This document shows positions 1 through 64,000 of a stretch of 64,000 nucleotides of DNA, piece after piece. Made by a program: the position numbers and the translations under genes. How positions within the stretch are numbered: the stretch's first letter is position 1; every line of letters starts with the position of its first letter. Below the pieces are notes generated by a model. That model was not told where the DNA came from and searched no databases. It saw only the letters and a list, made by a program, of their open reading frames with translations. The stretch lies in the sequence record PP418985.1; one strand, given 5' to 3'. This DNA is from Escherichia phage UPWr_E1.

Positions 1-164
1 ACTTTGACCGCGTGCTGGATATGCTTACCACGGATAAAGTGGAAGAAGTGATCGACGAGCTAACAAGAAATCAAATCACGCTGGCAGTACCGATCAAGTG
101 CGAATGCGGGGAATCTGGTGTATATTCATTATCAGGTCTATCCAGTTTCCTTAAAATTCTTTGA
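1..164 (+). CDS. partial CDS (3' end) of upstream late gene; position of T4 baseplate hub gene 26
   Basis: Frame 3 open from window edge to TGA 162-164, directly upstream of gene 25; assignment by synteny only. Confidence 0.4.
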   Translation, partial: FDRVLDMLTTDKVEEVIDELTRNQITLAVPIKCECGESGVYSLSGLSSFLKIL

Positions 165-172
165 GGTATAAC

Positions 173-559
173 ATGGCAACTATTAATCAGATGTATACTG
201 ATTTGGATCTCAATATATCCAGATCGTGGAATAACGACGTTAAAAAGAACATAGGGATTAAAGCGGTTAAGGATTCTATTCTACTGATCGTTACTACTCG
301 CAAGGGATCTCGTCCATTTGATCCACTGTTTGGATGTGATCTCAATAAATCACTGTTTGAGAACATGAACCCACTGACAGTGGATACCTTATCAAAAAAC
401 ATCAATGAGGCGATCCGAAACTATGAACCACGGGTCCGAAACCTGACAGTAGAAGTAACCCCGCAGTACGACGATAATTCAATCATAGTATCAATCTACT
501 TTTCGGTAATAGATAACCCAGATGATCTTGAACAACTACGCATAAGACTTGCAAAGTGA
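173..559 (+). CDS. 25: baseplate wedge protein gp25
   Basis: GAGG RBS then ATG 173; MATINQMYTDLD...TTRKGSRPFDPLFGCDL...NYEPR...FSVIDNPDDLEQL matches recalled T4 gp25; ORF-track start 161 is a TTG extension. Confidence 0.9.
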   Translation: MATINQMYTDLDLNISRSWNNDVKKNIGIKAVKDSILLIVTTRKGSRPFDPLFGCDLNKSLFENMNPLTVDTLSKNINEAIRNYEPRVRNLTVEVTPQYDDNSIIVSIYFSVIDNPDDLEQLRIRLAK

Positions 560-606
560 TTTTGTGTGTGATATGATATAGGTCTTAGTGTGAATAAGGG
601 GATATT

Positions 607-1014
607 ATGGACCTAAACGATTTGAAAGAACAATTAGAAGCTGACATGAAGATCGATGCGACTAAATTGCAATGGGAGGCGCTGAATAATCCGGTAGTAT
701 ACTCAAAGTGGTTAAGGATTTACAGCGAGGCGAAGCGAGAGACGATTGCTCTTGAGGCTAAAAAGAAAAAGGCTATGAAAAATCGTCTTGACTTTTACAC
801 TAACCGTAGTGATGACTGGTGTCGCGCTGAATATGAGAAATCAGAATTGAAAGTTGTTATGGCAGCAGACGACGAGATATTACCACTTGATACGAAAATT
901 GCATATTACCAGATGGTAATGGATTTCGCTGGTCGCGCACTTGATATCGTTAAATCTCGTGGATTTGCGATCAAGAATGCTATAGAATTGCGTATGCTGG
1001 AATCTGGTCGCTAA
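607..1014 (+). CDS. uvsY: UvsY recombination mediator
   Basis: AAGGGG RBS; 135 aa; KLQWEALNNPVVYSKW...RLDFYT...KSRGFAIK matches recalled T4 UvsY. Confidence 0.9.
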   Translation: MDLNDLKEQLEADMKIDATKLQWEALNNPVVYSKWLRIYSEAKRETIALEAKKKKAMKNRLDFYTNRSDDWCRAEYEKSELKVVMAADDEILPLDTKIAYYQMVMDFAGRALDIVKSRGFAIKNAIELRMLESGR

Positions 1015-1034
1015 ATACATGCAGGAGGAATTTT

Positions 1035-1211
1035 ATGAAAATCTGTATTTGTTGTAAACAACCTGTCGAGGATGCGTTAGCCGTCCAGACAGAAAACGGC
1101 GTTGTTCACACTGGCTACTGCTTACAGCTAGTAACAGAACGTTCGATTAGTGAAAATGCGAACGGCGAAGAACAAGAACAACTCGTAGAGCAAACAATGC
1201 TGTTAATGTAA
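1035..1211 (+). CDS. small Cys-rich hypothetical protein (uvsY.-1/-2 position)
   Basis: AGGAGG RBS 6 nt before ATG 1035; 58 aa; below ORF-track length cutoff. Confidence 0.45.
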   Translation: MKICICCKQPVEDALAVQTENGVVHTGYCLQLVTERSISENANGEEQEQLVEQTMLLM

Positions 1212-1244
1212 TTTGTTGATAACCGATTTTAATTGGTTTATTTT

Positions 1245-1270
1245 GCCCCATCATTGATGGGGCTTTTTTA
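1245..1270 (+). terminator. rho-independent terminator
   Basis: GCCCCATCA-t-TGATGGGGC stem followed by TTTTTTAT between convergent uvsY operon and uvsW.1. Confidence 0.7.
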
Positions 1271-1274
1271 TATC

Positions 1275-1511
1275 TTAAAAATCCTCTTCTGGCTCTTCTT
1301 CTGGCTCGTTGTCCGCTTCCAATTGCTTACGGCGTCCAGCGATGGCGTCACGGATCGAAATATCATCAGCAGGTTTCAATTCTGTTTCTTTCTTGCGCTT
1401 CTCATAATATGCCTCAAGTTCATTTAATCCCTCGATAGTATTACAAGAATAAATCTTACTCATGAAACCATCAATAGCGGCCTCAACCAAAAAACGTTTA
1501 AAGCTAATCAT
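1275..1511 (-). CDS. uvsW.1: UvsW.1-like small acidic protein
   Basis: GGAG RBS; 78 aa immediately downstream of uvsW, as in T4. Confidence 0.7.
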   Translation of the reverse strand: MISFKRFLVEAAIDGFMSKIYSCNTIEGLNELEAYYEKRKKETELKPADDISIRDAIAGRRKQLEADNEPEEEPEEDF

Positions 1512-1555
1512 TTTTTAATCTCCGTAGAATAAAGGGGCATTAAAGCCCCTATTTA

Positions 1556-3058
1556 TTAAATCTCGATTGTTTTCGTGGCATATTCGAATCGATCGGTGTT
1601 GTAAATTTTTATTCTTTCAAGCGCGTGTTTAAGAGCATAATTAAGGTGGCTAAACTGTTTCTTAGCATTCTTGCTCTTTGTCTTAACCGCCAAATGATCG
1701 ATAAGATCCCAAACGGTAGCAATATCCTTAGAACCATGTTTACGCAATGCACGACCGATACTCTGACGAACGATAGTTGATTCCTTCACTGGATGACCGA
1801 AAATAACATGATGCAAGTTCTTGATGGAAACACCAGTAGAGAACACACCATAAGACGCAACACAAATGATCCCTGTTTCCCCTTCCGCTAATTTCTTAAA
1901 TTCATCACGTTCTTCTGTCTTAACTCCACCGTCAATATAATAAACCTTGTCGTGTACCTTCTGCAACGCATCATACATAAGTTTTCCGTGCTTAGTATTG
2001 CGGAACATCAGGAATACGTTTTCGCCCTTCTTAGCGAGTTTTAGCGCCAAATTGCAAGCAAACTTATTTCGTCGTGGGTTAGACGTAATATACTTGATCT
2101 CTTCCGCATATTCTCTCCCCTTAACCGCGCTACATTCCTCATCGGTATAACGAAGGAAAAGACAGTTAATTTTCAGTTTTGTCACTTGGCCTTCTTCCAT
2201 CAGGCGGTCAATACTCACGATCTTAGAAATATCACCGAAAAGCCCGACATACTGCATCATGTTAGCTTTCCCGTCACGAGGGGAACCAGTCATGCCGATC
2301 TTAAATTGGCAATGATCCATATCAGTAACGATGTTTAGCAGGTTTTTAGCAGTGGCCTTGTGACATTCATCAACAATCACCATCCCGAATTGTTTAAACC
2401 ATTCACGAGGTTGTTTACATGCTGATTGCCACGTACTAACAACGATCAGGCGATCTCCTACATTCTTAGTAGTACCACTCATGATAGTATGAATTGCCTC
2501 ATAAGGAAACTGGCGATAATCAACAAAATCATCACGCATTTGCAGCACTAGCGACGTGGTAGGAACGATGATCAGCACTTTCCCTTCGTAGTTCTCTAAG
2601 TACCAGCGAGACAACATACAAGCAATCGCAGATTTACCAGCGGACGTAGGCAAAACTAACATACGGCGTTTATGATGAATACCTTCAAAGACAGCCTTTG
2701 ATTGATACCAATGCGGGGTGATCCTGTTAGCACCGGAATATAATTCTAAGTCGTTACACCATTTTGTAATTTCTTCTTCTGTAACCTGTTCTTTCTCGAA
2801 TAAGCGAGGGTCTACCCATACGCTATAGCCCATATTTTTAGCGAATATTCCCACGGTTTTAGTTAGGCCGATTGGCAACTTTCCATTGTAATCTAAAAGA
2901 CGAATACGCCCATCCCATCCGCCGTATTTTACTCGTTTTTGAAACCGTGCACCTTCAACTTCAAAGCTAAAATAATCCCTCATTTCTAATAAAATTGAAT
3001 CGCTACATTCAATTTGAACATGGGAGTAGTTCAGAAAGTGAATTTTAATATCTTGCAT
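1556..3058 (-). CDS. uvsW: UvsW SF2 DNA helicase
   Basis: Walker A LPTSAGKS, DECH box, helicase C motifs; collinear with recalled T4 UvsW starting MQDIKIHF; ORF-track start 3073 is a GTG extension. Confidence 0.9.
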   Translation of the reverse strand: MQDIKIHFLNYSHVQIECSDSILLEMRDYFSFEVEGARFQKRVKYGGWDGRIRLLDYNGKLPIGLTKTVGIFAKNMGYSVWVDPRLFEKEQVTEEEITKWCNDLELYSGANRITPHWYQSKAVFEGIHHKRRMLVLPTSAGKSAIACMLSRWYLENYEGKVLIIVPTTSLVLQMRDDFVDYRQFPYEAIHTIMSGTTKNVGDRLIVVSTWQSACKQPREWFKQFGMVIVDECHKATAKNLLNIVTDMDHCQFKIGMTGSPRDGKANMMQYVGLFGDISKIVSIDRLMEEGQVTKLKINCLFLRYTDEECSAVKGREYAEEIKYITSNPRRNKFACNLALKLAKKGENVFLMFRNTKHGKLMYDALQKVHDKVYYIDGGVKTEERDEFKKLAEGETGIICVASYGVFSTGVSIKNLHHVIFGHPVKESTIVRQSIGRALRKHGSKDIATVWDLIDHLAVKTKSKNAKKQFSHLNYALKHALERIKIYNTDRFEYATKTIEI

Positions 3059-3094
3059 AGCGAATAGCCTCACTCAATAAATACAGTATACAAA

Positions 3095-3102
3095 TATTTA
3101 TA
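3095..3102 (-). promoter_or_regulatory. T4-type late promoter TATAAATA (uvsW)
   Basis: tatttata on plus strand = TATAAATA on minus, 37 nt upstream of uvsW ATG. Confidence 0.55.
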
Positions 3103-3128
3103 CAAACACCCCCAATCAGGAGAATAAC

Positions 3129-3854
3129 ATGTTTGATAAAGAATATTTCGAAGAACTCCGCGCTATTGCGGCGTCCGACGACAAAGAAGCACAGAAAACA
3201 GCTAAAACAGAATTAGCTGACTACGCAAAACAATTTGATATCAAGGTCAAAAAGACGTTATCACTAGAGAACATGATCGAGTTCGTAGAAACCGAATTAA
3301 CTAAACTGGCTTCCGAAATGGAAGAAGAAACTCCGGCAGAAGGAACCAGTATTAACGATCTTATTCTGGCAGCAGATACCGCAGATGATAAAGTGGTATT
3401 CGACGAAGTTGATCCGTCTCTGGTTGAAGCAATGAAAGAACCCGAGATCGTCATTGAAGAAACAAAAGAAGAATCTCCAGCAGTTGAACCAGTGGTCGAA
3501 GAAGTTAAGTCAGTTGTTGAAGAAGCGCCGGAAGTTAAAGTGGAATCTCCGGTAGCCAACATTTTCTCCGACGAAGCAGAGCATCGTTCCCCAGCACATG
3601 ACACTGATTCATTTTGTGATCTTACTGGTTTCCGTCCGACCATTTGCTTGATCGGTGGCGGTCGTGGTTACTACTCCTGCCCGTGGTGGATTTTCGACTG
3701 GATTGTTAATACTCCAGATTGGAAGAAGTACCCAGAGCGTTTCCCGCACGCGTATGTACACGACACCCTCAAGTCACTGATCTATTATATCAAACGCGAT
3801 GGGTCTGTCAAGGTGCGAGAGACTAAACACAGCCAATTCCACACTCTTAAATAA
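3129..3854 (+). CDS. hypothetical protein with acidic E/V-rich centre and Cys/Trp-rich C-terminal domain; occupies T4 inh/segD position
   Basis: AGGAG RBS; 241 aa; synteny between uvsW and hoc; no motif recognised. Confidence 0.6.
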   Translation: MFDKEYFEELRAIAASDDKEAQKTAKTELADYAKQFDIKVKKTLSLENMIEFVETELTKLASEMEEETPAEGTSINDLILAADTADDKVVFDEVDPSLVEAMKEPEIVIEETKEESPAVEPVVEEVKSVVEEAPEVKVESPVANIFSDEAEHRSPAHDTDSFCDLTGFRPTICLIGGGRGYYSCPWWIFDWIVNTPDWKKYPERFPHAYVHDTLKSLIYYIKRDGSVKVRETKHSQFHTLK

Positions 3855-3932
3855 TAAGAGTGTAAAAGTTGTGAAATATTTGTTATGTTTTTAATTGTAG
3901 TTCCGTTATGCAATTAAAAAAGAGGATATTAC

Positions 3933-6476
3933 ATGTCTAACAAAATCAATGTATTACATCAAACAGAAGGTCCGGTTTATGGTTCCGTTGGTCGTCCACT
4001 TCTGTTAAAGATTGTTGTCAGTACAGCAGATTTTAAAGATTTTATAGCAGAATGGAAGCTGAACGGTGTAAATGTGCCAGCAGAACAAATTTCCGACGCG
4101 GATCAGTCTCTGTATATTGAGGAAATGCGAGAAAATCAATTTGGTACATATACATGTCACATTAAACTGAAAGACGAACCACAGGTCGGTGTAGATATTA
4201 AGCCTATTCTTGTACAGCGTAGATTTTTTATTGCACCGCAAGATCAGTCTCCGACGTATATTAAAAAACGAATCGGCGAAGAATTAACCCTATTCGCAAC
4301 ACCAGCAATTGAACTAGGTCAACACCCAGAGTTTCAATGGTATCGAAATCATATTCCGGTAGAACCAGAAAAAATCGAGGACAACCGAACCGTTCATATT
4401 GCCCGTGTTGGTCTTATTGATTTTGGCAATTATACGTGTCGTGTTACTGTCCGTGGTGAACCAGCATCACAATATTGGATTAATCCAATTATTGTAGAAA
4501 AGAATGATACCCCTCCTGTAGTGCATCTTAGCGAAGAATATCCTAGCTCTATTACAGTAGCAGAGGATTCAGCGGTACATCTCAATGTACTTGTTACATC
4601 AGATGATAAAGTATCGCCTATTGAGTATACGTGGATTCATAACGGTAGGATTGTTATCGAAGAAAACGGAAACTCTTTGGCAATTCCGCATATTCGAAAA
4701 GATCAGGAAGGTATCTGGCGTCTTGAGGTAAAACAAGGTGACACTACGGTGTATTCTAAAGATTGTCATATTGAGGTTGATAGTCAACCATTCTTTAGGA
4801 TCACACGTCAACCGCAAACTCTTAACGTGTCTGGCGGTGCTTTGGGTTTATTCAGCGTTGATTATAGAACAAACTATTCACCTGTAAAGATCCAGTGGTA
4901 TCGTAAAAAGAATACAGAACAGGAGTTTACACCAATTGTAGGTGAGACTAATAAAGATCTTCATATTACACCAGCTACTACTGAATTAAACCGAGCACGC
5001 TACAAAGCTCGTATCACGTATGGCACAGACCAATACAGAGATTCAGAAGAAGCTGAATTGCTAGTAGGTGAAGCATTAACTATTAGAATCACCAAACAAC
5101 CACAAGCTCTACAAAACGTCCGAGTTTCTTCCTCACAGACGATCACTTGTGAAGCTGAAACAAACTATGAACATTATCGCTTAGATTATCAGTGGTATAA
5201 AGATAACGAATTAATGCCAGGCAAAACATCTAATGTATTGCACTTCTCATCAATCAAAAAGACAGATGAGGGGCAATATAAGTGTATTGCATCAATGGGT
5301 ATTTCTGGTCATCGAATTACCGCAGAATCATCACCAGCACAGGTGACAGTAGACAATTCAAAGGCATCACTGACTATCACTAAACAGCCAACTGGTGCAA
5401 CAATTCGCACTGGTGGGTCGTGGTCTATTTCGGTCGAAGCAACATCAAACGATGCACTACCGATTCGCTATCGCTGGTTTAAAGACGGCGAAGATCTATT
5501 CCCACAAGGCGTTGAACAAAAAAACGTTTACGGTGAAGACCATGCTCAACCTGATTCGACTGGTGTATATACTTGTCGCGTTTCGGTTGGTTTTGGTGAT
5601 CACCGAGCGTCTCAAATGTCACATCCAGCAAGGGTGCTAATTAGCGATAATGTGGAAATTGTGCCGAATGACTTACAGGTCACCGCACATCCTCATGATA
5701 ATGACGTTAAGTATAATCAGCGTGTTATCTTAACAGCAAGATCTCAAAATAGCATCGGGTTAAAACCACATATTCAATGGAAAAAGGATGGTGTTGCTAT
5801 TCCGGGTGCAAATTCAGAGACTTTAGTCATTGAGCACGCGAAACCATTGGATGCAGGGGTTTACACCGCAGATATTACCGCAGCAGAAAAAACGGTAACA
5901 ACCAATCCGGCTACAGTTACTGTAGCAGAGCACAGCAATATTAATATCTTAAAACATCCAGTGGATGTGGTTGCAAAAGAAGGACAAACCACCGACATTG
6001 TATTGGAAGCTCATGCGGAACATTCTGACGGTGAAACCGAAGTTAGTTATCAGTGGCATAAAATTAAAGATGGCGTAGACACTGAAATAAGAGATGCAAC
6101 AAATAAAACTTTAGTTATCCCTCATGCACAGATCAGCAAGCAAGCTCATCAAGCGACCTATTACGCCGAGATAAAAGAAGAGAATGGACACGTTAAACAT
6201 AGCGAAAAAGTTCGAGTGGTGTTTACTACCGCGAAATTAAAACGCTATGTTCACCCGATCCCGTGGCGACGTACATCCTTCCAGTATCAAGGCTATTGGG
6301 TTATGGATGAGATTGATCGCTGTAATCGTGAAGGGCTTAACTGGCTTGAGGACTTTACGCACACCAAATATCCAGAAGAGATCGAAACTATTGCTGCATC
6401 ATTGCATCATTATTCAAATACTCATGTATTAGAATCTCGTAATGGTTATCTGGTTGATGGTACTCAACTATTTTAA
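3933..6476 (+). CDS. hoc: Hoc-like capsid decoration protein with ~7-8 Ig-like repeats and a shared C-terminal domain
   Basis: AGAGGA RBS; repeated W-Y/F-[KR]...G-x-Y-x-C Ig-like motifs (GNYTCRVTV, GQYKCIAS, GVYTCRVSV); C-terminal RYVHPIPWRRTSF...ESRNGY; hoc position. Confidence 0.7.
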   Translation: MSNKINVLHQTEGPVYGSVGRPLLLKIVVSTADFKDFIAEWKLNGVNVPAEQISDADQSLYIEEMRENQFGTYTCHIKLKDEPQVGVDIKPILVQRRFFIAPQDQSPTYIKKRIGEELTLFATPAIELGQHPEFQWYRNHIPVEPEKIEDNRTVHIARVGLIDFGNYTCRVTVRGEPASQYWINPIIVEKNDTPPVVHLSEEYPSSITVAEDSAVHLNVLVTSDDKVSPIEYTWIHNGRIVIEENGNSLAIPHIRKDQEGIWRLEVKQGDTTVYSKDCHIEVDSQPFFRITRQPQTLNVSGGALGLFSVDYRTNYSPVKIQWYRKKNTEQEFTPIVGETNKDLHITPATTELNRARYKARITYGTDQYRDSEEAELLVGEALTIRITKQPQALQNVRVSSSQTITCEAETNYEHYRLDYQWYKDNELMPGKTSNVLHFSSIKKTDEGQYKCIASMGISGHRITAESSPAQVTVDNSKASLTITKQPTGATIRTGGSWSISVEATSNDALPIRYRWFKDGEDLFPQGVEQKNVYGEDHAQPDSTGVYTCRVSVGFGDHRASQMSHPARVLISDNVEIVPNDLQVTAHPHDNDVKYNQRVILTARSQNSIGLKPHIQWKKDGVAIPGANSETLVIEHAKPLDAGVYTADITAAEKTVTTNPATVTVAEHSNINILKHPVDVVAKEGQTTDIVLEAHAEHSDGETEVSYQWHKIKDGVDTEIRDATNKTLVIPHAQISKQAHQATYYAEIKEENGHVKHSEKVRVVFTTAKLKRYVHPIPWRRTSFQYQGYWVMDEIDRCNREGLNWLEDFTHTKYPEEIETIAASLHHYSNTHVLESRNGYLVDGTQLF

Positions 6477-6482
6477 TATTAT

Positions 6483-6502
6483 TGGTCGCCCTTCGGGGCG
6501 AC
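6483..6502 (+). other. stem-loop GGTCGCCC-TTCG-GGGCGACC between the two hoc-like genes (no T-run)
   Basis: perfect 8-bp stem with UUCG tetraloop; lies inside the ORF-track N-terminal extension of the next gene. Confidence 0.5.
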
Positions 6503-6520
6503 CTTAACGGAGTTATTTTT

Positions 6521-7753
6521 ATGGCATTTACAGTAGCACTAAAATCAAATAAAAAATGTTTCCTTGCTGGCGATACATTTAAATTAACGGCTACATTAGC
6601 TGGGGTGGAAGATGGTCCGGTCCCATCAAATGTTACCTATGCATGGACTAAAAATGATCAGCCAATTGAAAATGAATCAAATGTATTAACGGTCTCTAAC
6701 GCAACAGCCGAGAGCGCCGGAAAATATAAAGTATCCGTTACTGACACAGACACACAAGAAGTGGTAGAATCTGCGGTTGTGTCAATGGCAGAAGCAGAAT
6801 TAGTAGTTAAAATTAATCATCCATCTAGCTACGTCGCATTCGATGAGGCGGTAGAATTAACAACTACGGTTTCATATTCAACCGGATTTGCACCGTCTAG
6901 CAATTACCAGTTGCATTATAAATGGGAACAAGATCAAACAAATTTAAACCATAGCGAAAGCACATTATCGATCAGCAACTTCGTCGATGACAACAATGGC
7001 GTTTATAAGGTTACTGTATGGGGCGAGTCAGAAACATCAGCGGACAGCGCCAGTGTTAAACTTGCAGCAATCTCTATATCTGTAGTTGAAGATGTACCAC
7101 TGGCAAAAACCGTCGCAATGGGTAAACCGATCACACTACCTTATCGCACGATGGGTGTTTCTATCGGTGACACGTCAGGTCTTCCGGCATTATCAACTAA
7201 ACAGTCATGGTATTTGCAGCGAGAAGGACAACCGCGCCCGACACTGATCGGGAGTGAGGTTGGGGAGGCATTGGAAGGGTTTTCTATCATGCCTAACGGC
7301 TATTTGCACAAAGAAGCTGCAACAATGGACGACACCGCTAACTTTTGGTGTATCGTAGAGTTGCTTCAAGAAATTGACGGGCAGCCAGTACCAATCGAAG
7401 AAAAAGGTAGCTCTCATTGCGCACTGGAAGTTGTAGAATCACTTCATAAGATGTTCCGGTATGTGCACCCGATCCCGTGGCGCAAAACTTCGTTTATCTA
7501 TATTGGATGGTGGGTATTCGACGAGATCGTTAAATTCAATGAGGCAGGGTTAGAATGGAGAAACCGTGAAGTTTACGAGGATAGCAAATATGCAAGCGAC
7601 ATCGAGACGATCGCGGCAGCGGAAGAAAAATATAGTGATTGCACTTGCATGGAATCTCGCAATGGTTTCATGTATCAGTCCAAAGAGTTCCATAAACTGG
7701 ACCGAGAGACATTAGAGCGTGTCCTGCGCATTCGTGAAACGCCTCCTGCTTAA
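6521..7753 (+). CDS. Hoc-like paralog (shorter Ig-like array, same C-terminal domain)
   Basis: GGAG RBS then ATG 6521; Ig-like motifs (GKYKVSVTD, GVYKVTVWG); C-terminal FRYVHPIPWRKTSF...ESRNGF, paralogous to 3933..6476. Confidence 0.65.
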   Translation: MAFTVALKSNKKCFLAGDTFKLTATLAGVEDGPVPSNVTYAWTKNDQPIENESNVLTVSNATAESAGKYKVSVTDTDTQEVVESAVVSMAEAELVVKINHPSSYVAFDEAVELTTTVSYSTGFAPSSNYQLHYKWEQDQTNLNHSESTLSISNFVDDNNGVYKVTVWGESETSADSASVKLAAISISVVEDVPLAKTVAMGKPITLPYRTMGVSIGDTSGLPALSTKQSWYLQREGQPRPTLIGSEVGEALEGFSIMPNGYLHKEAATMDDTANFWCIVELLQEIDGQPVPIEEKGSSHCALEVVESLHKMFRYVHPIPWRKTSFIYIGWWVFDEIVKFNEAGLEWRNREVYEDSKYASDIETIAAAEEKYSDCTCMESRNGFMYQSKEFHKLDRETLERVLRIRETPPA

Positions 7754-7764
7754 TGAAATCTATC

Positions 7765-7795
7765 AGCCATCCTTCGGGGTGGCTTTTTTGTTTTT
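7765..7795 (+). terminator. rho-independent terminator
   Basis: GCCATCC-TTCG-GGGTGGC followed by TTTTTTGTTTTT. Confidence 0.7.
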
Positions 7796-7800
7796 AGTGC

Positions 7801-7828
7801 TTGACAGTGTGATTTAGTGGCTTATAAT
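7801..7828 (+). promoter_or_regulatory. sigma70-type early promoter (TTGACA-16-TATAAT)
   Basis: consensus -35 and -10 hexamers directly after the terminator; leader ACACACATC resembles the repeated leader of the 49-64 kb modules. Confidence 0.6.
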
Positions 7829-7948
7829 GACACACATCAACAGGGCGTTACCCTATGAGGAAAATATTATGAATATGGGGTTGAAAATGGCTTTAATAAC
7901 TGTTACTGTCCTATTCGTTGTTGTGTTTATGAATGTATGAGGTGAAGT

Positions 7949-8146
7949 ATGAATGAGATTGTACGATTGATCAAAGAAACACCAATCGAGATGTATTTTC
8001 TGGCTTTGGTTGCAACAATGGTCTATCAGCTAGTCGCATGTCATGTATGGAAATCAGAAAATGCGTTTATCCGGTTTTTTGGTACTGTCATGATCCAGTT
8101 TCCGGTACTGATCACTATCCTGTTAATCGTCAATGAGGCGAAGTAA
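7949..8146 (+). CDS. small hydrophobic membrane protein
   Basis: GAGGTGA RBS; 65 aa with hydrophobic core. Confidence 0.5.
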   Translation: MNEIVRLIKETPIEMYFLALVATMVYQLVACHVWKSENAFIRFFGTVMIQFPVLITILLIVNEAK

Positions 8147-8421
8147 TGGACAAGAAAACAGCGTTAATGGTTTACATGCTACGCGAAGACCACGGTCTTA
8201 ATTTTGTTGATATTGCTAAAAAGATTGGCGGGTTCAGCGGACAAGATGCGGCTAAGGCATGGTTGATGGTAAAAGATGCACGAGAGGCTTACGCCAACCG
8301 TGAAAAGGTTGTTTATCGTAAACACCACATCAACAAAAAATTTAAAAATAAAGTTCAAAAACGTGTTGACAAGCCAAATAACACTGTTATAATGGACGCA
8401 TTCAAACGGGCAATGTCCTGA
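8146..8421 (+). CDS. basic hypothetical protein (possible HTH)
   Basis: ATGA start/stop overlap with upstream ORF; 91 aa, Lys-rich C-terminus. Confidence 0.5.
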   Translation: MDKKTALMVYMLREDHGLNFVDIAKKIGGFSGQDAAKAWLMVKDAREAYANREKVVYRKHHINKKFKNKVQKRVDKPNNTVIMDAFKRAMS

Positions 8422-8467
8422 TTTGTAATTAATATTCTGAATAACTAATCAATAGAGGTGACTAATT

Positions 8468-8905
8468 ATGAAATTCCGCAAAAACCACGTAGCAATGAAA
8501 AAAGCAATGTTTGAAGCATTCAAAGCAGTTGATCAGGGCGGTGTTACTCTGATTGAGCAAATTAATGTTGATGTTTGGCAGTCTCCGGCGATCACTTGCT
8601 CACGTCTGGCGACGGCTGGTCTTCTGAATGTTCACAGCTCTACAGCATACGACGAAGCATTGCAAGTTATTAAGGCTTTCGCTGGCGACGTTACCAGCAA
8701 GTGGGTCTATGAGAATAAAGGTGAAATTGCGGTTGCTCACGTAGGCAACAATATCCAGATGGAAATCAAGATTAAGGAAGGGTCTAAACGCAATCAGATG
8801 CTTGTTCGCTTCCAGCCATACAAAACTAACGTAGTGCCGGATGATCTGGTCATCTCTAAGAGTAATGTTACCATTCGCCGAAATCAGATCGTTATCAACA
8901 AATAA
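8468..8905 (+). CDS. hypothetical protein
   Basis: AGAGGTGA RBS; 145 aa; followed by a strong terminator. Confidence 0.6.
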   Translation: MKFRKNHVAMKKAMFEAFKAVDQGGVTLIEQINVDVWQSPAITCSRLATAGLLNVHSSTAYDEALQVIKAFAGDVTSKWVYENKGEIAVAHVGNNIQMEIKIKEGSKRNQMLVRFQPYKTNVVPDDLVISKSNVTIRRNQIVINK

Positions 8906-8914
8906 TTAACATTA

Positions 8915-8938
8915 GCCGTCCTTCGGGGCGGCTTTTTT
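8915..8938 (+). terminator. rho-independent terminator
   Basis: GCCGTCC-TTCG-GGGCGGC followed by TTTTTTGT. Confidence 0.75.
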
Positions 8939-8992
8939 GTATATATCATTAACATAATTTTAGTTTACATATGCACATTATTAATACAGTTT

Positions 8993-9030
8993 GATTAAAT
9001 TATGATCAAAACGAAGAAAGATCTTTAGAA
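8993..9030 (+). repeat. intergenic repeat copy A (GATTAAATTATGATCAAAACGAAGAAAGATCTTTAGAA)
   Basis: 5' 25 nt repeated at 9142-9166; 3' part CAAAACGAAGAAAGATCTTTAGAA identical to 46843-46866. Confidence 0.7.
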
Positions 9031-9141
9031 CATAGAAAATGTATCTTTGATTAATTATTAATCACCACATATTGTAACGCAAATGTTATACTCCGTAGGA
9101 GTTCGCGAAGCGATATCCTTTTGTGTAGTTTTTACATATAT

Positions 9142-9197
9142 GATTAAATTATGATCAAAACGAAGACTTATCTTATAGAATAATAAAAATTTGTTTC
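9142..9197 (+). repeat. intergenic repeat copy B
   Basis: GATTAAATTATGATCAAAACGAAGA ... TAGAATAATAAAAATTTGTTTCG; 3' 23 nt identical to 46862-46884. Confidence 0.7.
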
Positions 9198-9319
9198 GAA
9201 CATTTATTAATCAATTACTAGAAGTGTTTTATTGCTCGCTGTGCTCGCTTCCGCTACGCGGATACTTGTATTTGTTATTAACTTGTAGTATGATATTGCT
9301 TTCTATGGAGGAAAATATT

Positions 9320-9907
9320 ATGTTTGACCAGTTACAAGATCTATTTGGAGTAAAACCACTTCGTAGATGTGCTTTAATCGGCTCTAGAAAAGCGCCTAGC
9401 GACATTTTGATAATGGCTAGTACCATTGGGAGGGTATTGTCAGAAAATCGCGTTGTAGCGCATTCTGGAGGGGCTTACGGTATGGACAATGCTTTCATGA
9501 AGTATTACGATCCAGATTATAGAAAAATTTTCATTCCAAATTGGAAGTTTTATGACCACAAGCATAACGGTCATGATGTGATTGCATGGCAAACCTTAGA
9601 ACAAAAGAATCTGGCGATGGATGAATTAGAACACGTTTATGATAATCCTCGTTCTATACCGTTATACATGCAAAATTTATTTTCTAGAAATGTTGCTCAA
9701 GTCTTAGGTGAGACACTTGATGATCCTGTAGATTGTGTGTTATTCTGGGCGAAAGAAGTTAATGGAATCGTTTCGGGAGGAACTCGAATTGCTGTTTATG
9801 TTGCCCGTAGACATGGGATACCATGTTTTAACTTATATCATCAAGAAAATAGATCCGCCGTCGAAAAAATCTTGGGCGGATCTGATTTGTCTTGGTTAGA
9901 TATTTAG
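9320..9907 (+). CDS. SLOG-superfamily (DprA/LOG-like) Rossmann-fold protein
   Basis: GGAGGA RBS then ATG 9320; GSRKAP ... HSGGAYGMDNAF resembles the DprA GSR/SGxAxGID motifs; ORF-track start 9191 has no RBS. Confidence 0.55.
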   Translation: MFDQLQDLFGVKPLRRCALIGSRKAPSDILIMASTIGRVLSENRVVAHSGGAYGMDNAFMKYYDPDYRKIFIPNWKFYDHKHNGHDVIAWQTLEQKNLAMDELEHVYDNPRSIPLYMQNLFSRNVAQVLGETLDDPVDCVLFWAKEVNGIVSGGTRIAVYVARRHGIPCFNLYHQENRSAVEKILGGSDLSWLDI

Positions 9908-11149
9908 TTAAGCGTTGTCAATCTCAAGTGGTGGCAGTTCGATTCCTAAAATGTAGGACATTTCAGAGCGTCCAGCCATTTTACCCCAATCGTCACCCTT
10001 GATGATCTGGTGTTCTTCCTGATCAACTTTTGATGTATATGGGTTGACAGAGAGTGAATAACGATTCATAATAGCTACATGATGCTGGAAGCTATTAGGA
10101 TCAATTACGCTCTTATACGCGCCAGCGCCATCGGCTTCTGTGTATGGGGAGTAGAACAGCGAACCTACGCTCTCCATATCACCGATCATGTGCTTACAGC
10201 CAACTAGCATATAATCGAACGGCGTTACCGTGTCTGCGTACACTTCCAGACCGCAACGTAGACGTCCTTCGCTTAGAGCGTTGTCGGTTTCTTCCATCCA
10301 TCCGGTAGACTGCAACAGACCAACTACGCGAGAAGATGCTAAAACGTATGTGCCAGCAAAGGAGGAAGTACGCAACATTTGATTGCTCATTTCGCAAGCA
10401 TAGCGGTAAAGTTCACGAGCTTGTTTTGGTGCATCCTGAACGCCAACGAGAGAAAGTACACCATCAGTGGTGATTCCTTTAATTTTATAGCGAGTTGATA
10501 CAGTGATCAACTTCTGCATAATATCTTTGTTGATCTCTTCGGAAGCGACAGTAGCCAGAAGGTCGATCACAGAATTTTCAGAATTGATTTGGCTTGCCTC
10601 AAGATCCTGCATTAATTCAGTGGTGAACGAGGTTTTCAGTTTACGAGAACCTACATTAACTTGCCACTTGTCAAACTGCATAGAGGTAGACGCAATTTCG
10701 GTGTTTTTATCTTCAAAGTATTCTACCGATGCACAATCGCTATAGAAACGAATTTTGTTTGTCATTACGCCTTTAAAGATCGCAGCTTCTGGAGTTGCGG
10801 AATCTTCGCTAACTCGACCAGCAACAACAGCTTGATAAACTACGTCGCCAGATTTAAACAGATCACCGATCTTGTATTCTTTTTCCTGTGAAAATTCTTC
10901 GATCTCTGTACGATCACCAGCCGCGCCACCGTAGGTTGCAGCAGTTCGGAAAGTCATCTGACCATCACGATTAAGATAACGTAGGCCGTACAATGCAGAT
11001 ACTGGTTGATCCGTTGGCTGGATTGCTACCAGATCAGAGAAAATCAGGTTGTTTACCGCGCGAGTTAATGATAATAGTTGCGGTCGCGCTGTCTGGTTAG
11101 CTACTGAGGAAGTAGATTCCCGCAACAGTTCAGTAAAAATATGAGTCAT
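9908..11149 (-). CDS. 24: head vertex protein gp24
   Basis: gp23-paralog fold signature; start MTHIF; late promoter TATAAATA 38 nt upstream; ORF-track start 11227 is an extension across the promoter. Confidence 0.9.
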   Translation of the reverse strand: MTHIFTELLRESTSSVANQTARPQLLSLTRAVNNLIFSDLVAIQPTDQPVSALYGLRYLNRDGQMTFRTAATYGGAAGDRTEIEEFSQEKEYKIGDLFKSGDVVYQAVVAGRVSEDSATPEAAIFKGVMTNKIRFYSDCASVEYFEDKNTEIASTSMQFDKWQVNVGSRKLKTSFTTELMQDLEASQINSENSVIDLLATVASEEINKDIMQKLITVSTRYKIKGITTDGVLSLVGVQDAPKQARELYRYACEMSNQMLRTSSFAGTYVLASSRVVGLLQSTGWMEETDNALSEGRLRCGLEVYADTVTPFDYMLVGCKHMIGDMESVGSLFYSPYTEADGAGAYKSVIDPNSFQHHVAIMNRYSLSVNPYTSKVDQEEHQIIKGDDWGKMAGRSEMSYILGIELPPLEIDNA

Positions 11150-11186
11150 GTTTATGAATCCTGTATTTGCCTTAATGGATATATCA

Positions 11187-11194
11187 TATTTATA
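11187..11194 (-). promoter_or_regulatory. T4-type late promoter TATAAATA (gene 24)
   Basis: tatttata on plus strand. Confidence 0.6.
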
Positions 11195-11205
11195 CAAAAA
11201 GAAAA

Positions 11206-11225
11206 GGGAATCCCGAAGGATTCCC
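11206..11225 (-). terminator. rho-independent terminator after the fiber-like module
   Basis: GGGAATCC-TTCG-GGATTCCC followed by TTTTCTTTTT on minus strand. Confidence 0.65.
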
Positions 11226-11233
11226 AAATAAAA

Positions 11234-11386
11234 TTACTTCTTCCTAGAAACATTATCAACGCTACGGTTAACTTTGTTTACAAGATTAATTGCATGATCA
11301 GAACGAATAATTGCATAAGCTAATGCTAACATCAATTCGTCGTATTCCTTACGAGTCATAACATAGCTGTTTTCTTTCTTACTCAT
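11234..11386 (-). CDS. small hypothetical protein (50 aa)
   Basis: AAGGAGG RBS 5 nt before ATG; last gene of the inserted module. Confidence 0.45.
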   Translation of the reverse strand: MSKKENSYVMTRKEYDELMLALAYAIIRSDHAINLVNKVNRSVDNVSRKK

Positions 11387-11396
11387 GCATTCCTCC

Positions 11397-12329
11397 TTAT
11401 GGAGAATTTGGGGTTAATTCAGGGAACAGCGTGCCAAAACCAAAATTACCGCTAGCGTCACGCTGGAATGTCATAACAAGGTCGACATAAACCGGATCTG
11501 TAAATCTATCAAATCTATCCGACCCAATATCAACCATGAACGCTAATTTAATCTCATTAGAATTTGAGATCGCAGCGTCAGCACATGCACCAAAAATTAC
11601 CTGAGTATCTTTTGCCGTATATGCATTGACCTGTATGTTGGTTGGTTTCATTACATCGTTAGACAAACCAGATAGTTCTACTCGTCCATTAAATGACGCC
11701 AGACTTTGACCACCGCCTAGATAATGAATATGACCACCTTGTGAAGATTGTGTCCAGTCCATTAGCATAACCTTAAATCTAGCCTCAAAACGCCCTTCCA
11801 CGTAATATCGACCAGTTTCAAAGTTTTGTCTAATTGGTGTCCATGTGATGTGTGGTTTTCCGCTTACAGGATCGACAAGAGTCACACCTACGGCTGGCTT
11901 AATACTGACACTATCAAATGAACGTGATAGCCAATTCCATGTTTGATTGTCTAGGTTTGGCAATTGTGGAATATTCAATCCATCTAATCGGCTGTGTGCT
12001 CGTGCTGCTTCCGATTCTGCGGTAGTCGCTTTAGTCAGTGCATCAGTTGCTTTGCTCATGGATTGCCCTGCCGTTCGATCGGCAACATCAGCAGTTGATT
12101 TTGCAATCTCTGCCGTTCGATGTGCTGAACTTGCTGTTTCTGTTATTACGTCATCGCACGCAATAACAAAATCAATTACAGGATCGATCAATTGAGTGTT
12201 GATTGAGTTGGAAATTCGTTCAACATCACTTTCCATTAGAGCATTAGATTCATTTCCTGTGAAATGAGTAATTTCACCTTGAACAAAATCATTTTGCAAC
12301 TTGCTGATCTTTGCTTTAATATCGGTCAT
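11397..12329 (-). CDS. fiber-like protein with Ala/Thr-rich helical N-terminal region and globular C-terminal domain
   Basis: GGGGTGA RBS; 310 aa; TAEIAKSTADVADRTAGQS...ATDALTKATTAESEAARAH resembles side-tail-fiber stalks; not in the T4 23-24 interval. Confidence 0.7.
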   Translation of the reverse strand: MTDIKAKISKLQNDFVQGEITHFTGNESNALMESDVERISNSINTQLIDPVIDFVIACDDVITETASSAHRTAEIAKSTADVADRTAGQSMSKATDALTKATTAESEAARAHSRLDGLNIPQLPNLDNQTWNWLSRSFDSVSIKPAVGVTLVDPVSGKPHITWTPIRQNFETGRYYVEGRFEARFKVMLMDWTQSSQGGHIHYLGGGQSLASFNGRVELSGLSNDVMKPTNIQVNAYTAKDTQVIFGACADAAISNSNEIKLAFMVDIGSDRFDRFTDPVYVDLVMTFQRDASGNFGFGTLFPELTPNSP

Positions 12330-12344
12330 GAATCACCCCGCTAA

Positions 12345-14063
12345 TTATTGTGCTTGCTCTGGAAGTGCTTGTATATTTTCTATAGTAGCACCCCATTTAA
12401 CGGCATTTAAACGAGCTTTGTGCATATCGTCTTCTCCGACTATTGCCGCAAAACCCTTTTTAGCGTGGAAATTCGCCCATGTGTTATATGCTAGTGCACC
12501 TACGCGTTTTGCTGTGTCGTGTTCAACTTCATCAACCATCAGCATTGTGCGGAAAGGTGCAAATGCTACATCTGGGTTATCGTCTTGTGTCCATGAACCA
12601 CCATTAAACGACACCTGCCACCTGAACATCTCACCAGACGGAATTTGATTAATTCTCAACTTTAGAGATCTTGTTTTCTGGTTTTTCTGAGTTACGTCTA
12701 GTGGAACCTGATATCTAGCCGCTTGTCGTTCTCTACCATCATTCATCCTATGCCATGCGGTAACAACAAGCATAACCGGAATTGTGTTTGATGTTTTAAT
12801 AAAACTAACATCAACTAAAAGTTCCATATCATAGCTACCAGATTTAGGCGCAACCCACCAATGGTCGGCATCAGCTTGTCGATCTGGCTCTTTAATCTGT
12901 GGTGTGCATCCATAGTTATCATGAATGACATACTTCCACGGAATGTAAAAAGCACCACCGCCAGTTCCTGGATTTGTAACTTCGAGTAGATTTTGTGCAG
13001 TGGTAAACACGCTTGACACGCGAGGGAAAGCATAAATGGTAGCACCACCAGTGTGATCGCTGATCTGTAACCATTCGGTCCATCGATCAGTTCTCTTTGT
13101 ATAGGAACGGTGATACATTACGCCATCAATGCTTGTTGCGATCTGCAATACATGATCTTTACATGCATGAACATCTACAGAACCATGTGTTTGTGTTCCA
13201 TTTGGACGGTTTGCCGACCCCTCAAAGTAACAGAAACGGCCTTGTTTAGTCAAGGTGTTTAGGTCTAGCGTTTCTGGCGAAATTTCCGGTAGACGTTTAC
13301 CCAGACTGGTTAACATCGCCTCCTGATCACCATTTAAACCACCGCCACCACTTCCTTCCCCGCTTTGAGAGTTCCACTCACGCCATGCACCATTGTGTCG
13401 GATGCGAGAGTAAACACCACCATCAATAGAACGGACCACTTGAAGAATGCTACCATCGACGACATATACATCTGCGGACCCCTTATTCGCCATCATTGGA
13501 GGTTTGCCATAGGTTGCATCACCTACCGGATAGCGTCCGGGTGATGTGGTTACATCCAGATTGTTAATTGGATTCGTCGTAGTCCATTTTACCTCAATTG
13601 CAGATAGACGCTGCGCAACGTTCGCTAATACTTCTGGTACTGGAAATACAAGAGATTCCTGTGTTCCGTCTGAGTACGTGACTTCTAGAGTCCAGTTGCG
13701 ATCGTCCTCGGACAAATTCGCTTCGATTCTAGCAATGCCACGACCATTTTCGCCCTTCTCACCAGGAATACCCTGTTCACCCTGAATAACCCAGGTCATA
13801 TCGACCCATTTTGATTTATCGTAGGGAGATTGTGCTGTTTTACCAGTCCATAATTGGAGTTTTTCGCCACAAACAATAATTGTTTTTAGTCTTTCCAATT
13901 CTGGAAAATGTTCGGTAAAATATTCATCCCTAGCTTCTTCATTTTCGAAACGGTGAGTATTTTTAATTCCGCTAGGTACGTTAGTTCCGATCTGAATACC
14001 ACCACCAGAACAACCACCACTCACGGAACCAGCATTAATGATAGCTTGTGGATTTAGCTTCAT
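12345..14063 (-). CDS. fiber-like protein with collagen-like Gly-X-Y run and two knob-like repeats
   Basis: GGGGGT RBS then ATG 14063; GEQGIPGEKGENGRG; two repeats of ...DG-x-x-Y-x-R...W-x-E-W (SIDGGVYSRIRHNGAWREW, SIDGVMYHRSYTKRTDRWTEW) typical of pyocin/tail-fiber knob domains. Confidence 0.75.
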   Translation of the reverse strand: MKLNPQAIINAGSVSGGCSGGGIQIGTNVPSGIKNTHRFENEEARDEYFTEHFPELERLKTIIVCGEKLQLWTGKTAQSPYDKSKWVDMTWVIQGEQGIPGEKGENGRGIARIEANLSEDDRNWTLEVTYSDGTQESLVFPVPEVLANVAQRLSAIEVKWTTTNPINNLDVTTSPGRYPVGDATYGKPPMMANKGSADVYVVDGSILQVVRSIDGGVYSRIRHNGAWREWNSQSGEGSGGGGLNGDQEAMLTSLGKRLPEISPETLDLNTLTKQGRFCYFEGSANRPNGTQTHGSVDVHACKDHVLQIATSIDGVMYHRSYTKRTDRWTEWLQISDHTGGATIYAFPRVSSVFTTAQNLLEVTNPGTGGGAFYIPWKYVIHDNYGCTPQIKEPDRQADADHWWVAPKSGSYDMELLVDVSFIKTSNTIPVMLVVTAWHRMNDGRERQAARYQVPLDVTQKNQKTRSLKLRINQIPSGEMFRWQVSFNGGSWTQDDNPDVAFAPFRTMLMVDEVEHDTAKRVGALAYNTWANFHAKKGFAAIVGEDDMHKARLNAVKWGATIENIQALPEQAQ

Positions 14064-14070
14064 ATAATAA

Positions 14071-14379
14071 TTACCCCCGTTTAGCAAGATACACGGTTAC
14101 AGTAGAATCATTGGAAACAGATTTTACTTTTGCCCTAATAAATGACCATAATGTTTCAAACGCTCCACCATCAGTTGCATATTCATTACCATCAGCTTTC
14201 AATTCTGAAATAGTGAACCAACCTTTGCCATCTAAGGAACCTTCTAACGAGGCTTCCGCAATGACTTTTTGCCCTTCCCGTGCACCCTCTACGGTCATCT
14301 GTACTGTCATGTGCGTACTATGAACGCAGTTTACCGACGCGGAAACGGCTGGAGTTTTGGTCTTTATAAGTGTGTGCAT
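14071..14379 (-). CDS. hypothetical protein (102 aa), first gene of the fiber-like module
   Basis: AAGGGGAG RBS; preceded by late promoter TATAAATA and the gp23 terminator. Confidence 0.6.
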   Translation of the reverse strand: MHTLIKTKTPAVSASVNCVHSTHMTVQMTVEGAREGQKVIAEASLEGSLDGKGWFTISELKADGNEYATDGGAFETLWSFIRAKVKSVSNDSTVTVYLAKRG

Positions 14380-14417
14380 CTAATTTTCGCTCCCCTTAGA
14401 ATATAGGCTTGCAACCT

Positions 14418-14425
14418 TATTTATA
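14418..14425 (-). promoter_or_regulatory. T4-type late promoter TATAAATA (fiber-like module)
   Basis: tatttata on plus strand, 39 nt upstream of the ATG at 14379. Confidence 0.6.
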
Positions 14426-14440
14426 ACGGGATATAATACG

Positions 14441-14470
14441 CAAAAAGGGAAGACCCTTTCGAGTCTTCCC
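14441..14470 (-). terminator. rho-independent terminator downstream of gene 23
   Basis: GGGAAGAC-tcgaaag-GTCTTCCC followed by TTTTTG on minus strand. Confidence 0.7.
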
Positions 14471-14540
14471 TTTGGAATTAACACTTTACACTGTCATAAG
14501 GTTTATGATAAGTCGGGCATTGCACCCGACCGGAGTTTAA

Positions 14541-16139
14541 TTAGCAACCTTTAACCCATACACGGCGGAAGTATGCGTTTTTACCTACGCTGTCTTTGCT
14601 CAACATACCGGAGGTGATGCGAGCGGACGGTGCCTGGGTTTTGCTGTCTGCAAACGGGTTAATACCGATGCCGTAGCGAGTCTTGAAGCCCAGAACCGGG
14701 TGGAAAGACTGCGGATCGGTTGCACGCAGCGGAGTCAGAGCAACATACGGCGCATAGTAGATACCAGCATCCATTTCGTTGTCGCCTTTGTAGCCTACGG
14801 TGAAGTAGTCCTGACGAGCATACTGGTCGATGAATACTTTGTACTTACCAGCCAGAACACCAGCGAAAACAGCTTTAGTGGTGTCGGTATTCAGACCTTT
14901 TGCAGCACCCTGCATAGCAACACTGATACCCTGATCAGCAGAAGCCAGAATGTTTACAACGTTACGGGAAGCGATAACAAAGTTACCAGCACCGCGACCA
15001 GTCTGACGAGCGATTTCAGCAGCTTCTTTGTCGATCTGGTAGATCAGAGATTTGAAGGATTCACCAGCCCAACGAGCACCGCGAGTATCGATCGGGTCTT
15101 GCAGGTCAAATACACCAGCTTTAGAACCAACGGTCTGAGTCATACCAGTCTTACCAACCTGTGCGGTAAAGTTGATAACGTCAACGATTTCACGGTTGAT
15201 TTCCAGCAGAACTTCGTTAGCCAGGATAGCATTCAGTTCAGCGTCAGCATCCATACCGTGTACAGCACGCAGATCCTGCGCAACTTCGATAGAATAACGA
15301 GCTTTCAGTTGGCGAGATTTCGCTTCAACAACCTGTTTGTCAATACGCATCGACATTTCAGCCCACGGGTTATTGCTGGAACCGTTAAAGCCTTCCTGAA
15401 TTTCGGCAATGGAAGTAGCCATACCGAAAGCGATTTCAGCCAGTTTACCTTCTTCCATCAGCTTCATGACCACTTCATCTTCGGATTCATCACCTGATTT
15501 CTGCGGAGTTACTGCGCTAGAAGTTACGTTTTGCAGATATGCAATACCAGTGTCTGCAAACGTGTGATGTACAATGTCTCCCGGTTGGATCTGGGTAGAT
15601 AATGCCAGTTTAGCGAATGCAGTACCAGTAGGAGAACCAGTCGTTGCATTTTTTGCTGCCAGAGAGCTATGGAACACATCTGGCGCATACATCGGGTGGA
15701 ATGCTTCACGAACATTTTTAGGATTACCACCAGCCAGCGGGTCTGGACCGTATACAGAACGGATTGCAAAGATCTGGCTAGTCGGGGTGCTCATAGGCTG
15801 AACGCCACAAATATCAAATGCAATCAGGTTAGGAATAGCACGGCGAACCATACCGATAACAGCCGGACCTACGTTAGTGATTGCACCGCTAGTCTGACCT
15901 GCCGCAATCTGGGATGCGTCGTAACCGTGGTCGCCAGCAACTTCGGCTTCGGCGATAAAACCACCGAATGCTTCAACAACTTTTTCATCCTTATAGATCG
16001 GATCTACAGCAAAATCCGCTTCCTGAGATTCCAGAATTTTAGCAACCAGTTTCTGCTTAGACGCAGTTGCGATTTCCGGCAGTTTTTCGTTCTCCAGCAG
16101 CGGGGACCATTTTTCCATCAGTTCTTTGGTAGTTTTCAT
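14541..16139 (-). CDS. 23: major capsid protein gp23
   Basis: 532 aa; long identical blocks with recalled T4 gp23 (RRAIPNLIAFDICGVQPM, IDKQVVEAKSRQLKA, GARWAGESFK, YFTVGYKG...DAGIYYAPYVALTPLR). Confidence 0.95.
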   Translation of the reverse strand: MKTTKELMEKWSPLLENEKLPEIATASKQKLVAKILESQEADFAVDPIYKDEKVVEAFGGFIAEAEVAGDHGYDASQIAAGQTSGAITNVGPAVIGMVRRAIPNLIAFDICGVQPMSTPTSQIFAIRSVYGPDPLAGGNPKNVREAFHPMYAPDVFHSSLAAKNATTGSPTGTAFAKLALSTQIQPGDIVHHTFADTGIAYLQNVTSSAVTPQKSGDESEDEVVMKLMEEGKLAEIAFGMATSIAEIQEGFNGSSNNPWAEMSMRIDKQVVEAKSRQLKARYSIEVAQDLRAVHGMDADAELNAILANEVLLEINREIVDVINFTAQVGKTGMTQTVGSKAGVFDLQDPIDTRGARWAGESFKSLIYQIDKEAAEIARQTGRGAGNFVIASRNVVNILASADQGISVAMQGAAKGLNTDTTKAVFAGVLAGKYKVFIDQYARQDYFTVGYKGDNEMDAGIYYAPYVALTPLRATDPQSFHPVLGFKTRYGIGINPFADSKTQAPSARITSGMLSKDSVGKNAYFRRVWVKGC

Positions 16140-16172
16140 GTTCTTTAAACCTTGTTTGTTGTTAACCTAAAG

Positions 16173-16180
16173 TATTTATA
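16173..16180 (-). promoter_or_regulatory. T4-type late promoter TATAAATA (gene 23)
   Basis: tatttata on plus strand 34 nt upstream of the gene 23 ATG. Confidence 0.65.
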
Positions 16181-16198
16181 AAGTAGATTTGAATTACA

Positions 16199-16993
16199 TT
16201 AGATGAAATTCAGGTAGCGGGATACGCCGGAATCTACAGTTGCCTTTTTCTCTGATTCTTCGACAGCTTCTGCAATAACATTCAGCTTGTCGGCATCAGT
16301 ATTTAGTGATTCTTCAATCTTCGCTGGTTTGTCTTCTTTCTTAGCAACCATTTCGACAATTGCAGTTAATTTCTTATCGAAAGTTTCGCTATATTCCAGA
16401 CCTTCAATCAGCGCGGTTACTTTTTCTTTCTGAGTATCGGAAAGATCACGAGTGCTTTCATTGATCGCTTGTTCGCGCTTCATACCACGAATTTCGCTTT
16501 CAAGTTGCAGTTTGGCATCAAAGAGTTCAGAGGTTTTTTCTTTTTCTTCTTTGAGTGCTTCGTCAAGTTCAGCAACAACGTCTACAGATTCTTCCGGTAC
16601 TACAACATTGTGAGTAACGAAAACATCTTTCAGAGAACCAATCAGGGATTCGCACAGATCCGCTTTAATATTACGGGTAACGGCTTCTTTATTTTCTGCC
16701 AGCCATTTAGCGCCTAAGTGATTCAGGAATTTATCCGCATCTTCGTACAGTTTGGTTTCAATCTCGGTGCGTGCTTCTTCGACCTTTGATTCTACCAGTT
16801 CATCGGCTTTAGCGGCGATTTTTTCAATGTGGCTTTCTGCCAGAGCAACAGCATTAGCTTTCACCGCTTGAGCGTAGATAGTACCAAAATTTTCTTTTAC
16901 TTCCGGCGACAGTTCGACGGATTCAAACAGGTCATCGAGAGCAACGTCTACGGTGATCTGTTTTGCTTCTTCGAGCAGCATTTCTTTAAGCAT
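16199..16993 (-). CDS. 22: prohead core scaffold protein gp22
   Basis: 264 aa, acidic coiled-coil; N-terminal MLKE..L..EA; VVPEESVDVVAE block as in recalled T4 gp22. Confidence 0.9.
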   Translation of the reverse strand: MLKEMLLEEAKQITVDVALDDLFESVELSPEVKENFGTIYAQAVKANAVALAESHIEKIAAKADELVESKVEEARTEIETKLYEDADKFLNHLGAKWLAENKEAVTRNIKADLCESLIGSLKDVFVTHNVVVPEESVDVVAELDEALKEEKEKTSELFDAKLQLESEIRGMKREQAINESTRDLSDTQKEKVTALIEGLEYSETFDKKLTAIVEMVAKKEDKPAKIEESLNTDADKLNVIAEAVEESEKKATVDSGVSRYLNFI

Positions 16994-17024
16994 GGTTATA
17001 ACCTTCTTGTTGATAACGACGTTA

Positions 17025-17720
17025 TTATTTATAGCGTTTAGATAACGCTTCTGCGAGCGCCATAAACGCGCTATTATTCGATTCTACGATGTTTTGTTGT
17101 GAGGCTGTAGGGTTAGTCACTTTTTCGGTTTTATCGCTTTCTGGTGCGTCTGACGCGCTAGAATCGCTATCCGTTGACTCAACCACCGGAGTTACCCACG
17201 CATCTGGTGCGCTCGGACCCCATACAACATCAACACCAACCGTCAACACAAAACCTTCCTGTACAATATTGTATCCGCGACCTGAGTCTTTTAAACGACC
17301 CAACCCACGGGATGAAACGCCAGGAATCCAGCCAGCGCGAATCAGTGCAGCAAGTTTATCACCTGCGCCTTTATCCCCTTCAATAACACGGGCTTTACCC
17401 ATCACGTTATTACCTTCCCACCACAATTTTTCAATTATGATGCAAGCGTTAGATGGATCTGGCATTGCTCTTGCTGGGTGATTAAGTTCGCCTAGAGCTT
17501 GATGTGTCTCAACTTGTTCATGTATGTATTTAGTAACCGCATTTTCTAGAACGCTGCGAGGATACCAGCGTTTATTACGGTTTACTGTTTCGGCTTGCAG
17601 GAAAATCCCTTGAATATAGAGATTTCCTGTAGCCTTATCATCAAATGATTCAAGCAATGACGAACTACCGCGAGCACAAGGAACGCCCCATTGTTCGATC
17701 AGTAATTCGTTCTTTTCCAT
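17025..17720 (-). CDS. 21: prohead protease gp21
   Basis: 231 aa; position and size match T4 gp21. Confidence 0.85.
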   Translation of the reverse strand: MEKNELLIEQWGVPCARGSSSLLESFDDKATGNLYIQGIFLQAETVNRNKRWYPRSVLENAVTKYIHEQVETHQALGELNHPARAMPDPSNACIIIEKLWWEGNNVMGKARVIEGDKGAGDKLAALIRAGWIPGVSSRGLGRLKDSGRGYNIVQEGFVLTVGVDVVWGPSAPDAWVTPVVESTDSDSSASDAPESDKTEKVTNPTASQQNIVESNNSAFMALAEALSKRYK

Positions 17721-17731
17721 GTTGTTTCCTG

Positions 17732-18139
17732 TTATAATCCTAACGCCTTACGTTTACGCATTGCTTTTTTGCGCTTACGTTCCGCATGACGTTCGATAGA
17801 TGGATTTGCACGTTTGGTTTTTGCAGCACGACGGGCAATTTGACGGCGTTTAGCTTTGCTTAGGCCAGTAGTCATGTAAGCATTACGCTCACGGGTTTTG
17901 CGATCTTTCTTACGTGCAACTTCCCCGCGTGCGTTTACATGTTTAACCATTGCTTCGTTTACAGTAATTCCGTCGATAATAGACAGCATTGCTACCGCCA
18001 ATTCCGGCTCATCCTCGGAGATACCTTCAACGATTTTCAATAGTTCTTCTGACTCAAACATAGCCAACATGTCCAATTTTTCCTGTGCTTCCGGCAGAAA
18101 AGTTTCCAAGTCAGCTTTAGGAGTAAAATCTTTAATCAT
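17732..18139 (-). CDS. 68: prohead core protein gp68
   Basis: 135 aa, basic C-terminus; synteny between 67 and 21. Confidence 0.7.
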   Translation of the reverse strand: MIKDFTPKADLETFLPEAQEKLDMLAMFESEELLKIVEGISEDEPELAVAMLSIIDGITVNEAMVKHVNARGEVARKKDRKTRERNAYMTTGLSKAKRRQIARRAAKTKRANPSIERHAERKRKKAMRKRKALGL

Positions 18140-18151
18140 GTTGGCTTCCTA

Positions 18152-18376
18152 TTATTCGTCGTCTTCTTTGTCTTTTTTATCGTCTTTGCGATCTTCGTCT
18201 TCGTCGTCCTCATCATCGCGGTCTTTTTCTTCTTCACCTTCGATCATGACACTGGATGCGATTTCGACACGCTGGGATTCGATGATCTGGGCTTTTTTAG
18301 CCTCCATGATCTTATCAAATTCTTTTTCGATCAGCGTTAGATCGCGAGTTTTAATTGCTTCGATAAATTGTTTCAT
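18152..18376 (-). CDS. 67: prohead core protein gp67
   Basis: 74 aa with poly-acidic C-terminal tail; synteny after gene 20. Confidence 0.7.
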   Translation of the reverse strand: MKQFIEAIKTRDLTLIEKEFDKIMEAKKAQIIESQRVEIASSVMIEGEEEKDRDDEDDEDEDRKDDKKDKEDDE

Positions 18377-19942
18377 TTAAAAATCCTCTATTTCATCGGG
18401 AGTTTGTTTAAAGCGCGGATCGTTCGCTTCTTCTTCGATCTGTTTCTTCTCGGTGTCCATCTGGTCATCGGTATATTTCAGAATGTCACGCATCACTGTC
18501 TGGTTAGAGAAATACTTACCAATGTAAGGGGCGATACGTTCGATTAGACCGATTCGACGTTCTAAAATTTCCGCGTCTTTAACTTCTGTATAATAAGAGT
18601 CCCGATGGAAAACCACCTTGATATTATTTATTTCACGATCCCAATCGTCTTCCGTAATTACATTTTTGAGAATCAGATTATATTTAAGCGGATCGCGCAA
18701 TACTTCCGAAAACTGTGATTGCAGAGTTCTAATGAATTTCGAAAATTCCAACTCATCGCGAGTAATTTCTGAACCGTCACCGCCAATAACCATATTAGCA
18801 TCGGAGAGATTGCTACGTGACAATGGCACACGCAACGCTTCATACAATTTACGGTTAAAGTAGCGAATATCATCGATATCACTCATACCAGATGCACCAG
18901 GTAAAGTAGTAACATCGGTGATTGCTTTACCATCTCGACGCTGTAACCAGTAGTCCTCTGTCATTGATAGGTTTGCTTGCTGGTTTTTAAGTTTACCAGT
19001 CGATGCATCATAAACAACGCGGTTTTTAAAAGACTGTGCCACTGAGTTCATGTGCTGTGCAGCCTTGCGGTTGTTCATGTTTCCGGTATCAATAAAGAAT
19101 ACTCGACGTTCCGGTGCACGCGTGATACGATAAACGACCATTGCGTCTTCAAGCAATTTAAGCTGGTTTGCTGGCTTAACCGCCCGATGCAAATAACCAA
19201 TGATATATTTATCATCGCAATCCATCAAGCCGCTGTGAGCGTATGTAATAGCACTACGCGGGATTTTAACGCGACTATTGGGAGAGAATACTTGACCACC
19301 CGCGCAATAAGAACTATTGCCTACGGTGTAAATGAAATATTCTTTCGTTGCTTTATAAATTTTACCTTCCGGTGTGTCTTCTGTAATGATCTCGCGAACA
19401 TATTCAAGATTTCGTGGATCAAGCTGGCGTAATTCTACGATACCATCTTTTGGATTTTTACCGATGATTTTATGGAAGAAAATACGCGAATCGACATACC
19501 AGCGACGGAACATATCCTGACCGCGCTTATCAAACTGGATAGTGTTTAAAAGATCTTTAAATTCTTCATGAATGCGCTCTTTCACAGATTCACTAAAACC
19601 AGTCGCCTCAAGATTTAATGAAACAACGTCATGACCTTCTTCAAATACAATCGCATCGTTAACGATATTCTGTACAGCGTTTTCGACTTCATGGTTATTC
19701 ATCAAACCGCGATATGTGTTAACCAATTGCTTAGTTGTACTGATTTTCTGGTCGGTGCTGTAAAATTGCTGGGTAAGAGAGTTCCACGCGCTAGCCGGAG
19801 AGTTATCATTAATTTCTACTTCCGTAGCACCATCATTGTTTTTAGGTGCGGCGATAGACTCTGCTTTATCTTTAATTTGTTCTTCGTATTTGTCGTTGTC
19901 AAAATCAGCCCAACGCGCAAGCATTTTTAATCTACTAAACAT
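18377..19942 (-). CDS. 20: portal vertex protein gp20
   Basis: 521 aa; blocks RRWYVDSRIFFHKII, IIGYLHRAVKPANQLKLLEDA, YRITRAPERR, MTEDYWLQRRDGKA match recalled T4 gp20. Confidence 0.95.
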   Translation of the reverse strand: MFSRLKMLARWADFDNDKYEEQIKDKAESIAAPKNNDGATEVEINDNSPASAWNSLTQQFYSTDQKISTTKQLVNTYRGLMNNHEVENAVQNIVNDAIVFEEGHDVVSLNLEATGFSESVKERIHEEFKDLLNTIQFDKRGQDMFRRWYVDSRIFFHKIIGKNPKDGIVELRQLDPRNLEYVREIITEDTPEGKIYKATKEYFIYTVGNSSYCAGGQVFSPNSRVKIPRSAITYAHSGLMDCDDKYIIGYLHRAVKPANQLKLLEDAMVVYRITRAPERRVFFIDTGNMNNRKAAQHMNSVAQSFKNRVVYDASTGKLKNQQANLSMTEDYWLQRRDGKAITDVTTLPGASGMSDIDDIRYFNRKLYEALRVPLSRSNLSDANMVIGGDGSEITRDELEFSKFIRTLQSQFSEVLRDPLKYNLILKNVITEDDWDREINNIKVVFHRDSYYTEVKDAEILERRIGLIERIAPYIGKYFSNQTVMRDILKYTDDQMDTEKKQIEEEANDPRFKQTPDEIEDF

Positions 19943-19969
19943 TATTCACCTCGAATTGGGAGAAATTAA

Positions 19970-19988
19970 GCGGGGAACTTCTCCCCGC
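19970..19988 (-). other. intercistronic stem-loop GCGGGGA-n5-TCCCCGC between genes 19 and 20
   Basis: 7-bp inverted repeat; similar GCGGGG/CCCCGC hairpin between genes 18 and 19. Confidence 0.5.
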
Positions 19989-20000
19989 ATGATAATATAT

Positions 20001-20495
20001 TTATTCTACCCAATCGATAGCAAAAGTAACTTCAAACGTTTCAACTTCGTTGTTTTGTTCCCAATCGAGGGTTACTTCACCAACGTTGGTCGGGAAAATA
20101 CCGTACAATGTTTTTTCGCTAGTTGATTCGGTGTTACGGTTAAGTTGACGAACAATAGCTTGTTTCTTATATTGTGCAGGAGTTGCACCAGTGATCGCCG
20201 ATCCAGTACCATGTGTTTGATCGCTCCACGCAACGATAGCATCACGGATCTTGTGTGCGTCATCGTTGAATACAGTGATGGTCCAGTCGTCATATACACG
20301 GTCGCCAGCGATGTTAATTTTACGGTTTTGATAACCTACAGAGATTTTTTCTACGGTTGCAGCCGGGACAGTTGCCGCTTTACACATCAGCTTAAAGTTT
20401 TGCCCCAGATAAGGGATCTCAACTTCAAACAGGTTAGGACGAGCAAAATCGCCAGACTCGAAACCGCGTGTAATATCATTCAAATCGAGTGCCAT
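20001..20495 (-). CDS. 19: tail tube protein gp19
   Basis: 164 aa; FESGDFARPNLF, NRKINIAGDR, DDWTITVFNDDAH match recalled T4 gp19. Confidence 0.95.
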   Translation of the reverse strand: MALDLNDITRGFESGDFARPNLFEVEIPYLGQNFKLMCKAATVPAATVEKISVGYQNRKINIAGDRVYDDWTITVFNDDAHKIRDAIVAWSDQTHGTGSAITGATPAQYKKQAIVRQLNRNTESTSEKTLYGIFPTNVGEVTLDWEQNNEVETFEVTFAIDWVE

Positions 20496-20737
20496 AATTG
20501 ATATTCCTTAATAGAGCGGGGATTTTATCCCCGCTTGATTTAACTTTTAATCTATGCTAATTTACTGATTATGCCTGGTTAGCTGGACCGATAATTTCGT
20601 CAAAATCAGCACCAGTTGCAACAGCAGTGAAATTGAGCATGATATAGTTGATCGATTTTGCTGGTTTGATGAACATACTAGCAACAAATTCGTTACGATC
20701 AATTACATCCGGCGTGTTGTTCGTGGTGTCGCATTGT
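20465..20737. repeat. tandem duplication copy 1 (273 bp, identical to 20738-21010)
   Basis: contains the real gene 19 start and a displaced copy of the last 56 codons of gene 18. Confidence 0.9.
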
Positions 20738-21010
20738 CGCGTGTAATATCATTCAAATCGAGTGCCATAATTGATATTCCTTAATAGAGCGGGGATTTTA
20801 TCCCCGCTTGATTTAACTTTTAATCTATGCTAATTTACTGATTATGCCTGGTTAGCTGGACCGATAATTTCGTCAAAATCAGCACCAGTTGCAACAGCAG
20901 TGAAATTGAGCATGATATAGTTGATCGATTTTGCTGGTTTGATGAACATACTAGCAACAAATTCGTTACGATCAATTACATCCGGCGTGTTGTTCGTGGT
21001 GTCGCATTGT
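20738..21010. repeat. tandem duplication copy 2 (273 bp)
   Basis: contains the real gene 18 3' end and stop plus a second gene 19 start codon that runs into an out-of-frame stop after 21 codons. Confidence 0.9.
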
Positions 21011-22848
21011 ACTCGGAAGTCATAAATGCCACCCAGAGAGCGAATCGTGCTGAGATATTGCGAAACCTCCATACGGAAGGAAGCGCGAGTAAAGTTATCG
21101 TTGTTTTCAAACAGTTTGTATTTGCTTGAATCGCCGATATTCTTTTTCAGCATGTTAAACAGACGACGAACGTTAATGCGGTCAAACGGGCTAGGAACAG
21201 TAGTAGCGGTTTTATCACCCATCAGGATAAACCCTTCACCACCAGCACCAATTACCGGGTTAATTGCAGCCTGATACAGACGATCACGGTGTGCCTTGCG
21301 AGGCTCAATAGCCAGTTTAACTACGTTCATGATCTGACCACGGTTATAACCTGCCGGACTCATCCACGGTTGAGATACCGCATCAGTGCGAGCACACAAA
21401 CCAGCAATATCAGCAGCCAACGGAACCCAGCGGTTTACATCGTTGTATTTGTCATACTGATATTTGTAGTTACCATCAATAACCGCGTAAGTGGTATTAA
21501 TGTTCATGTTGTTGTCTGAATAATTGCTCTTTCCTTCTCGCCATGCGATCAGGTTATCAATTGCGGTAGTGACCGGAATATTAACAACAGTGCTACGCGG
21601 CGGAGAAACCATCACTAAGCAATCCTGACGCTCATCACCGATGGAAACAGCATGTTTCTGTACGGTGGAGAATGCATCACCTTCACCCGCACACGCACCA
21701 GCAATCAGCAGGTTTACATGAATAGACTCACGTTCAGCAAACAGATCCCAGCCTTTCATCATTGCGCCAATAAACGGATCAGCACCAACACCAACACCCG
21801 CAGTTGCGGATTCGTTAGCAGAAACACCACCAACCAAAGAGATGATACCACTGAAACCATCTACCCAGCCCTGAGCGGTTGCATAGATGTACTGACTAGC
21901 ACCACGAGCAAAGAAGTCGTCCATATAGATAGAATTGCCGTAAACGTCTTTATCCCCTTTCAGAGTAGACAGTACATAGGATTCTACCACAACACCATCT
22001 CGACGAACAATAAACGCATATTGATTATCATTCTGCGGTGCATATGGAATCAGGTTGCGTGCTGCGGCACGAGTTCCACCGAACGGATACAGTGTCAATT
22101 CAGGTGCTGCCGCTCCGCTAAACGCGCTACGTGCCAGAATCTCAACTTCCAGAGAGTTACCAATCTCACCAGCATAGATTGCACTTACCGCTGGCATATC
22201 ATACTTTTTGAGCTTAGTCAAAAATTCTTGATTGGTGATATTGGCGCGGGAAGTCTCCAGATCCGTTAAGAGAAGACCGGAATCGGTAACAATTTTAGAA
22301 ATGGTGATCGCCGCATTTGAGTTACCAGTGCCGGAAGTGATTTCTACGGTAAACCCATCCAGATTAGGATACACGCCAACGGATTTAGCCAGAGCAATGA
22401 TTTTCCCGGTTGGGATGAAAATACCTTTAATTTTACCTTCTGTATCTACTTTGGTTACTTTACCAGCGGTTTCAACTTCCTGACGATTGTATTTTACTTT
22501 AATTGAATCGCCTACTTTGTAGTTAGAACCTTCGTTGGTAATATTAAATTCTACGTTACCCGCGAGAGTGGTGGAGTTTTTCGCTTTTTCTGTATTCAGT
22601 ACACGAACAACACGCAGGTCGTTACCATACTGGAGGAAGTTAGCCCCGCTCATGAAATAGTCTGCGGTGTTATTATCCGGCTGACCAAATTTATTAACTA
22701 ATTCAACTTCATTAGTTACTTGAATAATCTGGAAAGCTGGACCCCATTGAAATTTACCTACCAGCGCCGCGCGACCAGTCGCAGATTGTACAATGGTAGT
22801 GGAGAGAGTAGTTTCTTTCGTTTCGAAACCCGGTGATAATAGAGTCAT
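20842..22848 (-). CDS. 18: tail sheath protein gp18
   Basis: 668 aa; MTLLSPG start; GKFQWGPAFQI, NFLQYGNDLRVVR, RWVPLAADIAGLCARTD, VPSPFDRINVRRLFNMLK match recalled T4 gp18. Confidence 0.95.
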   Translation of the reverse strand: MTLLSPGFETKETTLSTTIVQSATGRAALVGKFQWGPAFQIIQVTNEVELVNKFGQPDNNTADYFMSGANFLQYGNDLRVVRVLNTEKAKNSTTLAGNVEFNITNEGSNYKVGDSIKVKYNRQEVETAGKVTKVDTEGKIKGIFIPTGKIIALAKSVGVYPNLDGFTVEITSGTGNSNAAITISKIVTDSGLLLTDLETSRANITNQEFLTKLKKYDMPAVSAIYAGEIGNSLEVEILARSAFSGAAAPELTLYPFGGTRAAARNLIPYAPQNDNQYAFIVRRDGVVVESYVLSTLKGDKDVYGNSIYMDDFFARGASQYIYATAQGWVDGFSGIISLVGGVSANESATAGVGVGADPFIGAMMKGWDLFAERESIHVNLLIAGACAGEGDAFSTVQKHAVSIGDERQDCLVMVSPPRSTVVNIPVTTAIDNLIAWREGKSNYSDNNMNINTTYAVIDGNYKYQYDKYNDVNRWVPLAADIAGLCARTDAVSQPWMSPAGYNRGQIMNVVKLAIEPRKAHRDRLYQAAINPVIGAGGEGFILMGDKTATTVPSPFDRINVRRLFNMLKKNIGDSSKYKLFENNDNFTRASFRMEVSQYLSTIRSLGGIYDFRVQCDTTNNTPDVIDRNEFVASMFIKPAKSINYIMLNFTAVATGADFDEIIGPANQA

Positions 22849-22879
22849 TAGAATTTCCTCATCTTTTTATGCATTATCG

Positions 22880-25206
<2,327 letters not shown>

Positions 25207-25219
25207 AATAAATTACCTC

Positions 25220-26053
25220 TTAAAATTCTCTTACAATACGTGGACCCGGTGGAGTCGGCGCAACTGGTACAGGAATATCACTAGAATATGATTCTTTGAT
25301 TGTTCCGTCCCATTCTTCTTGTTCAACGTCACGTTTAACGACTTCATGATCCACAGATTCAAAATTGCCACTAGGATTTAATTCACGAGAATTAGCATGA
25401 AAATCAAGATAAATCGTCCTAATCTCTCCTTTAACGTCGGTAGCGGGAGGATAGATAAACCCGATGAACTCAAACATAATGGTCCACTCAAGACGGCGAC
25501 GAGAAAACTTATCTTCGCCTACCTGTTCATCTGGGGTAATAGAACTAATTGTGACCTGAATATCTCGATCAATCCATACATCATTACCGTGTAGTTCTTT
25601 AATCTTACAGTTAAAATGAGGCTGGAAGTAAGGAAGAATCTGTTCAATTATCTGAAACATATCATCTTCGTTACGCGTATAAATCCCCAACTCGAAAGTA
25701 AACTTATATGGTACAGGGTTATATTGTGTCACACTCCTGATTCCATCAGCCGTATATTTTGGTACTGTCTTATTTGCGATATTGGTTTTAAAGTTCTGGG
25801 CGTATGTCATATCAATCAAAGAAAGACACATACGCGGTAAAATAGTTTCTACCTTTGCTACGTCTTCCTCACTTGAGATATTGTTATATTTGTCCAGACT
25901 CATCATGAATTTTTCTTTCTTTGCGTAGGTGATAGGAACTTTAATAAAACGCTCACCGTCACTACGCACCCTTTTAATTTGTACACCGGAAAATAAATTA
26001 CCCAGCAATACAATATACCGTCTAATTGACGAATTATAGTGCCAACCGAACAT
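25220..26053 (-). CDS. 15: tail sheath stabilizer/completion protein gp15
   Basis: start MFGWHYNSS after AAGGGGG RBS; QDVAKVETILPR, QILPYFQPHF, SRRRLEWT match recalled T4 gp15; ORF-track start 26083 is a TTG extension. Confidence 0.9.
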   Translation of the reverse strand: MFGWHYNSSIRRYIVLLGNLFSGVQIKRVRSDGERFIKVPITYAKKEKFMMSLDKYNNISSEEDVAKVETILPRMCLSLIDMTYAQNFKTNIANKTVPKYTADGIRSVTQYNPVPYKFTFELGIYTRNEDDMFQIIEQILPYFQPHFNCKIKELHGNDVWIDRDIQVTISSITPDEQVGEDKFSRRRLEWTIMFEFIGFIYPPATDVKGEIRTIYLDFHANSRELNPSGNFESVDHEVVKRDVEQEEWDGTIKESYSSDIPVPVAPTPPGPRIVREF

Positions 26054-26079
26054 TTGACCCCCTTGTTTATGAGTATTTA

Positions 26080-26820
26080 TCAAAAATCGGCGAAAGGTGA
26101 ACCCTTGCCATTAATAGGATCAAATGGGTCAATAAAATCTTGTCCTTCGCTTCTGAATTGCTTATCTTCTTTGTACTGGTCTAAGTTGATATCTGTTAAC
26201 CCGTCCAGATTAGTGATCGGTGCAAGATCCAGATCTGCGAACTCATCAACATTAATTCCCTCATTACGCTGTAATTCTGGTCGCAATTCCTCGCCGCTAT
26301 ACACGAATTTCTCTGCAATAATTTTACGCATGGCATTTTTGCCAGCCTGAAAAAACGGCTGATATGGCTCGACGTAATTGATTTCAAAGAGATCATTACT
26401 CATTGGAATATAAATCAAGTCACCTGATTTTGGCTCTTGATCATCTACTTGATGCTTGAATAGGTTGGGGTTAACCGTAAAAGTTAGTTCATCATTGGCT
26501 TGATAACCGAAACTAGAGAAGAAATTACCAGCACCTTCATAACCATCAAACGAGTTAATATAAGCCGCAAATTTCCATGCTTTAGTGAATTTGCTTTGAA
26601 CATCTTCACCAAAGATCATATCTGGCTTGACAAATTCGCGAGGGATGTAATATAATTCTACACCTCGCATCTGAATAGCTTCTGCGACCATAACGTCGGC
26701 TAACGTCTGAGTATTTGTATATTTGTGAAAGTTCACATAAGGATTAAGAATCTCTGTTTGTCGTGTATTCTCATAATCCTTTTGCGATTCAAGGCGAGCA
26801 AAAAGAGTGTTGTTAAACAT
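26080..26820 (-). CDS. 14: neck protein gp14
   Basis: 246 aa; [30 protein letters not shown] match recalled T4 gp14. Confidence 0.9.
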
Positions 26821-26856
26821 ATGTTACTCCAAATGGGGGAATACTCCCCCAATAAA

Positions 26857-27789
26857 TCAAATCATGAGGATGCCGAACGGAGGATCTAATAATTCTAGTT
26901 CTTGTCGTAATTTCTCAATGTCGGCGCGTGCTTCTTCAATTATTCGGATACCATCAACCGTTACGCCGCCAGGCAATTGTAGACCTTGATGTTTAGCCAT
27001 TATCGACCCCCAAACCTCCTTAGTGAAGGCTGTAGCCATATCTTTTACCCAACGGTTATTATATGCACCTTGCTTGTTTTCTCTAATTGGTCCCATTCCT
27101 GCCGAAATCCCGCTCAATCCTGCGGTTGGGTTATCATAAACAGCACTAATTCCGCCAGCGGTAGAGCATCCTCCAGCATGAGCATAGCCAGCGACCGCTC
27201 CCATCATATCAGGAACGTCTACATAGCTTTTAACATACAATTCAACTACAATGAGATCGCCTTCTCGAAAATTACCAGTGATCTTAAGTTGTCCGTTTGC
27301 GCTGTTATACCAGTAATCGGGAAGAGGATTAAGCATGTTTTGCATAGTTGCGCGATAGCTCATCAACTGAGCAAAGTAGCCTAAGTCACCGCCCATTGCA
27401 TTTGGACCGTAGAACTTACTACAGCCGGAACCTAAACCACCATTTACACCAGCCAGACCTAACAGAAAGTCAGTAAACCACGGATAAACGGCAGTACCAT
27501 CCATTGTAGCCGCGCTACCTACGTTTGTTCGAATTATTTTAGTTACTGCGAATACTCCAGAGTCGCTTAAATCAAATACCCCGTGTTGCGCTTGATCTGC
27601 ACTAACACGAAATACTTTATAACCTTTATTCACACCATCGAAATGATATTCCCCATAGAGTTCTAGTGCTCTCTGAATACAATCGTAAATCTGGTCTTCT
27701 GTGACTTCTACGTTAATTACCGGTGCGCCTAAGCGACGCAGAATAGCGTCTTTTAATTCTCTTGGGTTATTGGTTACATATCCTGACAT
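26857..27789 (-). CDS. 13: neck protein gp13
   Basis: 310 aa; [53 protein letters not shown] match recalled T4 gp13. Confidence 0.9.
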
Positions 27790-27806
27790 AATATCACCTA
27801 TAAACG

Positions 27807-27826
27807 GAAAAGGGGCTTAACGCCCC
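27807..27826 (-). terminator. terminator-like hairpin after wac
   Basis: GGGGC-gttaa-GCCCC followed by TTTT on minus strand. Confidence 0.5.
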
Positions 27827-27835
27827 TTTAATTTC

Positions 27836-29605
27836 TTATACCGGAGAAATTCCAAAGAGGAACTCTTTAATTTGTAGCGGTTGCGCTAATGCTTCTACAG
27901 ATACACCCTTAATACGAATATCGATCCGGTCGCCCTTTTCAATATTTAGGAAAGCACTGGTAGAATAACTGATTAATTCATCAGTTCCATAATGACCATT
28001 TCGTACCTCATGTACAATCTGACCATTTTTAGCAATACCAACTACTAAAGTAGCGTTATGTGCCGCATGTACCGAACAACGGAAAACACAACGGAATAAG
28101 CCTTTGTCGTTAACCGTGACAAGAGATTCGCTCTTAACCATTCCACGCACAGGAACTTCTGCGGTCATATCGTTTAACGGGATTCCTTTGTATTGATCTT
28201 GCCCGTCGAGAGTAACATCAATCTGAGCGGTGTTTTTAAATGCACCAGCCGCCCATGCGACCTGAACCCATTCCCCGTGCTTACGTAGATAATGGAAACC
28301 ATCATCAGGAACGTCTGTTACCTTGCTTGCATTTGATGTGCTCAATGCCTTAACAGTTTTCACGATCCCATCTTGTTCAAGCTGCGTGCTTCCTTCTGGA
28401 TTGCCGTACATGTCGCTTGACAGCTTAATAACCCCAGCGGTTAGACCGGAATCGCGATCGCCGATCATTTGCTCGATATCCTGCACGCTTGCTTCTAAAC
28501 GCCCCTGCGTGTTTTCTACGATTTTCAGGCGACCAGCGATTGTGTGACGCTCGCTATCCGTACCCACTGTATTTGTTATACGTGCAACTTCACCGCGTAG
28601 GCCATCTGCGCCGCTAACACCGACAATAGATTTGAGGTCCACAAATTCCCGTTCTTGATTAGTCAATCGATAATCAATACTTCCAGCGGCTTGAGGATTG
28701 CCAATCTTATTTTCCAAAAGAGTTAACCGAGGACGAATACCAGCATCAACTCCATTGACTTCATCATTAAGCTGAGTATAATCAGACTGCAATTTAGTTA
28801 CTTTAGTACCGATATCAGGAATTGATTCAAACAGAATTGCTTTCTTTACTTCCTGAACTTCGTTTGATATACTAGCAATATTTCGAGTGTTTGTGCGAAG
28901 ACGAAGATAAACATTGTCTTGTGTTGCTAGTGATGTGTCGCCTAGCTCACTGCGCATTTTGTTAACTTGTTTTGTTAGCTCTCCAACGTCAGAATCTTGC
29001 CAGTCGTTTTCCAATTGGCGGATTCTCTGACCGTGGTTGCTTAATGCTTCCGTATTCTGAATTACTCGATATTTGATCCCTGAACCGGAACTACCCGGTT
29101 CAGGAGAACCGTTGATATTGAAGTTAGGGAAAGCGCCTAATTCTTGTTTGATGAAAGAAATATCATCATAGATTGTTCGTGTGCTCGGATCTGCTGCCGG
29201 ACGAACACCAATTTTCTTTCCGGTTTCTGCCAGTTCATCTACTGTGGTTTGTAATGTCCTTGAAGTTTCTCCTAAATTTTCTTCTACAGACTCAACCTTT
29301 GCAATAGTCTGATTGACAATATCAATAATACTACCATCAGCAACCGCGCCTAAAGTAGTTTTAATATCATTAACTGCTGTAACAACTTCGTTAACTTTTG
29401 TTACCGTTGTCTTAGAATTTTCATCCAGACGAACAATATTTTCTTGAATAGCATGAGGGGCGCGGTTAAGCGTCCCCTCATGTCCGGTTTCTGTAGTTGC
29501 TGCGCTTAGACATTCACCATTTTTAATCCAGCTAATAGAATGTTGTCCCTCTCCAGGGACACCATCGACGTTAGGGATCTTTCGAATGTTTAATTGTTCG
29601 ATCAT
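27836..29605 (-). CDS. wac: fibritin (whisker antigen control) with extra C-terminal domain
   Basis: N-terminal VDGVPGEGQHSISWIKNGE matches T4 fibritin; foldon-like GFHYLRKHGEWVQV followed by a further 135 aa. Confidence 0.85.
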   Translation of the reverse strand: MIEQLNIRKIPNVDGVPGEGQHSISWIKNGECLSAATTETGHEGTLNRAPHAIQENIVRLDENSKTTVTKVNEVVTAVNDIKTTLGAVADGSIIDIVNQTIAKVESVEENLGETSRTLQTTVDELAETGKKIGVRPAADPSTRTIYDDISFIKQELGAFPNFNINGSPEPGSSGSGIKYRVIQNTEALSNHGQRIRQLENDWQDSDVGELTKQVNKMRSELGDTSLATQDNVYLRLRTNTRNIASISNEVQEVKKAILFESIPDIGTKVTKLQSDYTQLNDEVNGVDAGIRPRLTLLENKIGNPQAAGSIDYRLTNQEREFVDLKSIVGVSGADGLRGEVARITNTVGTDSERHTIAGRLKIVENTQGRLEASVQDIEQMIGDRDSGLTAGVIKLSSDMYGNPEGSTQLEQDGIVKTVKALSTSNASKVTDVPDDGFHYLRKHGEWVQVAWAAGAFKNTAQIDVTLDGQDQYKGIPLNDMTAEVPVRGMVKSESLVTVNDKGLFRCVFRCSVHAAHNATLVVGIAKNGQIVHEVRNGHYGTDELISYSTSAFLNIEKGDRIDIRIKGVSVEALAQPLQIKEFLFGISPV

Positions 29606-31008
29606 TATTGTACCCTTATAACGTAGTTTAATGCAAGGCTTTTAACGCGAGTTTCGCCAGACGTTCTAACCTGTCTTGCGCTGTCAAAGTCTACTATAGC
29701 ACCCCAATCATCGCCCTTACCGTTTTTATAGTTGGTGTTCCATTGACCACCAATGAGACTAAATGCGCCATTAGCCCATCCACGATAGCGGTTAGCTACA
29801 GGGAATTGACCATTTATCCTTTGCATGGTATCATCTTGATACGTACCAAATCCGCGACCTGGATCTAAGCCTCGACCCCAATCACATCCACGAGCAACAA
29901 GACCGCGCATATCTGGAACAGCGAAATGATCTCCACCATCACCGCCGTATGTAAATCCAATGCGAGAAAACAATACTGGATATTGGTGTTTATTCAACCA
30001 TTGCCCGTTACAGATTTTGAATGCACCGTGATCATTGCTATTGAATGCAGTTAGAATAATTGCACCAATTGGCATACACCATGCATCCATTTCGTTTTTA
30101 GTGGTAAACTGGTTTCCGTCGCCATGTCCATGACGATATACATCACCCGTAACTACACCACCGCTTAGAGACAACACACGAGCATTTGCAGATAGCGCCG
30201 AGTTAGGCTCACCAGAACCGGGATTGTCTGTTAGTTTAACAACGCCAAATTGTCCAGTTGTTGCTTTAGTGTTTGCAAATTTTTGTGCTGATACTACTAC
30301 AGTGTTATCATTACCATCAATCATTTGCTGGGATGATGCAATTTTTACAGTACCCGCCTGATTCTCATTTGCTCGTGCATTAGCAAATGCATAAGGGCTA
30401 ACAGCAAATCCTTCTCGAATAGTCCCGGCAAGCGTTTGTTGGCTTGTCGCGAGTCGTACTAAACCCTCGCGGGATTCTGACGCTGTGTTTTGCTCTGGAA
30501 TCAATCCAGGAACAATCTGAGCAATAGCAGCGTGCATCTTTTTAGGCGTAACTGCCATAGTGTCATCGCTACCGATTTTTGCCGCATCCATAGAACAGAT
30601 TTTAATTGTACCCTGTACGGTTTCAGTTGCTTTCTTCTTCGCGAAGACATGAGTTAATGTATCTGGACCAATTGCGATGTTTGGCGTATCTCCCATAGCT
30701 TCATCATTGTTAGCATAACGAGTGATACCCTTAACAAATTTTGTTGCGTCCGGTCTTGACAGTTTAACAGCTAATGTTTTTGGGGTAACAATTTTAGTTC
30801 CATCCAATCCGTCATCTACTTCTTTTTGCGTAGCAATTTCAGCAATACCCGCTGTTTCTTCGGTTGCCGTTGGAAGACCTGCAATAGCAAACCCCTGAAT
30901 AGCGGCTAATGCCGCTTGTACGTTTTTTATATTGCTAGGCCAATTTCCGGTAGGGTCAAACTTAACATACTGTGCATCGTCTTTTACGTGATTAATAGTG
31001 TTATTCAT
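29605..31008 (-). CDS. 12: short tail fiber protein gp12
   Basis: 467 aa; YVKFDPT, VPDMRGL, LNYVIRV match recalled T4 gp12. Confidence 0.9.
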   Translation of the reverse strand: MNNTINHVKDDAQYVKFDPTGNWPSNIKNVQAALAAIQGFAIAGLPTATEETAGIAEIATQKEVDDGLDGTKIVTPKTLAVKLSRPDATKFVKGITRYANNDEAMGDTPNIAIGPDTLTHVFAKKKATETVQGTIKICSMDAAKIGSDDTMAVTPKKMHAAIAQIVPGLIPEQNTASESREGLVRLATSQQTLAGTIREGFAVSPYAFANARANENQAGTVKIASSQQMIDGNDNTVVVSAQKFANTKATTGQFGVVKLTDNPGSGEPNSALSANARVLSLSGGVVTGDVYRHGHGDGNQFTTKNEMDAWCMPIGAIILTAFNSNDHGAFKICNGQWLNKHQYPVLFSRIGFTYGGDGGDHFAVPDMRGLVARGCDWGRGLDPGRGFGTYQDDTMQRINGQFPVANRYRGWANGAFSLIGGQWNTNYKNGKGDDWGAIVDFDSARQVRTSGETRVKSLALNYVIRVQ

Positions 31009-31018
31009 AATTTACACC

Positions 31019-31663
31019 TTACGCAATACGCTTGAAATAAAATAGTGTTGAACCAAATTTTTCTTCCGTTCCCATTCTGGACCATGCACCATAACCATAA
31101 CGAGCAGGGGAATTTATTTCCCCACGAACGCTAATACCATATTTTTCTACGACCGTTGCTTCGTGTGCGTTTGAATCAATATACTGAATCTCTATTTTAT
31201 CATTACCAGTACCTTTCCGTTCAACTTTAGAAAATAAGATACTTTTGTCTTTCAATTCAGTAAATTTTGCTGCAACTGTCTCGCACAATGCAACATTCGA
31301 CGTTCCAACATTAACAACAAATGGATAACCCAAAACTTCAATTACAACTTTTTTCGCGGCTGGATCGTGTTTATTTGTTACCGTTCCAGTGAAGGACAGA
31401 GTTTCTATTTGTCCTGCCGCTTCCGGCGGTGTTGAATTTGTAGTTACCAATACATCACCAACATTAAGCATAGAAATGCTATACAAGTCATCAATTGCCG
31501 ATTGTACGTTGTTAATAAAAGAACCTTTGCGAGATTGGTCTACGTTTAATCCACCGATTGGGCGAATGTCGCCAATAATGGGGTCTTTCGACCCCGGATC
31601 GTATGAAATGAATGCTGCGTCGCTAGAAAATACACTTGCCTTAGAACGTGTTTTAGAAATCAT
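31019..31663 (-). CDS. 11: baseplate wedge protein gp11
   Basis: 214 aa; C-terminal YGYGAWS...TLFYFKR as in T4 gp11. Confidence 0.85.
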   Translation of the reverse strand: MISKTRSKASVFSSDAAFISYDPGSKDPIIGDIRPIGGLNVDQSRKGSFINNVQSAIDDLYSISMLNVGDVLVTTNSTPPEAAGQIETLSFTGTVTNKHDPAAKKVVIEVLGYPFVVNVGTSNVALCETVAAKFTELKDKSILFSKVERKGTGNDKIEIQYIDSNAHEATVVEKYGISVRGEINSPARYGYGAWSRMGTEEKFGSTLFYFKRIA

Positions 31664-31666
31664 ATA

Positions 31667-33469
31667 TTAACCTACCCTTAACCAACGATGAACGGTGCGA
31701 TATGGAGGAAGAATACCCATCATTGATGGGTCGGCATTCCCAGCATTAACTTTTACGATATCTTCACGGTATTTTGTGAATGCTGGACCCGCTGCGTCTG
31801 GGTCAACTTGACAACCACCGATGATGATTGATCCGCTATCATCCTTCACCAAAACACGATCAGTTGATTGTAATTCAGGAATCATATCTTTCTTGATTTG
31901 ATATGCAACTTCACCACCATTACCGCCAGCAGTATGTGTTGGTTGCCCGTGAATATCAAGATCGTTATTGTTTAATGCAAAATTCTGATCGCTTGCGTCA
32001 GAAGACCAACCAGCTAAAAACTCACCTTCTGCATACCGAACCCAGATGCCAAACCCCATATAGGTCGCTGGATTAGCTGGGTTATGTGCGTTTTCATATA
32101 TCGTGCCGATCGGATGGAAAATATCAAACAGTGAATATATATCCATAATTCGACCTGAATACTCTTCTGCCGGACGAGTGTTTTTCTGGCTAGGATTCTG
32201 GAAGTCTGTATATTCAATCTGTTTTGTTAAATTAACTTCGTCTTCGTTATTGAGATAAATCTTGTCTGCTTTTTCTTTAATTCCGCCGACACCATCCCAT
32301 TCTAATAGAGTTCCGATATCGTTATTAAACCAACGAATTGTTATAGTATCTCTATTGTCCAACGCTTTAGCTAATTTAATCCCTGTTACAATGCTATTCT
32401 CATCAAATACCAGTGAATAATCTTCTCCAGACTGTACCCACTGACCGCCAGCAAGTGCGCAACTCTCTTCGGTTTCTCCGTCAGCACCTTCACAGACAAA
32501 CGAAGGAAGATCAGCATCACCAGCTTTAATCATTTGAGTACCATTTATTAATAACTCAAATGAATTTGGGTTAATTATATCACGTTTACTAACGCCCAAA
32601 TCAGCGTTGGTAAATTCTTTTTTCTTCGATAAATCACCTACCCACACTTCACCAGGAATAGTTTCGAGTGCTGTCATTCCGGTATCATACACTCTAATTG
32701 TGTGTGTGATATAACTAGATCGGAATGATGCAATTCCGTCCATATATGTAATAATTTGAACGGTGTCCCCAGCCGAACAAGGAAAACGAAGTTTTATGCT
32801 TTTGCCATCAAGTTCAACAAGTGATCCATCCTCACCAATTGAACCGTAGTTAGAGTCATTACTAAAAGACTTGCCATAATATAAAAGGTTTCCTCGATAA
32901 TATACTTCGACATTTCGAGTGTTATATGTGTTGGAACCAAATACATTAGGGAAATCTGTTTGCCCTTCTGTGGCAATATAAACTTCCTTAGCTACTGTGC
33001 TTAGATCAGACGTAGTAATAGTGTCAACACGCTTGTTTTCGATATATTCCCAGCGTCCAGGCGCACAATAAACCAATTCAACATCCATGAAATCTTTATA
33101 CAATTCTCGGTCGATTGGTGATCCTTTAATTGTATCGCCTTGTGCTGGCTTAAGTGTTACGTTATGAGACGCCCACGAGCGCCAAACATCACGAAGTTTA
33201 ATTGTCTTGTTATAATCACCAACTCCACCTTTAGGAAGCTCTACCGACACCGAGTTGTTTGTTGTATTGATAGCCCACGCATCACCAAAATTAGGCTTTA
33301 ATAATGGCGCTGTATGCGTTTTCCATGCACCGGACGCGTGGGGGGTATCACCATCCCCCAGCTTAGTATAAAGTTCAGAAAAGTTGGCGTTGATCTTTTG
33401 ACCGCCCTTTCTTAGATAATCACCCGTACCGTCATCTACAACGTTACCGATATTAATTAATTGTTTCAT
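31667..33469 (-). CDS. 10: baseplate wedge protein gp10
   Basis: 600 aa; MKQLINIGNVVDDGTGDYLRKGG, ELVYCAPGRWEY, PIGTIYENA.NP.NP.TYMGFG, FALNNNDLD match recalled T4 gp10. Confidence 0.9.
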   Translation of the reverse strand: MKQLINIGNVVDDGTGDYLRKGGQKINANFSELYTKLGDGDTPHASGAWKTHTAPLLKPNFGDAWAINTTNNSVSVELPKGGVGDYNKTIKLRDVWRSWASHNVTLKPAQGDTIKGSPIDRELYKDFMDVELVYCAPGRWEYIENKRVDTITTSDLSTVAKEVYIATEGQTDFPNVFGSNTYNTRNVEVYYRGNLLYYGKSFSNDSNYGSIGEDGSLVELDGKSIKLRFPCSAGDTVQIITYMDGIASFRSSYITHTIRVYDTGMTALETIPGEVWVGDLSKKKEFTNADLGVSKRDIINPNSFELLINGTQMIKAGDADLPSFVCEGADGETEESCALAGGQWVQSGEDYSLVFDENSIVTGIKLAKALDNRDTITIRWFNNDIGTLLEWDGVGGIKEKADKIYLNNEDEVNLTKQIEYTDFQNPSQKNTRPAEEYSGRIMDIYSLFDIFHPIGTIYENAHNPANPATYMGFGIWVRYAEGEFLAGWSSDASDQNFALNNNDLDIHGQPTHTAGGNGGEVAYQIKKDMIPELQSTDRVLVKDDSGSIIIGGCQVDPDAAGPAFTKYREDIVKVNAGNADPSMMGILPPYRTVHRWLRVG

Positions 33470-34320
33470 GTAGCAACCCCGATTTTAATAGTGTCTGTGG
33501 CTTTAACTGCTAAACGAATATTTTCGCCAGTAGCCTTATACTCTGCATATACTTTATCGCCGGAACCAATGAAATAACGAACCGTGTATAATTCGTCTTC
33601 TGTTTTCTGTAAAACCGCATATTCTGTCGCGTAAACTTTTCCGGCTCTGGCATCAATCATCAATAGAGTTTCGCTTGAGCGCATTTTTGACCCCGCCGTA
33701 TTGCTAGCGGTTGTTAATAGTTTAATTGATACATATTCTGTTTTTGCTGCAATAGCAACGTTGGTTGCAACTCCAGTTACATTAACTGTCCTATCTAATG
33801 GTGTGGTTGTGTCGGTAAACATACTTTCTATACCCAGCCGCCAGGTAACTCTATTACCTTCAACGGCAGTGCACCAGACGGTGACTTTTGAGAAAGGTTG
33901 TGTTATTGCTGCGTCACCGGAATACCCGCTAATAGAATCTCCTGCTTGAGTTCTAATGTTTAGTGGTGTTGTTGCCGAAAAGCTACCGTTACTATTTATG
34001 AACACAACACCCTCACCAACTTTAGCTTTAGGAAGGATTGCTATTAATGCGCCTTGAGTTGTGTCAATATCATGCAGACTACCAATCTCTACCGCCGTTC
34101 CTACATAATTTTGTCGTGGGTGTTTCTGATAGTATCCAGTGGCATGAATAACCATTCGACCAGCACCATGATCAATCTCTTTTAGACGTTGGTCCGCAAA
34201 TGCGTCATAGATCGAATCAAAGTTATCATTAATTTTAACGCCACCGTCATATAAGATATCACCAGTCGATGGATTGCCGACTGTACCTGTGTCTATTCTT
34301 TTCTTTGGAACTTGTGCCAT
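33466..34320 (-). CDS. 9: baseplate wedge tail-fiber connector gp9
   Basis: 284 aa; PKKRIDTGTVGNPSTGDILYDGG, HATGYYQKH, FINSNGS match recalled T4 gp9. Confidence 0.85.
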   Translation of the reverse strand: MAQVPKKRIDTGTVGNPSTGDILYDGGVKINDNFDSIYDAFADQRLKEIDHGAGRMVIHATGYYQKHPRQNYVGTAVEIGSLHDIDTTQGALIAILPKAKVGEGVVFINSNGSFSATTPLNIRTQAGDSISGYSGDAAITQPFSKVTVWCTAVEGNRVTWRLGIESMFTDTTTPLDRTVNVTGVATNVAIAAKTEYVSIKLLTTASNTAGSKMRSSETLLMIDARAGKVYATEYAVLQKTEDELYTVRYFIGSGDKVYAEYKATGENIRLAVKATDTIKIGVAT

Positions 34321-34347
34321 TGTTTAATTCCTCATGTTATGATGTAT

Positions 34348-34355
34348 TATTTATA
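34348..34355 (-). promoter_or_regulatory. T4-type late promoter TATAAATA (gene 9)
   Basis: tatttata on plus strand 28 nt upstream of the gene 9 ATG. Confidence 0.6.
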
Positions 34356-34364
34356 AAATACATA

Positions 34365-34389
34365 CAAAAAAGCCGCCCACGAGGACGGC
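34365..34389 (-). terminator. rho-independent terminator after the methyltransferase cassette
   Basis: GCCGTCC-tcgt-GGGCGGC followed by TTTTTTG on minus strand. Confidence 0.7.
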
Positions 34390-34395
34390 TTATAA

Positions 34396-35235
34396 TTAAA
34401 TGTCAAACAAGTCTGAGAGCGTCCCAGACGCTGTTTCATGTTCCGGTAAGGTAATCTCCTTACTTTCTTCTATTTGTTCGTTAGGACGCGATTTAGGAGC
34501 TTCTGTGGCTTCTTTCTCGTAATACCGAACCTCAACCACTTCTGTTAAAACGTTGGTGCTGTGCCATTCATCGCGATAGATTGATGTATCGATACCACAT
34601 CCGGCATAAGTCACTAAACCAGTTTGTTTGCTCCATTTTAGATATTTATTAGACTTCACGGTCCCGTCATAATAAGGTCTGCCGGAATAGGCAAAACCAG
34701 CGGAACCCGAAGGAACAATAAAATAGCCAACATCGGCAAACTTCTGGCCTAATGTCATAACCTTAAATTCAAACTCACCACCAGTATATTCAAATACATC
34801 CTTTGTGTCGGTAGTATTGATTTTCCCGAAAGGTGGATTGCTAATTACAACATCGAATTTTTCGTTTGACTCAAATTCGAATACATCGCTTGTGATCCAT
34901 TCTGCTTCCGGTAATAGTCGTTTACCGATCCGCGCAAATTCTGGATTGAGTTCGACGCATACGATCTTTTCTGGCTTACAACGATGTAACATACAAAAAG
35001 ATAAACGACCGATCCCAGCACAAAGATCCAATACTTTTCCGGTACAGTGTGCATCAATGGTAAAATCCCAGGCAAGACCTTCTGGTGTAAAGAATGCACC
35101 TGAACCGCCTAGACCATCGCCCTGATAGTTGTTATAGCAAAATTCTTTTTCTTCATATGTCAATGGACGATCTGAATTAATCAACTCCATTGCTCGGTCG
35201 TGTAATTTTTGTTCTTGTTTAGAAAGTCGTGCCAT
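34396..35235 (-). CDS. SAM-dependent methyltransferase (gamma-class, NPPF catalytic motif; amino-methyltransferase type)
   Basis: motif I VLDLCAGIGRLS upstream of motif IV VVISNPPFG; 279 aa; TAATG overlap with upstream ORF. Confidence 0.75.
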   Translation of the reverse strand: MARLSKQEQKLHDRAMELINSDRPLTYEEKEFCYNNYQGDGLGGSGAFFTPEGLAWDFTIDAHCTGKVLDLCAGIGRLSFCMLHRCKPEKIVCVELNPEFARIGKRLLPEAEWITSDVFEFESNEKFDVVISNPPFGKINTTDTKDVFEYTGGEFEFKVMTLGQKFADVGYFIVPSGSAGFAYSGRPYYDGTVKSNKYLKWSKQTGLVTYAGCGIDTSIYRDEWHSTNVLTEVVEVRYYEKEATEAPKSRPNEQIEESKEITLPEHETASGTLSDLFDI

Positions 35236-35564
35236 TATTTAACCTTTGCAGTGACGGTAACGCTATGCCCCAAATAAACATGAGACATAAAGAACACAAA
35301 GTTTTTAAATTGCGGATTCTTTCGAATAAACCGTTTCAATTTTCGAATACAAGTAATGTTATGGTCATAATTAGAGTAATTAAATTTGATACCCTGTTCC
35401 ATCATCGCATTAACTTCATCTTGAGAATGCCACTTCTTATCATGGTCACAAAACCAATAGTTATCATGCCATTTTTCTTGAAGATGCAAGCCCCAAAACA
35501 CTTTATGCATTGGATGTTTTGGTTTACCCATTGTGTAATGCAGTTTAATATTTACGCGTGCCAT
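35235..35564 (-). CDS. hypothetical protein (109 aa), His/Trp-rich
   Basis: translationally coupled within the cassette; starts MAR like its neighbours. Confidence 0.55.
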   Translation of the reverse strand: MARVNIKLHYTMGKPKHPMHKVFWGLHLQEKWHDNYWFCDHDKKWHSQDEVNAMMEQGIKFNYSNYDHNITCIRKLKRFIRKNPQFKNFVFFMSHVYLGHSVTVTAKVK

Positions 35565-35809
35565 TTTCTATCACTCCACATACCGAAAGTTGGATTATAC
35601 ACAAAATGTATAGCTTCATCAATAGTCTTGAATCGTTTGGTTACGTTAGCGCAATTAATACCCTCCCATAGTTCATCGGTGTAATCGGATAGTGATGAAT
35701 GAGTATGATCGATGATCTCTCCGATCTTTTCACCGTTCGCGATCACATCCCAACCGCAAGGGGATACCTGAATTGCTTCACAATTATCTGTAAATTTACG
35801 ACGTGCCAT
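35552..35809 (-). CDS. hypothetical protein (85 aa)
   Basis: GGAGGA RBS; first gene after the cassette promoter. Confidence 0.55.
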   Translation of the reverse strand: MARRKFTDNCEAIQVSPCGWDVIANGEKIGEIIDHTHSSLSDYTDELWEGINCANVTKRFKTIDEAIHFVYNPTFGMWSDRKWHA

Positions 35810-35838
35810 AATTTATCCTCCGTTGTTTAGATGTGAGC

Positions 35839-35866
35839 ATTATACCTTACCTGACAAGATTGTCAA
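35839..35866 (-). promoter_or_regulatory. sigma70-type early promoter (TTGACA-16-TATAAT) for the methyltransferase cassette
   Basis: consensus hexamers on minus strand inside the late baseplate gene cluster. Confidence 0.65.
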
Positions 35867-35876
35867 CACCCAAAAT

Positions 35877-35905
35877 GTAAAAAGCCAACTCTCTCGAATT
35901 GGCTT
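35877..35905 (-). terminator. rho-independent terminator after gene 8
   Basis: AAGCCAA-ttcgagagag-TTGGCTT followed by TTTT on minus strand. Confidence 0.6.
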
Positions 35906-35919
35906 TTAAAATCATACAC

Positions 35920-36915
35920 TTAGAACTCAAACAATACAGAAACAAGTTCTGTTTGATCTAATGACCGAACGATAGGTTGTCGGTTTTCCATATAGATCAT
36001 TTCGCCTGAGTGCGGCTCTAAGTCTTGCGGACGGTACTTATCTTTAACCGCTTTAACGTCTGGATCGCTAGGGCGTGCTTTCTTTTCCAATGGGTTAAGG
36101 ATAATGCTTAACTGACGGAAACCAGTATTACCCACTAACGCGGAAGTTGGGAATTGCGCAGAGTCCATATAAGCCTGAAAACGCAAAGTTACTACTTTCA
36201 GCCGATAAAGCAGATTATAGTCATTATACCAGGTGATCACATTGTCATAGCCCCAACGCGCCGGATCTTGTCTCAATTCATCCGGGAATGGAACAACAAT
36301 ATGTTCATTGGTGCAACGGTTGATCGCCGCATCAGGCGGAATTGTGTACAGGTATTCCCAACGATATCCATCACCCATATCAATAGAATCGCCCTTTCCT
36401 ACAGGTGGCGCAATTGATTCATGGGTAGGTGTCCACTTTCCTCCCAACTTCAAACACTCTACTTTAGCGTCAATGCTTGAAATAGAGCAGTAACCGCGAT
36501 CAGGAACATCTGTTACACGGTAAACCATCCAGCCGCTACCAACATCTGTACGGTTATATGGTGCTGAGTTTACGACAACAATGTCATTGATAAAGAACGT
36601 GCGCGGGTTATCCTGTCCGGTATCACCCCAATCTTTACGAGGGATAACCGCATCAAGAAGTGATTTGTTAATCTTAACCGCCCCCATCATATGGGTCCAC
36701 ATGTCAACAACACCAGCCGTTGAATCGGTCGGATAAGGTGGGGCAAAGCCCACCTCTTTTTCGTTTTCTGACCACGGCTCCGAACGTCCAAACGTTCCAT
36801 AAATTGTAATTTGATTTGCTCCATCGCCTACAGAATTATAGAAGTTCAGAAGTTTTTCTGTTCTGAATTTGCTAGTAATGATTGAGCGATAGATCACACT
36901 ATTTTCATTAGCCAT
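35920..36915 (-). CDS. 8: baseplate wedge protein gp8
   Basis: 331 aa; VIYRSIITSKFRTEKLLNFYNS, FGRSEPWS.NE.EVGFAPPYPTDS, HSGEMIYMENR match recalled T4 gp8. Confidence 0.9.
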   Translation of the reverse strand: MANENSVIYRSIITSKFRTEKLLNFYNSVGDGANQITIYGTFGRSEPWSENEKEVGFAPPYPTDSTAGVVDMWTHMMGAVKINKSLLDAVIPRKDWGDTGQDNPRTFFINDIVVVNSAPYNRTDVGSGWMVYRVTDVPDRGYCSISSIDAKVECLKLGGKWTPTHESIAPPVGKGDSIDMGDGYRWEYLYTIPPDAAINRCTNEHIVVPFPDELRQDPARWGYDNVITWYNDYNLLYRLKVVTLRFQAYMDSAQFPTSALVGNTGFRQLSIILNPLEKKARPSDPDVKAVKDKYRPQDLEPHSGEMIYMENRQPIVRSLDQTELVSVLFEF

Positions 36916-39900
36916 TAATTTTCCTCTGTGTCGGATTCTTCGGATCTCGTGGATTTCCTATATTATCCTTCAACCGTTTATCCACGAGTTCACGGAACAT
37001 AGAGAACGTTACCGCTGATTGGTCAAACAATGGACTCATATCAAACCGACGTTCGCTTGCTTTCAGACCGTGGAATAGTTCGCTATTTTCCTGATCGTAA
37101 TCAGGCGGTACAGGGAACTCTTCGCCAATTGTCGGTGACGTTAAGTATAATGGTTTCCCTGTTAGCGGGTCAATCTTAATATTTCCATCAACATCAAGGT
37201 CAGCAACACGATCAGGATACACTCTAGGTAATCCGCTGTCAAACTTATAGTTTTTAAGAGTTCTGATTATAGTTTCTACGTGTCTCATACTTAACCCGCT
37301 ATTAATAAACATTGTAAGAAGAGTAACACCTATGAAACCAAAACCCACAGGATGAACAAATCTCATAACGTCATTTGCATATCTGGAAGTAGGTAAAGCA
37401 CTCTTAATCTTCATGGTGTATTGGCTGCGTGAGCGGTTGATATAGTCGATTGAACTACTTAACAACTCTTTACCACGTACACCAACAAGGATCATCCCCT
37501 CGAATGCAGTTTTCTCTGACTTGATCAATTGACCTTCTTCGAACCTTCCGATCAGGTTATGAATGGTTATTCGCCAGCGTAGGCGACCTCCTTCATATTC
37601 CCTTTCAAGATACGTCACGTTAGCCCGTCCGGTTGGAGTATAGATCGTGCGTCCTACGATATCCTCATCAATATTCGTTGAACTAACAACAATATCATAC
37701 TCTAGTCCGGCTTGTGATTCAACCTCAATTTCTACATCTTCGTTATAAAGCAACTTAAACAGGAACTTATAAGAAGCCTCCACACCCTTAGTGGAATAAA
37801 AATCTGATTTACGGGATTCAAAGAATCTTACTACCGCATCTCGCTTGTTTTTGTCTGCATAGATATTTCGTTTGTTCATCTCTGACCAAAGATACTCATA
37901 TGCATCTTGTTCTCGTGGATATTTGTTTTTAATCAGATTTTTTAGTTTGTTATAGTATGTTCCTGAACCATCACTTAAGAATTGCAGATAATATTCAGAA
38001 AATTTTCTGAAATTTTCATTCTCCAGCAAGAAACTGTCTGGTGTCATCTTATTCAATAAAGGCCGTAAATCTGGATCTTGTTCTCTGTCATAGTGAACTG
38101 GAACCCAGGGCACTTCACGAACCTGATTCTGTAATTCTGCAACAAGTGCTACATTTGTAGGTTTCCAATATACACCGACCTGATCGCGAACACGATAATT
38201 AAATTGATAAAATCCTATGATCTCCCCTGTGTTTTTATGGAACATCACACCAGATGCATATTGTTTGAATCCTTCAAATTTAACGTTGTTCAGATAACAG
38301 GTTACGGTCCCTTTATCATATACTTCACGGTTAATTCTGTTTTTATCAAGAATGCCGGAAGTATCAACTTCCTGAGTATAGACAACTTCTGGATAAACAA
38401 CCAACGGGCGATTATCATTTGTGATCCATACACGAACACCGTTTCGACGCATCCATGTATAATCAGCCTCATTATAATACGCTTGCGGTCCTAATTCCCA
38501 AATACGCAAATCATCATAACTTGCTCTGAAAGTAGTTTGATGTATTTTCTTATCAGTTAGATAAGTTGGCTCCTGAGAATATTTTACTGCCTCGCTTAAT
38601 TCATATTTCGCGGCAGTTTCTGGATCAGGTAAAATGCTTTCGAAATGATGATTATAATGGCTTATGAATGCCTCATCACCATTGGTTGACATATTACTGA
38701 ACCCATGCTGAATATATTCCCTTTCTTGCGGAGTGTTGCCAAATACTCGCTGAAAAGATAATCCATCGCTCCCAATCAAGTATACCCCCGCATCGTCTGA
38801 CGGGACAACGTTTCCAGGTTTAGTCGGATCTTGATAACGCTGTTTAACTTCACCTGTAACAAATACCAGTAATTTTCCGTCAACAACATCCATTTTCTGA
38901 ATAACAGCTTTGTCATTTCCTGTTACCCGGATAATATCAGGGTCAAATATCTTTTCCCCAAATGTAGGCGAACCCTGAACGGTATCAACCGGAGTATTCT
39001 TAAGGCGAATCCGGCGAATAACATCCTTAGCACCAACCCACAAATAGTCATCACTACACGCCATAGCTTCGGCGTATTTTGTAGTGTCTCCTGTCAGTCT
39101 AGCAAGTACACCAAATACTTCAACATCAAACCCTAAATCGTTTTCGTCACCAACTTTTGCGAATGTGATAGTATCATCACTAAAGCGAACATCGTCGGCA
39201 CTCCATCGGGTATCGCTGGCTTGTCGTCCGTAAAAGATACGGTCATATCCTAAAACGTAAGTAGTAATCTTAGACTGATAAACGCATGTACGGGAAACCG
39301 GATTGCCTACACGGTCGTTAAACGCTTTATATGCTTTCCATGATTGGCCTTTATCGTTCGACACCTTCACAATTGGCTGGAATCGCTCAAAAAGATATAG
39401 CACACCGTTCATTTCCGCTAACATGGTGCGGTTTATGTCAGTACAGACTTTTTCTATATGATCTTGGATCTCGTGAAAGTTTTCATCAACAATAATTTTG
39501 TTAGAAATATTTGTGATGTTTGCATATTCAGGACTGAAAACAAAATCTTCCTGCATCAATGATGCTTGAATTAAATCAGTATTGAATTTAATATAATCAC
39601 GATTATCATATGTAAACTTTTGCTTAACAAATTCATTCGCCAGATTAAATTCTCGCATCGTTGAAAAGTTGTAAGCATTGGTCTTGAATGTCTGAAACTC
39701 TTCGGTTTCAATCCATTTACTTTGTTCAAATCCTTCTGCGGCTACTGCTACACGAAACTTGTAATAATATTCTGGAAAAAGGTTTTTATCTTCAAACCAG
39801 TTTTGATCGGCAGTATATCCCAGGTTTACCCAGCTTAACTCATCGACGGGGATGATCTCCCCGTCTCGCGTTCTGGTTTCGGCTAACTCCACAAAATAAA

Positions 39901-39994
39901 AGAAGTTTTCGCCTACGTCATCCCATGTGATATACGCCTGATTAGCAGACAATTTTTCTATTGTCAAGCTAGTTACACTAGGCGCTTTAATCAT
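36908..39994 (-). CDS. 7: baseplate wedge initiator gp7
   Basis: 1028 aa; size and position between 6 and 8; overlapping stop/start with both neighbours. Confidence 0.85.
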   Translation of the reverse strand: MIKAPSVTSLTIEKLSANQAYITWDDVGENFFYFVELAETRTRDGEIIPVDELSWVNLGYTADQNWFEDKNLFPEYYYKFRVAVAAEGFEQSKWIETEEFQTFKTNAYNFSTMREFNLANEFVKQKFTYDNRDYIKFNTDLIQASLMQEDFVFSPEYANITNISNKIIVDENFHEIQDHIEKVCTDINRTMLAEMNGVLYLFERFQPIVKVSNDKGQSWKAYKAFNDRVGNPVSRTCVYQSKITTYVLGYDRIFYGRQASDTRWSADDVRFSDDTITFAKVGDENDLGFDVEVFGVLARLTGDTTKYAEAMACSDDYLWVGAKDVIRRIRLKNTPVDTVQGSPTFGEKIFDPDIIRVTGNDKAVIQKMDVVDGKLLVFVTGEVKQRYQDPTKPGNVVPSDDAGVYLIGSDGLSFQRVFGNTPQEREYIQHGFSNMSTNGDEAFISHYNHHFESILPDPETAAKYELSEAVKYSQEPTYLTDKKIHQTTFRASYDDLRIWELGPQAYYNEADYTWMRRNGVRVWITNDNRPLVVYPEVVYTQEVDTSGILDKNRINREVYDKGTVTCYLNNVKFEGFKQYASGVMFHKNTGEIIGFYQFNYRVRDQVGVYWKPTNVALVAELQNQVREVPWVPVHYDREQDPDLRPLLNKMTPDSFLLENENFRKFSEYYLQFLSDGSGTYYNKLKNLIKNKYPREQDAYEYLWSEMNKRNIYADKNKRDAVVRFFESRKSDFYSTKGVEASYKFLFKLLYNEDVEIEVESQAGLEYDIVVSSTNIDEDIVGRTIYTPTGRANVTYLEREYEGGRLRWRITIHNLIGRFEEGQLIKSEKTAFEGMILVGVRGKELLSSSIDYINRSRSQYTMKIKSALPTSRYANDVMRFVHPVGFGFIGVTLLTMFINSGLSMRHVETIIRTLKNYKFDSGLPRVYPDRVADLDVDGNIKIDPLTGKPLYLTSPTIGEEFPVPPDYDQENSELFHGLKASERRFDMSPLFDQSAVTFSMFRELVDKRLKDNIGNPRDPKNPTQRKING

Positions 39995-41895
39995 TGAGCA
40001 ATTGCCTCCAGACTAATAGTTGTATACTGAGGACGGAGATCGTTTTCAAACACGATCAAAGAACCGTCTTTAGTAAAGATGTTATCAGCAATCGGTTTAG
40101 CTGTCAACTCAATATATGAACCAGTAAAGCGATCGCTATTGATATTCAGTTTACCCAGATCCCATGAAATAAGGTCTTCATAATGCTGAACCTCTCCAAC
40201 CTCAAAGTATAGGTCCGCACCGTCGATAATCTCTTTATCAAAATCAGTGCCGGAATAGTGCGGTAAAGCGATTGTAGAACCAACAGGGAAAGGTCCAACC
40301 AGCAATTTAGCTAAACCGGATTCTTTGTTCATTTCTGTACTTACATAATGGATCGGATATTGCTTGTCGTCCTTTTCGAAGTTGAATGAACTAGACTTAA
40401 TTCCGCTCTTATACTGGTTTAAAAACTTGATTCCAGCCATAGGTGCTTTATAGAAGTTGTCGATCTCTCGCACCATCTCGATTTCTGCACTAGAACCTAT
40501 CACAGACACGTCAGCTTTGTCAATACGAGCAAGCATTTTAGACTTACTAAATGTCTGGTTAAAAATTTCCACTTCGTCGGTATAATATGCATCAATCTGA
40601 TCAATAACCGCACCGCGCAACCACTGCTCTGATTCTGACAAGTCGTTGATTGAATAGGAAACTTTAATATTCTGTTTAATATACAGATAGTTAGGGTCAA
40701 TTATGCTCGGCGTGATAGGGGCAAGATTATATTTTGCCAGATAATCCCGCATATCTTCTTTTTGAACAGTTGTCAAACGCAAGCCAGATTTAGGCTTAAC
40801 AGCAACAAAAGCATAACCCGGTTTTTCTCGGTCGGTGAAACATTGTACAGCCTGAACAATACTACCAAAACGGCTAGACACAAAAGCCTCATAGTCGGAA
40901 GCAGTTACACAACGACGCTGAGATTCACGCATTACCGGAGCAAGTTCACGAATACGTTCGATTGATTCAGGATCACCACCACCATCTGCACCGACATAAT
41001 CACGATCATTTGTCGGATTCTCAATAATTTTAACAATAGAAATTGATGCCAATGTATCCGCATATGTAAAATTAACTGAACCGTTTGCTTCCGCGCCCTT
41101 AGTGCTGATATATTCAATAACAATATTAGCACCAGTTGACGGCTTAAGTCCACCAATATAATTTGCTTCCAGTGCACCGCCAGCAGCAGATAAAGTTGAT
41201 TCACCTTCACCAAAGAAGATTTCTGTATGTCCGTCTACGGTTTCACGCATATAGAAAATATTACTAGCGCCAGTTGCATTAACAATACTTTCTCGCGTCC
41301 AGTCTTTCCATTCAGCACCGTCTACCCACAACTTAACCTGAGCGCGGTCAATATCAGGGTCACGGATCAGAATTTGTTTCTTCGGATCAAATAACATTTC
41401 TGTACGAACAATACGACCTTGTGCGACTTTAAGCATAGGCGTATATAAACCATTTGAACCTAAAACGCTCACAACGTCTTCTGTAGTCACAAACGGATAA
41501 GACGTCTGGCGATCCACACTTGCAATAAATTTAGTTCCTCGTGGGATTCGAATACTTGCCGGATTTCGCGGATGTGATACATGCAACATAATTGTAGTTG
41601 ATGCACTAGTTTTACTTGCTGGCAAATATCCTAAATCTTGCGCGGCTTGAACCACTGAACTACGTTTAATTGCAGTTCTGATAAAAGATTCATATAGAGC
41701 GGCGTTAGCGAATTGCTGAATATACAGAGTGTTATATGCGAGCAAGTCCATCAATACGTTAATACCAGCACCATTAAAATCAAAATCTTTAAATTCTTCC
41801 TGGTTTCTCATCCAGTCTGTTAATGCGCTTTTAATTTCATCGAATGTAGCAGCATTAAAAATATCAGGAATTTGTGTAATCTTTTGCTTTGTCAT
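39991..41895 (-). CDS. 6: baseplate wedge protein gp6
   Basis: 634 aa; [48 protein letters not shown] match recalled T4 gp6. Confidence 0.9.
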
Positions 41896-42185
41896 TTTAT
41901 GAATACCTTCGGTGATGCCATAGCGACGGTATCGCCACAGCTAATACGATCTGCCATTTGAATTGCTTTCTTTCCGGTAACAAATACTTTCGGGGTACTG
42001 GCGACCGTAGTTCCCCCGTGTGTATCATAAGGCTTTGTTGTTTTTGTGTGTGGTGTAATTGGGTCTCCTTCGACTAATACAGGGATACCCTCAACAAATA
42101 CCTTAGATTGAGTTGCATTAATTACCGTAGGTGGGTAGTTTCCGTGCCCTGTAGTTTTAGCTTTATCGTAGGATAATCCAGCCAT
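41892..42185 (-). CDS. 5.4: PAAR-repeat spike tip protein gp5.4
   Basis: 97 aa; SGHGNYPP ... VFVEG ... CGD pattern typical of PAAR proteins; directly downstream of 5 and 5.1. Confidence 0.8.
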
Positions 42186-42751
42186 TAAACACCCCTATGT
42201 ACATAATCTCTTAGTTGCTGCGCCCACACATCCCAATTTCCAAAAACGGTTTGAGTATAAACTTTCTCTATTGTGTGCTCGGTTACTACCGGAGGCGGAT
42301 TAGTTTCACCAGCACCCTCTCGGCTATTGGAACCACCACTATTTCCTTCACCGGAACCACCAGAAGACTCTGAAACAGATTGGATATAGGTTAGGGTTAC
42401 TTTATAAGTATAAACCTCCTGTAGACGTGTAGGAGCGTTAAAATAATATAGATCTGCGGTAGTTGGATCTGGTAAATCATCAAAACTTCCGGCAGATTTT
42501 TTAATTCGATCTTTCGTTATATATTTAAGAGAATCCGCGCCAAGCGAAAAACTATCCCGATACTCACCAGATATTTTAGTTTCTTCAACGGTAACGCCCT
42601 TATTAGGGCGATACTCGCTGATCTTAAACTCTTTAATCGTGTATGTGGTATTTGCATCCGGTGGCGTTGCTTTATAAGAGAACACCACCTCAAAGATTTC
42701 TCGCTCGCTGATATCCTCCAATTTTGAACTCATCGGAAGAATTTCAACCAT
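42185..42751 (-). CDS. hypothetical protein (gene 5.1 position)
   Basis: 188 aa; synteny only. Confidence 0.55.
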
Positions 42752-42759
42752 TAGTTACC

Positions 42760-44559
42760 TCACCCAAGATCAATACGGCTACCATCAATTTTAACTGTAC
42801 CAGATGCAATATCTTTAACGCTTGCACCACAATTACGGGACCAGTCACCATTAACCTGATCGGATTTAGTGCCGTTGACGGTCATATTAAAATTACCCTC
42901 AACGGTTAAATCATAGTTACCTTTAATTGTCTCGGTAGTGTTACCCTCGATCATTAATTCAGCATTACCCTTGACATTAGCCGTCAAATTAGCGTCAAGC
43001 TGTGCGATAACATCACCGACAACATGCATATTAGCTGTACCTTCAACGGTCTGATTAACATTACCACGAATAAATTCAGTGACGTTACCATCAACGGTTT
43101 GCATCACATTACCCATATAATAAACTTGCGCGTCACCTTCAACAACAACTTGCAAATTACCCTTAACGTTTACTTTCCGGCCTTGTTTAACGATCAGATA
43201 ATCATCGCCTTCAATCTTTTCTACCCTCGTTCCGTCCGGTCTGGTTTCTTCAAATGTACCAGAAGGATGTTTGCGATGATATCGCTCATGAGAAGGAGTA
43301 TCATCAATCTCGATAATATGACCGCTCTCCGACTCGTACACATGGTTATAAGGATACCTTGCAGAATACGAACTCTTAGGCTCTTTAAACATGATTCGTG
43401 TGTCTTGTGGGGTAAACGGTGCTTCTGGGTCTTCTTCTGCTCTCTGCGTCTTATAGGCAGCAATACGGGCATTTCTCAAACGTGCTCGCGGATCATCAGA
43501 AATTGATTCCTCTTTCTTTGGAGCAATTACGCCATATGATTCTAAGTTACCAGTAAGAATAATTTTAGAAACACGGCTTGACCGTCCTGGAGTTTGGTTA
43601 GCCCATACCGATTGACGTAATCCATCATAGGCTTGTTTCCATTCTTCCGCCAGCATTGCAGCAAGACTATTCTTAAATTTACCCAATCCACCAACACCCA
43701 TTTGAAACGCCATATTTTCTAATGCCATACGACGAGAAGCATTACACTTATTATAGACAGGTGCAATTCGTGGATGTTTGCGCATATCACGACGAGTCTT
43801 TTCTATATCGTCAGCAAATACTTTACTAACTTCTTCGGCGGTAAGTCTTCCGTTTGTAACTTCACGCCCTACCAGCTTAGAAAGTTCATTATTGATAATA
43901 CCAAGATCACTGGTTTTCTTATAAATGATCAAATGCCCGATGCCTATTGTCGGATATCCTTCTGAATCAAGATACCATTTCTCGCGATATCCCTCATCGC
44001 CCCGCAGCATTTTTTCTATTGTATATTCTGGGTTATCATCAACCGGAATTTGGTCTAATGGCTCGTCGTCTGGATTTACTGCAACTCCAGTGTTTTCATC
44101 TCGAATATAGACACTATCAGGTTTTGTTGTTTGTCCGGTTTCTGGGTTAATACCGCCACGAGCAAGAATATTAACATCATTACCAATATAACGAGGATAT
44201 GCACCAGAAGGGTCGCAAAACCCTTCTGTAGTGAGTGGTTTCTCTGTATATTGTCCGGCAATAGTGCCAAGAATAACGCAGTTTAAATAACGTTCATCTA
44301 AAGCCAAACCAAACACCATTGAACCTTCAACAATACCAGTAGGGCTTTGACCTATACCGGAGATCGCCGCGCTTGTAATATCTTGCACTGGCGTAATCCA
44401 TAATAGATCTTCGGTTGGAAGACCTTGAATGTCACCGTGTGCGGATAGCGAAGGATGTATACCATGAATCCTAACCTGAACTCGGCCTAACATTAATGGG
44501 TCTTCCCTGTTTTCTACAATTCCGGTAAACCATTTAACGGAGTTATTAAACATTAGCAT
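42760..44559 (-). CDS. 5: baseplate hub and tail lysozyme gp5
   Basis: N-terminal FTGIVENREDPLMLGRVQVRIHGIHP; central T4-lysozyme-like domain (DSEGYPTIGIGHL ... MAFQMG ... WANQTPGRS); C-terminal V-x-G-N beta-helix repeats. Confidence 0.9.
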   Translation of the reverse strand: MLMFNNSVKWFTGIVENREDPLMLGRVQVRIHGIHPSLSAHGDIQGLPTEDLLWITPVQDITSAAISGIGQSPTGIVEGSMVFGLALDERYLNCVILGTIAGQYTEKPLTTEGFCDPSGAYPRYIGNDVNILARGGINPETGQTTKPDSVYIRDENTGVAVNPDDEPLDQIPVDDNPEYTIEKMLRGDEGYREKWYLDSEGYPTIGIGHLIIYKKTSDLGIINNELSKLVGREVTNGRLTAEEVSKVFADDIEKTRRDMRKHPRIAPVYNKCNASRRMALENMAFQMGVGGLGKFKNSLAAMLAEEWKQAYDGLRQSVWANQTPGRSSRVSKIILTGNLESYGVIAPKKEESISDDPRARLRNARIAAYKTQRAEEDPEAPFTPQDTRIMFKEPKSSYSARYPYNHVYESESGHIIEIDDTPSHERYHRKHPSGTFEETRPDGTRVEKIEGDDYLIVKQGRKVNVKGNLQVVVEGDAQVYYMGNVMQTVDGNVTEFIRGNVNQTVEGTANMHVVGDVIAQLDANLTANVKGNAELMIEGNTTETIKGNYDLTVEGNFNMTVNGTKSDQVNGDWSRNCGASVKDIASGTVKIDGSRIDLG

Positions 44560-44570
44560 AATTAATCACC

Positions 44571-45125
44571 TTACACATCAGCCTTTTCCATTTCTCGAAT
44601 GAATGCGTTAATAAATTGTTTAATTTGTGTAGGATCTATGATCTTGATCTTGCGTCGTTCCTCATTGCGGAGAATCGCATCTTCCAGTGTGTCTACTGCC
44701 GATAATGCACCATGAAACTGCAAATGACGATGATGAATATCTCCTTTATCATACCAATTGCTTGATCCTTTCGGATATTCTGTAAGATTCCAATACTTGT
44801 TTCCGTCAATATCAACGTGGTATAATACTTGATTTCCTCCTACATTTGCATATCGCTGTTCGGCTGACTCATATGCTGTCTCTTGATCGGTGATCCAGTC
44901 ATGGAACGGATCGTATACGTCATTAAGCATCAGCAAGATCCAGTAAAGTTGTTGGTTTCCGTATACTTCATATGCAACTTGTTCCGGTCGTGGACTACCT
45001 TGAATGTAATATGTTTGTATGTTATAATCAGAAATTATTGCGTTGAAATATGCGCGGTAATTGCGCACAATGTCAGTAATCATCTTGCCGTTGTATTCAA
45101 TGGCAGGGAAGAAAGAAAAGAGCAT
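44571..45125 (-). CDS. 53: baseplate wedge protein gp53
   Basis: 184 aa; MLFSFF start, YYIQGSPRPE, QLYWILLM.ND.YDP, NVGG.Q.LYHV match recalled T4 gp53. Confidence 0.9.
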   Translation of the reverse strand: MLFSFFPAIEYNGKMITDIVRNYRAYFNAIISDYNIQTYYIQGSPRPEQVAYEVYGNQQLYWILLMLNDVYDPFHDWITDQETAYESAEQRYANVGGNQVLYHVDIDGNKYWNLTEYPKGSSNWYDKGDIHHRHLQFHGALSAVDTLEDAILRNEERRKIKIIDPTQIKQFINAFIREMEKADV

Positions 45126-45157
45126 TTTAGCACCCTCAATTGATAAATAGTATTATG

Positions 45158-45165
45158 TATTTATA
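45158..45165 (-). promoter_or_regulatory. T4-type late promoter TATAAATA (gene 53) in a divergent intergenic region
   Basis: tatttata on plus strand; region flanked by a perfect 10-bp inverted repeat TTTAGCACCC/GGGTGCTAAA that supplies both RBSs. Confidence 0.6.
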
Positions 45166-45180
45166 ATAAAGGGTGCTAAA

Positions 45181-45654
45181 ATGGGAGGATCTAACACTTA
45201 TAAGGGCAAGTATGTTCCTGAGAATAAGGAAAAGTATAAAGGGGATATACGTAAAATCACATACCGTTCAAGCTGGGAAAGATGGATCATGCAGTGGCTA
45301 GACCGCAATCCTAGAGTTGCAAAATGGGGATCTGAGACCGTAGTAATTCCTTATGAGTCATCAACAGACGGAAAAAGACACAGATACTTTATGGACTTTT
45401 ACGTTAAGTTTGATGATGGCAAGGAGCATTTATGGGAAGTTAAACCAGCTAAAGAGACAAGGCCACCTGAAAAGCCAAAAAGAATGACCGCGAAGACAAA
45501 GCAACGGTATATGCATGAAGTATGGACGTACACAAAAAATACTGAAAAATGGTTAGCTGCCGTGAAATTATGCCAAAAGCATAACATGGAGTTTAAGATC
45601 ATCACCGAACATGCATTAAAGAAAGTATTTGGCTTTAAAGGGCTTAACAAATAG
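45181..45654 (+). CDS. 4: head completion protein gp4 (by synteny)
   Basis: 157 aa, divergent from gene 53 as in T4; sequence identity not verified. Confidence 0.55.
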   Translation: MGGSNTYKGKYVPENKEKYKGDIRKITYRSSWERWIMQWLDRNPRVAKWGSETVVIPYESSTDGKRHRYFMDFYVKFDDGKEHLWEVKPAKETRPPEKPKRMTAKTKQRYMHEVWTYTKNTEKWLAAVKLCQKHNMEFKIITEHALKKVFGFKGLNK

Positions 45655-45665
45655 AGGATAATATT

Positions 45666-46487
45666 ATGAGCGTATTTGAAATAATCACAGAAGACGAAAA
45701 GCCGTCTCCCCAAAAACGAAAGTCTAAACAGTGGGTCGAATTGGGTGTAGAATTTGCGAAAGCAAAAGCCAAAGGCATGACAGCTAAAGCATTTGCAGAT
45801 TCTAAGGGAATAGCCTATGCGACTTTCACTAAAAGTATGTCTCGTTATGCCAGCGAAATTAAAACAGCTATAGAAGTTGAAAAACTAAAAGGGAAAGGTG
45901 CAAAGGGTCTCAATAAGCAGCAACGCGCAATGATGATGATTAATGATTTTCGTGCGTCTATGCGTGCTGTATCAAAGAGTCGTCCTAAAGAAAAATCACA
46001 GGAGTGGTTTACTAAAACAATAAAAGCGGGAATAAAGGGACACCAGATTGTAAAACCGCAAGTAGGGCGAATCTATACCTTTATGTATGATGCGAAGTAT
46101 AAAGACACTTTGCCATATTGGGATGTTTTCCCGCTGATCATTTGTCTGGGTGATTCTAAGACAAAGGCGGGTAATACTGTAATGCTAGGTCTTAACTTAC
46201 ACTATGTAACGCCTAAAGCCCGTCAGCAGTTTCTGGAAGCACTTTTAAAGCAATATGCATCTACTCCTACCTTGAGCAATAAAACACGCTTAAAAATCAA
46301 ATGGAGCGATGTAAAAGGTATGCGTGGAAGTGATCACATGATCAAAGCATATCTACCAGGACACATTAAAACAAAACTTGTTGAGATTAGCCCGAAAGAC
46401 TGGAGCAATATTATCTATATGCCTACATATCAGTTTATGTCAAAAGGCAAGAAATACGACGCAAGGAAAGTTTGGAAGGATGCATAA
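45666..46487 (+). CDS. 2: DNA end protector protein gp2
   Basis: 273 aa; GRIYTFMYDAKYKDTLPYWDVFPL block as recalled for T4 gp2; synteny. Confidence 0.7.
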   Translation: MSVFEIITEDEKPSPQKRKSKQWVELGVEFAKAKAKGMTAKAFADSKGIAYATFTKSMSRYASEIKTAIEVEKLKGKGAKGLNKQQRAMMMINDFRASMRAVSKSRPKEKSQEWFTKTIKAGIKGHQIVKPQVGRIYTFMYDAKYKDTLPYWDVFPLIICLGDSKTKAGNTVMLGLNLHYVTPKARQQFLEALLKQYASTPTLSNKTRLKIKWSDVKGMRGSDHMIKAYLPGHIKTKLVEISPKDWSNIIYMPTYQFMSKGKKYDARKVWKDA

Positions 46488-46493
46488 GATTAA

Positions 46494-46516
46494 GCCCGTC
46501 AATGACGGGCTTTTTT
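46494..46516 (+). terminator. rho-independent terminator after gene 2
   Basis: GCCCGTC-aat-GACGGGC followed by TTTTTT. Confidence 0.7.
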
Positions 46517-46517
46517 A

Positions 46518-46772
46518 TTATAGATCGATAGCATGAGCATAACCATGTAAGAAGTCTTTTAATTCTTCCTTATTGGTAACACGCTGTAAAATCTCTAATG
46601 CCTTGTCGCGATCACGTAATGCACCTGAAAGGGATTTTATTTGGTCATCCCTTTCTGCAATCTGCTTAAGCAGATCTGTATTGCATTTAGACAAATAGAG
46701 AACTTCACCCCGCAATGTTGCCAATTCGTTGTCCAAACGATCATAGAGTTTTAACAAAATGTCTTCTGTCAT
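46518..46772 (-). CDS. hypothetical coiled-coil protein (84 aa)
   Basis: GAGGA RBS; convergent with gene 2; no homolog recognised. Confidence 0.4.
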   Translation of the reverse strand: MTEDILLKLYDRLDNELATLRGEVLYLSKCNTDLLKQIAERDDQIKSLSGALRDRDKALEILQRVTNKEELKDFLHGYAHAIDL

Positions 46773-46842
46773 AAGAAGTCCTCGTATAGTACCCGTTTTA
46801 TTTATTACTGTATAAAAATATAGTTATTGGTTAAAACATAAC

Positions 46843-46884
46843 CAAAACGAAGAAAGATCTTTAGAATAATAAAAATTTGTTTCG
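46843..46884 (+). repeat. intergenic repeat copy C (CAAAACGAAGAAAGATCTTTAGAATAATAAAAATTTGTTTCG)
   Basis: joins the 3' parts of repeat copies A and B at 9.0-9.2 kb; contains the 10-bp palindrome AAAGATCTTT. Confidence 0.7.
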
Positions 46885-46961
46885 GTTAAAAAGTAGTCAG
46901 TGCCTACGGCACGTCGCAAAGCGACAATTGTTAATAAATATTTTCATTTGAGGAATCAGTA

Positions 46962-47552
46962 ATGTCTAATCTCTTTAACTATGCTAACCCTAGCAACTGG
47001 CAGATCAATATTCCAGATGGACAACTAACAAAAGGCTTTACTTTAAATGCTCAAGGTGTTACACTTCCTGCTATAACCATTCCACCGACTAAGCAAGTTG
47101 CTGGTCAATATGGTTTGGCGGTCGCTGATTATCCGTCTAGTCATGTAGAGTTTGACCCGTTGGTAGTCCGGTTTATTGTCGATGAGCATTTGGAAAGCTA
47201 TCTAAACCTTTACACATGGATGCTTTCTATAGTAGACTACAATAACGGTAACTCCACTGCGTGGAAGGATTCAATGCCGGAAGCCGTTCAAGTTCACATG
47301 ATGGACAATGAACGCCGTAACATTGTATGCACCTTTAACTTTTATGGTTGTTGGTGTTCACAATTGGGGGAACTTGAGTTAACATACACCGATGATATGC
47401 ATGAATCTCTGGTATGTACTGCAATTCTTCCATTTAAAACAATGAGCATTGAACGTGATGGTCAACTGATCGTTCCTCGCCCTGCAATTCAGGCGGCGGA
47501 TCGTCAGCGAGTGGAAGGTATTAAAGCTATGCACCCTGCTTTTAGAAAGTAA
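46962..47552 (+). CDS. 3: tail completion/sheath stabilizer gp3 (by synteny)
   Basis: 196 aa between gene 2 and gene 1; GAGGAA RBS; identity not verified. Confidence 0.5.
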   Translation: MSNLFNYANPSNWQINIPDGQLTKGFTLNAQGVTLPAITIPPTKQVAGQYGLAVADYPSSHVEFDPLVVRFIVDEHLESYLNLYTWMLSIVDYNNGNSTAWKDSMPEAVQVHMMDNERRNIVCTFNFYGCWCSQLGELELTYTDDMHESLVCTAILPFKTMSIERDGQLIVPRPAIQAADRQRVEGIKAMHPAFRK

Positions 47553-47567
47553 TAAGAGGCTTATATA

Positions 47568-48224
47568 ATGAAATTGATTGCACTTTGTGGTAAAAAGCGA
47601 GTAGGAAAAGACACTGCCGCGTTAATCATTGATGGACATAGTTATCAACTGGCAGCACCGATCAAAGAAATCTTATGCGAATGTCAACCGGAATTAGGAC
47701 TGACTTATCTTGACTTTGACGGGTTGGGGCGTGACAGAGAAGCCGATCTAGGTATTGATACATATACCGCGCATAAGTGGTTTATTCAGTGTCTGCTTAT
47801 GCTAGATTCTAAGTATGGCGGTAGTTCCTTTACTTGTGATCGTCTGGCTGAGATTTACAAGGTCGTTAATGAGATCGGCGAAAAACATAATAACGTCTGG
47901 TCTATTCGTCTCATGTTAACCACTCTCGGTACTGATATAATGGTTAACTTGATCAATCCGCTTTATTGGTGTAATCTCTTCGTGAATGAGTTTATGAAGC
48001 GCAAAAATGAAGAAGGGTATTTTGTAGTGGTTGATGTGCGTCAGCCTATTGAAATTGCTCTCATGCGTTCTATGGGTGCTAAGGTGTTGCATATTCAGCG
48101 TGATACTGGTATTGTATCGACTCACTCAACCGAAAAAGGAATTGTGCCTATTGACGGTGAAACCATTATCATAAATAATGGTACATTAGAAGAATTTGAA
48201 AGCGCGGTTCTAGCGAACATTTAA
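47568..48224 (+). CDS. 1: deoxynucleoside monophosphate kinase gp1
   Basis: P-loop CGKKRVGKDT; LAAPIKE, WSIRLMLTTLGTD, YWCNLF match recalled T4 gp1. Confidence 0.9.
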   Translation: MKLIALCGKKRVGKDTAALIIDGHSYQLAAPIKEILCECQPELGLTYLDFDGLGRDREADLGIDTYTAHKWFIQCLLMLDSKYGGSSFTCDRLAEIYKVVNEIGEKHNNVWSIRLMLTTLGTDIMVNLINPLYWCNLFVNEFMKRKNEEGYFVVVDVRQPIEIALMRSMGAKVLHIQRDTGIVSTHSTEKGIVPIDGETIIINNGTLEEFESAVLANI

Positions 48225-48256
48225 TAAAAAGTTATCAACAAGTAGGAGATGTGAAT

Positions 48257-48508
48257 ATGTCCAATCAGCATGAGCAAATGATTAATGTCCTGAAAGTACG
48301 TCTGTTTGACACTCAAGAAAAGGCCGCATTCTTAGAAGGCCAACTGAAAGATCGTGAGCGTGTATTGATGGAACTGGTACGCATTCTTGGTATTCAGCCA
48401 GATGAAAATGGCACTGTTTCCCTTGATGCTATCGTCGAAGAAGTAAAAGCACTTCTCCCTAAAGACGAAGACGCAGAAGAGGAAGTAGAACTGATCACGG
48501 AGGCTTGA
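48257..48508 (+). CDS. 57A: tail fiber assembly chaperone gp57A-like
   Basis: GGAG RBS then ATG 48257; 83 aa acidic coiled-coil; position after gene 1. Confidence 0.65.
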   Translation: MSNQHEQMINVLKVRLFDTQEKAAFLEGQLKDRERVLMELVRILGIQPDENGTVSLDAIVEEVKALLPKDEDAEEEVELITEA

Positions 48509-48510
48509 TT

Positions 48511-48975
48511 ATGACCCCGTTTCGAGAATCCGTTAAAGGTACATATGCGGCGGTTAAATTCACTGAGGATACACTAGACCGCATTGAAAAATTGCAGGAG
48601 TTCTACGACCTGCCTAATGCCGTTCCTCGTGATAAACTGCATAGTACTATCTTATATTCTCGTGTTTATGTTCCGTTTATCCCAGAAGAAGGGGAGAAGT
48701 TCTTAGGCTCTCTATGCCATCTGAAAGTGTTTGAAACTCAATCCGGTACTAATGCGCTTGTGCTGGCATTTGAAAGCGACTACATGCAATTCAGACACGA
48801 TATCGGCACTGCTTTAGGTGCGACGTGGGATTATCCTGAATATGTACCGCATATCACGCTTTCTTATGATGTTGGTGCGCGTAAATTTGGCACTGACCTA
48901 GAGTTCGATTTAGAGATTGTCCGATCTCATGAGTATGTCGAAGATCTAGATCTGGAGTGGACGACCAAACTGTAA
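48511..48975 (+). CDS. 57B: 57B-position protein with two H-x-[TS]-x motifs (2H phosphoesterase-like)
   Basis: GGAGG RBS then ATG 48511; HSTI and HITL motifs about 85 residues apart. Confidence 0.6.
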   Translation: MTPFRESVKGTYAAVKFTEDTLDRIEKLQEFYDLPNAVPRDKLHSTILYSRVYVPFIPEEGEKFLGSLCHLKVFETQSGTNALVLAFESDYMQFRHDIGTALGATWDYPEYVPHITLSYDVGARKFGTDLEFDLEIVRSHEYVEDLDLEWTTKL

Positions 48976-48982
48976 TTCTATA

Positions 48983-49007
48983 CCCCGAAAATTTTTCGGG
49001 GTTTTTT
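48983..49007 (+). terminator. rho-independent terminator
   Basis: CCCCGAAAA-t-TTTTCGGGG followed by TTTTTTG. Confidence 0.7.
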
Positions 49008-49018
49008 GTTTTTATGTG

Positions 49019-49047
49019 TTGACAACCATAAACGACTATAGCATAAT
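49019..49047 (+). promoter_or_regulatory. PeSL-like early promoter module 1
   Basis: TTGACA-17-CATAAT, then conserved leader CATATCGAAACGAAACACAC and RBS AGGAGAATCAAA. Confidence 0.6.
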
Positions 49048-49084
49048 GCACATATCGAAACGAAACACACTTAGGAGAATCAAA

Positions 49085-49462
49085 ATGATGATGATGTTTA
49101 AAGATAAATTCGAATGTCACTACACCCGTAACTTTGACTTAGTATCCCGCTACTACATTCATAAAGAAACTGGAACGCAAGTAGTTCTTGAATCTCACAG
49201 CGAAGTAGGATTCGATTCAACAAAAGTAGCAATTAGTGCTCGCTTCTGGGATAACGGCAAATTTGCTTATATCGCTTGGAACGACGACGAAAATGTAATT
49301 ACAGTAGCTTTCGGTGATGACTACTACACTAAAAAGACTTTCGATAGTAAGCCATCAAATGAATACCTGAAAGCGTATGTGCAGCACATGTTCCAACGTG
49401 TTCTGACCGGAATGGAAATCAATGTCATGAAAGACATTGTAGACGAAGTAAAATATTCTTAA
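49085..49462 (+). CDS. hypothetical protein (125 aa)
   Basis: ATG 49085 after the conserved leader RBS; ORF-track start 49016 lies inside the promoter. Confidence 0.6.
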   Translation: MMMMFKDKFECHYTRNFDLVSRYYIHKETGTQVVLESHSEVGFDSTKVAISARFWDNGKFAYIAWNDDENVITVAFGDDYYTKKTFDSKPSNEYLKAYVQHMFQRVLTGMEINVMKDIVDEVKYS

Positions 49463-49468
49463 AAATAG

Positions 49469-49497
49469 TTGACAACATGAAACGGGGGTAGTAAGAT
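49469..49497 (+). promoter_or_regulatory. PeSL-like early promoter module 2
   Basis: TTGACA-17-TAAGAT; hairpin GGGGG-tagtaagata-CCCCC spans the -10. Confidence 0.55.
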
Positions 49498-49528
49498 ACC
49501 CCCACAAACAAACGAAAGGAGAATCAAA

Positions 49529-49687
49529 ATGAAATTTATCGGTAAAACTTTTATGTTCGTAGCTGGTACTCTGTTTACTGCAACTCTGTTAGCTGGTGGC
49601 TTAGATATCTTTACTGCCTTTGAAACTTTCGGGTATACTGTAGCATCGGGTGCTCTCTTCGGATTGGGTTTAGCGATTAGCAAATAA
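49529..49687 (+). CDS. small membrane protein (52 aa)
   Basis: AGGAGAATCAAA RBS; hydrophobic; below ORF-track cutoff. Confidence 0.5.
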   Translation: MKFIGKTFMFVAGTLFTATLLAGGLDIFTAFETFGYTVASGALFGLGLAISK

Positions 49688-49696
49688 GGTGATAAT

Positions 49697-49900
49697 ATGG
49701 AATTGGATATGGTTAAAGCAAAATTTATGGGTAAGGATAAGAGCGGTAAAACATTTGTTATTAATAGAACATTGTTTCGCTCTGACCTTAAGTGGGTAAC
49801 ACAACAATTTGCGGAAGTCAACGAGGCAGTTGTGACATGCTTTGTTGATGATAAAAAAGTTTTTGAAATTGATCGTCGTGGGGTGTCTAATGATCACTAA
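49697..49900 (+). CDS. hypothetical protein (67 aa)
   Basis: AAGGTGA RBS. Confidence 0.5.
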   Translation: MELDMVKAKFMGKDKSGKTFVINRTLFRSDLKWVTQQFAEVNEAVVTCFVDDKKVFEIDRRGVSNDH

Positions 49901-50087
49901 ACTGTTTAGCAATACTTTGTTTATGATTGCATTTGTTTTCTTTCTGTGTCTGATGATCGGTGTTGTTACAGTAGGTAGCTATTCCGGTGTTACCTTAGAT
50001 GATTTTTGCAAACTTGTTTTGATCTCGTTTATACCTAGTATTCTGCTCGCTTTATGTGGTGCTTTTAAATGGCTTTGTACGCTATGA
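49890..50087 (+). CDS. small membrane protein
   Basis: GGGGTG RBS then ATG 49890; hydrophobic. Confidence 0.45.
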   Translation: MITKLFSNTLFMIAFVFFLCLMIGVVTVGSYSGVTLDDFCKLVLISFIPSILLALCGAFKWLCTL

Positions 50088-50194
50088 ACGAAATAGAACG
50101 AATGATGTTGATAGGTGGACCTGAGTTCACTAAATTTGATGCAATTCTTATTGCGTTTGGTTTTCTTATGATCTTTTGTATGGTGGCGCTATGA
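50084..50194 (+). CDS. small membrane peptide (36 aa)
   Basis: ATGA overlaps on both sides (translational coupling). Confidence 0.35.
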   Translation: MNEIERMMLIGGPEFTKFDAILIAFGFLMIFCMVAL

Positions 50195-50415
50195 GTAGTA
50201 TAAAATATTTCGCTTTCTTGTGCTTTATGATGTTCTTTACATTCTTAGCATGTGTTTTCTTTACCTGGCTTGCTCATGTTGATAATGCAACCGGACCGTT
50301 TTACTTCTTCTGTGTATTGTCTGTGTTGACTGGTGCTTTTGTTACGTGGATGATTCGAGATTGTTACGGAATGTATAAGTTTGAAAAGACTCGACCGAAA
50401 TGGGGCAAACGATGA
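50191..50415 (+). CDS. small membrane protein
   Basis: GGTGG RBS; two hydrophobic segments. Confidence 0.5.
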   Translation: MSSIKYFAFLCFMMFFTFLACVFFTWLAHVDNATGPFYFFCVLSVLTGAFVTWMIRDCYGMYKFEKTRPKWGKR

Positions 50416-50594
50416 AATTATTTGCGTGGCTAATTATTTTAAATGTAATTGTTAAGACCTTTCTCGCTGGTCTGATGATGGCGCATAGCACCGAACCAGA
50501 AGAAGCATTAACGTATTTTGTTGCTTATGTGTTGGGATTCTTGCTTACTGCGTGGATGTGTGATGAATATCGAAGAATTGAGGTAAAACCATGA
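50412..50594 (+). CDS. small membrane protein
   Basis: ATGA overlap with upstream ORF. Confidence 0.5.
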   Translation: MKLFAWLIILNVIVKTFLAGLMMAHSTEPEEALTYFVAYVLGFLLTAWMCDEYRRIEVKP

Positions 50595-50809
50595 AAATGA
50601 CTTTTTATATCTTAGCAAGTATCATGCTTGTGATCTCTTCTGCACTATTTGCATTTCTTACCGTCTGGGGGATCTGTACTGATGCGAAGCCGTGGGATAT
50701 CGTAGAAAATGCGGTTATGTTCCTGATTAGTATCATGTGTCTTTTTGATGCCTTTGACTCTATAAAAGAAGAAGATCAAAAACGTCGCGAGAGAAAGCGA
50801 TATAAATAA
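50591..50809 (+). CDS. small membrane protein with basic C-terminus
   Basis: GAGGTAAAACC RBS; stop codon lies within a TATAAATA motif. Confidence 0.5.
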   Translation: MKMTFYILASIMLVISSALFAFLTVWGICTDAKPWDIVENAVMFLISIMCLFDAFDSIKEEDQKRRERKRYK

Positions 50810-50814
50810 TAGTG

Positions 50815-50984
50815 AACTAAAGACAGCGCGGTTAGAATGATTTGGACGTCACCTAGCCGCATTTATTACAGCGTATGGGATTGATCCGGTATGCTAAAGC
50901 ATTCACTTGCTAGGCCGCTAGCAGGTTGGAGACAAGGAAGATTCGCTACCTTCCCTATAAGCCACTCTTCGGAGTGGCTTTTTT
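50815..50984 (+). ncRNA. candidate small RNA (about 170 nt, no ORF)
   Basis: TATAAATA at 50801-50808 upstream, internal hairpins, ends at a strong terminator; no ORF longer than 15 codons; not tRNA-like. Confidence 0.25.
50961..50984 (+). terminator. rho-independent terminator
   Basis: GCCACTC-TTCG-GAGTGGC followed by TTTTTT. Confidence 0.75.
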
Positions 50985-51011
50985 ATTGCCTAAAATTTTT
51001 TAAAAAAGTTG

Positions 51012-51040
51012 TTGACTCCAGGTCCAGCCTATAGCATAAT
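51012..51040 (+). promoter_or_regulatory. PeSL-like early promoter module 3
   Basis: A-tract, TTGACT-17-CATAAT, leader ACACACATCGAAACGAAACACAC. Confidence 0.6.
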
Positions 51041-51086
51041 ACACACATCGAAACGAAACACACTTTCTTAAACGGAGAATCAAATT

Positions 51087-51272
51087 ATGGCACGTCGCAT
51101 CACTAAAGCACTGAAAGCAGTAAGCAAAGAAAACGTAGTAGCTATTCTGGTAATCTGGGGTTATAACGAAGAATCCGCTAAACAGAAAGTTGAAGCAGGG
51201 TTTGAGATGGCAGTAAAAGCAATGCCGAATGATGACTCTGTAGGGCTGGCAAATTATATCGCATATTTCTGA
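51087..51272 (+). CDS. hypothetical protein (61 aa)
   Basis: leader RBS GGAGAATCAAA. Confidence 0.55.
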   Translation: MARRITKALKAVSKENVVAILVIWGYNEESAKQKVEAGFEMAVKAMPNDDSVGLANYIAYF

Positions 51273-51281
51273 TAAAAAGTG

Positions 51282-51312
51282 TTGACAGGGGAGGATAAAC
51301 TCCCCTACAATA
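51282..51312 (+). promoter_or_regulatory. PeSL-like early promoter module 4
   Basis: TTGACA-18-TACAAT; hairpin GGGGAG-gataaa-CTCCCC in the spacer. Confidence 0.55.
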
Positions 51313-51340
51313 CAACCATCAACGAAACGGGAGAATCAAA

Positions 51341-51562
51341 ATGATTAACTTTAAAGACGCAGCAAAAGAAATTATCGACTTTGAGCGCGAACTGTTTGAA
51401 ATGGAACCTAATATGAGTAAACTGGAACTGGCTAACCAGATCTGGTGCTCTAAAATGAATCCAGCAGACCGCTTAGAAGTTGTGAACATCGTAGGTGAAG
51501 TGAAAGGTAGTGCATTAATGAAACTCCGCGCTTGTCACGCTTACATTGCTGATCAACTGTGA
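51341..51562 (+). CDS. hypothetical protein (73 aa)
   Basis: leader RBS GGGAGAATCAAA. Confidence 0.55.
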   Translation: MINFKDAAKEIIDFERELFEMEPNMSKLELANQIWCSKMNPADRLEVVNIVGEVKGSALMKLRACHAYIADQL

Positions 51563-51572
51563 GGGATATATC

Positions 51573-51767
51573 ATGGGAGATAAACCATTAGTACAACTAA
51601 GAGTACGCTATAACCAGATTTTAGCATTACTTAAAGCTGAGGGTGTAGATCCATCGGACCGCGAGGCTGTAAAAGCGTGTCTATCTGATACGGTACAACC
51701 AAAGCATAATTTTGCTTGTTATATGTACTTTTACAGTAGGTTGAATAGACCGTTTGAGTTTGAATAA
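51573..51767 (+). CDS. hypothetical protein (64 aa)
   Basis: GAGGGA RBS then ATG 51573. Confidence 0.5.
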   Translation: MGDKPLVQLRVRYNQILALLKAEGVDPSDREAVKACLSDTVQPKHNFACYMYFYSRLNRPFEFE

Positions 51768-51789
51768 CGTTAAGTGTTGAGGTGATACT

Positions 51790-51990
51790 ATGGATATTAA
51801 AGAGCAACTTGTATTAGTTCGAGAATCGGCTAAAGACCACGGCATGAGCGAAGAATTTGTTGAATGGTTTATTGATAACAAATTCAATCCAAGCCCAAAT
51901 TCGACTTTTAACTATTTGGCTATGTCCATTATGTGGGAAGGTTGGAAAGGCGCGGTAGAAACTGCCTTAAAAATTATGAAAAAAGACTAA
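51790..51990 (+). CDS. hypothetical protein (66 aa)
   Basis: GAGGTGA RBS. Confidence 0.5.
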   Translation: MDIKEQLVLVRESAKDHGMSEEFVEWFIDNKFNPSPNSTFNYLAMSIMWEGWKGAVETALKIMKKD

Positions 51991-51997
51991 AAAGTTG

Positions 51998-52026
51998 TTG
52001 ACACGCGAGAGGGTGTATAGCATAAT
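51998..52026 (+). promoter_or_regulatory. PeSL-like early promoter module 5
   Basis: TTGACA-17-CATAAT; hairpin GGGTGTA-tagcataa-TACACCC over the -10; leader CATCGAAACGAAACACAC. Confidence 0.6.
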
Positions 52027-52064
52027 ACACCCATCGAAACGAAACACACTAAGGAGTATCAAAA

Positions 52065-52391
52065 ATGAAACCAGTATCTGTTAAAGTTATCTTCTCTGAA
52101 TCTTCTGTATTCGCTAACGCAAACGAAGTATTCCACTTCGAAGACTTCGAGCGTAAAGCACAGGACGCGGCAGCAAAAGCCTATGAAAGCGAATATGACA
52201 AAACTCAAATCGAGGTTACTTTCGAAAACGGCACTACTTACGCTTGCCGCCTTGACCTGGGTGATCGTCTGTCTGGCTTCCGTCACCATGTAGAGAAGAC
52301 AATCGCTTTCTCTAAAACCGAAAAAGGAAAACACTACTTTTCTGTATTCGGTACTGAAAATCTGGATTTCTTGAAAACTGTTTCTTTCTAA
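52065..52391 (+). CDS. hypothetical protein (108 aa)
   Basis: leader RBS AAGGAGTATCAAAA. Confidence 0.6.
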   Translation: MKPVSVKVIFSESSVFANANEVFHFEDFERKAQDAAAKAYESEYDKTQIEVTFENGTTYACRLDLGDRLSGFRHHVEKTIAFSKTEKGKHYFSVFGTENLDFLKTVSF

Positions 52392-52399
52392 GGTACAAT

Positions 52400-52582
52400 A
52401 TGAAAAAGATTAATTGGTTAGCGAACATAGGCGCGGTATGCGCCTTTAACATCCTCGGATGGATAATGTTACATTTTGATGAGCGAGTTTCAAAATGTGA
52501 CGGTGCATTAATTCTCGGATCGGCTAGCATATTCATTATGCTGTATGCAATTGCTGTTGACTTAAGCCGCGAGGATTGTTAA
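52400..52582 (+). CDS. small membrane protein
   Basis: hydrophobic 60 aa. Confidence 0.5.
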   Translation: MKKINWLANIGAVCAFNILGWIMLHFDERVSKCDGALILGSASIFIMLYAIAVDLSREDC

Positions 52583-52583
52583 T

Positions 52584-52781
52584 ATGACGATCAAGAATAT
52601 GTTTTTCAACTTCGTAGGTGCTTCCATTCTTTCAATGCTATATCTTGTGATTGTATGGATGGGCGACTATGAATTAACTAACGATGAAAATCTGACAGTG
52701 TTTACTGTCTTGACGATGATCATTTACACTGTCTTTCTTGTCTTGGATTTTATTGTGTTTCTTTACAAAACGGTGACTTGA
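52584..52781 (+). CDS. small membrane protein
   Basis: hydrophobic 65 aa. Confidence 0.5.
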   Translation: MTIKNMFFNFVGASILSMLYLVIVWMGDYELTNDENLTVFTVLTMIIYTVFLVLDFIVFLYKTVT

Positions 52782-52978
52782 TGACGATTAGGAAAAATGA
52801 TATTGGTTTTGTTGCGGGTATCGCTAGCGTCTTTACTGTTGTTATTTTGCTAATGCTTTTACCCGGTGTATTCTCTGACCAGATTGAATTGTATATAGCT
52901 TTTATCTGTTGCATTTATACTTGGTTTGCAATGTTTGTGATTAGTCTAATTATGCAATTCGTAGTTAACAAATTTTAA
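52778..52978 (+). CDS. small membrane protein
   Basis: ATGA overlap with upstream ORF; hydrophobic 66 aa. Confidence 0.5.
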   Translation: MMTIRKNDIGFVAGIASVFTVVILLMLLPGVFSDQIELYIAFICCIYTWFAMFVISLIMQFVVNKF

Positions 52979-52999
52979 ATTTAATGTGAGGATTATATT

Positions 53000-53320
53000 A
53001 TGAGCAAACTGTTTGAAACTCCGCGTGAAATTCTGATTGACAAGCTGAAAGAACGTGGTTTTAAAATTAAAGATGCAACAAAATACAGCCGAATTGATGA
53101 AATTAAGTTGCATTCTCTTGATGAACTGGTAGAATATGTTGCGGCAGTTGCTGATCCGCAGTTTGATGTGATTGTAGGTGACGTTGAATATCTCGATAAT
53201 GTATATTCATTCTTCACTTATGGTAAAATTGTGTCTGTGAAAATTTCATTCTGTGAAAATGTGGAGGTGCTTGCTAGTGAACCAGAAGAACCAACTGACA
53301 ACGGTCCTACGGCAGCGTAA
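53000..53320 (+). CDS. hypothetical protein (106 aa)
   Basis: GAGGA RBS. Confidence 0.55.
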   Translation: MSKLFETPREILIDKLKERGFKIKDATKYSRIDEIKLHSLDELVEYVAAVADPQFDVIVGDVEYLDNVYSFFTYGKIVSVKISFCENVEVLASEPEEPTDNGPTAA

Positions 53321-53591
53321 CAAGGAAGACCGCCTGATTTATTCGCTGGCGGTTATCCTTGAAAAAGAATTGCCGGATCTTGAGGTAGTTTTTACTGACC
53401 GACCAGTCGGCCAACGTTACGGAGGATATGACAGCCTAGTTTATCCTTCATATAGCCTTGAAATGTGGTTAGAAGATTTTAAAAATCTGGCTGATACATC
53501 TAAACCGCTTTATTTGTGGGATGTTGAGTATAATTGCGATCCTAACTGGCCTGGTATTAATGTTTATGCGTCTATGACTTTAAAGGTGTGA
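53253..53591 (+). CDS. hypothetical ORF overlapping the previous one by 68 nt in another frame
   Basis: no convincing RBS; may be the continuation of 53000..53320 after a frameshift. Confidence 0.3.
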   Translation: MKMWRCLLVNQKNQLTTVLRQRNKEDRLIYSLAVILEKELPDLEVVFTDRPVGQRYGGYDSLVYPSYSLEMWLEDFKNLADTSKPLYLWDVEYNCDPNWPGINVYASMTLKV

Positions 53592-53593
53592 TA

Positions 53594-53752
53594 ATGGTTG
53601 AACAAATGTTAACTTCAATGGTAATGGCTTTCTGTATGGTTGTTGTTATGATTGCAATGATCCCTAAAGAGAGAATGAATCTGCTTGTCGCTGTCTGTAT
53701 GGGCGTTGTTTGTGGATGGTTTGGGATCGCGCTAGAACAAGCTCTGCGTTGA
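53594..53752 (+). CDS. small membrane protein (52 aa)
   Basis: AAGGTG RBS; Met/Val-rich hydrophobic. Confidence 0.45.
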   Translation: MVEQMLTSMVMAFCMVVVMIAMIPKERMNLLVAVCMGVVCGWFGIALEQALR

Positions 53753-53813
53753 TTAACAATGCGGGTAGTACATTCCACTACCCGCACTAATTTATCTCAC
53801 TGGAGGATTTTCT

Positions 53814-54002
53814 ATGGCGTTTTATCTATGGTTGCTTATAGTATGCTTTGTAATGGGTTTATGCTTCTATACTGGCGTATTCTGTTTTGTCGCCTGGATA
53901 GACGGCGGATTCTCTAATATCATTTTGCTTGCCGGATCAATTGCCTCGTTTCTGTTGATATGGCTTTTTTCTTATTTGTTTGGTGAATGGGGTTTATTAT
54001 GA
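53814..54002 (+). CDS. small membrane protein
   Basis: GGAGGA RBS; two hydrophobic segments. Confidence 0.5.
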   Translation: MAFYLWLLIVCFVMGLCFYTGVFCFVAWIDGGFSNIILLAGSIASFLLIWLFSYLFGEWGLL

Positions 54003-54178
54003 ACAAATATATGTTTTGGGCGACCCTTGCCTATGTTGTGATTGCGGTAGTCTGGGGATTCTGTGTTATTGTCGCTTCTCTGATCTGGTGGGAATCACTT
54101 GGCGCGGGTTGTCTTATTAGCGGCGCATCATGTCTTATCACTGGCGTGATTGTTGGTTTTCTTATTTGGGAGGATTGA
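53999..54178 (+). CDS. small membrane protein
   Basis: ATGA overlap with upstream ORF. Confidence 0.5.
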   Translation: MNKYMFWATLAYVVIAVVWGFCVIVASLIWWESLGAGCLISGASCLITGVIVGFLIWED

Positions 54179-54180
54179 CA

Positions 54181-54396
54181 ATGGTTTTCTTCGGTCTTAT
54201 TATAATGGTGCTTAATGTCATTTGTGGCGTTGCTATGTTAGCTATGGCCTTTACTGTTCCTATGTCTGTTGACAGCGCCGCATCCGTAGGTGTGTTGGGA
54301 ATTGTAAACCTGTTTACTGCCCTAGCATGTTGGATCACCGGACGCGATGAGGTAATGTATTACTTTTATAAACGTAAACAGAGAAAAGGAAAATAA
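54181..54396 (+). CDS. small membrane protein
   Basis: GGGAGGA RBS then ATG 54181. Confidence 0.5.
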   Translation: MVFFGLIIMVLNVICGVAMLAMAFTVPMSVDSAASVGVLGIVNLFTALACWITGRDEVMYYFYKRKQRKGK

Positions 54397-54397
54397 T

Positions 54398-54589
54398 ATG
54401 AGATTTGCATTTGGTTTTACCGTGATGTTGATTATTGCTCTGAGTATGTGTACCGGAATGCTTGTATTTGGTCTTGCAAACGGGTTTAGCATTTATAATA
54501 ATCAGTGGGTTGATTGGGGAATGGTTGTCGTTAATGCGATCCTGATTGGTGCTAATACAAGAACTCTATGCAGGATCGCCGGAATCTAA
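54398..54589 (+). CDS. small membrane protein
   Basis: GGAAAA then ATG; hydrophobic. Confidence 0.5.
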   Translation: MRFAFGFTVMLIIALSMCTGMLVFGLANGFSIYNNQWVDWGMVVVNAILIGANTRTLCRIAGI

Positions 54590-54617
54590 ATATTATCACT
54601 CACAAAGGGGGTGAATA

Positions 54618-55007
54618 ATGTTTAAATTATCTCAAAGAAGCAAAGATCGGCTTGTTGGTGTGCATCCTGATCTGGTAAAAGTCGTTCATCGTGCATTAGA
54701 ACTGACTCCGGTCGATTTTGGTATTACAGAAGGTGTACGTAGTCTCGCAACGCAAAAGAAATATGTTGCGGAAGGTAAATCTAAGACTATGAAATCTCGT
54801 CATCTTCACGGTTTCGCGGTTGATGTTGTAGCGTATCCGAAAGATAAAGATACATGGAACATGAAATATTACCGCATGATCGCTGATGCATTTAAACAAG
54901 CTGGTCGAGAATTGGGTGTTCCTGTTGAGTGGGGCGGGGATTGGACTAGTTTTAAAGATGGTCCTCATCTACAATTGCCACACAGCAAATACCCAGATCC
55001 AAAATAA
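54618..55007 (+). CDS. peptidase M15-type L-alanyl-D-glutamate peptidase (endolysin-like), no signal peptide
   Basis: zinc-site motifs SRHLHGFAVD and WGGDW...DGPHLQL as in VanY/T5-Lys-type peptidases. Confidence 0.75.
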   Translation: MFKLSQRSKDRLVGVHPDLVKVVHRALELTPVDFGITEGVRSLATQKKYVAEGKSKTMKSRHLHGFAVDVVAYPKDKDTWNMKYYRMIADAFKQAGRELGVPVEWGGDWTSFKDGPHLQLPHSKYPDPK

Positions 55008-55069
55008 AATATTAACCATCAACGGGGAGACAATCTAAGGATCTCTCCCCGTTCACTGGAGACTTGACA

Positions 55070-55555
55070 ATGAATATTGATGTAAAATTAGAAAGTAAAG
55101 ATTTGATTTATGCTGCATGTGTTTCTGCCGTAGATGGCATCATAGAACGCCGTAAGCGACGCAATTTTGCTGATGACCTAGATTCCATCGTCTCAATCAA
55201 TTTAGGGCGTCAAACAGGGCATACAGACGCTACAATCAAGTTATATGACCATTATACGCGAAAAGGATACAGTGTCTTTATCGTTTCGACAACGCGGGAA
55301 CATGTCAAAACGATCCGAGATCGCGGTCGCGGTGAAAATGTAAATATTTCAAATGTAGATTGTACGTCGATCCGAACTTTCCTGAATCCTATTACATGGC
55401 GAGGTCGTCGGCTTGACAAAACAATCTTTATCCTAGATACTACCATGCGCGGATTTACTGACAGCGTATTGCAGTTTTTAGAATTAAATCGACTTAGTGT
55501 TGGAAGGGGTAGTGTAGAAGACCAACCTATTTTCATTGGCTTAGGCATCAACTAA
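55070..55555 (+). CDS. hypothetical protein (162 aa)
   Basis: GGAG RBS then ATG 55070. Confidence 0.55.
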   Translation: MNIDVKLESKDLIYAACVSAVDGIIERRKRRNFADDLDSIVSINLGRQTGHTDATIKLYDHYTRKGYSVFIVSTTREHVKTIRDRGRGENVNISNVDCTSIRTFLNPITWRGRRLDKTIFILDTTMRGFTDSVLQFLELNRLSVGRGSVEDQPIFIGLGIN

Positions 55556-55690
55556 TGAAAAATAAAGATAGCGTAGCTCGTCGATTCCGTGCTACAATCA
55601 ATAAGAATCGTAAAGTCCAACCTGATAAACTCTATGGGGTTTTGGTTGGAAAAGTTAATGACGAACGTCCTGATCTATAAGAGGTGAATT

Positions 55691-56107
55691 ATGGAATTTA
55701 AAGCAATTCAAATCATGAAAGGTGAGCATAAAGGTACTATTATTGGTGGACATTTCGCGCCTATGATTCTGGTATCAGAACCGAAAGCACTGATCGGCGC
55801 TAAAGTAATTGTTAGTAAAACTTTCGCAGAAGACCATGTGATCACCGCAGAAGACGTAGATTCGCTGGCACTGCACACAACTAGCTTCCGTCCGGTGATT
55901 GTAGATAATGGTGCTCCTGTTGTCGAAGGTGGTCAGCACCTAAATGTTAACGTATTGTTACGAGAAATGTTACTTGACGCGGTTGAACATCCTGAGAAGT
56001 ACCCGCAGCTTACAATTCGCGTTTCTGGTTACGCAGTGCGCTTCAATAGTCTGACTCCAGACCAGCAGCGTGACGTTATCGCGCGTACCTTTACCGAATC
56101 TCTCTAA
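55691..56107 (+). CDS. grcA: autonomous glycyl radical cofactor GrcA/YfiD-like protein
   Basis: C-terminal [12 protein letters not shown]...[38 protein letters not shown] nearly identical to recalled E. coli GrcA, including glycyl-radical motif RVSGY. Confidence 0.85.
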
Positions 56108-56116
56108 TTTTTCATC

Positions 56117-56150
56117 AAGCCAATCCAAAAAGGGTTGGCTTTTTCTTTTT
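56117..56150 (+). terminator. rho-independent terminator after grcA
   Basis: AAGCCAA...TTGGCTT stem followed by TTTTCTTTTT. Confidence 0.55.
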
Positions 56151-56193
56151 ATGATGTTATGATGCAATCTCTTAATCAATTGAGGGTTTAATT

Positions 56194-56892
56194 ATGCATA
56201 CAATGGTTAAAATGGTCTTCGGATCTCACTTATACGGCCTTGATACTGAAAATTCAGATAAAGATTATCGTGGTATCTTTGTTCCGACTGCGAAAGAAAT
56301 TATCTTAGGATCGATGAAAGAACACTATGACCAAAGCACTAGCGGTCAAGGTATCAAGAACACCAAAGACGATATTGACGTTAATATGTTCAGTCTAAAA
56401 CGGTTTATTAATCTGGCATGTAAAGGTGATATTGGCGCTATTGATATGGTGCACGCGCCTAGTAACATGTTGATTGAATCCTCCAGAGAATGGGAATACA
56501 TCCGAACACATCGCGATAAATTCTATCATGTTGGGATGTGGGGTTTATCTGGTTATCTCAAAAAGCAGGTAGTCAAATCTGAAAAGTATTTCAGTAACTG
56601 GAAAGATCTTTCTCATGCTCTGCGTGTTGGTTATCAGCTACTTGAAATCTATCAGACAGGTGATCTACAATTCCCGCTCGCGCGACGTTCTTCTATTTTA
56701 GCGTGTAAGTTAGGAGAAAGAACCTTTGATAATGTGCGGGAAGAATTGAAAGATCTCTACGAACGTGTTAAACTCGCGCGTGAAGAGGCAAAGAAAAACG
56801 GTATGCCGGAAGAACCGGATGTTGACTTTTGGAAAGATTTATTAGAATATATTCATCTGACCGTTGTTCTGGAACACTATACCCGTGGTTAA
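56194..56892 (+). CDS. Pol-beta-superfamily nucleotidyltransferase-fold protein
   Basis: FGSHLYGLDTENSDKDYRGIF fits the G[SG]-x9-13-D-x-D nucleotidyltransferase signature; 232 aa. Confidence 0.55.
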   Translation: MHTMVKMVFGSHLYGLDTENSDKDYRGIFVPTAKEIILGSMKEHYDQSTSGQGIKNTKDDIDVNMFSLKRFINLACKGDIGAIDMVHAPSNMLIESSREWEYIRTHRDKFYHVGMWGLSGYLKKQVVKSEKYFSNWKDLSHALRVGYQLLEIYQTGDLQFPLARRSSILACKLGERTFDNVREELKDLYERVKLAREEAKKNGMPEEPDVDFWKDLLEYIHLTVVLEHYTRG

Positions 56893-56913
56893 TTAATATA
56901 GGAGATTAATAAA

Positions 56914-57108
56914 ATGCAAGTTTATACCAATAGTAATAAAGGCAATGATATCACACCGGGAAAGATGTATGATTTTACCCCAGCACGAGACGACGAACAT
57001 CCACCGACCATCGGATATATTGAAGATGATGCGGGGTTTCGTATTACGATCCTTCTTGATGGTGGATGTTCTCATCTTCGCGGTGATCATTGGGAGTTAG
57101 TACCATGA
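56914..57108 (+). CDS. small protein, paralog family member 1
   Basis: KMYDFTP ... DGGCSHLRGDHWELV. Confidence 0.5.
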   Translation: MQVYTNSNKGNDITPGKMYDFTPARDDEHPPTIGYIEDDAGFRITILLDGGCSHLRGDHWELVP

Positions 57109-57350
57109 AATATGTAATTGCACCTTATAGTAACCGCAAGTATATTACACCGAATACACTGTATGAATATACACCACATGAAAGATTTGCGAATAGTGGT
57201 TATATCCGTGATGATAAGGGACACCAGATTTTTATTTGCCTCAAAAATTGTGCACACTTAGACGGTCGAACATGGACACTGGTCGAAGAACCAAAACAAC
57301 CTGAGAATAAAGGTCTTTGGAACGCAATTAAAAAATTCTTGAAAAAGTAG
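57105..57350 (+). CDS. small protein, paralog family member 2
   Basis: ATGA overlap; TLYEYTP ... KNCAHLDGRTWTLV. Confidence 0.5.
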   Translation: MKYVIAPYSNRKYITPNTLYEYTPHERFANSGYIRDDKGHQIFICLKNCAHLDGRTWTLVEEPKQPENKGLWNAIKKFLKK

Positions 57351-57379
57351 TTGACACACATGTTCGGGGGTAGTAATAT
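57351..57379 (+). promoter_or_regulatory. PeSL-like early promoter module 6
   Basis: TTGACA-17-TAATAT; hairpin GGGGG-tagtaatata-CCCCC; leader CATCGAAACAACAAAGGAG. Confidence 0.55.
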
Positions 57380-57410
57380 ACCCCCATCGAAACAACAAAG
57401 GAGTATTAAA

Positions 57411-57749
57411 ATGAGTGTTAAAGAAGTATTTGTTTATACTGACTATGACGGGTGCGCCTATCTCACTGCCGGAAAACTTTACCATTGTGAGATTATTCAT
57501 GGTACGCTAGGTCGAATTATGTGCGATCCGATTACAAAATTGTGGAAAAACAATCCTAGTGAGCGAGAAACTATTATTAACCTAGATTCAGACGGTTGTT
57601 CACATTTGGACTATAGAAAATGGCATATCGTGACACATGATGCTTATGGTATTCATCTTGCTACTAAAGAATTAACTATAGAGAAATTCAAGTTTAAAGA
57701 AATCCCGTTTGTATACTGGCTTCGCAATTTGTTTAAGAAAGGAGAATAA
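57411..57749 (+). CDS. small protein, paralog family member 3 (duplicated module)
   Basis: KLYHCE ... SDGCSHLDYRKWHIV. Confidence 0.5.
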   Translation: MSVKEVFVYTDYDGCAYLTAGKLYHCEIIHGTLGRIMCDPITKLWKNNPSERETIINLDSDGCSHLDYRKWHIVTHDAYGIHLATKELTIEKFKFKEIPFVYWLRNLFKKGE

Positions 57750-57750
57750 A

Positions 57751-58173
57751 ATGGAAACAATTAACGTACATGTTCGCCGTAGCAAGCTGCGCAGATTCTT
57801 CGAAACTGAAATGCGTAAGACTAACGCACAAATCAAAGAAAAGTGCTTGAATAATGGTTACGGTGAGTATATTTTCATTCGCTTTAGTCCGCATATGATC
57901 GACCGTCTAACCGACCGCCATATCGATGAACATAAGACAATGGAACTATTCAATAAGGTAGAAACTCGTTTGCCGGAGATCTTCGACTTCCTGAAAATGG
58001 AAGACCGACCTAATCGATTAGAAATCACTGACGGTAACATGTGGATCGGGATGACAGTAGACCTAATTGAAGACGGTAAGCCATATCACGGTCTATGCTG
58101 TCGAATGATTATAGAGAATCCAAAACGACTGGCGGGTAAAATGTCGGCTGTTGTTTTGAAAGTGGACCAATAA
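57751..58173 (+). CDS. hypothetical protein (140 aa)
   Basis: GGAGAA RBS then ATG 57751. Confidence 0.55.
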   Translation: METINVHVRRSKLRRFFETEMRKTNAQIKEKCLNNGYGEYIFIRFSPHMIDRLTDRHIDEHKTMELFNKVETRLPEIFDFLKMEDRPNRLEITDGNMWIGMTVDLIEDGKPYHGLCCRMIIENPKRLAGKMSAVVLKVDQ

Positions 58174-58195
58174 TGGAGATTGGTTAAAATAATGC

Positions 58196-58224
58196 TTGAC
58201 TTTCTGGTGATAGGGCTATATTAT
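58196..58224 (+). promoter_or_regulatory. sigma70-type promoter (TTGACT-17-TATTAT)
   Basis: upstream of the secreted transglycosylase gene. Confidence 0.5.
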
Positions 58225-58258
58225 GGAATCAGAAAGTTAAGCCAAACAGGAGAAATTA

Positions 58259-58849
58259 ATGTTAAAAGTTCTAAAAGCGATAGTATTGAGTCTGTCACTA
58301 GCCGTTGGTGCTACACACGCATCGACTAGCGCACCGATCAAAAAAGCGCCGATAGACAACTTTACAGCACACCAACTAGATAATTTACATTTCGCCTATC
58401 AATATGGCGAACAATTCGAGAAAAGCGGTAAGTTGAAAAATGACCATCCGAATATTCGCTATGACGGAAAGGGTTTAGGCCACATCCTGGCGGGTATCGC
58501 ATGGCAAGAATCAAGCGCGGGTGCAAACTTAGCACCAAAGAAAAATCATCATGCTTATGGATTATTTCAAAATTACCTTAAAACGGTGAAAGCGAAAAAT
58601 GCAAAGCGCGGTGTTAAAATGAGTGATCGCCAGACTATCAAATTTATCATGAATCGCGAGGTTTCTGCATTCTACGCGATGGATGAGTTAGCATACTGGC
58701 TGGATGTTCGAAACGGTAATATCCGACTCGCGCTAGCTTCTTACAATGCAGGATGGAACTATAAAGCCGGTTTAGGTTATGCTGATGACGTACTAAAAAA
58801 GGCTAACCATCTAAAGAGTAAAGGCATTCTTAAAACTAAACGCTATTGA
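58259..58849 (+). CDS. secreted lytic transglycosylase (SLT-domain) protein
   Basis: signal peptide MLKVLKAIVLSLSLAVGATHA; SLT motifs AWQESS...YGLFQ and YNAG. Confidence 0.7.
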   Translation: MLKVLKAIVLSLSLAVGATHASTSAPIKKAPIDNFTAHQLDNLHFAYQYGEQFEKSGKLKNDHPNIRYDGKGLGHILAGIAWQESSAGANLAPKKNHHAYGLFQNYLKTVKAKNAKRGVKMSDRQTIKFIMNREVSAFYAMDELAYWLDVRNGNIRLALASYNAGWNYKAGLGYADDVLKKANHLKSKGILKTKRY

Positions 58850-58856
58850 GGAATAT

Positions 58857-59216
58857 ATGAAAAAGTTGACAATAATTGCTATGATTGCTATGATGTTCTC
58901 GGCTGGTGCGCTTGCTAGTAATGAGCGCCCTTATCCAAAGTTCGAATATAAAGGATTTGAGATCAACAAAAAGATCATTAAAACTTTCTGTGATGATGAT
59001 AACATGTGTAGTGATTTTATCGCGCTCGAACTTGATGAAGCATACAAACAAGGTCGAGACGAAAAACGAAAAAATCGAGCATGGGATCTGAGTATTGCCA
59101 GCTTTGCTAAAACAAAACGCAACCTATGTGATACTGCCCCTGATAAGCAATTATGCTTTGCTTATCGCGACACACTGTTAAGCCGTTTTATGGCTGGGTT
59201 GTCTTCCCGTGACTAA
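58857..59216 (+). CDS. secreted hypothetical protein with 4 Cys
   Basis: signal peptide MKKLTIIAMIAMMFSAGALA. Confidence 0.55.
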   Translation: MKKLTIIAMIAMMFSAGALASNERPYPKFEYKGFEINKKIIKTFCDDDNMCSDFIALELDEAYKQGRDEKRKNRAWDLSIASFAKTKRNLCDTAPDKQLCFAYRDTLLSRFMAGLSSRD

Positions 59217-59231
59217 TGAGAGGTTTATATT

Positions 59232-59687
59232 ATGATTATTGATACTGTAAAGGGCGATCTCATCGCCCTGTTTAAACAAGGAAACGGTCATTTAATTCAT
59301 GGTTGTAATTGTTTTCATACTATGGGCGCTGGTATTGCTGCAAAGATCGCGAAAGAGTTCCCGCAAGCGTTAGAGATTGACAAGCAAACTTCTCGCGGTA
59401 AGGTAGAAAAGCTGGGTGGGTTTAGTGTCTGGACGCATCAAGTTAATGGTTATAACTGGTGCGGGGTGAATCTCTATACCCAATTCCGACCGGGTCCAAA
59501 TGCTGAATATGGTGCTATCCTGAAAGGATTTGAGACTATCAATGATGTTTTTGAAGGTGCTATACAGCCTTTCTATATTCCTAAAATCGGTTGCGGTATC
59601 GGTGGCCTTGAGTGGGAATGTGTAGAAGAGATCATTAATATTGCTACTCCAGACATTAACATTGTGGTGGTTGAATATGACAAATAA
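59232..59687 (+). CDS. macro-domain-like protein (putative ADP-ribose binding/processing)
   Basis: LIHGCNCFHTMGAGIAAKI and IPKIGCGIGGL resemble macro-domain motifs (VNAAN..GGGV.GAI and P.IG.G..G); tentative. Confidence 0.4.
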   Translation: MIIDTVKGDLIALFKQGNGHLIHGCNCFHTMGAGIAAKIAKEFPQALEIDKQTSRGKVEKLGGFSVWTHQVNGYNWCGVNLYTQFRPGPNAEYGAILKGFETINDVFEGAIQPFYIPKIGCGIGGLEWECVEEIINIATPDINIVVVEYDK

Positions 59688-59871
59688 AAATGATCTATAT
59701 TCCGGTGATTGGGTGAAACGTCAGTCTGTAGAAAACGTAACTTGTTTTCGTTGTTTCACTGAATACAATATAAAAACCGCTCCTGTTAGTGTTCCAAAGA
59801 CAGACGGGTATTATATTAAAGAACCGCATTGCCCTAAATGTAAATGTCGATTATATTGGAGTCATCTATGA
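59677..59871 (+). CDS. small zinc-ribbon-like protein
   Basis: CFRC ... CPKCKC; ATG 59677. Confidence 0.45.
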   Translation: MTNKNDLYSGDWVKRQSVENVTCFRCFTEYNIKTAPVSVPKTDGYYIKEPHCPKCKCRLYWSHL

Positions 59872-60086
59872 AGAAGCCTAATACCGCTCACATGAAAGAA
59901 AACTGCCGATGTGTTAGATGTGGTTGGCCTATCATCTTCACTTGCTGTAACGACGATATGCAGCGTTTACCGTGGGGAATGTGGGATTGGTGGATGTATT
60001 GTAGCAATAAAGGATGCCTCCACCACGAAGGCGAAGGAGTATTTCAGGAAACGCCTGATTGGGTGGAGGTGATAGAAAATGCTTGA
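59868..60086 (+). CDS. small Cys-rich protein
   Basis: GGAG RBS then ATG 59868; CRCVRCGW ... CC ... C..KGC. Confidence 0.45.
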   Translation: MKKPNTAHMKENCRCVRCGWPIIFTCCNDDMQRLPWGMWDWWMYCSNKGCLHHEGEGVFQETPDWVEVIENA

Positions 60087-60372
60087 GACTATCATTAACC
60101 TTGTTATGTGGACTTTTAATTTCGTTATTGTTATTATGGCGGGTATTGAGATTGTCAAGCAATATCTGTTACAATCCAGAAATAAACATGTTGTAATTGA
60201 TATGGACTCTCAAGGAAATAAGCTGATCCGGTTAGAATATGGTCGGGAATATTGGGTAGGTTATCCAAAGACACTACGCGGATTTATCTTTGCTATGGGT
60301 GTTTGCTTCTTTTTCCTTTGTATCTGGGTTTATGTTGGTTTATGTCTTGCTGGATTTTTGGAGATTAATTAA
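60079..60372 (+). CDS. membrane protein (97 aa)
   Basis: two hydrophobic segments; stop overlaps tk start. Confidence 0.5.
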   Translation: MLETIINLVMWTFNFVIVIMAGIEIVKQYLLQSRNKHVVIDMDSQGNKLIRLEYGREYWVGYPKTLRGFIFAMGVCFFFLCIWVYVGLCLAGFLEIN

Positions 60373-60968
60373 TGGCGCAACTATATTTCTACTATGCATC
60401 TATGAACGCTGGCAAATCAACTTCCCTGTTACAAAGTGCTTATAACTATACCGAACGTGATATGCGAGTATTAATTCTTAAGCCAGCGATTGATAATCGA
60501 GATTCAGAAAGTGAAGTTGTTTCCCGAATTGGTCTAAGTGCTCCAGCGATCACCTTCACTAAATCGGATGATCTTTTCGACTTGGTTTATCGTGAATCAC
60601 TAGGTAAGCGTAGACCGGATCGCTGGCGTCCAGATGCTGTATTTGTAGATGAAGCCCAATTTATGACTAAAGAGCATGTTTTAGGCTTGTGTGCGCTTGT
60701 TGATGATGCAAATATCCCTGTACTGTGCTATGGCCTTCGCACTGACTTTCAGGGCAATCTATTTGAAGGATCTGCGGCATTGATGGCATTTGCTGATAAA
60801 CTGGTCGAAATGAAGGGTATTTGTCATTGCGGTAAGAAAGCAACAATGGTCCTTCGTGTAGATAAAGAGGGTAATGTTATTCGCGATGGTGCTCAAATAG
60901 AAGTTGGTGCAGAGGATAAATATGTTTCTGTGTGCCGTAAACATTTTATTGACGGCACTACCAACTAA
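60372..60968 (+). CDS. tk: thymidine kinase
   Basis: P-loop MNAGKSTSLL; VFVDEAQF; C-terminal CHCG...C zinc site; matches recalled T4 Tk. Confidence 0.9.
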   Translation: MAQLYFYYASMNAGKSTSLLQSAYNYTERDMRVLILKPAIDNRDSESEVVSRIGLSAPAITFTKSDDLFDLVYRESLGKRRPDRWRPDAVFVDEAQFMTKEHVLGLCALVDDANIPVLCYGLRTDFQGNLFEGSAALMAFADKLVEMKGICHCGKKATMVLRVDKEGNVIRDGAQIEVGAEDKYVSVCRKHFIDGTTN

Positions 60969-60995
60969 GAGTTAATCATAAATAAAGCCCCAGAT

Positions 60996-61003
60996 TATAA
61001 ATA
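60996..61003 (+). promoter_or_regulatory. T4-type late promoter TATAAATA (rI-like gene)
   Basis: exact TATAAATA 34 nt upstream of the ATG at 61037. Confidence 0.5.
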
Positions 61004-61036
61004 TAACTGAATATTTTCAATCTGGGGGAATGACTT

Positions 61037-61339
61037 ATGTCATTTATTCGTAAAACTCTAACAGCGGCAATATGCTTGACTGCGGTCGGAAGTGTCAGTG
61101 CTGATCAATATGATCCAACTGGTGACTTTACTGATTATTTCGACGGTGCAATGATAGTATATGTAAACAAAATATCTCCTTCCATTGAAACCAGCCAGAA
61201 ATTTCATGCCCATATTATGAAGATGTATGCTCGTAGTAAATGTATGGATTCTAAGCAGTGTTTTATTATGGGGGAATATGCCGCACAACAATTTGTTATG
61301 TTGCATAATGTGGAGAATCGAGAACATGAAATTCAGTGA
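61037..61339 (+). CDS. rI: RI-like lysis inhibition regulator (periplasmic)
   Basis: signal-anchor then DP...F...YV.K.S......F...M..Y....C.....C pattern as in recalled T4 RI; adjacent to tk as in T4. Confidence 0.5.
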   Translation: MSFIRKTLTAAICLTAVGSVSADQYDPTGDFTDYFDGAMIVYVNKISPSIETSQKFHAHIMKMYARSKCMDSKQCFIMGEYAAQQFVMLHNVENREHEIQ

Positions 61340-61724
61340 TTTTCGAAAGACGTCCGAAGAGGGAAAAGCTAATAAAGTTGACCGCTTTATCGGTGAATGT
61401 CTGATGAGTGTTACTTATATGCATTCTGCGCATTTTGGGGTAACTGGTCCTGGATCTTATGCAAAACATAAGGCTCTAGAAGAGTTCTATCTTGAAATGC
61501 AAGAATTGGTTGATAATTTCACTGAAACCAATATTGGGATCACTGGTCGTTATCAGCCAACGTTGGTCGTCCGCAAGGAGATTAGCGAAATTGCCTATTT
61601 GCAAGAGTTAACGCAAATGGCTAGTGAGATTTATAATGATGTTGATAGCTCGTTACAGAGCGTTTTAGACGATATAAAAGTTCTATGCTTTAAAACAATT
61701 TATAAACTCACTCGACTGGCTTAA
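61326..61724 (+). CDS. hypothetical protein (132 aa)
   Basis: GAGAA then ATG 61326; 14-nt overlap with rI-like ORF. Confidence 0.5.
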   Translation: MKFSDFRKTSEEGKANKVDRFIGECLMSVTYMHSAHFGVTGPGSYAKHKALEEFYLEMQELVDNFTETNIGITGRYQPTLVVRKEISEIAYLQELTQMASEIYNDVDSSLQSVLDDIKVLCFKTIYKLTRLA

Positions 61725-61745
61725 TGTCAGTCACAGGGGGGATAC

Positions 61746-63893
61746 ATGCCAGCAGAAATTAAAAACACTACAATTAACTCACAAATTTGGCTTCCTCATA
61801 CTTTTGAATGTTCTATTGTTGCTGAGTCGGAAGACCCAGAGAAAAGACGAAAAGGTTATTTGTGGAAAAAGAATGATAAGTTGATCACCATGACAGATGG
61901 TCCATCTTTTCCACTAAAATCTGTTAAAGAGGAAGATAAAACAGGTTGGTCTGTTAATGTTCGTGGTTTTGCTCAAGATGATGAAAATCTTTCTGGCGAA
62001 TCCGTAGATATCGGCACGGAAAACTTCACCTTTGAACTTTTTGATAATCCATATGTGGAACATGTATACCCGCCGACGTCTTTTAATATTGGTGATGAAA
62101 TCAAGGCAAAAATTGTTTTCCGTAGTCATATCCAGCCTAATATTTCGGTTGACCTTTATTATAATGATGGTTTGGTTGATTCCGTTGATGGTGATCTGGG
62201 GTTAGACCATCGTGAATTTAAAATTGCAAAATTCGCGTGGCCTGAATTTTCCGGTACATATAAAATGGAATTGAGTGATGAACATGGTGAGGTTAAATTT
62301 GTATATCCTTTCTATGCAAACATCACTGAAAATAAGGAAGTATTCAACGTACAAAAATATGCACCTGCCTATTTTACCGTAGATGACGATGCACCGAATC
62401 AGGCGGAATATACTATTGTCCGATATCGACTAGAGCGTAATGATGGTAGTTTGGTTTATGAGTCTAAAGATAAGACTTTGTATGTAACTAAACATGCTCA
62501 AGAGTCTGACGCCGGAGAATATGTTGCTTTTGTTCGTGCATATAAGGTTGTTAATGGTCCTGGTGCTGGGACCGAATATGTGGATGGTGAAAAACATCGA
62601 TTCACAGTTAACGTAAAAGAAAACGAATTTTTTAGCCGTGATTTTAGTGCTATTGATTTTCGTTATCCTTCTGGATCTACTGTAAACCTTGATATGCCAG
62701 TGATGCAAGCCGATAGCTCATGGAATCGTCATTATGGTATGCTTACTAACAACGTTTACTTTACGTGGATGCTTGGCGGTAAGAAACTACAAAGTAAAAA
62801 ATATGGCGATGAGGGTTATGACCGGATAACGCTATCTGGATTGCAATATGATAACAGCGTTGCGCTTCAATTGTTGGTTGCTCCTGCCAATCCAGCGGGT
62901 GAACAGGTGATTCCTAACGGTCGCCCATTATTTTATGATCGTCGTATGCTTGAGATTTATGATAAAGAGTATGATTATCGTAATATTGAAGTGGGTGAAC
63001 CTATTGTTCTCAAGATCGTAGATCCTGAACCGCCAGCTAGTGATGATCCTGAACAAACGCGAACTTTGGTTATCACCAAAAACGACGTTAAAGTAACGGA
63101 ACTTCCGCTAGGTACTAAGGAATATAAGATCACCGACTCTGCGGACAGAGACCATAACGGCATCTGGGCGCATGAATATCGTGATAGTCCGAGTAAAGAT
63201 CCATTTAGCGCACATACTGATTTTGATATTGCTGGTCGTTCGACCTATCATGTTGAAGTAGTGCCGAATATGGAGTTTGACGGTCCTCATCCGGTACAGG
63301 TTACGGAAGGTGATACCCTGACGCTAGAAGCAACCATGCTAAAACCGCCAGCCTCATATGTTCCGACTTATGAGTTTAGTAAAAACGGTGTTAAACTGGA
63401 CATGGAGGACTCACGAAGTCCGATTTACCGTAAAGCAAACGTTACGCTAGAGGATGCTGGTGTTTATCGATTTGTTGCATTTGCTGATAAAAACAGCAAC
63501 GATGAACTAGATCCTGGCGAGATTGTCGGGTATACAAAATATGTTCAGGTTGTAGTTAATAAACGTCCTGTGCGACCGGATGAACCTAGACCGGAAGTTA
63601 AAATTGTTACTATGTTTAACGAGTTTAGCAAAGGCCGATTTAGTCCGTGTCCGTATTGGGTGATTGATGAGCTTGTCGAATTGATGGAAGACCCGCATGG
63701 TTGGATGGATAAACTTGAAGATTCTGTCTACTATGACTGGCAAATCACTATCTTTAATGAGTTCCTAAAAGGTAAGGATTTGTATCTTCAAGATTCGTGT
63801 AATGGTTATTGGGCGATTGTCCGCCAGAAGGATATGTCTATTGAAACTGGCTATGGGCGATTCAAACACTACTATACAAATGGACGTGAATAA
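61746..63893 (+). CDS. large Hoc-like protein: Ig/beta-sandwich repeats plus Hoc-type C-terminal domain
   Basis: GGGGGG RBS; GEYVAFVRAYKV and GVYRFVAFAD Ig-like motifs; C-terminal PYWVIDELVEL...DSCNGYWAIV resembles the C-termini of 3933..6476 and 6521..7753. Confidence 0.6.
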   Translation: MPAEIKNTTINSQIWLPHTFECSIVAESEDPEKRRKGYLWKKNDKLITMTDGPSFPLKSVKEEDKTGWSVNVRGFAQDDENLSGESVDIGTENFTFELFDNPYVEHVYPPTSFNIGDEIKAKIVFRSHIQPNISVDLYYNDGLVDSVDGDLGLDHREFKIAKFAWPEFSGTYKMELSDEHGEVKFVYPFYANITENKEVFNVQKYAPAYFTVDDDAPNQAEYTIVRYRLERNDGSLVYESKDKTLYVTKHAQESDAGEYVAFVRAYKVVNGPGAGTEYVDGEKHRFTVNVKENEFFSRDFSAIDFRYPSGSTVNLDMPVMQADSSWNRHYGMLTNNVYFTWMLGGKKLQSKKYGDEGYDRITLSGLQYDNSVALQLLVAPANPAGEQVIPNGRPLFYDRRMLEIYDKEYDYRNIEVGEPIVLKIVDPEPPASDDPEQTRTLVITKNDVKVTELPLGTKEYKITDSADRDHNGIWAHEYRDSPSKDPFSAHTDFDIAGRSTYHVEVVPNMEFDGPHPVQVTEGDTLTLEATMLKPPASYVPTYEFSKNGVKLDMEDSRSPIYRKANVTLEDAGVYRFVAFADKNSNDELDPGEIVGYTKYVQVVVNKRPVRPDEPRPEVKIVTMFNEFSKGRFSPCPYWVIDELVELMEDPHGWMDKLEDSVYYDWQITIFNEFLKGKDLYLQDSCNGYWAIVRQKDMSIETGYGRFKHYYTNGRE

Positions 63894-63906
63894 AATATAA
63901 TCAAAA

Positions 63907-63930
63907 GCCATCCGAAAGGGTGGCTTTTTT
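63907..63930 (+). terminator. rho-independent terminator
   Basis: GCCATCC-gaaa-GGGTGGC followed by TTTTTTCG. Confidence 0.75.
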
Positions 63931-63942
63931 CGTTTTTAGGTG

Positions 63943-63971
63943 TTGACAACCGGAATAGGGTATAGCATAAT
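63943..63971 (+). promoter_or_regulatory. PeSL-like early promoter module 7 (gene start lies beyond window end)
   Basis: TTGACA-17-CATAAT, then leader CACACATCGACAACAAAGGAGAATCAAA. Confidence 0.6.
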
Positions 63972-64000
63972 GCACACATCGACAACAAAGGAGAATCAAA

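What the first reader, a model, noticed from the sequence alone, without database searches (positions are those of the whole stretch)
61746..63893. Third, distant Hoc-like protein far from the hoc locus
A 715-aa protein next to tk/rI combines beta-sandwich/Ig-like repeats with a C-terminus (PYWVIDELVEL...DSCNGYWAIV) that resembles the shared C-terminal domain of the two hoc-locus proteins. It is bounded downstream by a PeSL-like module, which suggests acquisition by module shuffling. Three potential capsid display proteins in one phage would be unusual.
Basis: inference. Interest (0 to 1): 0.55.

Follow-up and report, generated by a model that had tools for sequence, protein, structure and literature searches.

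The report
Third, divergent Hoc-like capsid decoration gene
This RB49-like phage carries, next to its lysis-inhibition genes, an unannotated 715-residue protein made of six antibody-like domains plus a divergent copy of the module that anchors the Hoc decoration protein to the phage head; it is probably a third head-surface fibre, a gene that the reference phage RB49 and most of its relatives have deleted.

Summary
The ORF is real (61746-63893, +, 715 aa). Its last ~95 residues are homologous to the Hoc capsid-binding domain (CBD). The family CBD profile against an independent 48-sequence Hoc CBD profile gives hhalign probability 96.9%, E 2e-10; shuffled controls fail. T4 Hoc 305-362 is the only PDB sequence hit. 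Residues 1-606 form six Ig-like beta-sandwiches. The protein is acidic (pI 4.84) and under purifying selection (dN/dS 0.11; CBD 0.03-0.05).

The CBD is divergent. It keeps the helix-1 Trp/Asp and the S-x-N-G-Y loop, but lacks the conserved YVHPxPxR contact motif and Arg357.

The gene follows rI and rI.-1 behind a conserved late promoter and ends at a terminator/PeSL.

It is not a recent acquisition. The same slot is occupied in relatives only 59% identical. RB49 and Phi1 carry non-nested deletion scars. Only 5 of 58 Krischvirus genomes keep it, and these five alone also keep the 847-aa Hoc paralog and a 3-kb late block between genes 23 and 24. Alleles are old (dS about 1.3-1.5 versus 0.09-0.26 in the adjacent genes) and change exactly at the ORF borders.

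Verdict: a divergent third Hoc-family member. Capsid binding is inferred, not shown.

The parts
60996..61003 (+). T4-type late promoter box TATAAATA, 34 nt upstream of the rI start codon. It lies in the loop of a hairpin (CCCCAGATT 60986-60994 / AATCTGGGG 61017-61025) whose 3' arm overlaps the rI Shine-Dalgarno sequence.
   Evidence: It is one of only two perfect + strand boxes in the 64-kb window. The eight - strand boxes all sit 22-39 nt upstream of late-gene starts. The box is conserved upstream of rI in divergent relatives L004 and L006. Sequence shown.
61037..61339 (+). rI (lysis inhibition / antiholin), first gene of the inferred late unit.
   Evidence: phrog_1246 E 2.5e-26. Annotated rI in RB49 and Phi1.
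61326..61724 (+). rI.-1 (DUF5856; labelled 'starvation-inducible transcriptional regulator' by PHROGs). It overlaps the end of rI and stops 21 nt before the 715-aa gene.
   Evidence: phrog_858 E 7.6e-43. The 399-nt annotated gene in RB49 and Phi1. PF19174 in L004 and L006.
61746..63893 (+). The 715-aa gene: a divergent Hoc-family protein (six Ig-like domains, a Pro-rich linker and a capsid-binding-like domain), preceded by the Shine-Dalgarno sequence GGGGGG.
   Evidence: ORF. 16 intact orthologues, 58-97% identical. dN/dS 0.11. pI 4.84. Labelled 'hypothetical protein' in all five GenBank records that hold it.
61746..63563 (+). Residues 1-606: six Ig-like beta-sandwich domains. D1 = 1-100, D2 = 101-195, D3 = 196-292, D4 = 293-392, D5 = 393-506, D6 = 507-606. 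The distal D1 is the most variable.
   Evidence: AF2 model with pLDDT mostly 70-94. Foldseek PDB top hits are six-Ig ectodomains. Pfam Ig_3 on D6 is below threshold. Mean pairwise identity is 0.62 for D1, rising to 0.77-0.78 for D5 and D6.
63564..63602 (+). Pro-rich linker (KRPVRPDEPRPEV), residues 607-619.
   Evidence: pLDDT below 50 in both models. Alignment.
63603..63872 (+). Residues 620-709: domain homologous to the Hoc capsid-binding domain (CBD), with the order beta-beta-alpha-alpha-alpha-beta-beta plus an extra, invariant C-terminal strand (SIETGYGRFKHY).
   Evidence: Homology. AF2 core pLDDT 80-90. [quoted passage not shown] This is the most conserved part of the protein: identity 0.86, 63% invariant columns, dN/dS 0.03-0.05.
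61829..61837 (+). GGAAGACCC, left copy of a 9-bp direct repeat. The right copy is at 63686-63694. Phage Phi1 is deleted exactly between the two copies.
63686..63694 (+). GGAAGACCC, right copy of the direct repeat used in the Phi1 deletion.
63903..63928 (+). Intrinsic terminator stem-loop (AAAAGCCATCC-GAAA-GGGTGGCTTTT followed by a T run), the stem-loop part of the downstream PeSL.
   Evidence: Conserved at 97-100% in RB49, Phi1, G2248 and JK32. Annotated as a terminator in G2248. Analogous terminators follow the gene in L004 and L006.
63943..63971 (+). Sigma-70-type early promoter (TTGACA, 17 nt, CATAAT) of the PeSL. It is followed by the Shine-Dalgarno sequence AAGGAG (63988-63993) of the next gene, the ORF084 homologue, whose start codon lies just past the window end.
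   Evidence: 11 of 12 consensus positions match. Fits the PeSL description in PMC2839356. The RB49 and Phi1 sequences continue into ORF084.
3933..6476 (+). 847-aa long Hoc paralog at the hoc locus (canonical CBD, RYVHPIPWR...ESRNGY). It co-occurs with the 715-aa gene in the same five phage genomes.
   Evidence: phrog_1149 E 1.8e-50. Pfam Ig_3, I-set and related families. tblastn gives full-length matches only in SSG23, SFHK24, Brandy, JK32 and G2248. A remnant survives in Phi1 as ORF168.1, and also in RB49.
6521..7753 (+). Canonical Hoc (410 aa), orthologue of RB49 Hoc.
   Evidence: PDB 3shs E 5e-99 and T4 Hoc E 1.6e-17. phrog_1149 E 1.7e-63.

Best explanation
The gene encodes a third, divergent member of the Hoc family of non-essential head decoration proteins.

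Proposed mechanism:
1. The gene is transcribed late, together with rI and rI.-1, from the TATAAATA promoter at 60996. Transcription ends at the terminator at 63903-63928.
2. The 82-kDa acidic protein folds into a roughly linear string of six Ig-like domains.
3. After head expansion, the C-terminal domain (residues about 620-709) docks at the centre of a gp23* hexamer, as the T4 and RB49 Hoc capsid-binding domains do. The Ig string then projects outward as a fibre longer than canonical Hoc.
4. There is one docking site per hexamer, so the protein would share or compete for the roughly 155 sites with the canonical 410-aa Hoc and the 847-aa paralog. The result would be a mosaic surface coat.
5. 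Its role would be adhesion to environmental or host-surface ligands, or virion dispersal.

The gene is dispensable, and most sequenced Krischviruses have lost it by deletion between short direct repeats.

Shown here: homology of the C-terminal domain to the Hoc CBD, the Ig-like string, purifying selection, conserved operon context, ancestral presence and repeated loss.

Inferred, not shown: late expression, capsid binding, the binding site and competition between the three proteins.
For: CBD homology:
- phrog_1149 E 1.3e-9 for the whole protein and 1.3e-6 for the last 109 aa, aligned to profile positions 1076-1145 of 1150.
- phmmer against PDB: T4 Hoc 273-361, E 0.019.
- Family CBD profile against PDB: T4 Hoc is the sole hit, E 3e-4.
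- hhalign 95.2% / 2.7e-8 and 96.9% / 2e-10, with clean shuffled controls.
- The Hoc CBD HMM finds this ORF in the six-frame translation of the window at E 6.5e-9.

Conserved residues against the T4 Hoc-gp23* interface described in PMC10385173: W310 = W638, D313 = D641, Q354 = Q682, S356 = S684, N358 = N686 (N358 hydrogen-bonds gp23 R344), G359 = G687, Y360 = Y688.

Docking site: the gp23 docking loop (T4 G326-R344) is conserved in this phage's gp23, including D336, P337 and R344.

Architecture: six Ig-like domains plus a C-terminal CBD. This is exactly the architecture that defines Hoc-like proteins. The top Foldseek PDB hit for the CBD model is the T4 Hoc CTD bound to the capsomer.

Other Hoc-like properties:
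- pI 4.84, within the 4.2-5.2 range of Hocs.
- A conservation gradient like Hoc's: CBD 86% identity against 62% for the distal D1; dN/dS 0.03-0.05 against about 0.2.
- A late promoter upstream, no intervening terminator, and intergenic gaps of 12-23 nt, all conserved in divergent relatives.
- Dispensability, as for hoc: deleted in 53 of 58 genomes.
Against: - No direct evidence that the protein is in virions. No proteomics exist for any phage that carries it.
- The CBD is divergent. The highly conserved YVHP(L/I)PxR segment, containing the gp23 contacts Y293, H295 and R300, is replaced by IVTMFNEFSKGR. R357 of the ESRNG loop is Cys here and Lys in the distant member P0016. W309 is Tyr.
- The structural match to the T4 Hoc CTD is weak (Foldseek E 0.077, TM below 0.5). 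The model also used an alignment that included Hoc CBDs, so the test is partly circular.
- The gene sits in an otherwise early/middle region, 54 kb from hoc.
- The late promoter is upstream of rI, not directly upstream of the gene.
- Canonical BLASTP similarity to the two paralogs is only marginal.
Confidence: 0.65

Rival explanations
1. It is Hoc-derived, but the divergent C-terminal domain no longer docks at the standard hexamer-centre site. Having lost the YVHPxPxR / Arg357 features, it binds a different partner. Candidates are a subset of capsomers (for example those that deviate from six-fold symmetry) or the fibre-like late proteins encoded between genes 23 and 24. Those proteins are present only in the genomes that keep this gene.
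For: - The contact motif is missing, and an extra invariant C-terminal strand (SIETGYGRFKHY) is present.
- Among 58 genomes there is perfect co-occurrence of this gene, the 847-aa paralog and the gp23-gp24 block, although core genes do not separate those five phages from the rest.
- RB49 and Phi1 share one deletion of the gp23-gp24 block but lost this gene independently. That is the order expected if the gene became useless after the block was lost.
Against: - The residues that contact the capsomer centre (N358 equivalent, the S-x-N-G-Y loop, W310) are invariant in the family.
- PYW / PWW variants of the helix-1 motif occur in ordinary Hoc CBDs.
- Co-occurrence rests on only about three independent allelic lineages. 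It could reflect shared ancestry, or a general relaxation of selection on surface decoration.
- Nothing is known about the 102-, 580- and 310-aa proteins.
Confidence: 0.17
2. It is a non-virion protein whose function is tied to lysis inhibition or superinfection, because it is co-transcribed with rI and rI.-1. The Ig-like domains would bind a cell-envelope component rather than decorate the head.
For: Tight and conserved linkage rI - rI.-1 - gene, with 12-23 nt gaps, in three divergent lineages.
Against: - By inspection the N-terminus (MPAEIKNTTINSQIWLPHTFE) has no signal peptide or membrane segment, and the protein is acidic and soluble-looking. No signal-peptide predictor was run.
- The C-terminal domain is homologous to a capsid-docking module.
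- rI and rI.-1 remain intact and 97-98% conserved in the 53 genomes that deleted this gene, so they do not need it.
Confidence: 0.05
3. The resemblance of the C-terminus to the Hoc CBD is convergent or due to chance. The protein would be a generic Ig-repeat surface or tail protein unrelated to Hoc.
For: - Pairwise BLASTP E-values are only 0.005-0.013.
- The Foldseek match is not significant.
- There are weak hits to phrog_3995, 'tail protein', through the Ig domain.
Against: - Four independent profile tests agree, are collinear over about 62 columns, and cover the family's signature positions (C-x-W-V-x-D-E, G-W, Y-Y, T-[IL], Q-[DE]-S-x-N-G-Y). Shuffled controls fail.
- T4 Hoc is the only PDB sequence hit and also the top fold hit out of 350,542 chains.
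Confidence: 0.05

Closest known systems
Hoc (highly immunogenic outer capsid protein) of T4 and RB49; CBD structure PDB 8t1x/8t9r, RB49 Hoc Ig domains PDB 3shs
   Same: - A string of Ig-like domains followed by a C-terminal domain homologous to the capsid-binding domain.
- Acidic pI.
- Conserved CBD with variable distal Ig domains.
- Dispensable.
- The gp23 docking loop is conserved in this phage.
   Different: - Six Ig-like domains instead of three (715 against 376-410 aa).
- The CBD lacks the YVHPxPxR motif (Y293, H295, R300) and Arg357. It has Tyr for W309 and adds an invariant C-terminal strand.
- It is encoded 54 kb from the hoc locus, behind rI and rI.-1.
- The family is tiny: 15 clusters at 90% identity, and two full-length representatives among 1.84 billion.
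Phages with two Hoc-like proteins (Serratia phage Muldoon: 1174 and 314 aa; Enterobacter phage PG7: 233 aa, plus a 511-aa protein with an N-terminal CBD and a GDSL lipase domain), described in Fokine et al. 2023, PMC10385173
   Same: More than one protein in a single phage carries the Hoc CBD, which serves as a docking module to display different payloads on the head.
   Different: - Here there are three such proteins: two canonical ones in tandem at the hoc locus and one divergent one elsewhere.
- The third has a CBD subtype that BLAST searches seeded with the T4 CBD would probably miss.
PeSL (promoter-early stem-loop) cassettes of RB49 and Phi1 (Arbiol et al. 2010, PMC2839356)
   Same: - A terminator stem-loop plus a strong sigma-70 promoter lies immediately downstream of the gene. 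It is 97-100% conserved between genomes and coincides with the right-hand border of the divergent allele.
   Different: - There is no PeSL on the upstream side.
- The gene is not an ORFan cassette flanked by two PeSLs.
- Its losses in RB49 and Phi1 are internal deletions between 8-9-bp microhomologies, not PeSL-PeSL excisions.
T5 pb10 and other Ig-bearing decoration proteins bound at hexamer centres
   Same: A modular design of capsid-binding domain plus exposed Ig-like domain.
   Different: The capsid-binding domains are unrelated. The only similarity found was through the Ig domain (PDB 5lxk, E 0.65).

Membership tests
Hoc family (Hoc-like head decoration proteins) | A terminal domain homologous in sequence to the T4 Hoc capsid-binding domain (residues 281-376). 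| tested here: met
   - phrog_1149 with the CTD alone: E 1.3e-6.
- Family profile against PDB: only T4 Hoc 305-362, E 3e-4.
- hhalign 95.2% / 2.7e-8 and 96.9% / 2e-10.
- Shuffled controls are negative.
Hoc family (Hoc-like head decoration proteins) | CBD fold: a four-stranded beta-sheet carrying a three-helix bundle. | tested here: inconclusive
   - The AF2 CTD model reads beta-beta-alpha-alpha-alpha-beta-beta(-beta), with core pLDDT 80-90.
- The top Foldseek PDB hit is 8t1x_X, the T4 Hoc CTD, but only at E 0.077, TM 0.39/0.46.
- The alignment used for the model contained Hoc CBDs, so the test is partly circular.
Hoc family (Hoc-like head decoration proteins) | A string of Ig-like domains attached to the CBD. 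| tested here: met
   - Six beta-sandwich domains in the AF2 model.
- Foldseek matches to six-Ig ectodomains at E 1e-20.
- Ig_3 on D6, E 1.4e-4, below the Pfam threshold.
Hoc family (Hoc-like head decoration proteins) | Conserved capsomer-centre contacts: helix-1 Trp (W310), D313 and the loop E355-S-R-N-G359-Y360. | tested here: met
   W638, D641 and Q682-D-S-C-N-G-Y688 are invariant in the family. S, N, G and Y are kept, and E is replaced by D. The exception is R357, covered in the next row.
Hoc family (Hoc-like head decoration proteins) | The highly conserved residues Y293, H295 and R300 (YVHPxPxR segment) and the R357-D313 salt bridge. | tested here: not met
   - The segment reads IVTMFNEFSKGR.
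- R357 is C685, or Lys in P0016.
- W309 is Y637.
- All 48 canonical CBDs that I aligned carry the conserved Arg at this loop position (R[NH]G), and nearly all carry the H-P motif.
Hoc family (Hoc-like head decoration proteins) | Binds one copy per expanded gp23* hexamer, on the outside of the head. | not testable with these tools
   Only indirect evidence: the gp23 docking loop G326-R344 is conserved in this phage (GSKAGVFDLQDPIDTRGAR).
Hoc family (Hoc-like head decoration proteins) | Late expression. | tested here: inconclusive
   A perfect TATAAATA box lies 34 nt upstream of rI. There is no terminator before 63903. The arrangement is conserved in L004 and L006. No expression data are available.
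Hoc family (Hoc-like head decoration proteins) | Encoded at the hoc locus next to inh (typical, not strictly defining). | tested here: not met
   The gene lies 54 kb away, downstream of tk, rI and rI.-1.
Hoc family (Hoc-like head decoration proteins) | Acidic protein (pI about 4-5) that is non-essential. | tested here: met
   pI 4.84, against 4.23-5.16 for known Hocs. The gene is deleted in 53 of 58 viable Krischvirus isolates.
PeSL-flanked mobile ORFan cassette (Arbiol et al. 2010) | A stem-loop terminator plus a sigma-70 early promoter on both sides of the gene. | tested here: not met
   The downstream PeSL is present. Upstream there is only a 21-nt Shine-Dalgarno-containing gap after rI.-1.

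The most novel reading that the evidence does not exclude
The three accessory loci that only five of 58 Krischviruses retain form one interdependent head-surface system. The loci are this divergent Hoc-like gene, the 847-aa Hoc paralog, and the late 102/580/310-aa fibre-like block between genes 23 and 24. The divergent CBD has lost the YVHPxPxR / Arg357 contacts and gained an invariant extra strand. It would dock to a site or partner that exists only when the other components are present. That would explain why the gene decayed independently at least twice after the gp23-gp24 block was lost. RB49, the structural reference for this genus, would then be a stripped-down derivative of a much more elaborately decorated ancestor.
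Probability: 0.15. Interest if true: 0.65.

Novelty: new variant of a known kind. Interest (0 to 1): 0.42.

Why it matters
Hoc is the main platform for T4 surface display, and it is the protein invoked for phage adherence to mucus. Its capsid-binding domain is treated as a single, well-defined module.

This gene shows three things:
- A divergent CBD subtype exists that lacks part of the canonical contact motif. It is labelled 'hypothetical protein' in every record that holds it, and Pfam and NCBIfam have no model covering it.
- One phage can encode three CBD-bearing fibres of very different lengths (410, 715 and 847 aa), which must share about 155 sites. This gives a natural system for studying competition and mosaic decoration.
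- The reference genomes RB49 and Phi1 are deletion derivatives at three separate surface-related loci. This matters for anyone using them as the model of the genus.

The divergent CBD could also provide a second docking tag, with different affinity or site preference, for phage display.

Tried and rejected
Searches that added little or nothing:
- The search for homologous proteins with the canonical Hoc CTD alone returned only 2 hits because of the word index. I replaced it with a 4-sequence CBD alignment, which gave 55 hits.
- IMG/VR scans found no relative of the 715-aa family, either with the single protein or with the family alignment. The three-locus co-occurrence could therefore not be tested on independent genomes. 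One 150-kb IMG/VR contig carries the other two loci but is cut off before the tk/rI region.
- The list of 650 Hoc homologues from Fokine et al. is not among the held supplements. I could not check whether this family was already included.
- NCBIfam gives nothing, and Pfam gives only a sub-threshold Ig_3. Pfam appears to have no model for the Hoc CBD at all, since even the canonical paralogs show only Ig families.
- The papers on JK32 and SSG23 contain no virion proteomics and no mention of this gene.

Ideas considered and dropped:
- A C635-C685 disulfide replacing the R357-D313 salt bridge. Dropped because the distant member P0016 has Lys at the 685 position, and I could not measure distances in the model.
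- Fast positive selection as the cause of the sharp divergence. Rejected because dN/dS is 0.11 and dS is 1.3-1.5.
- Pseudogene or spurious ORF. Rejected on the same data and on the 16 intact orthologues.
- PeSL-mediated excision as the mechanism of loss in RB49 and Phi1. Rejected because the junctions lie inside the ORF at 8-9-bp microhomologies.

Caveat on one alignment: MAFFT's placement of the beta-1 region in A4 (RPVRPDEP opposite YVHPLP, with a 14-residue insertion) conflicts with the HMMER placement (IVT opposite YVH). I treat that segment as not reliably aligned.
Full report
**1. What is there**

The window is a Krischvirus (RB49-like Straboviridae) segment. Its closest records are Brandy (98%) and SSG23/SFHK24 (97%). 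An ATG-initiated ORF of 715 aa runs from 61746 to 63893 on the + strand. It follows tk (60372-60968), rI (61037-61339) and rI.-1 (61326-61724).

The canonical Hoc matches the RB49 Hoc crystal structure 3shs at E 5e-99.

**2. The C-terminal domain is homologous to the Hoc capsid-binding domain**

Pairwise BLASTP to the two paralogs is only marginal (E 0.005-0.013), although it is collinear. Profile methods are clear:
- The whole protein hits phrog_1149, 'Hoc-like head decoration', at 1.3e-9. The last 109 residues alone hit positions 1076-1145 of that 1150-position profile at 1.3e-6.
- phmmer against all PDB sequences aligns residues 598-689 with T4 Hoc 273-361.
- A profile of the family's C-terminal domain (A2, 12 sequences) has T4 Hoc 305-362 as its only PDB hit (E 3e-4).
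- hhalign of A2 against a 4-sequence Hoc CBD alignment gives 95.2% / E 2.7e-8. Against an independent 48-sequence CBD alignment, built from the hits, it gives 96.9% / E 2e-10 over 62 columns.
- Twenty column-shuffled versions of A2 score 7-15, with one outlier at 30.7 over 15 columns. The real alignment scores 58.

**3. How canonical is the domain?**

I compared it with the T4 Hoc-gp23* interface described by Fokine et al. 2023 (PMC10385173).
- Kept: W310 (W638), D313 (D641), Q354, S356, N358, G359 and Y360 (Q682, S684, N686, G687, Y688). N358 is the residue that hydrogen-bonds gp23 R344 at the capsomer centre.
- Not kept: the conserved beta-1/loop segment YVHP(L/I)PxR, which contains Y293, H295 and R300. 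Here it reads IVTMFNEFSKGR.
- Changed: R357 becomes Cys (Lys in the distant member P0016), and W309 becomes Tyr.
- Added: after NGY the family has an almost invariant WAIVRQKDMSIETGYGRFKHY tail, predicted as an extra strand.

The AF2 model of the domain (merged alignment; core pLDDT 80-90) has the order beta-beta-alpha-alpha-alpha-beta-beta-beta. [quoted passage not shown] The match is weak, however (E 0.077, TM 0.39/0.46). I count the fold test as inconclusive.

The docking loop of gp23 (T4 G326-R344) is conserved in this phage's gp23, including D336, P337 and R344.

**4. The rest of the protein**

AF2 on the 16-sequence family alignment (mean pLDDT 75.9) gives six beta-sandwich domains over residues 1-606 and a Pro-rich linker. 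Foldseek's best PDB matches are six-Ig ectodomains such as contactin, sidekick and neurofascin (E 1e-20 to 1e-17).

In BFVD the best matches include the 78%-identical orthologue at rank 1, an 846-aa protein at rank 3 that is probably the long paralog of the same phage, and a 1010-aa annotated Hoc at rank 8.

The protein is acidic (pI 4.84), like known Hocs at 4.2-5.2. Conservation rises from the distal D1 (62% mean pairwise identity) to the CBD (86%, with 63% invariant columns).

**5. Family size**

The family has only 15 clusters at 90% identity, all about 715 aa and at least 58% identical. An exhaustive profile search of 1.84 billion representatives adds one more distant full-length member (P0016) and one chimeric fragment (P0017). 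Everything else is generic Ig-repeat similarity. All five GenBank records that contain the gene call it 'hypothetical protein'.

**6. Expression context**

A perfect late-promoter box, TATAAATA, lies at 60996-61003, 34 nt before the rI start codon. It is one of only two such boxes on the + strand in 64 kb. The eight on the - strand all lie 22-39 nt upstream of late-gene starts.

No terminator-like site with a strong stem intervenes before the terminator at 63903-63928. The gaps between rI.-1 and the gene are 21 nt here, 23 nt in L004 and 12 nt in L006. The late box upstream of rI, and a terminator plus sigma-70 promoter after the gene, are conserved in those divergent relatives.

Late co-transcription of rI, rI.-1 and this gene is therefore a reasonable inference, but it is not shown. 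The downstream element fits the published PeSL description. There is no PeSL upstream.

**7. Evolution: ancestral, repeatedly deleted, and exchanged as alleles**

Distribution. Only 5 of 58 Krischvirus records have the full gene: Brandy, SSG23, SFHK24, G2248 and JK32. The others retain remnants.

Deletion junctions:
- Phi1 is deleted between two copies of GGAAGACCC (window 61829 and 63686).
- RB49 has two other deletions. One runs from about 61892 to 63614 at an ACnATG microhomology. The other runs from 63640 to 63862 at GGnCGATT. RB49 has also lost the start codon.
- Each phage keeps sequence that the other lacks, so the events are independent.
- P0017 is a third kind of disruption.

Age of the slot. 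The gene occupies the same slot in relatives whose tk and rI.-1 have dS above 2 relative to the window.

Selection and allele age:
- Within the genus, dN/dS is 0.11, falling to 0.03-0.05 in the CBD.
- dS is 1.27 (window versus G2248) and 1.47 (window versus JK32). The adjacent tk and rI.-1 have dS of only 0.09-0.26.
- Identity drops from 97-100% to about 75% at roughly 61720 and recovers at roughly 63880.
- So old alleles sit between homogenised flanks. This is allele exchange, with rI.-1 as the left anchor and the PeSL as the right anchor. It is not de novo acquisition.

**8. Co-occurrence with two other loci**

The same five genomes, and only they, also carry the 847-aa Hoc paralog. They alone also carry a roughly 3-kb late-promoter-driven block between genes 23 and 24, encoding 102-, 580- and 310-aa ORFs. 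In tk-rI-rI.-1 and in the portal gene these five are not set apart from the other 53. All are about 97-98% identical to the window except JK32, at about 89-90%.

Phi1 and RB49 carry deletion scars at both extra loci. Phi1 ORF168.1 is the first 34 residues of the 847-aa protein. ORF161.1 is the C-terminus of the 310-aa protein.

RB49 and Phi1 share the gp23-gp24 junctions, whereas the junctions in the 715-aa gene are independent. This order of events is compatible with functional dependence. It is equally compatible with a general relaxation of selection on surface decoration. Only about three independent allelic lineages underlie the pattern.

**9. Comparison with what is known**

The architecture is exactly that used to define Hoc-like proteins: a conserved CBD plus a variable string of Ig-like domains. 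Phages with two such proteins are documented (Muldoon, PG7). I found no report of three, and none of this subfamily.

I file it as a divergent variant of the Hoc family. Capsid binding is inferred with moderate confidence. The alternative that its CBD has changed site or partner remains open.

Noticed in passing
window 3129-3854 (+), residues about 180-235: The Inh homologue (prohead protease inhibitor, phrog_1051 E 6.6e-77) has a C-terminal stretch, GYYSCPWWIFDWIV..PDWKKYPERF.., that matches my 48-sequence Hoc CBD HMM at E 5.6e-5 in a 589-ORF search. It also matches the same region of phrog_11091 and phrog_1149 weakly (E 0.096 and 0.62). It lacks the ESRNG loop. This may be a fourth, degenerate CBD-like module next to hoc.
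   Followed up: partly
window 11397-14379 (-), with TATAAATA at 14418-14425 (-): A late-promoter-driven block of three ORFs (102, 580 and 310 aa) lies between the gp23 and gp24 homologues. The 580-aa protein has a short collagen-like run (GEQGIPGEKGENGRG). The 310-aa protein has an alanine-zipper coiled coil (Pfam E 9.4e-5). No other annotation or PDB relative was found. The block is present only in the five genomes that keep the 715-aa gene. Phi1 and RB49 carry deletion scars: ORF161.1 is the C-terminus of the 310-aa protein.
   Followed up: partly
window 60986-61025 (+): The rI late promoter sits in the loop of a hairpin (CCCCAGATT ... AATCTGGGG). The 3' arm of the hairpin overlaps the rI Shine-Dalgarno sequence, and the arrangement is conserved in relative L004. 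It resembles the T4 device in which read-through early transcripts have a sequestered ribosome-binding site while late transcripts that start inside the hairpin are translatable.
   Followed up: partly
window 3933-6476 (+); L011 1737-1901 (Phi1 ORF168.1); RB49p168.2: The 847-aa Hoc paralog is only 69% identical (aa) to SSG23 and 51-58% to Brandy, JK32 and G2248, although the flanks are above 90% nt identical. Phi1 and RB49 annotate small ORFs that are its N-terminal remnant. Their internal deletion junctions differ (4038 to 6351 in Phi1, 3968 to 6365 in RB49).
   Followed up: partly
window about 6484-6505 (+): A GC-rich hairpin, GGTCGCCC-TTCG-GGGCGACC, lies between the stop codon of the 847-aa paralog and the start of canonical hoc. 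No perfect TATAAATA box on the + strand precedes inh, the paralog or hoc, so how the hoc locus is transcribed late is not evident from consensus scans.
   Followed up: no
P0017 (118 aa, metagenomic): A chimeric ORF joins an unrelated 56-residue N-terminus to the last 62 residues of this family's CBD. This is a third type of disruption or replacement of the gene in nature.
   Followed up: no
P0085-P0100 (for example Yersinia phage JC221 'large outer capsid protein'): Several Hoc-like proteins recovered with the CBD profile carry the CBD at the N-terminus, followed by a different beta-rich domain. Their helix-1 motif is LPYW or LPWW, close to the PYW of the 715-aa family.
   Followed up: no
L004 8246-9214 against window 63894 onward: Downstream of the gene's terminator/PeSL, the divergent relative L004 has a different gene set (DNA methylase, Dmd-like and others) from the ORF084-ORF080 series of RB49-type phages. 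The PeSL thus marks the border of a variable region, while the rI - rI.-1 - gene unit stays together.
   Followed up: no
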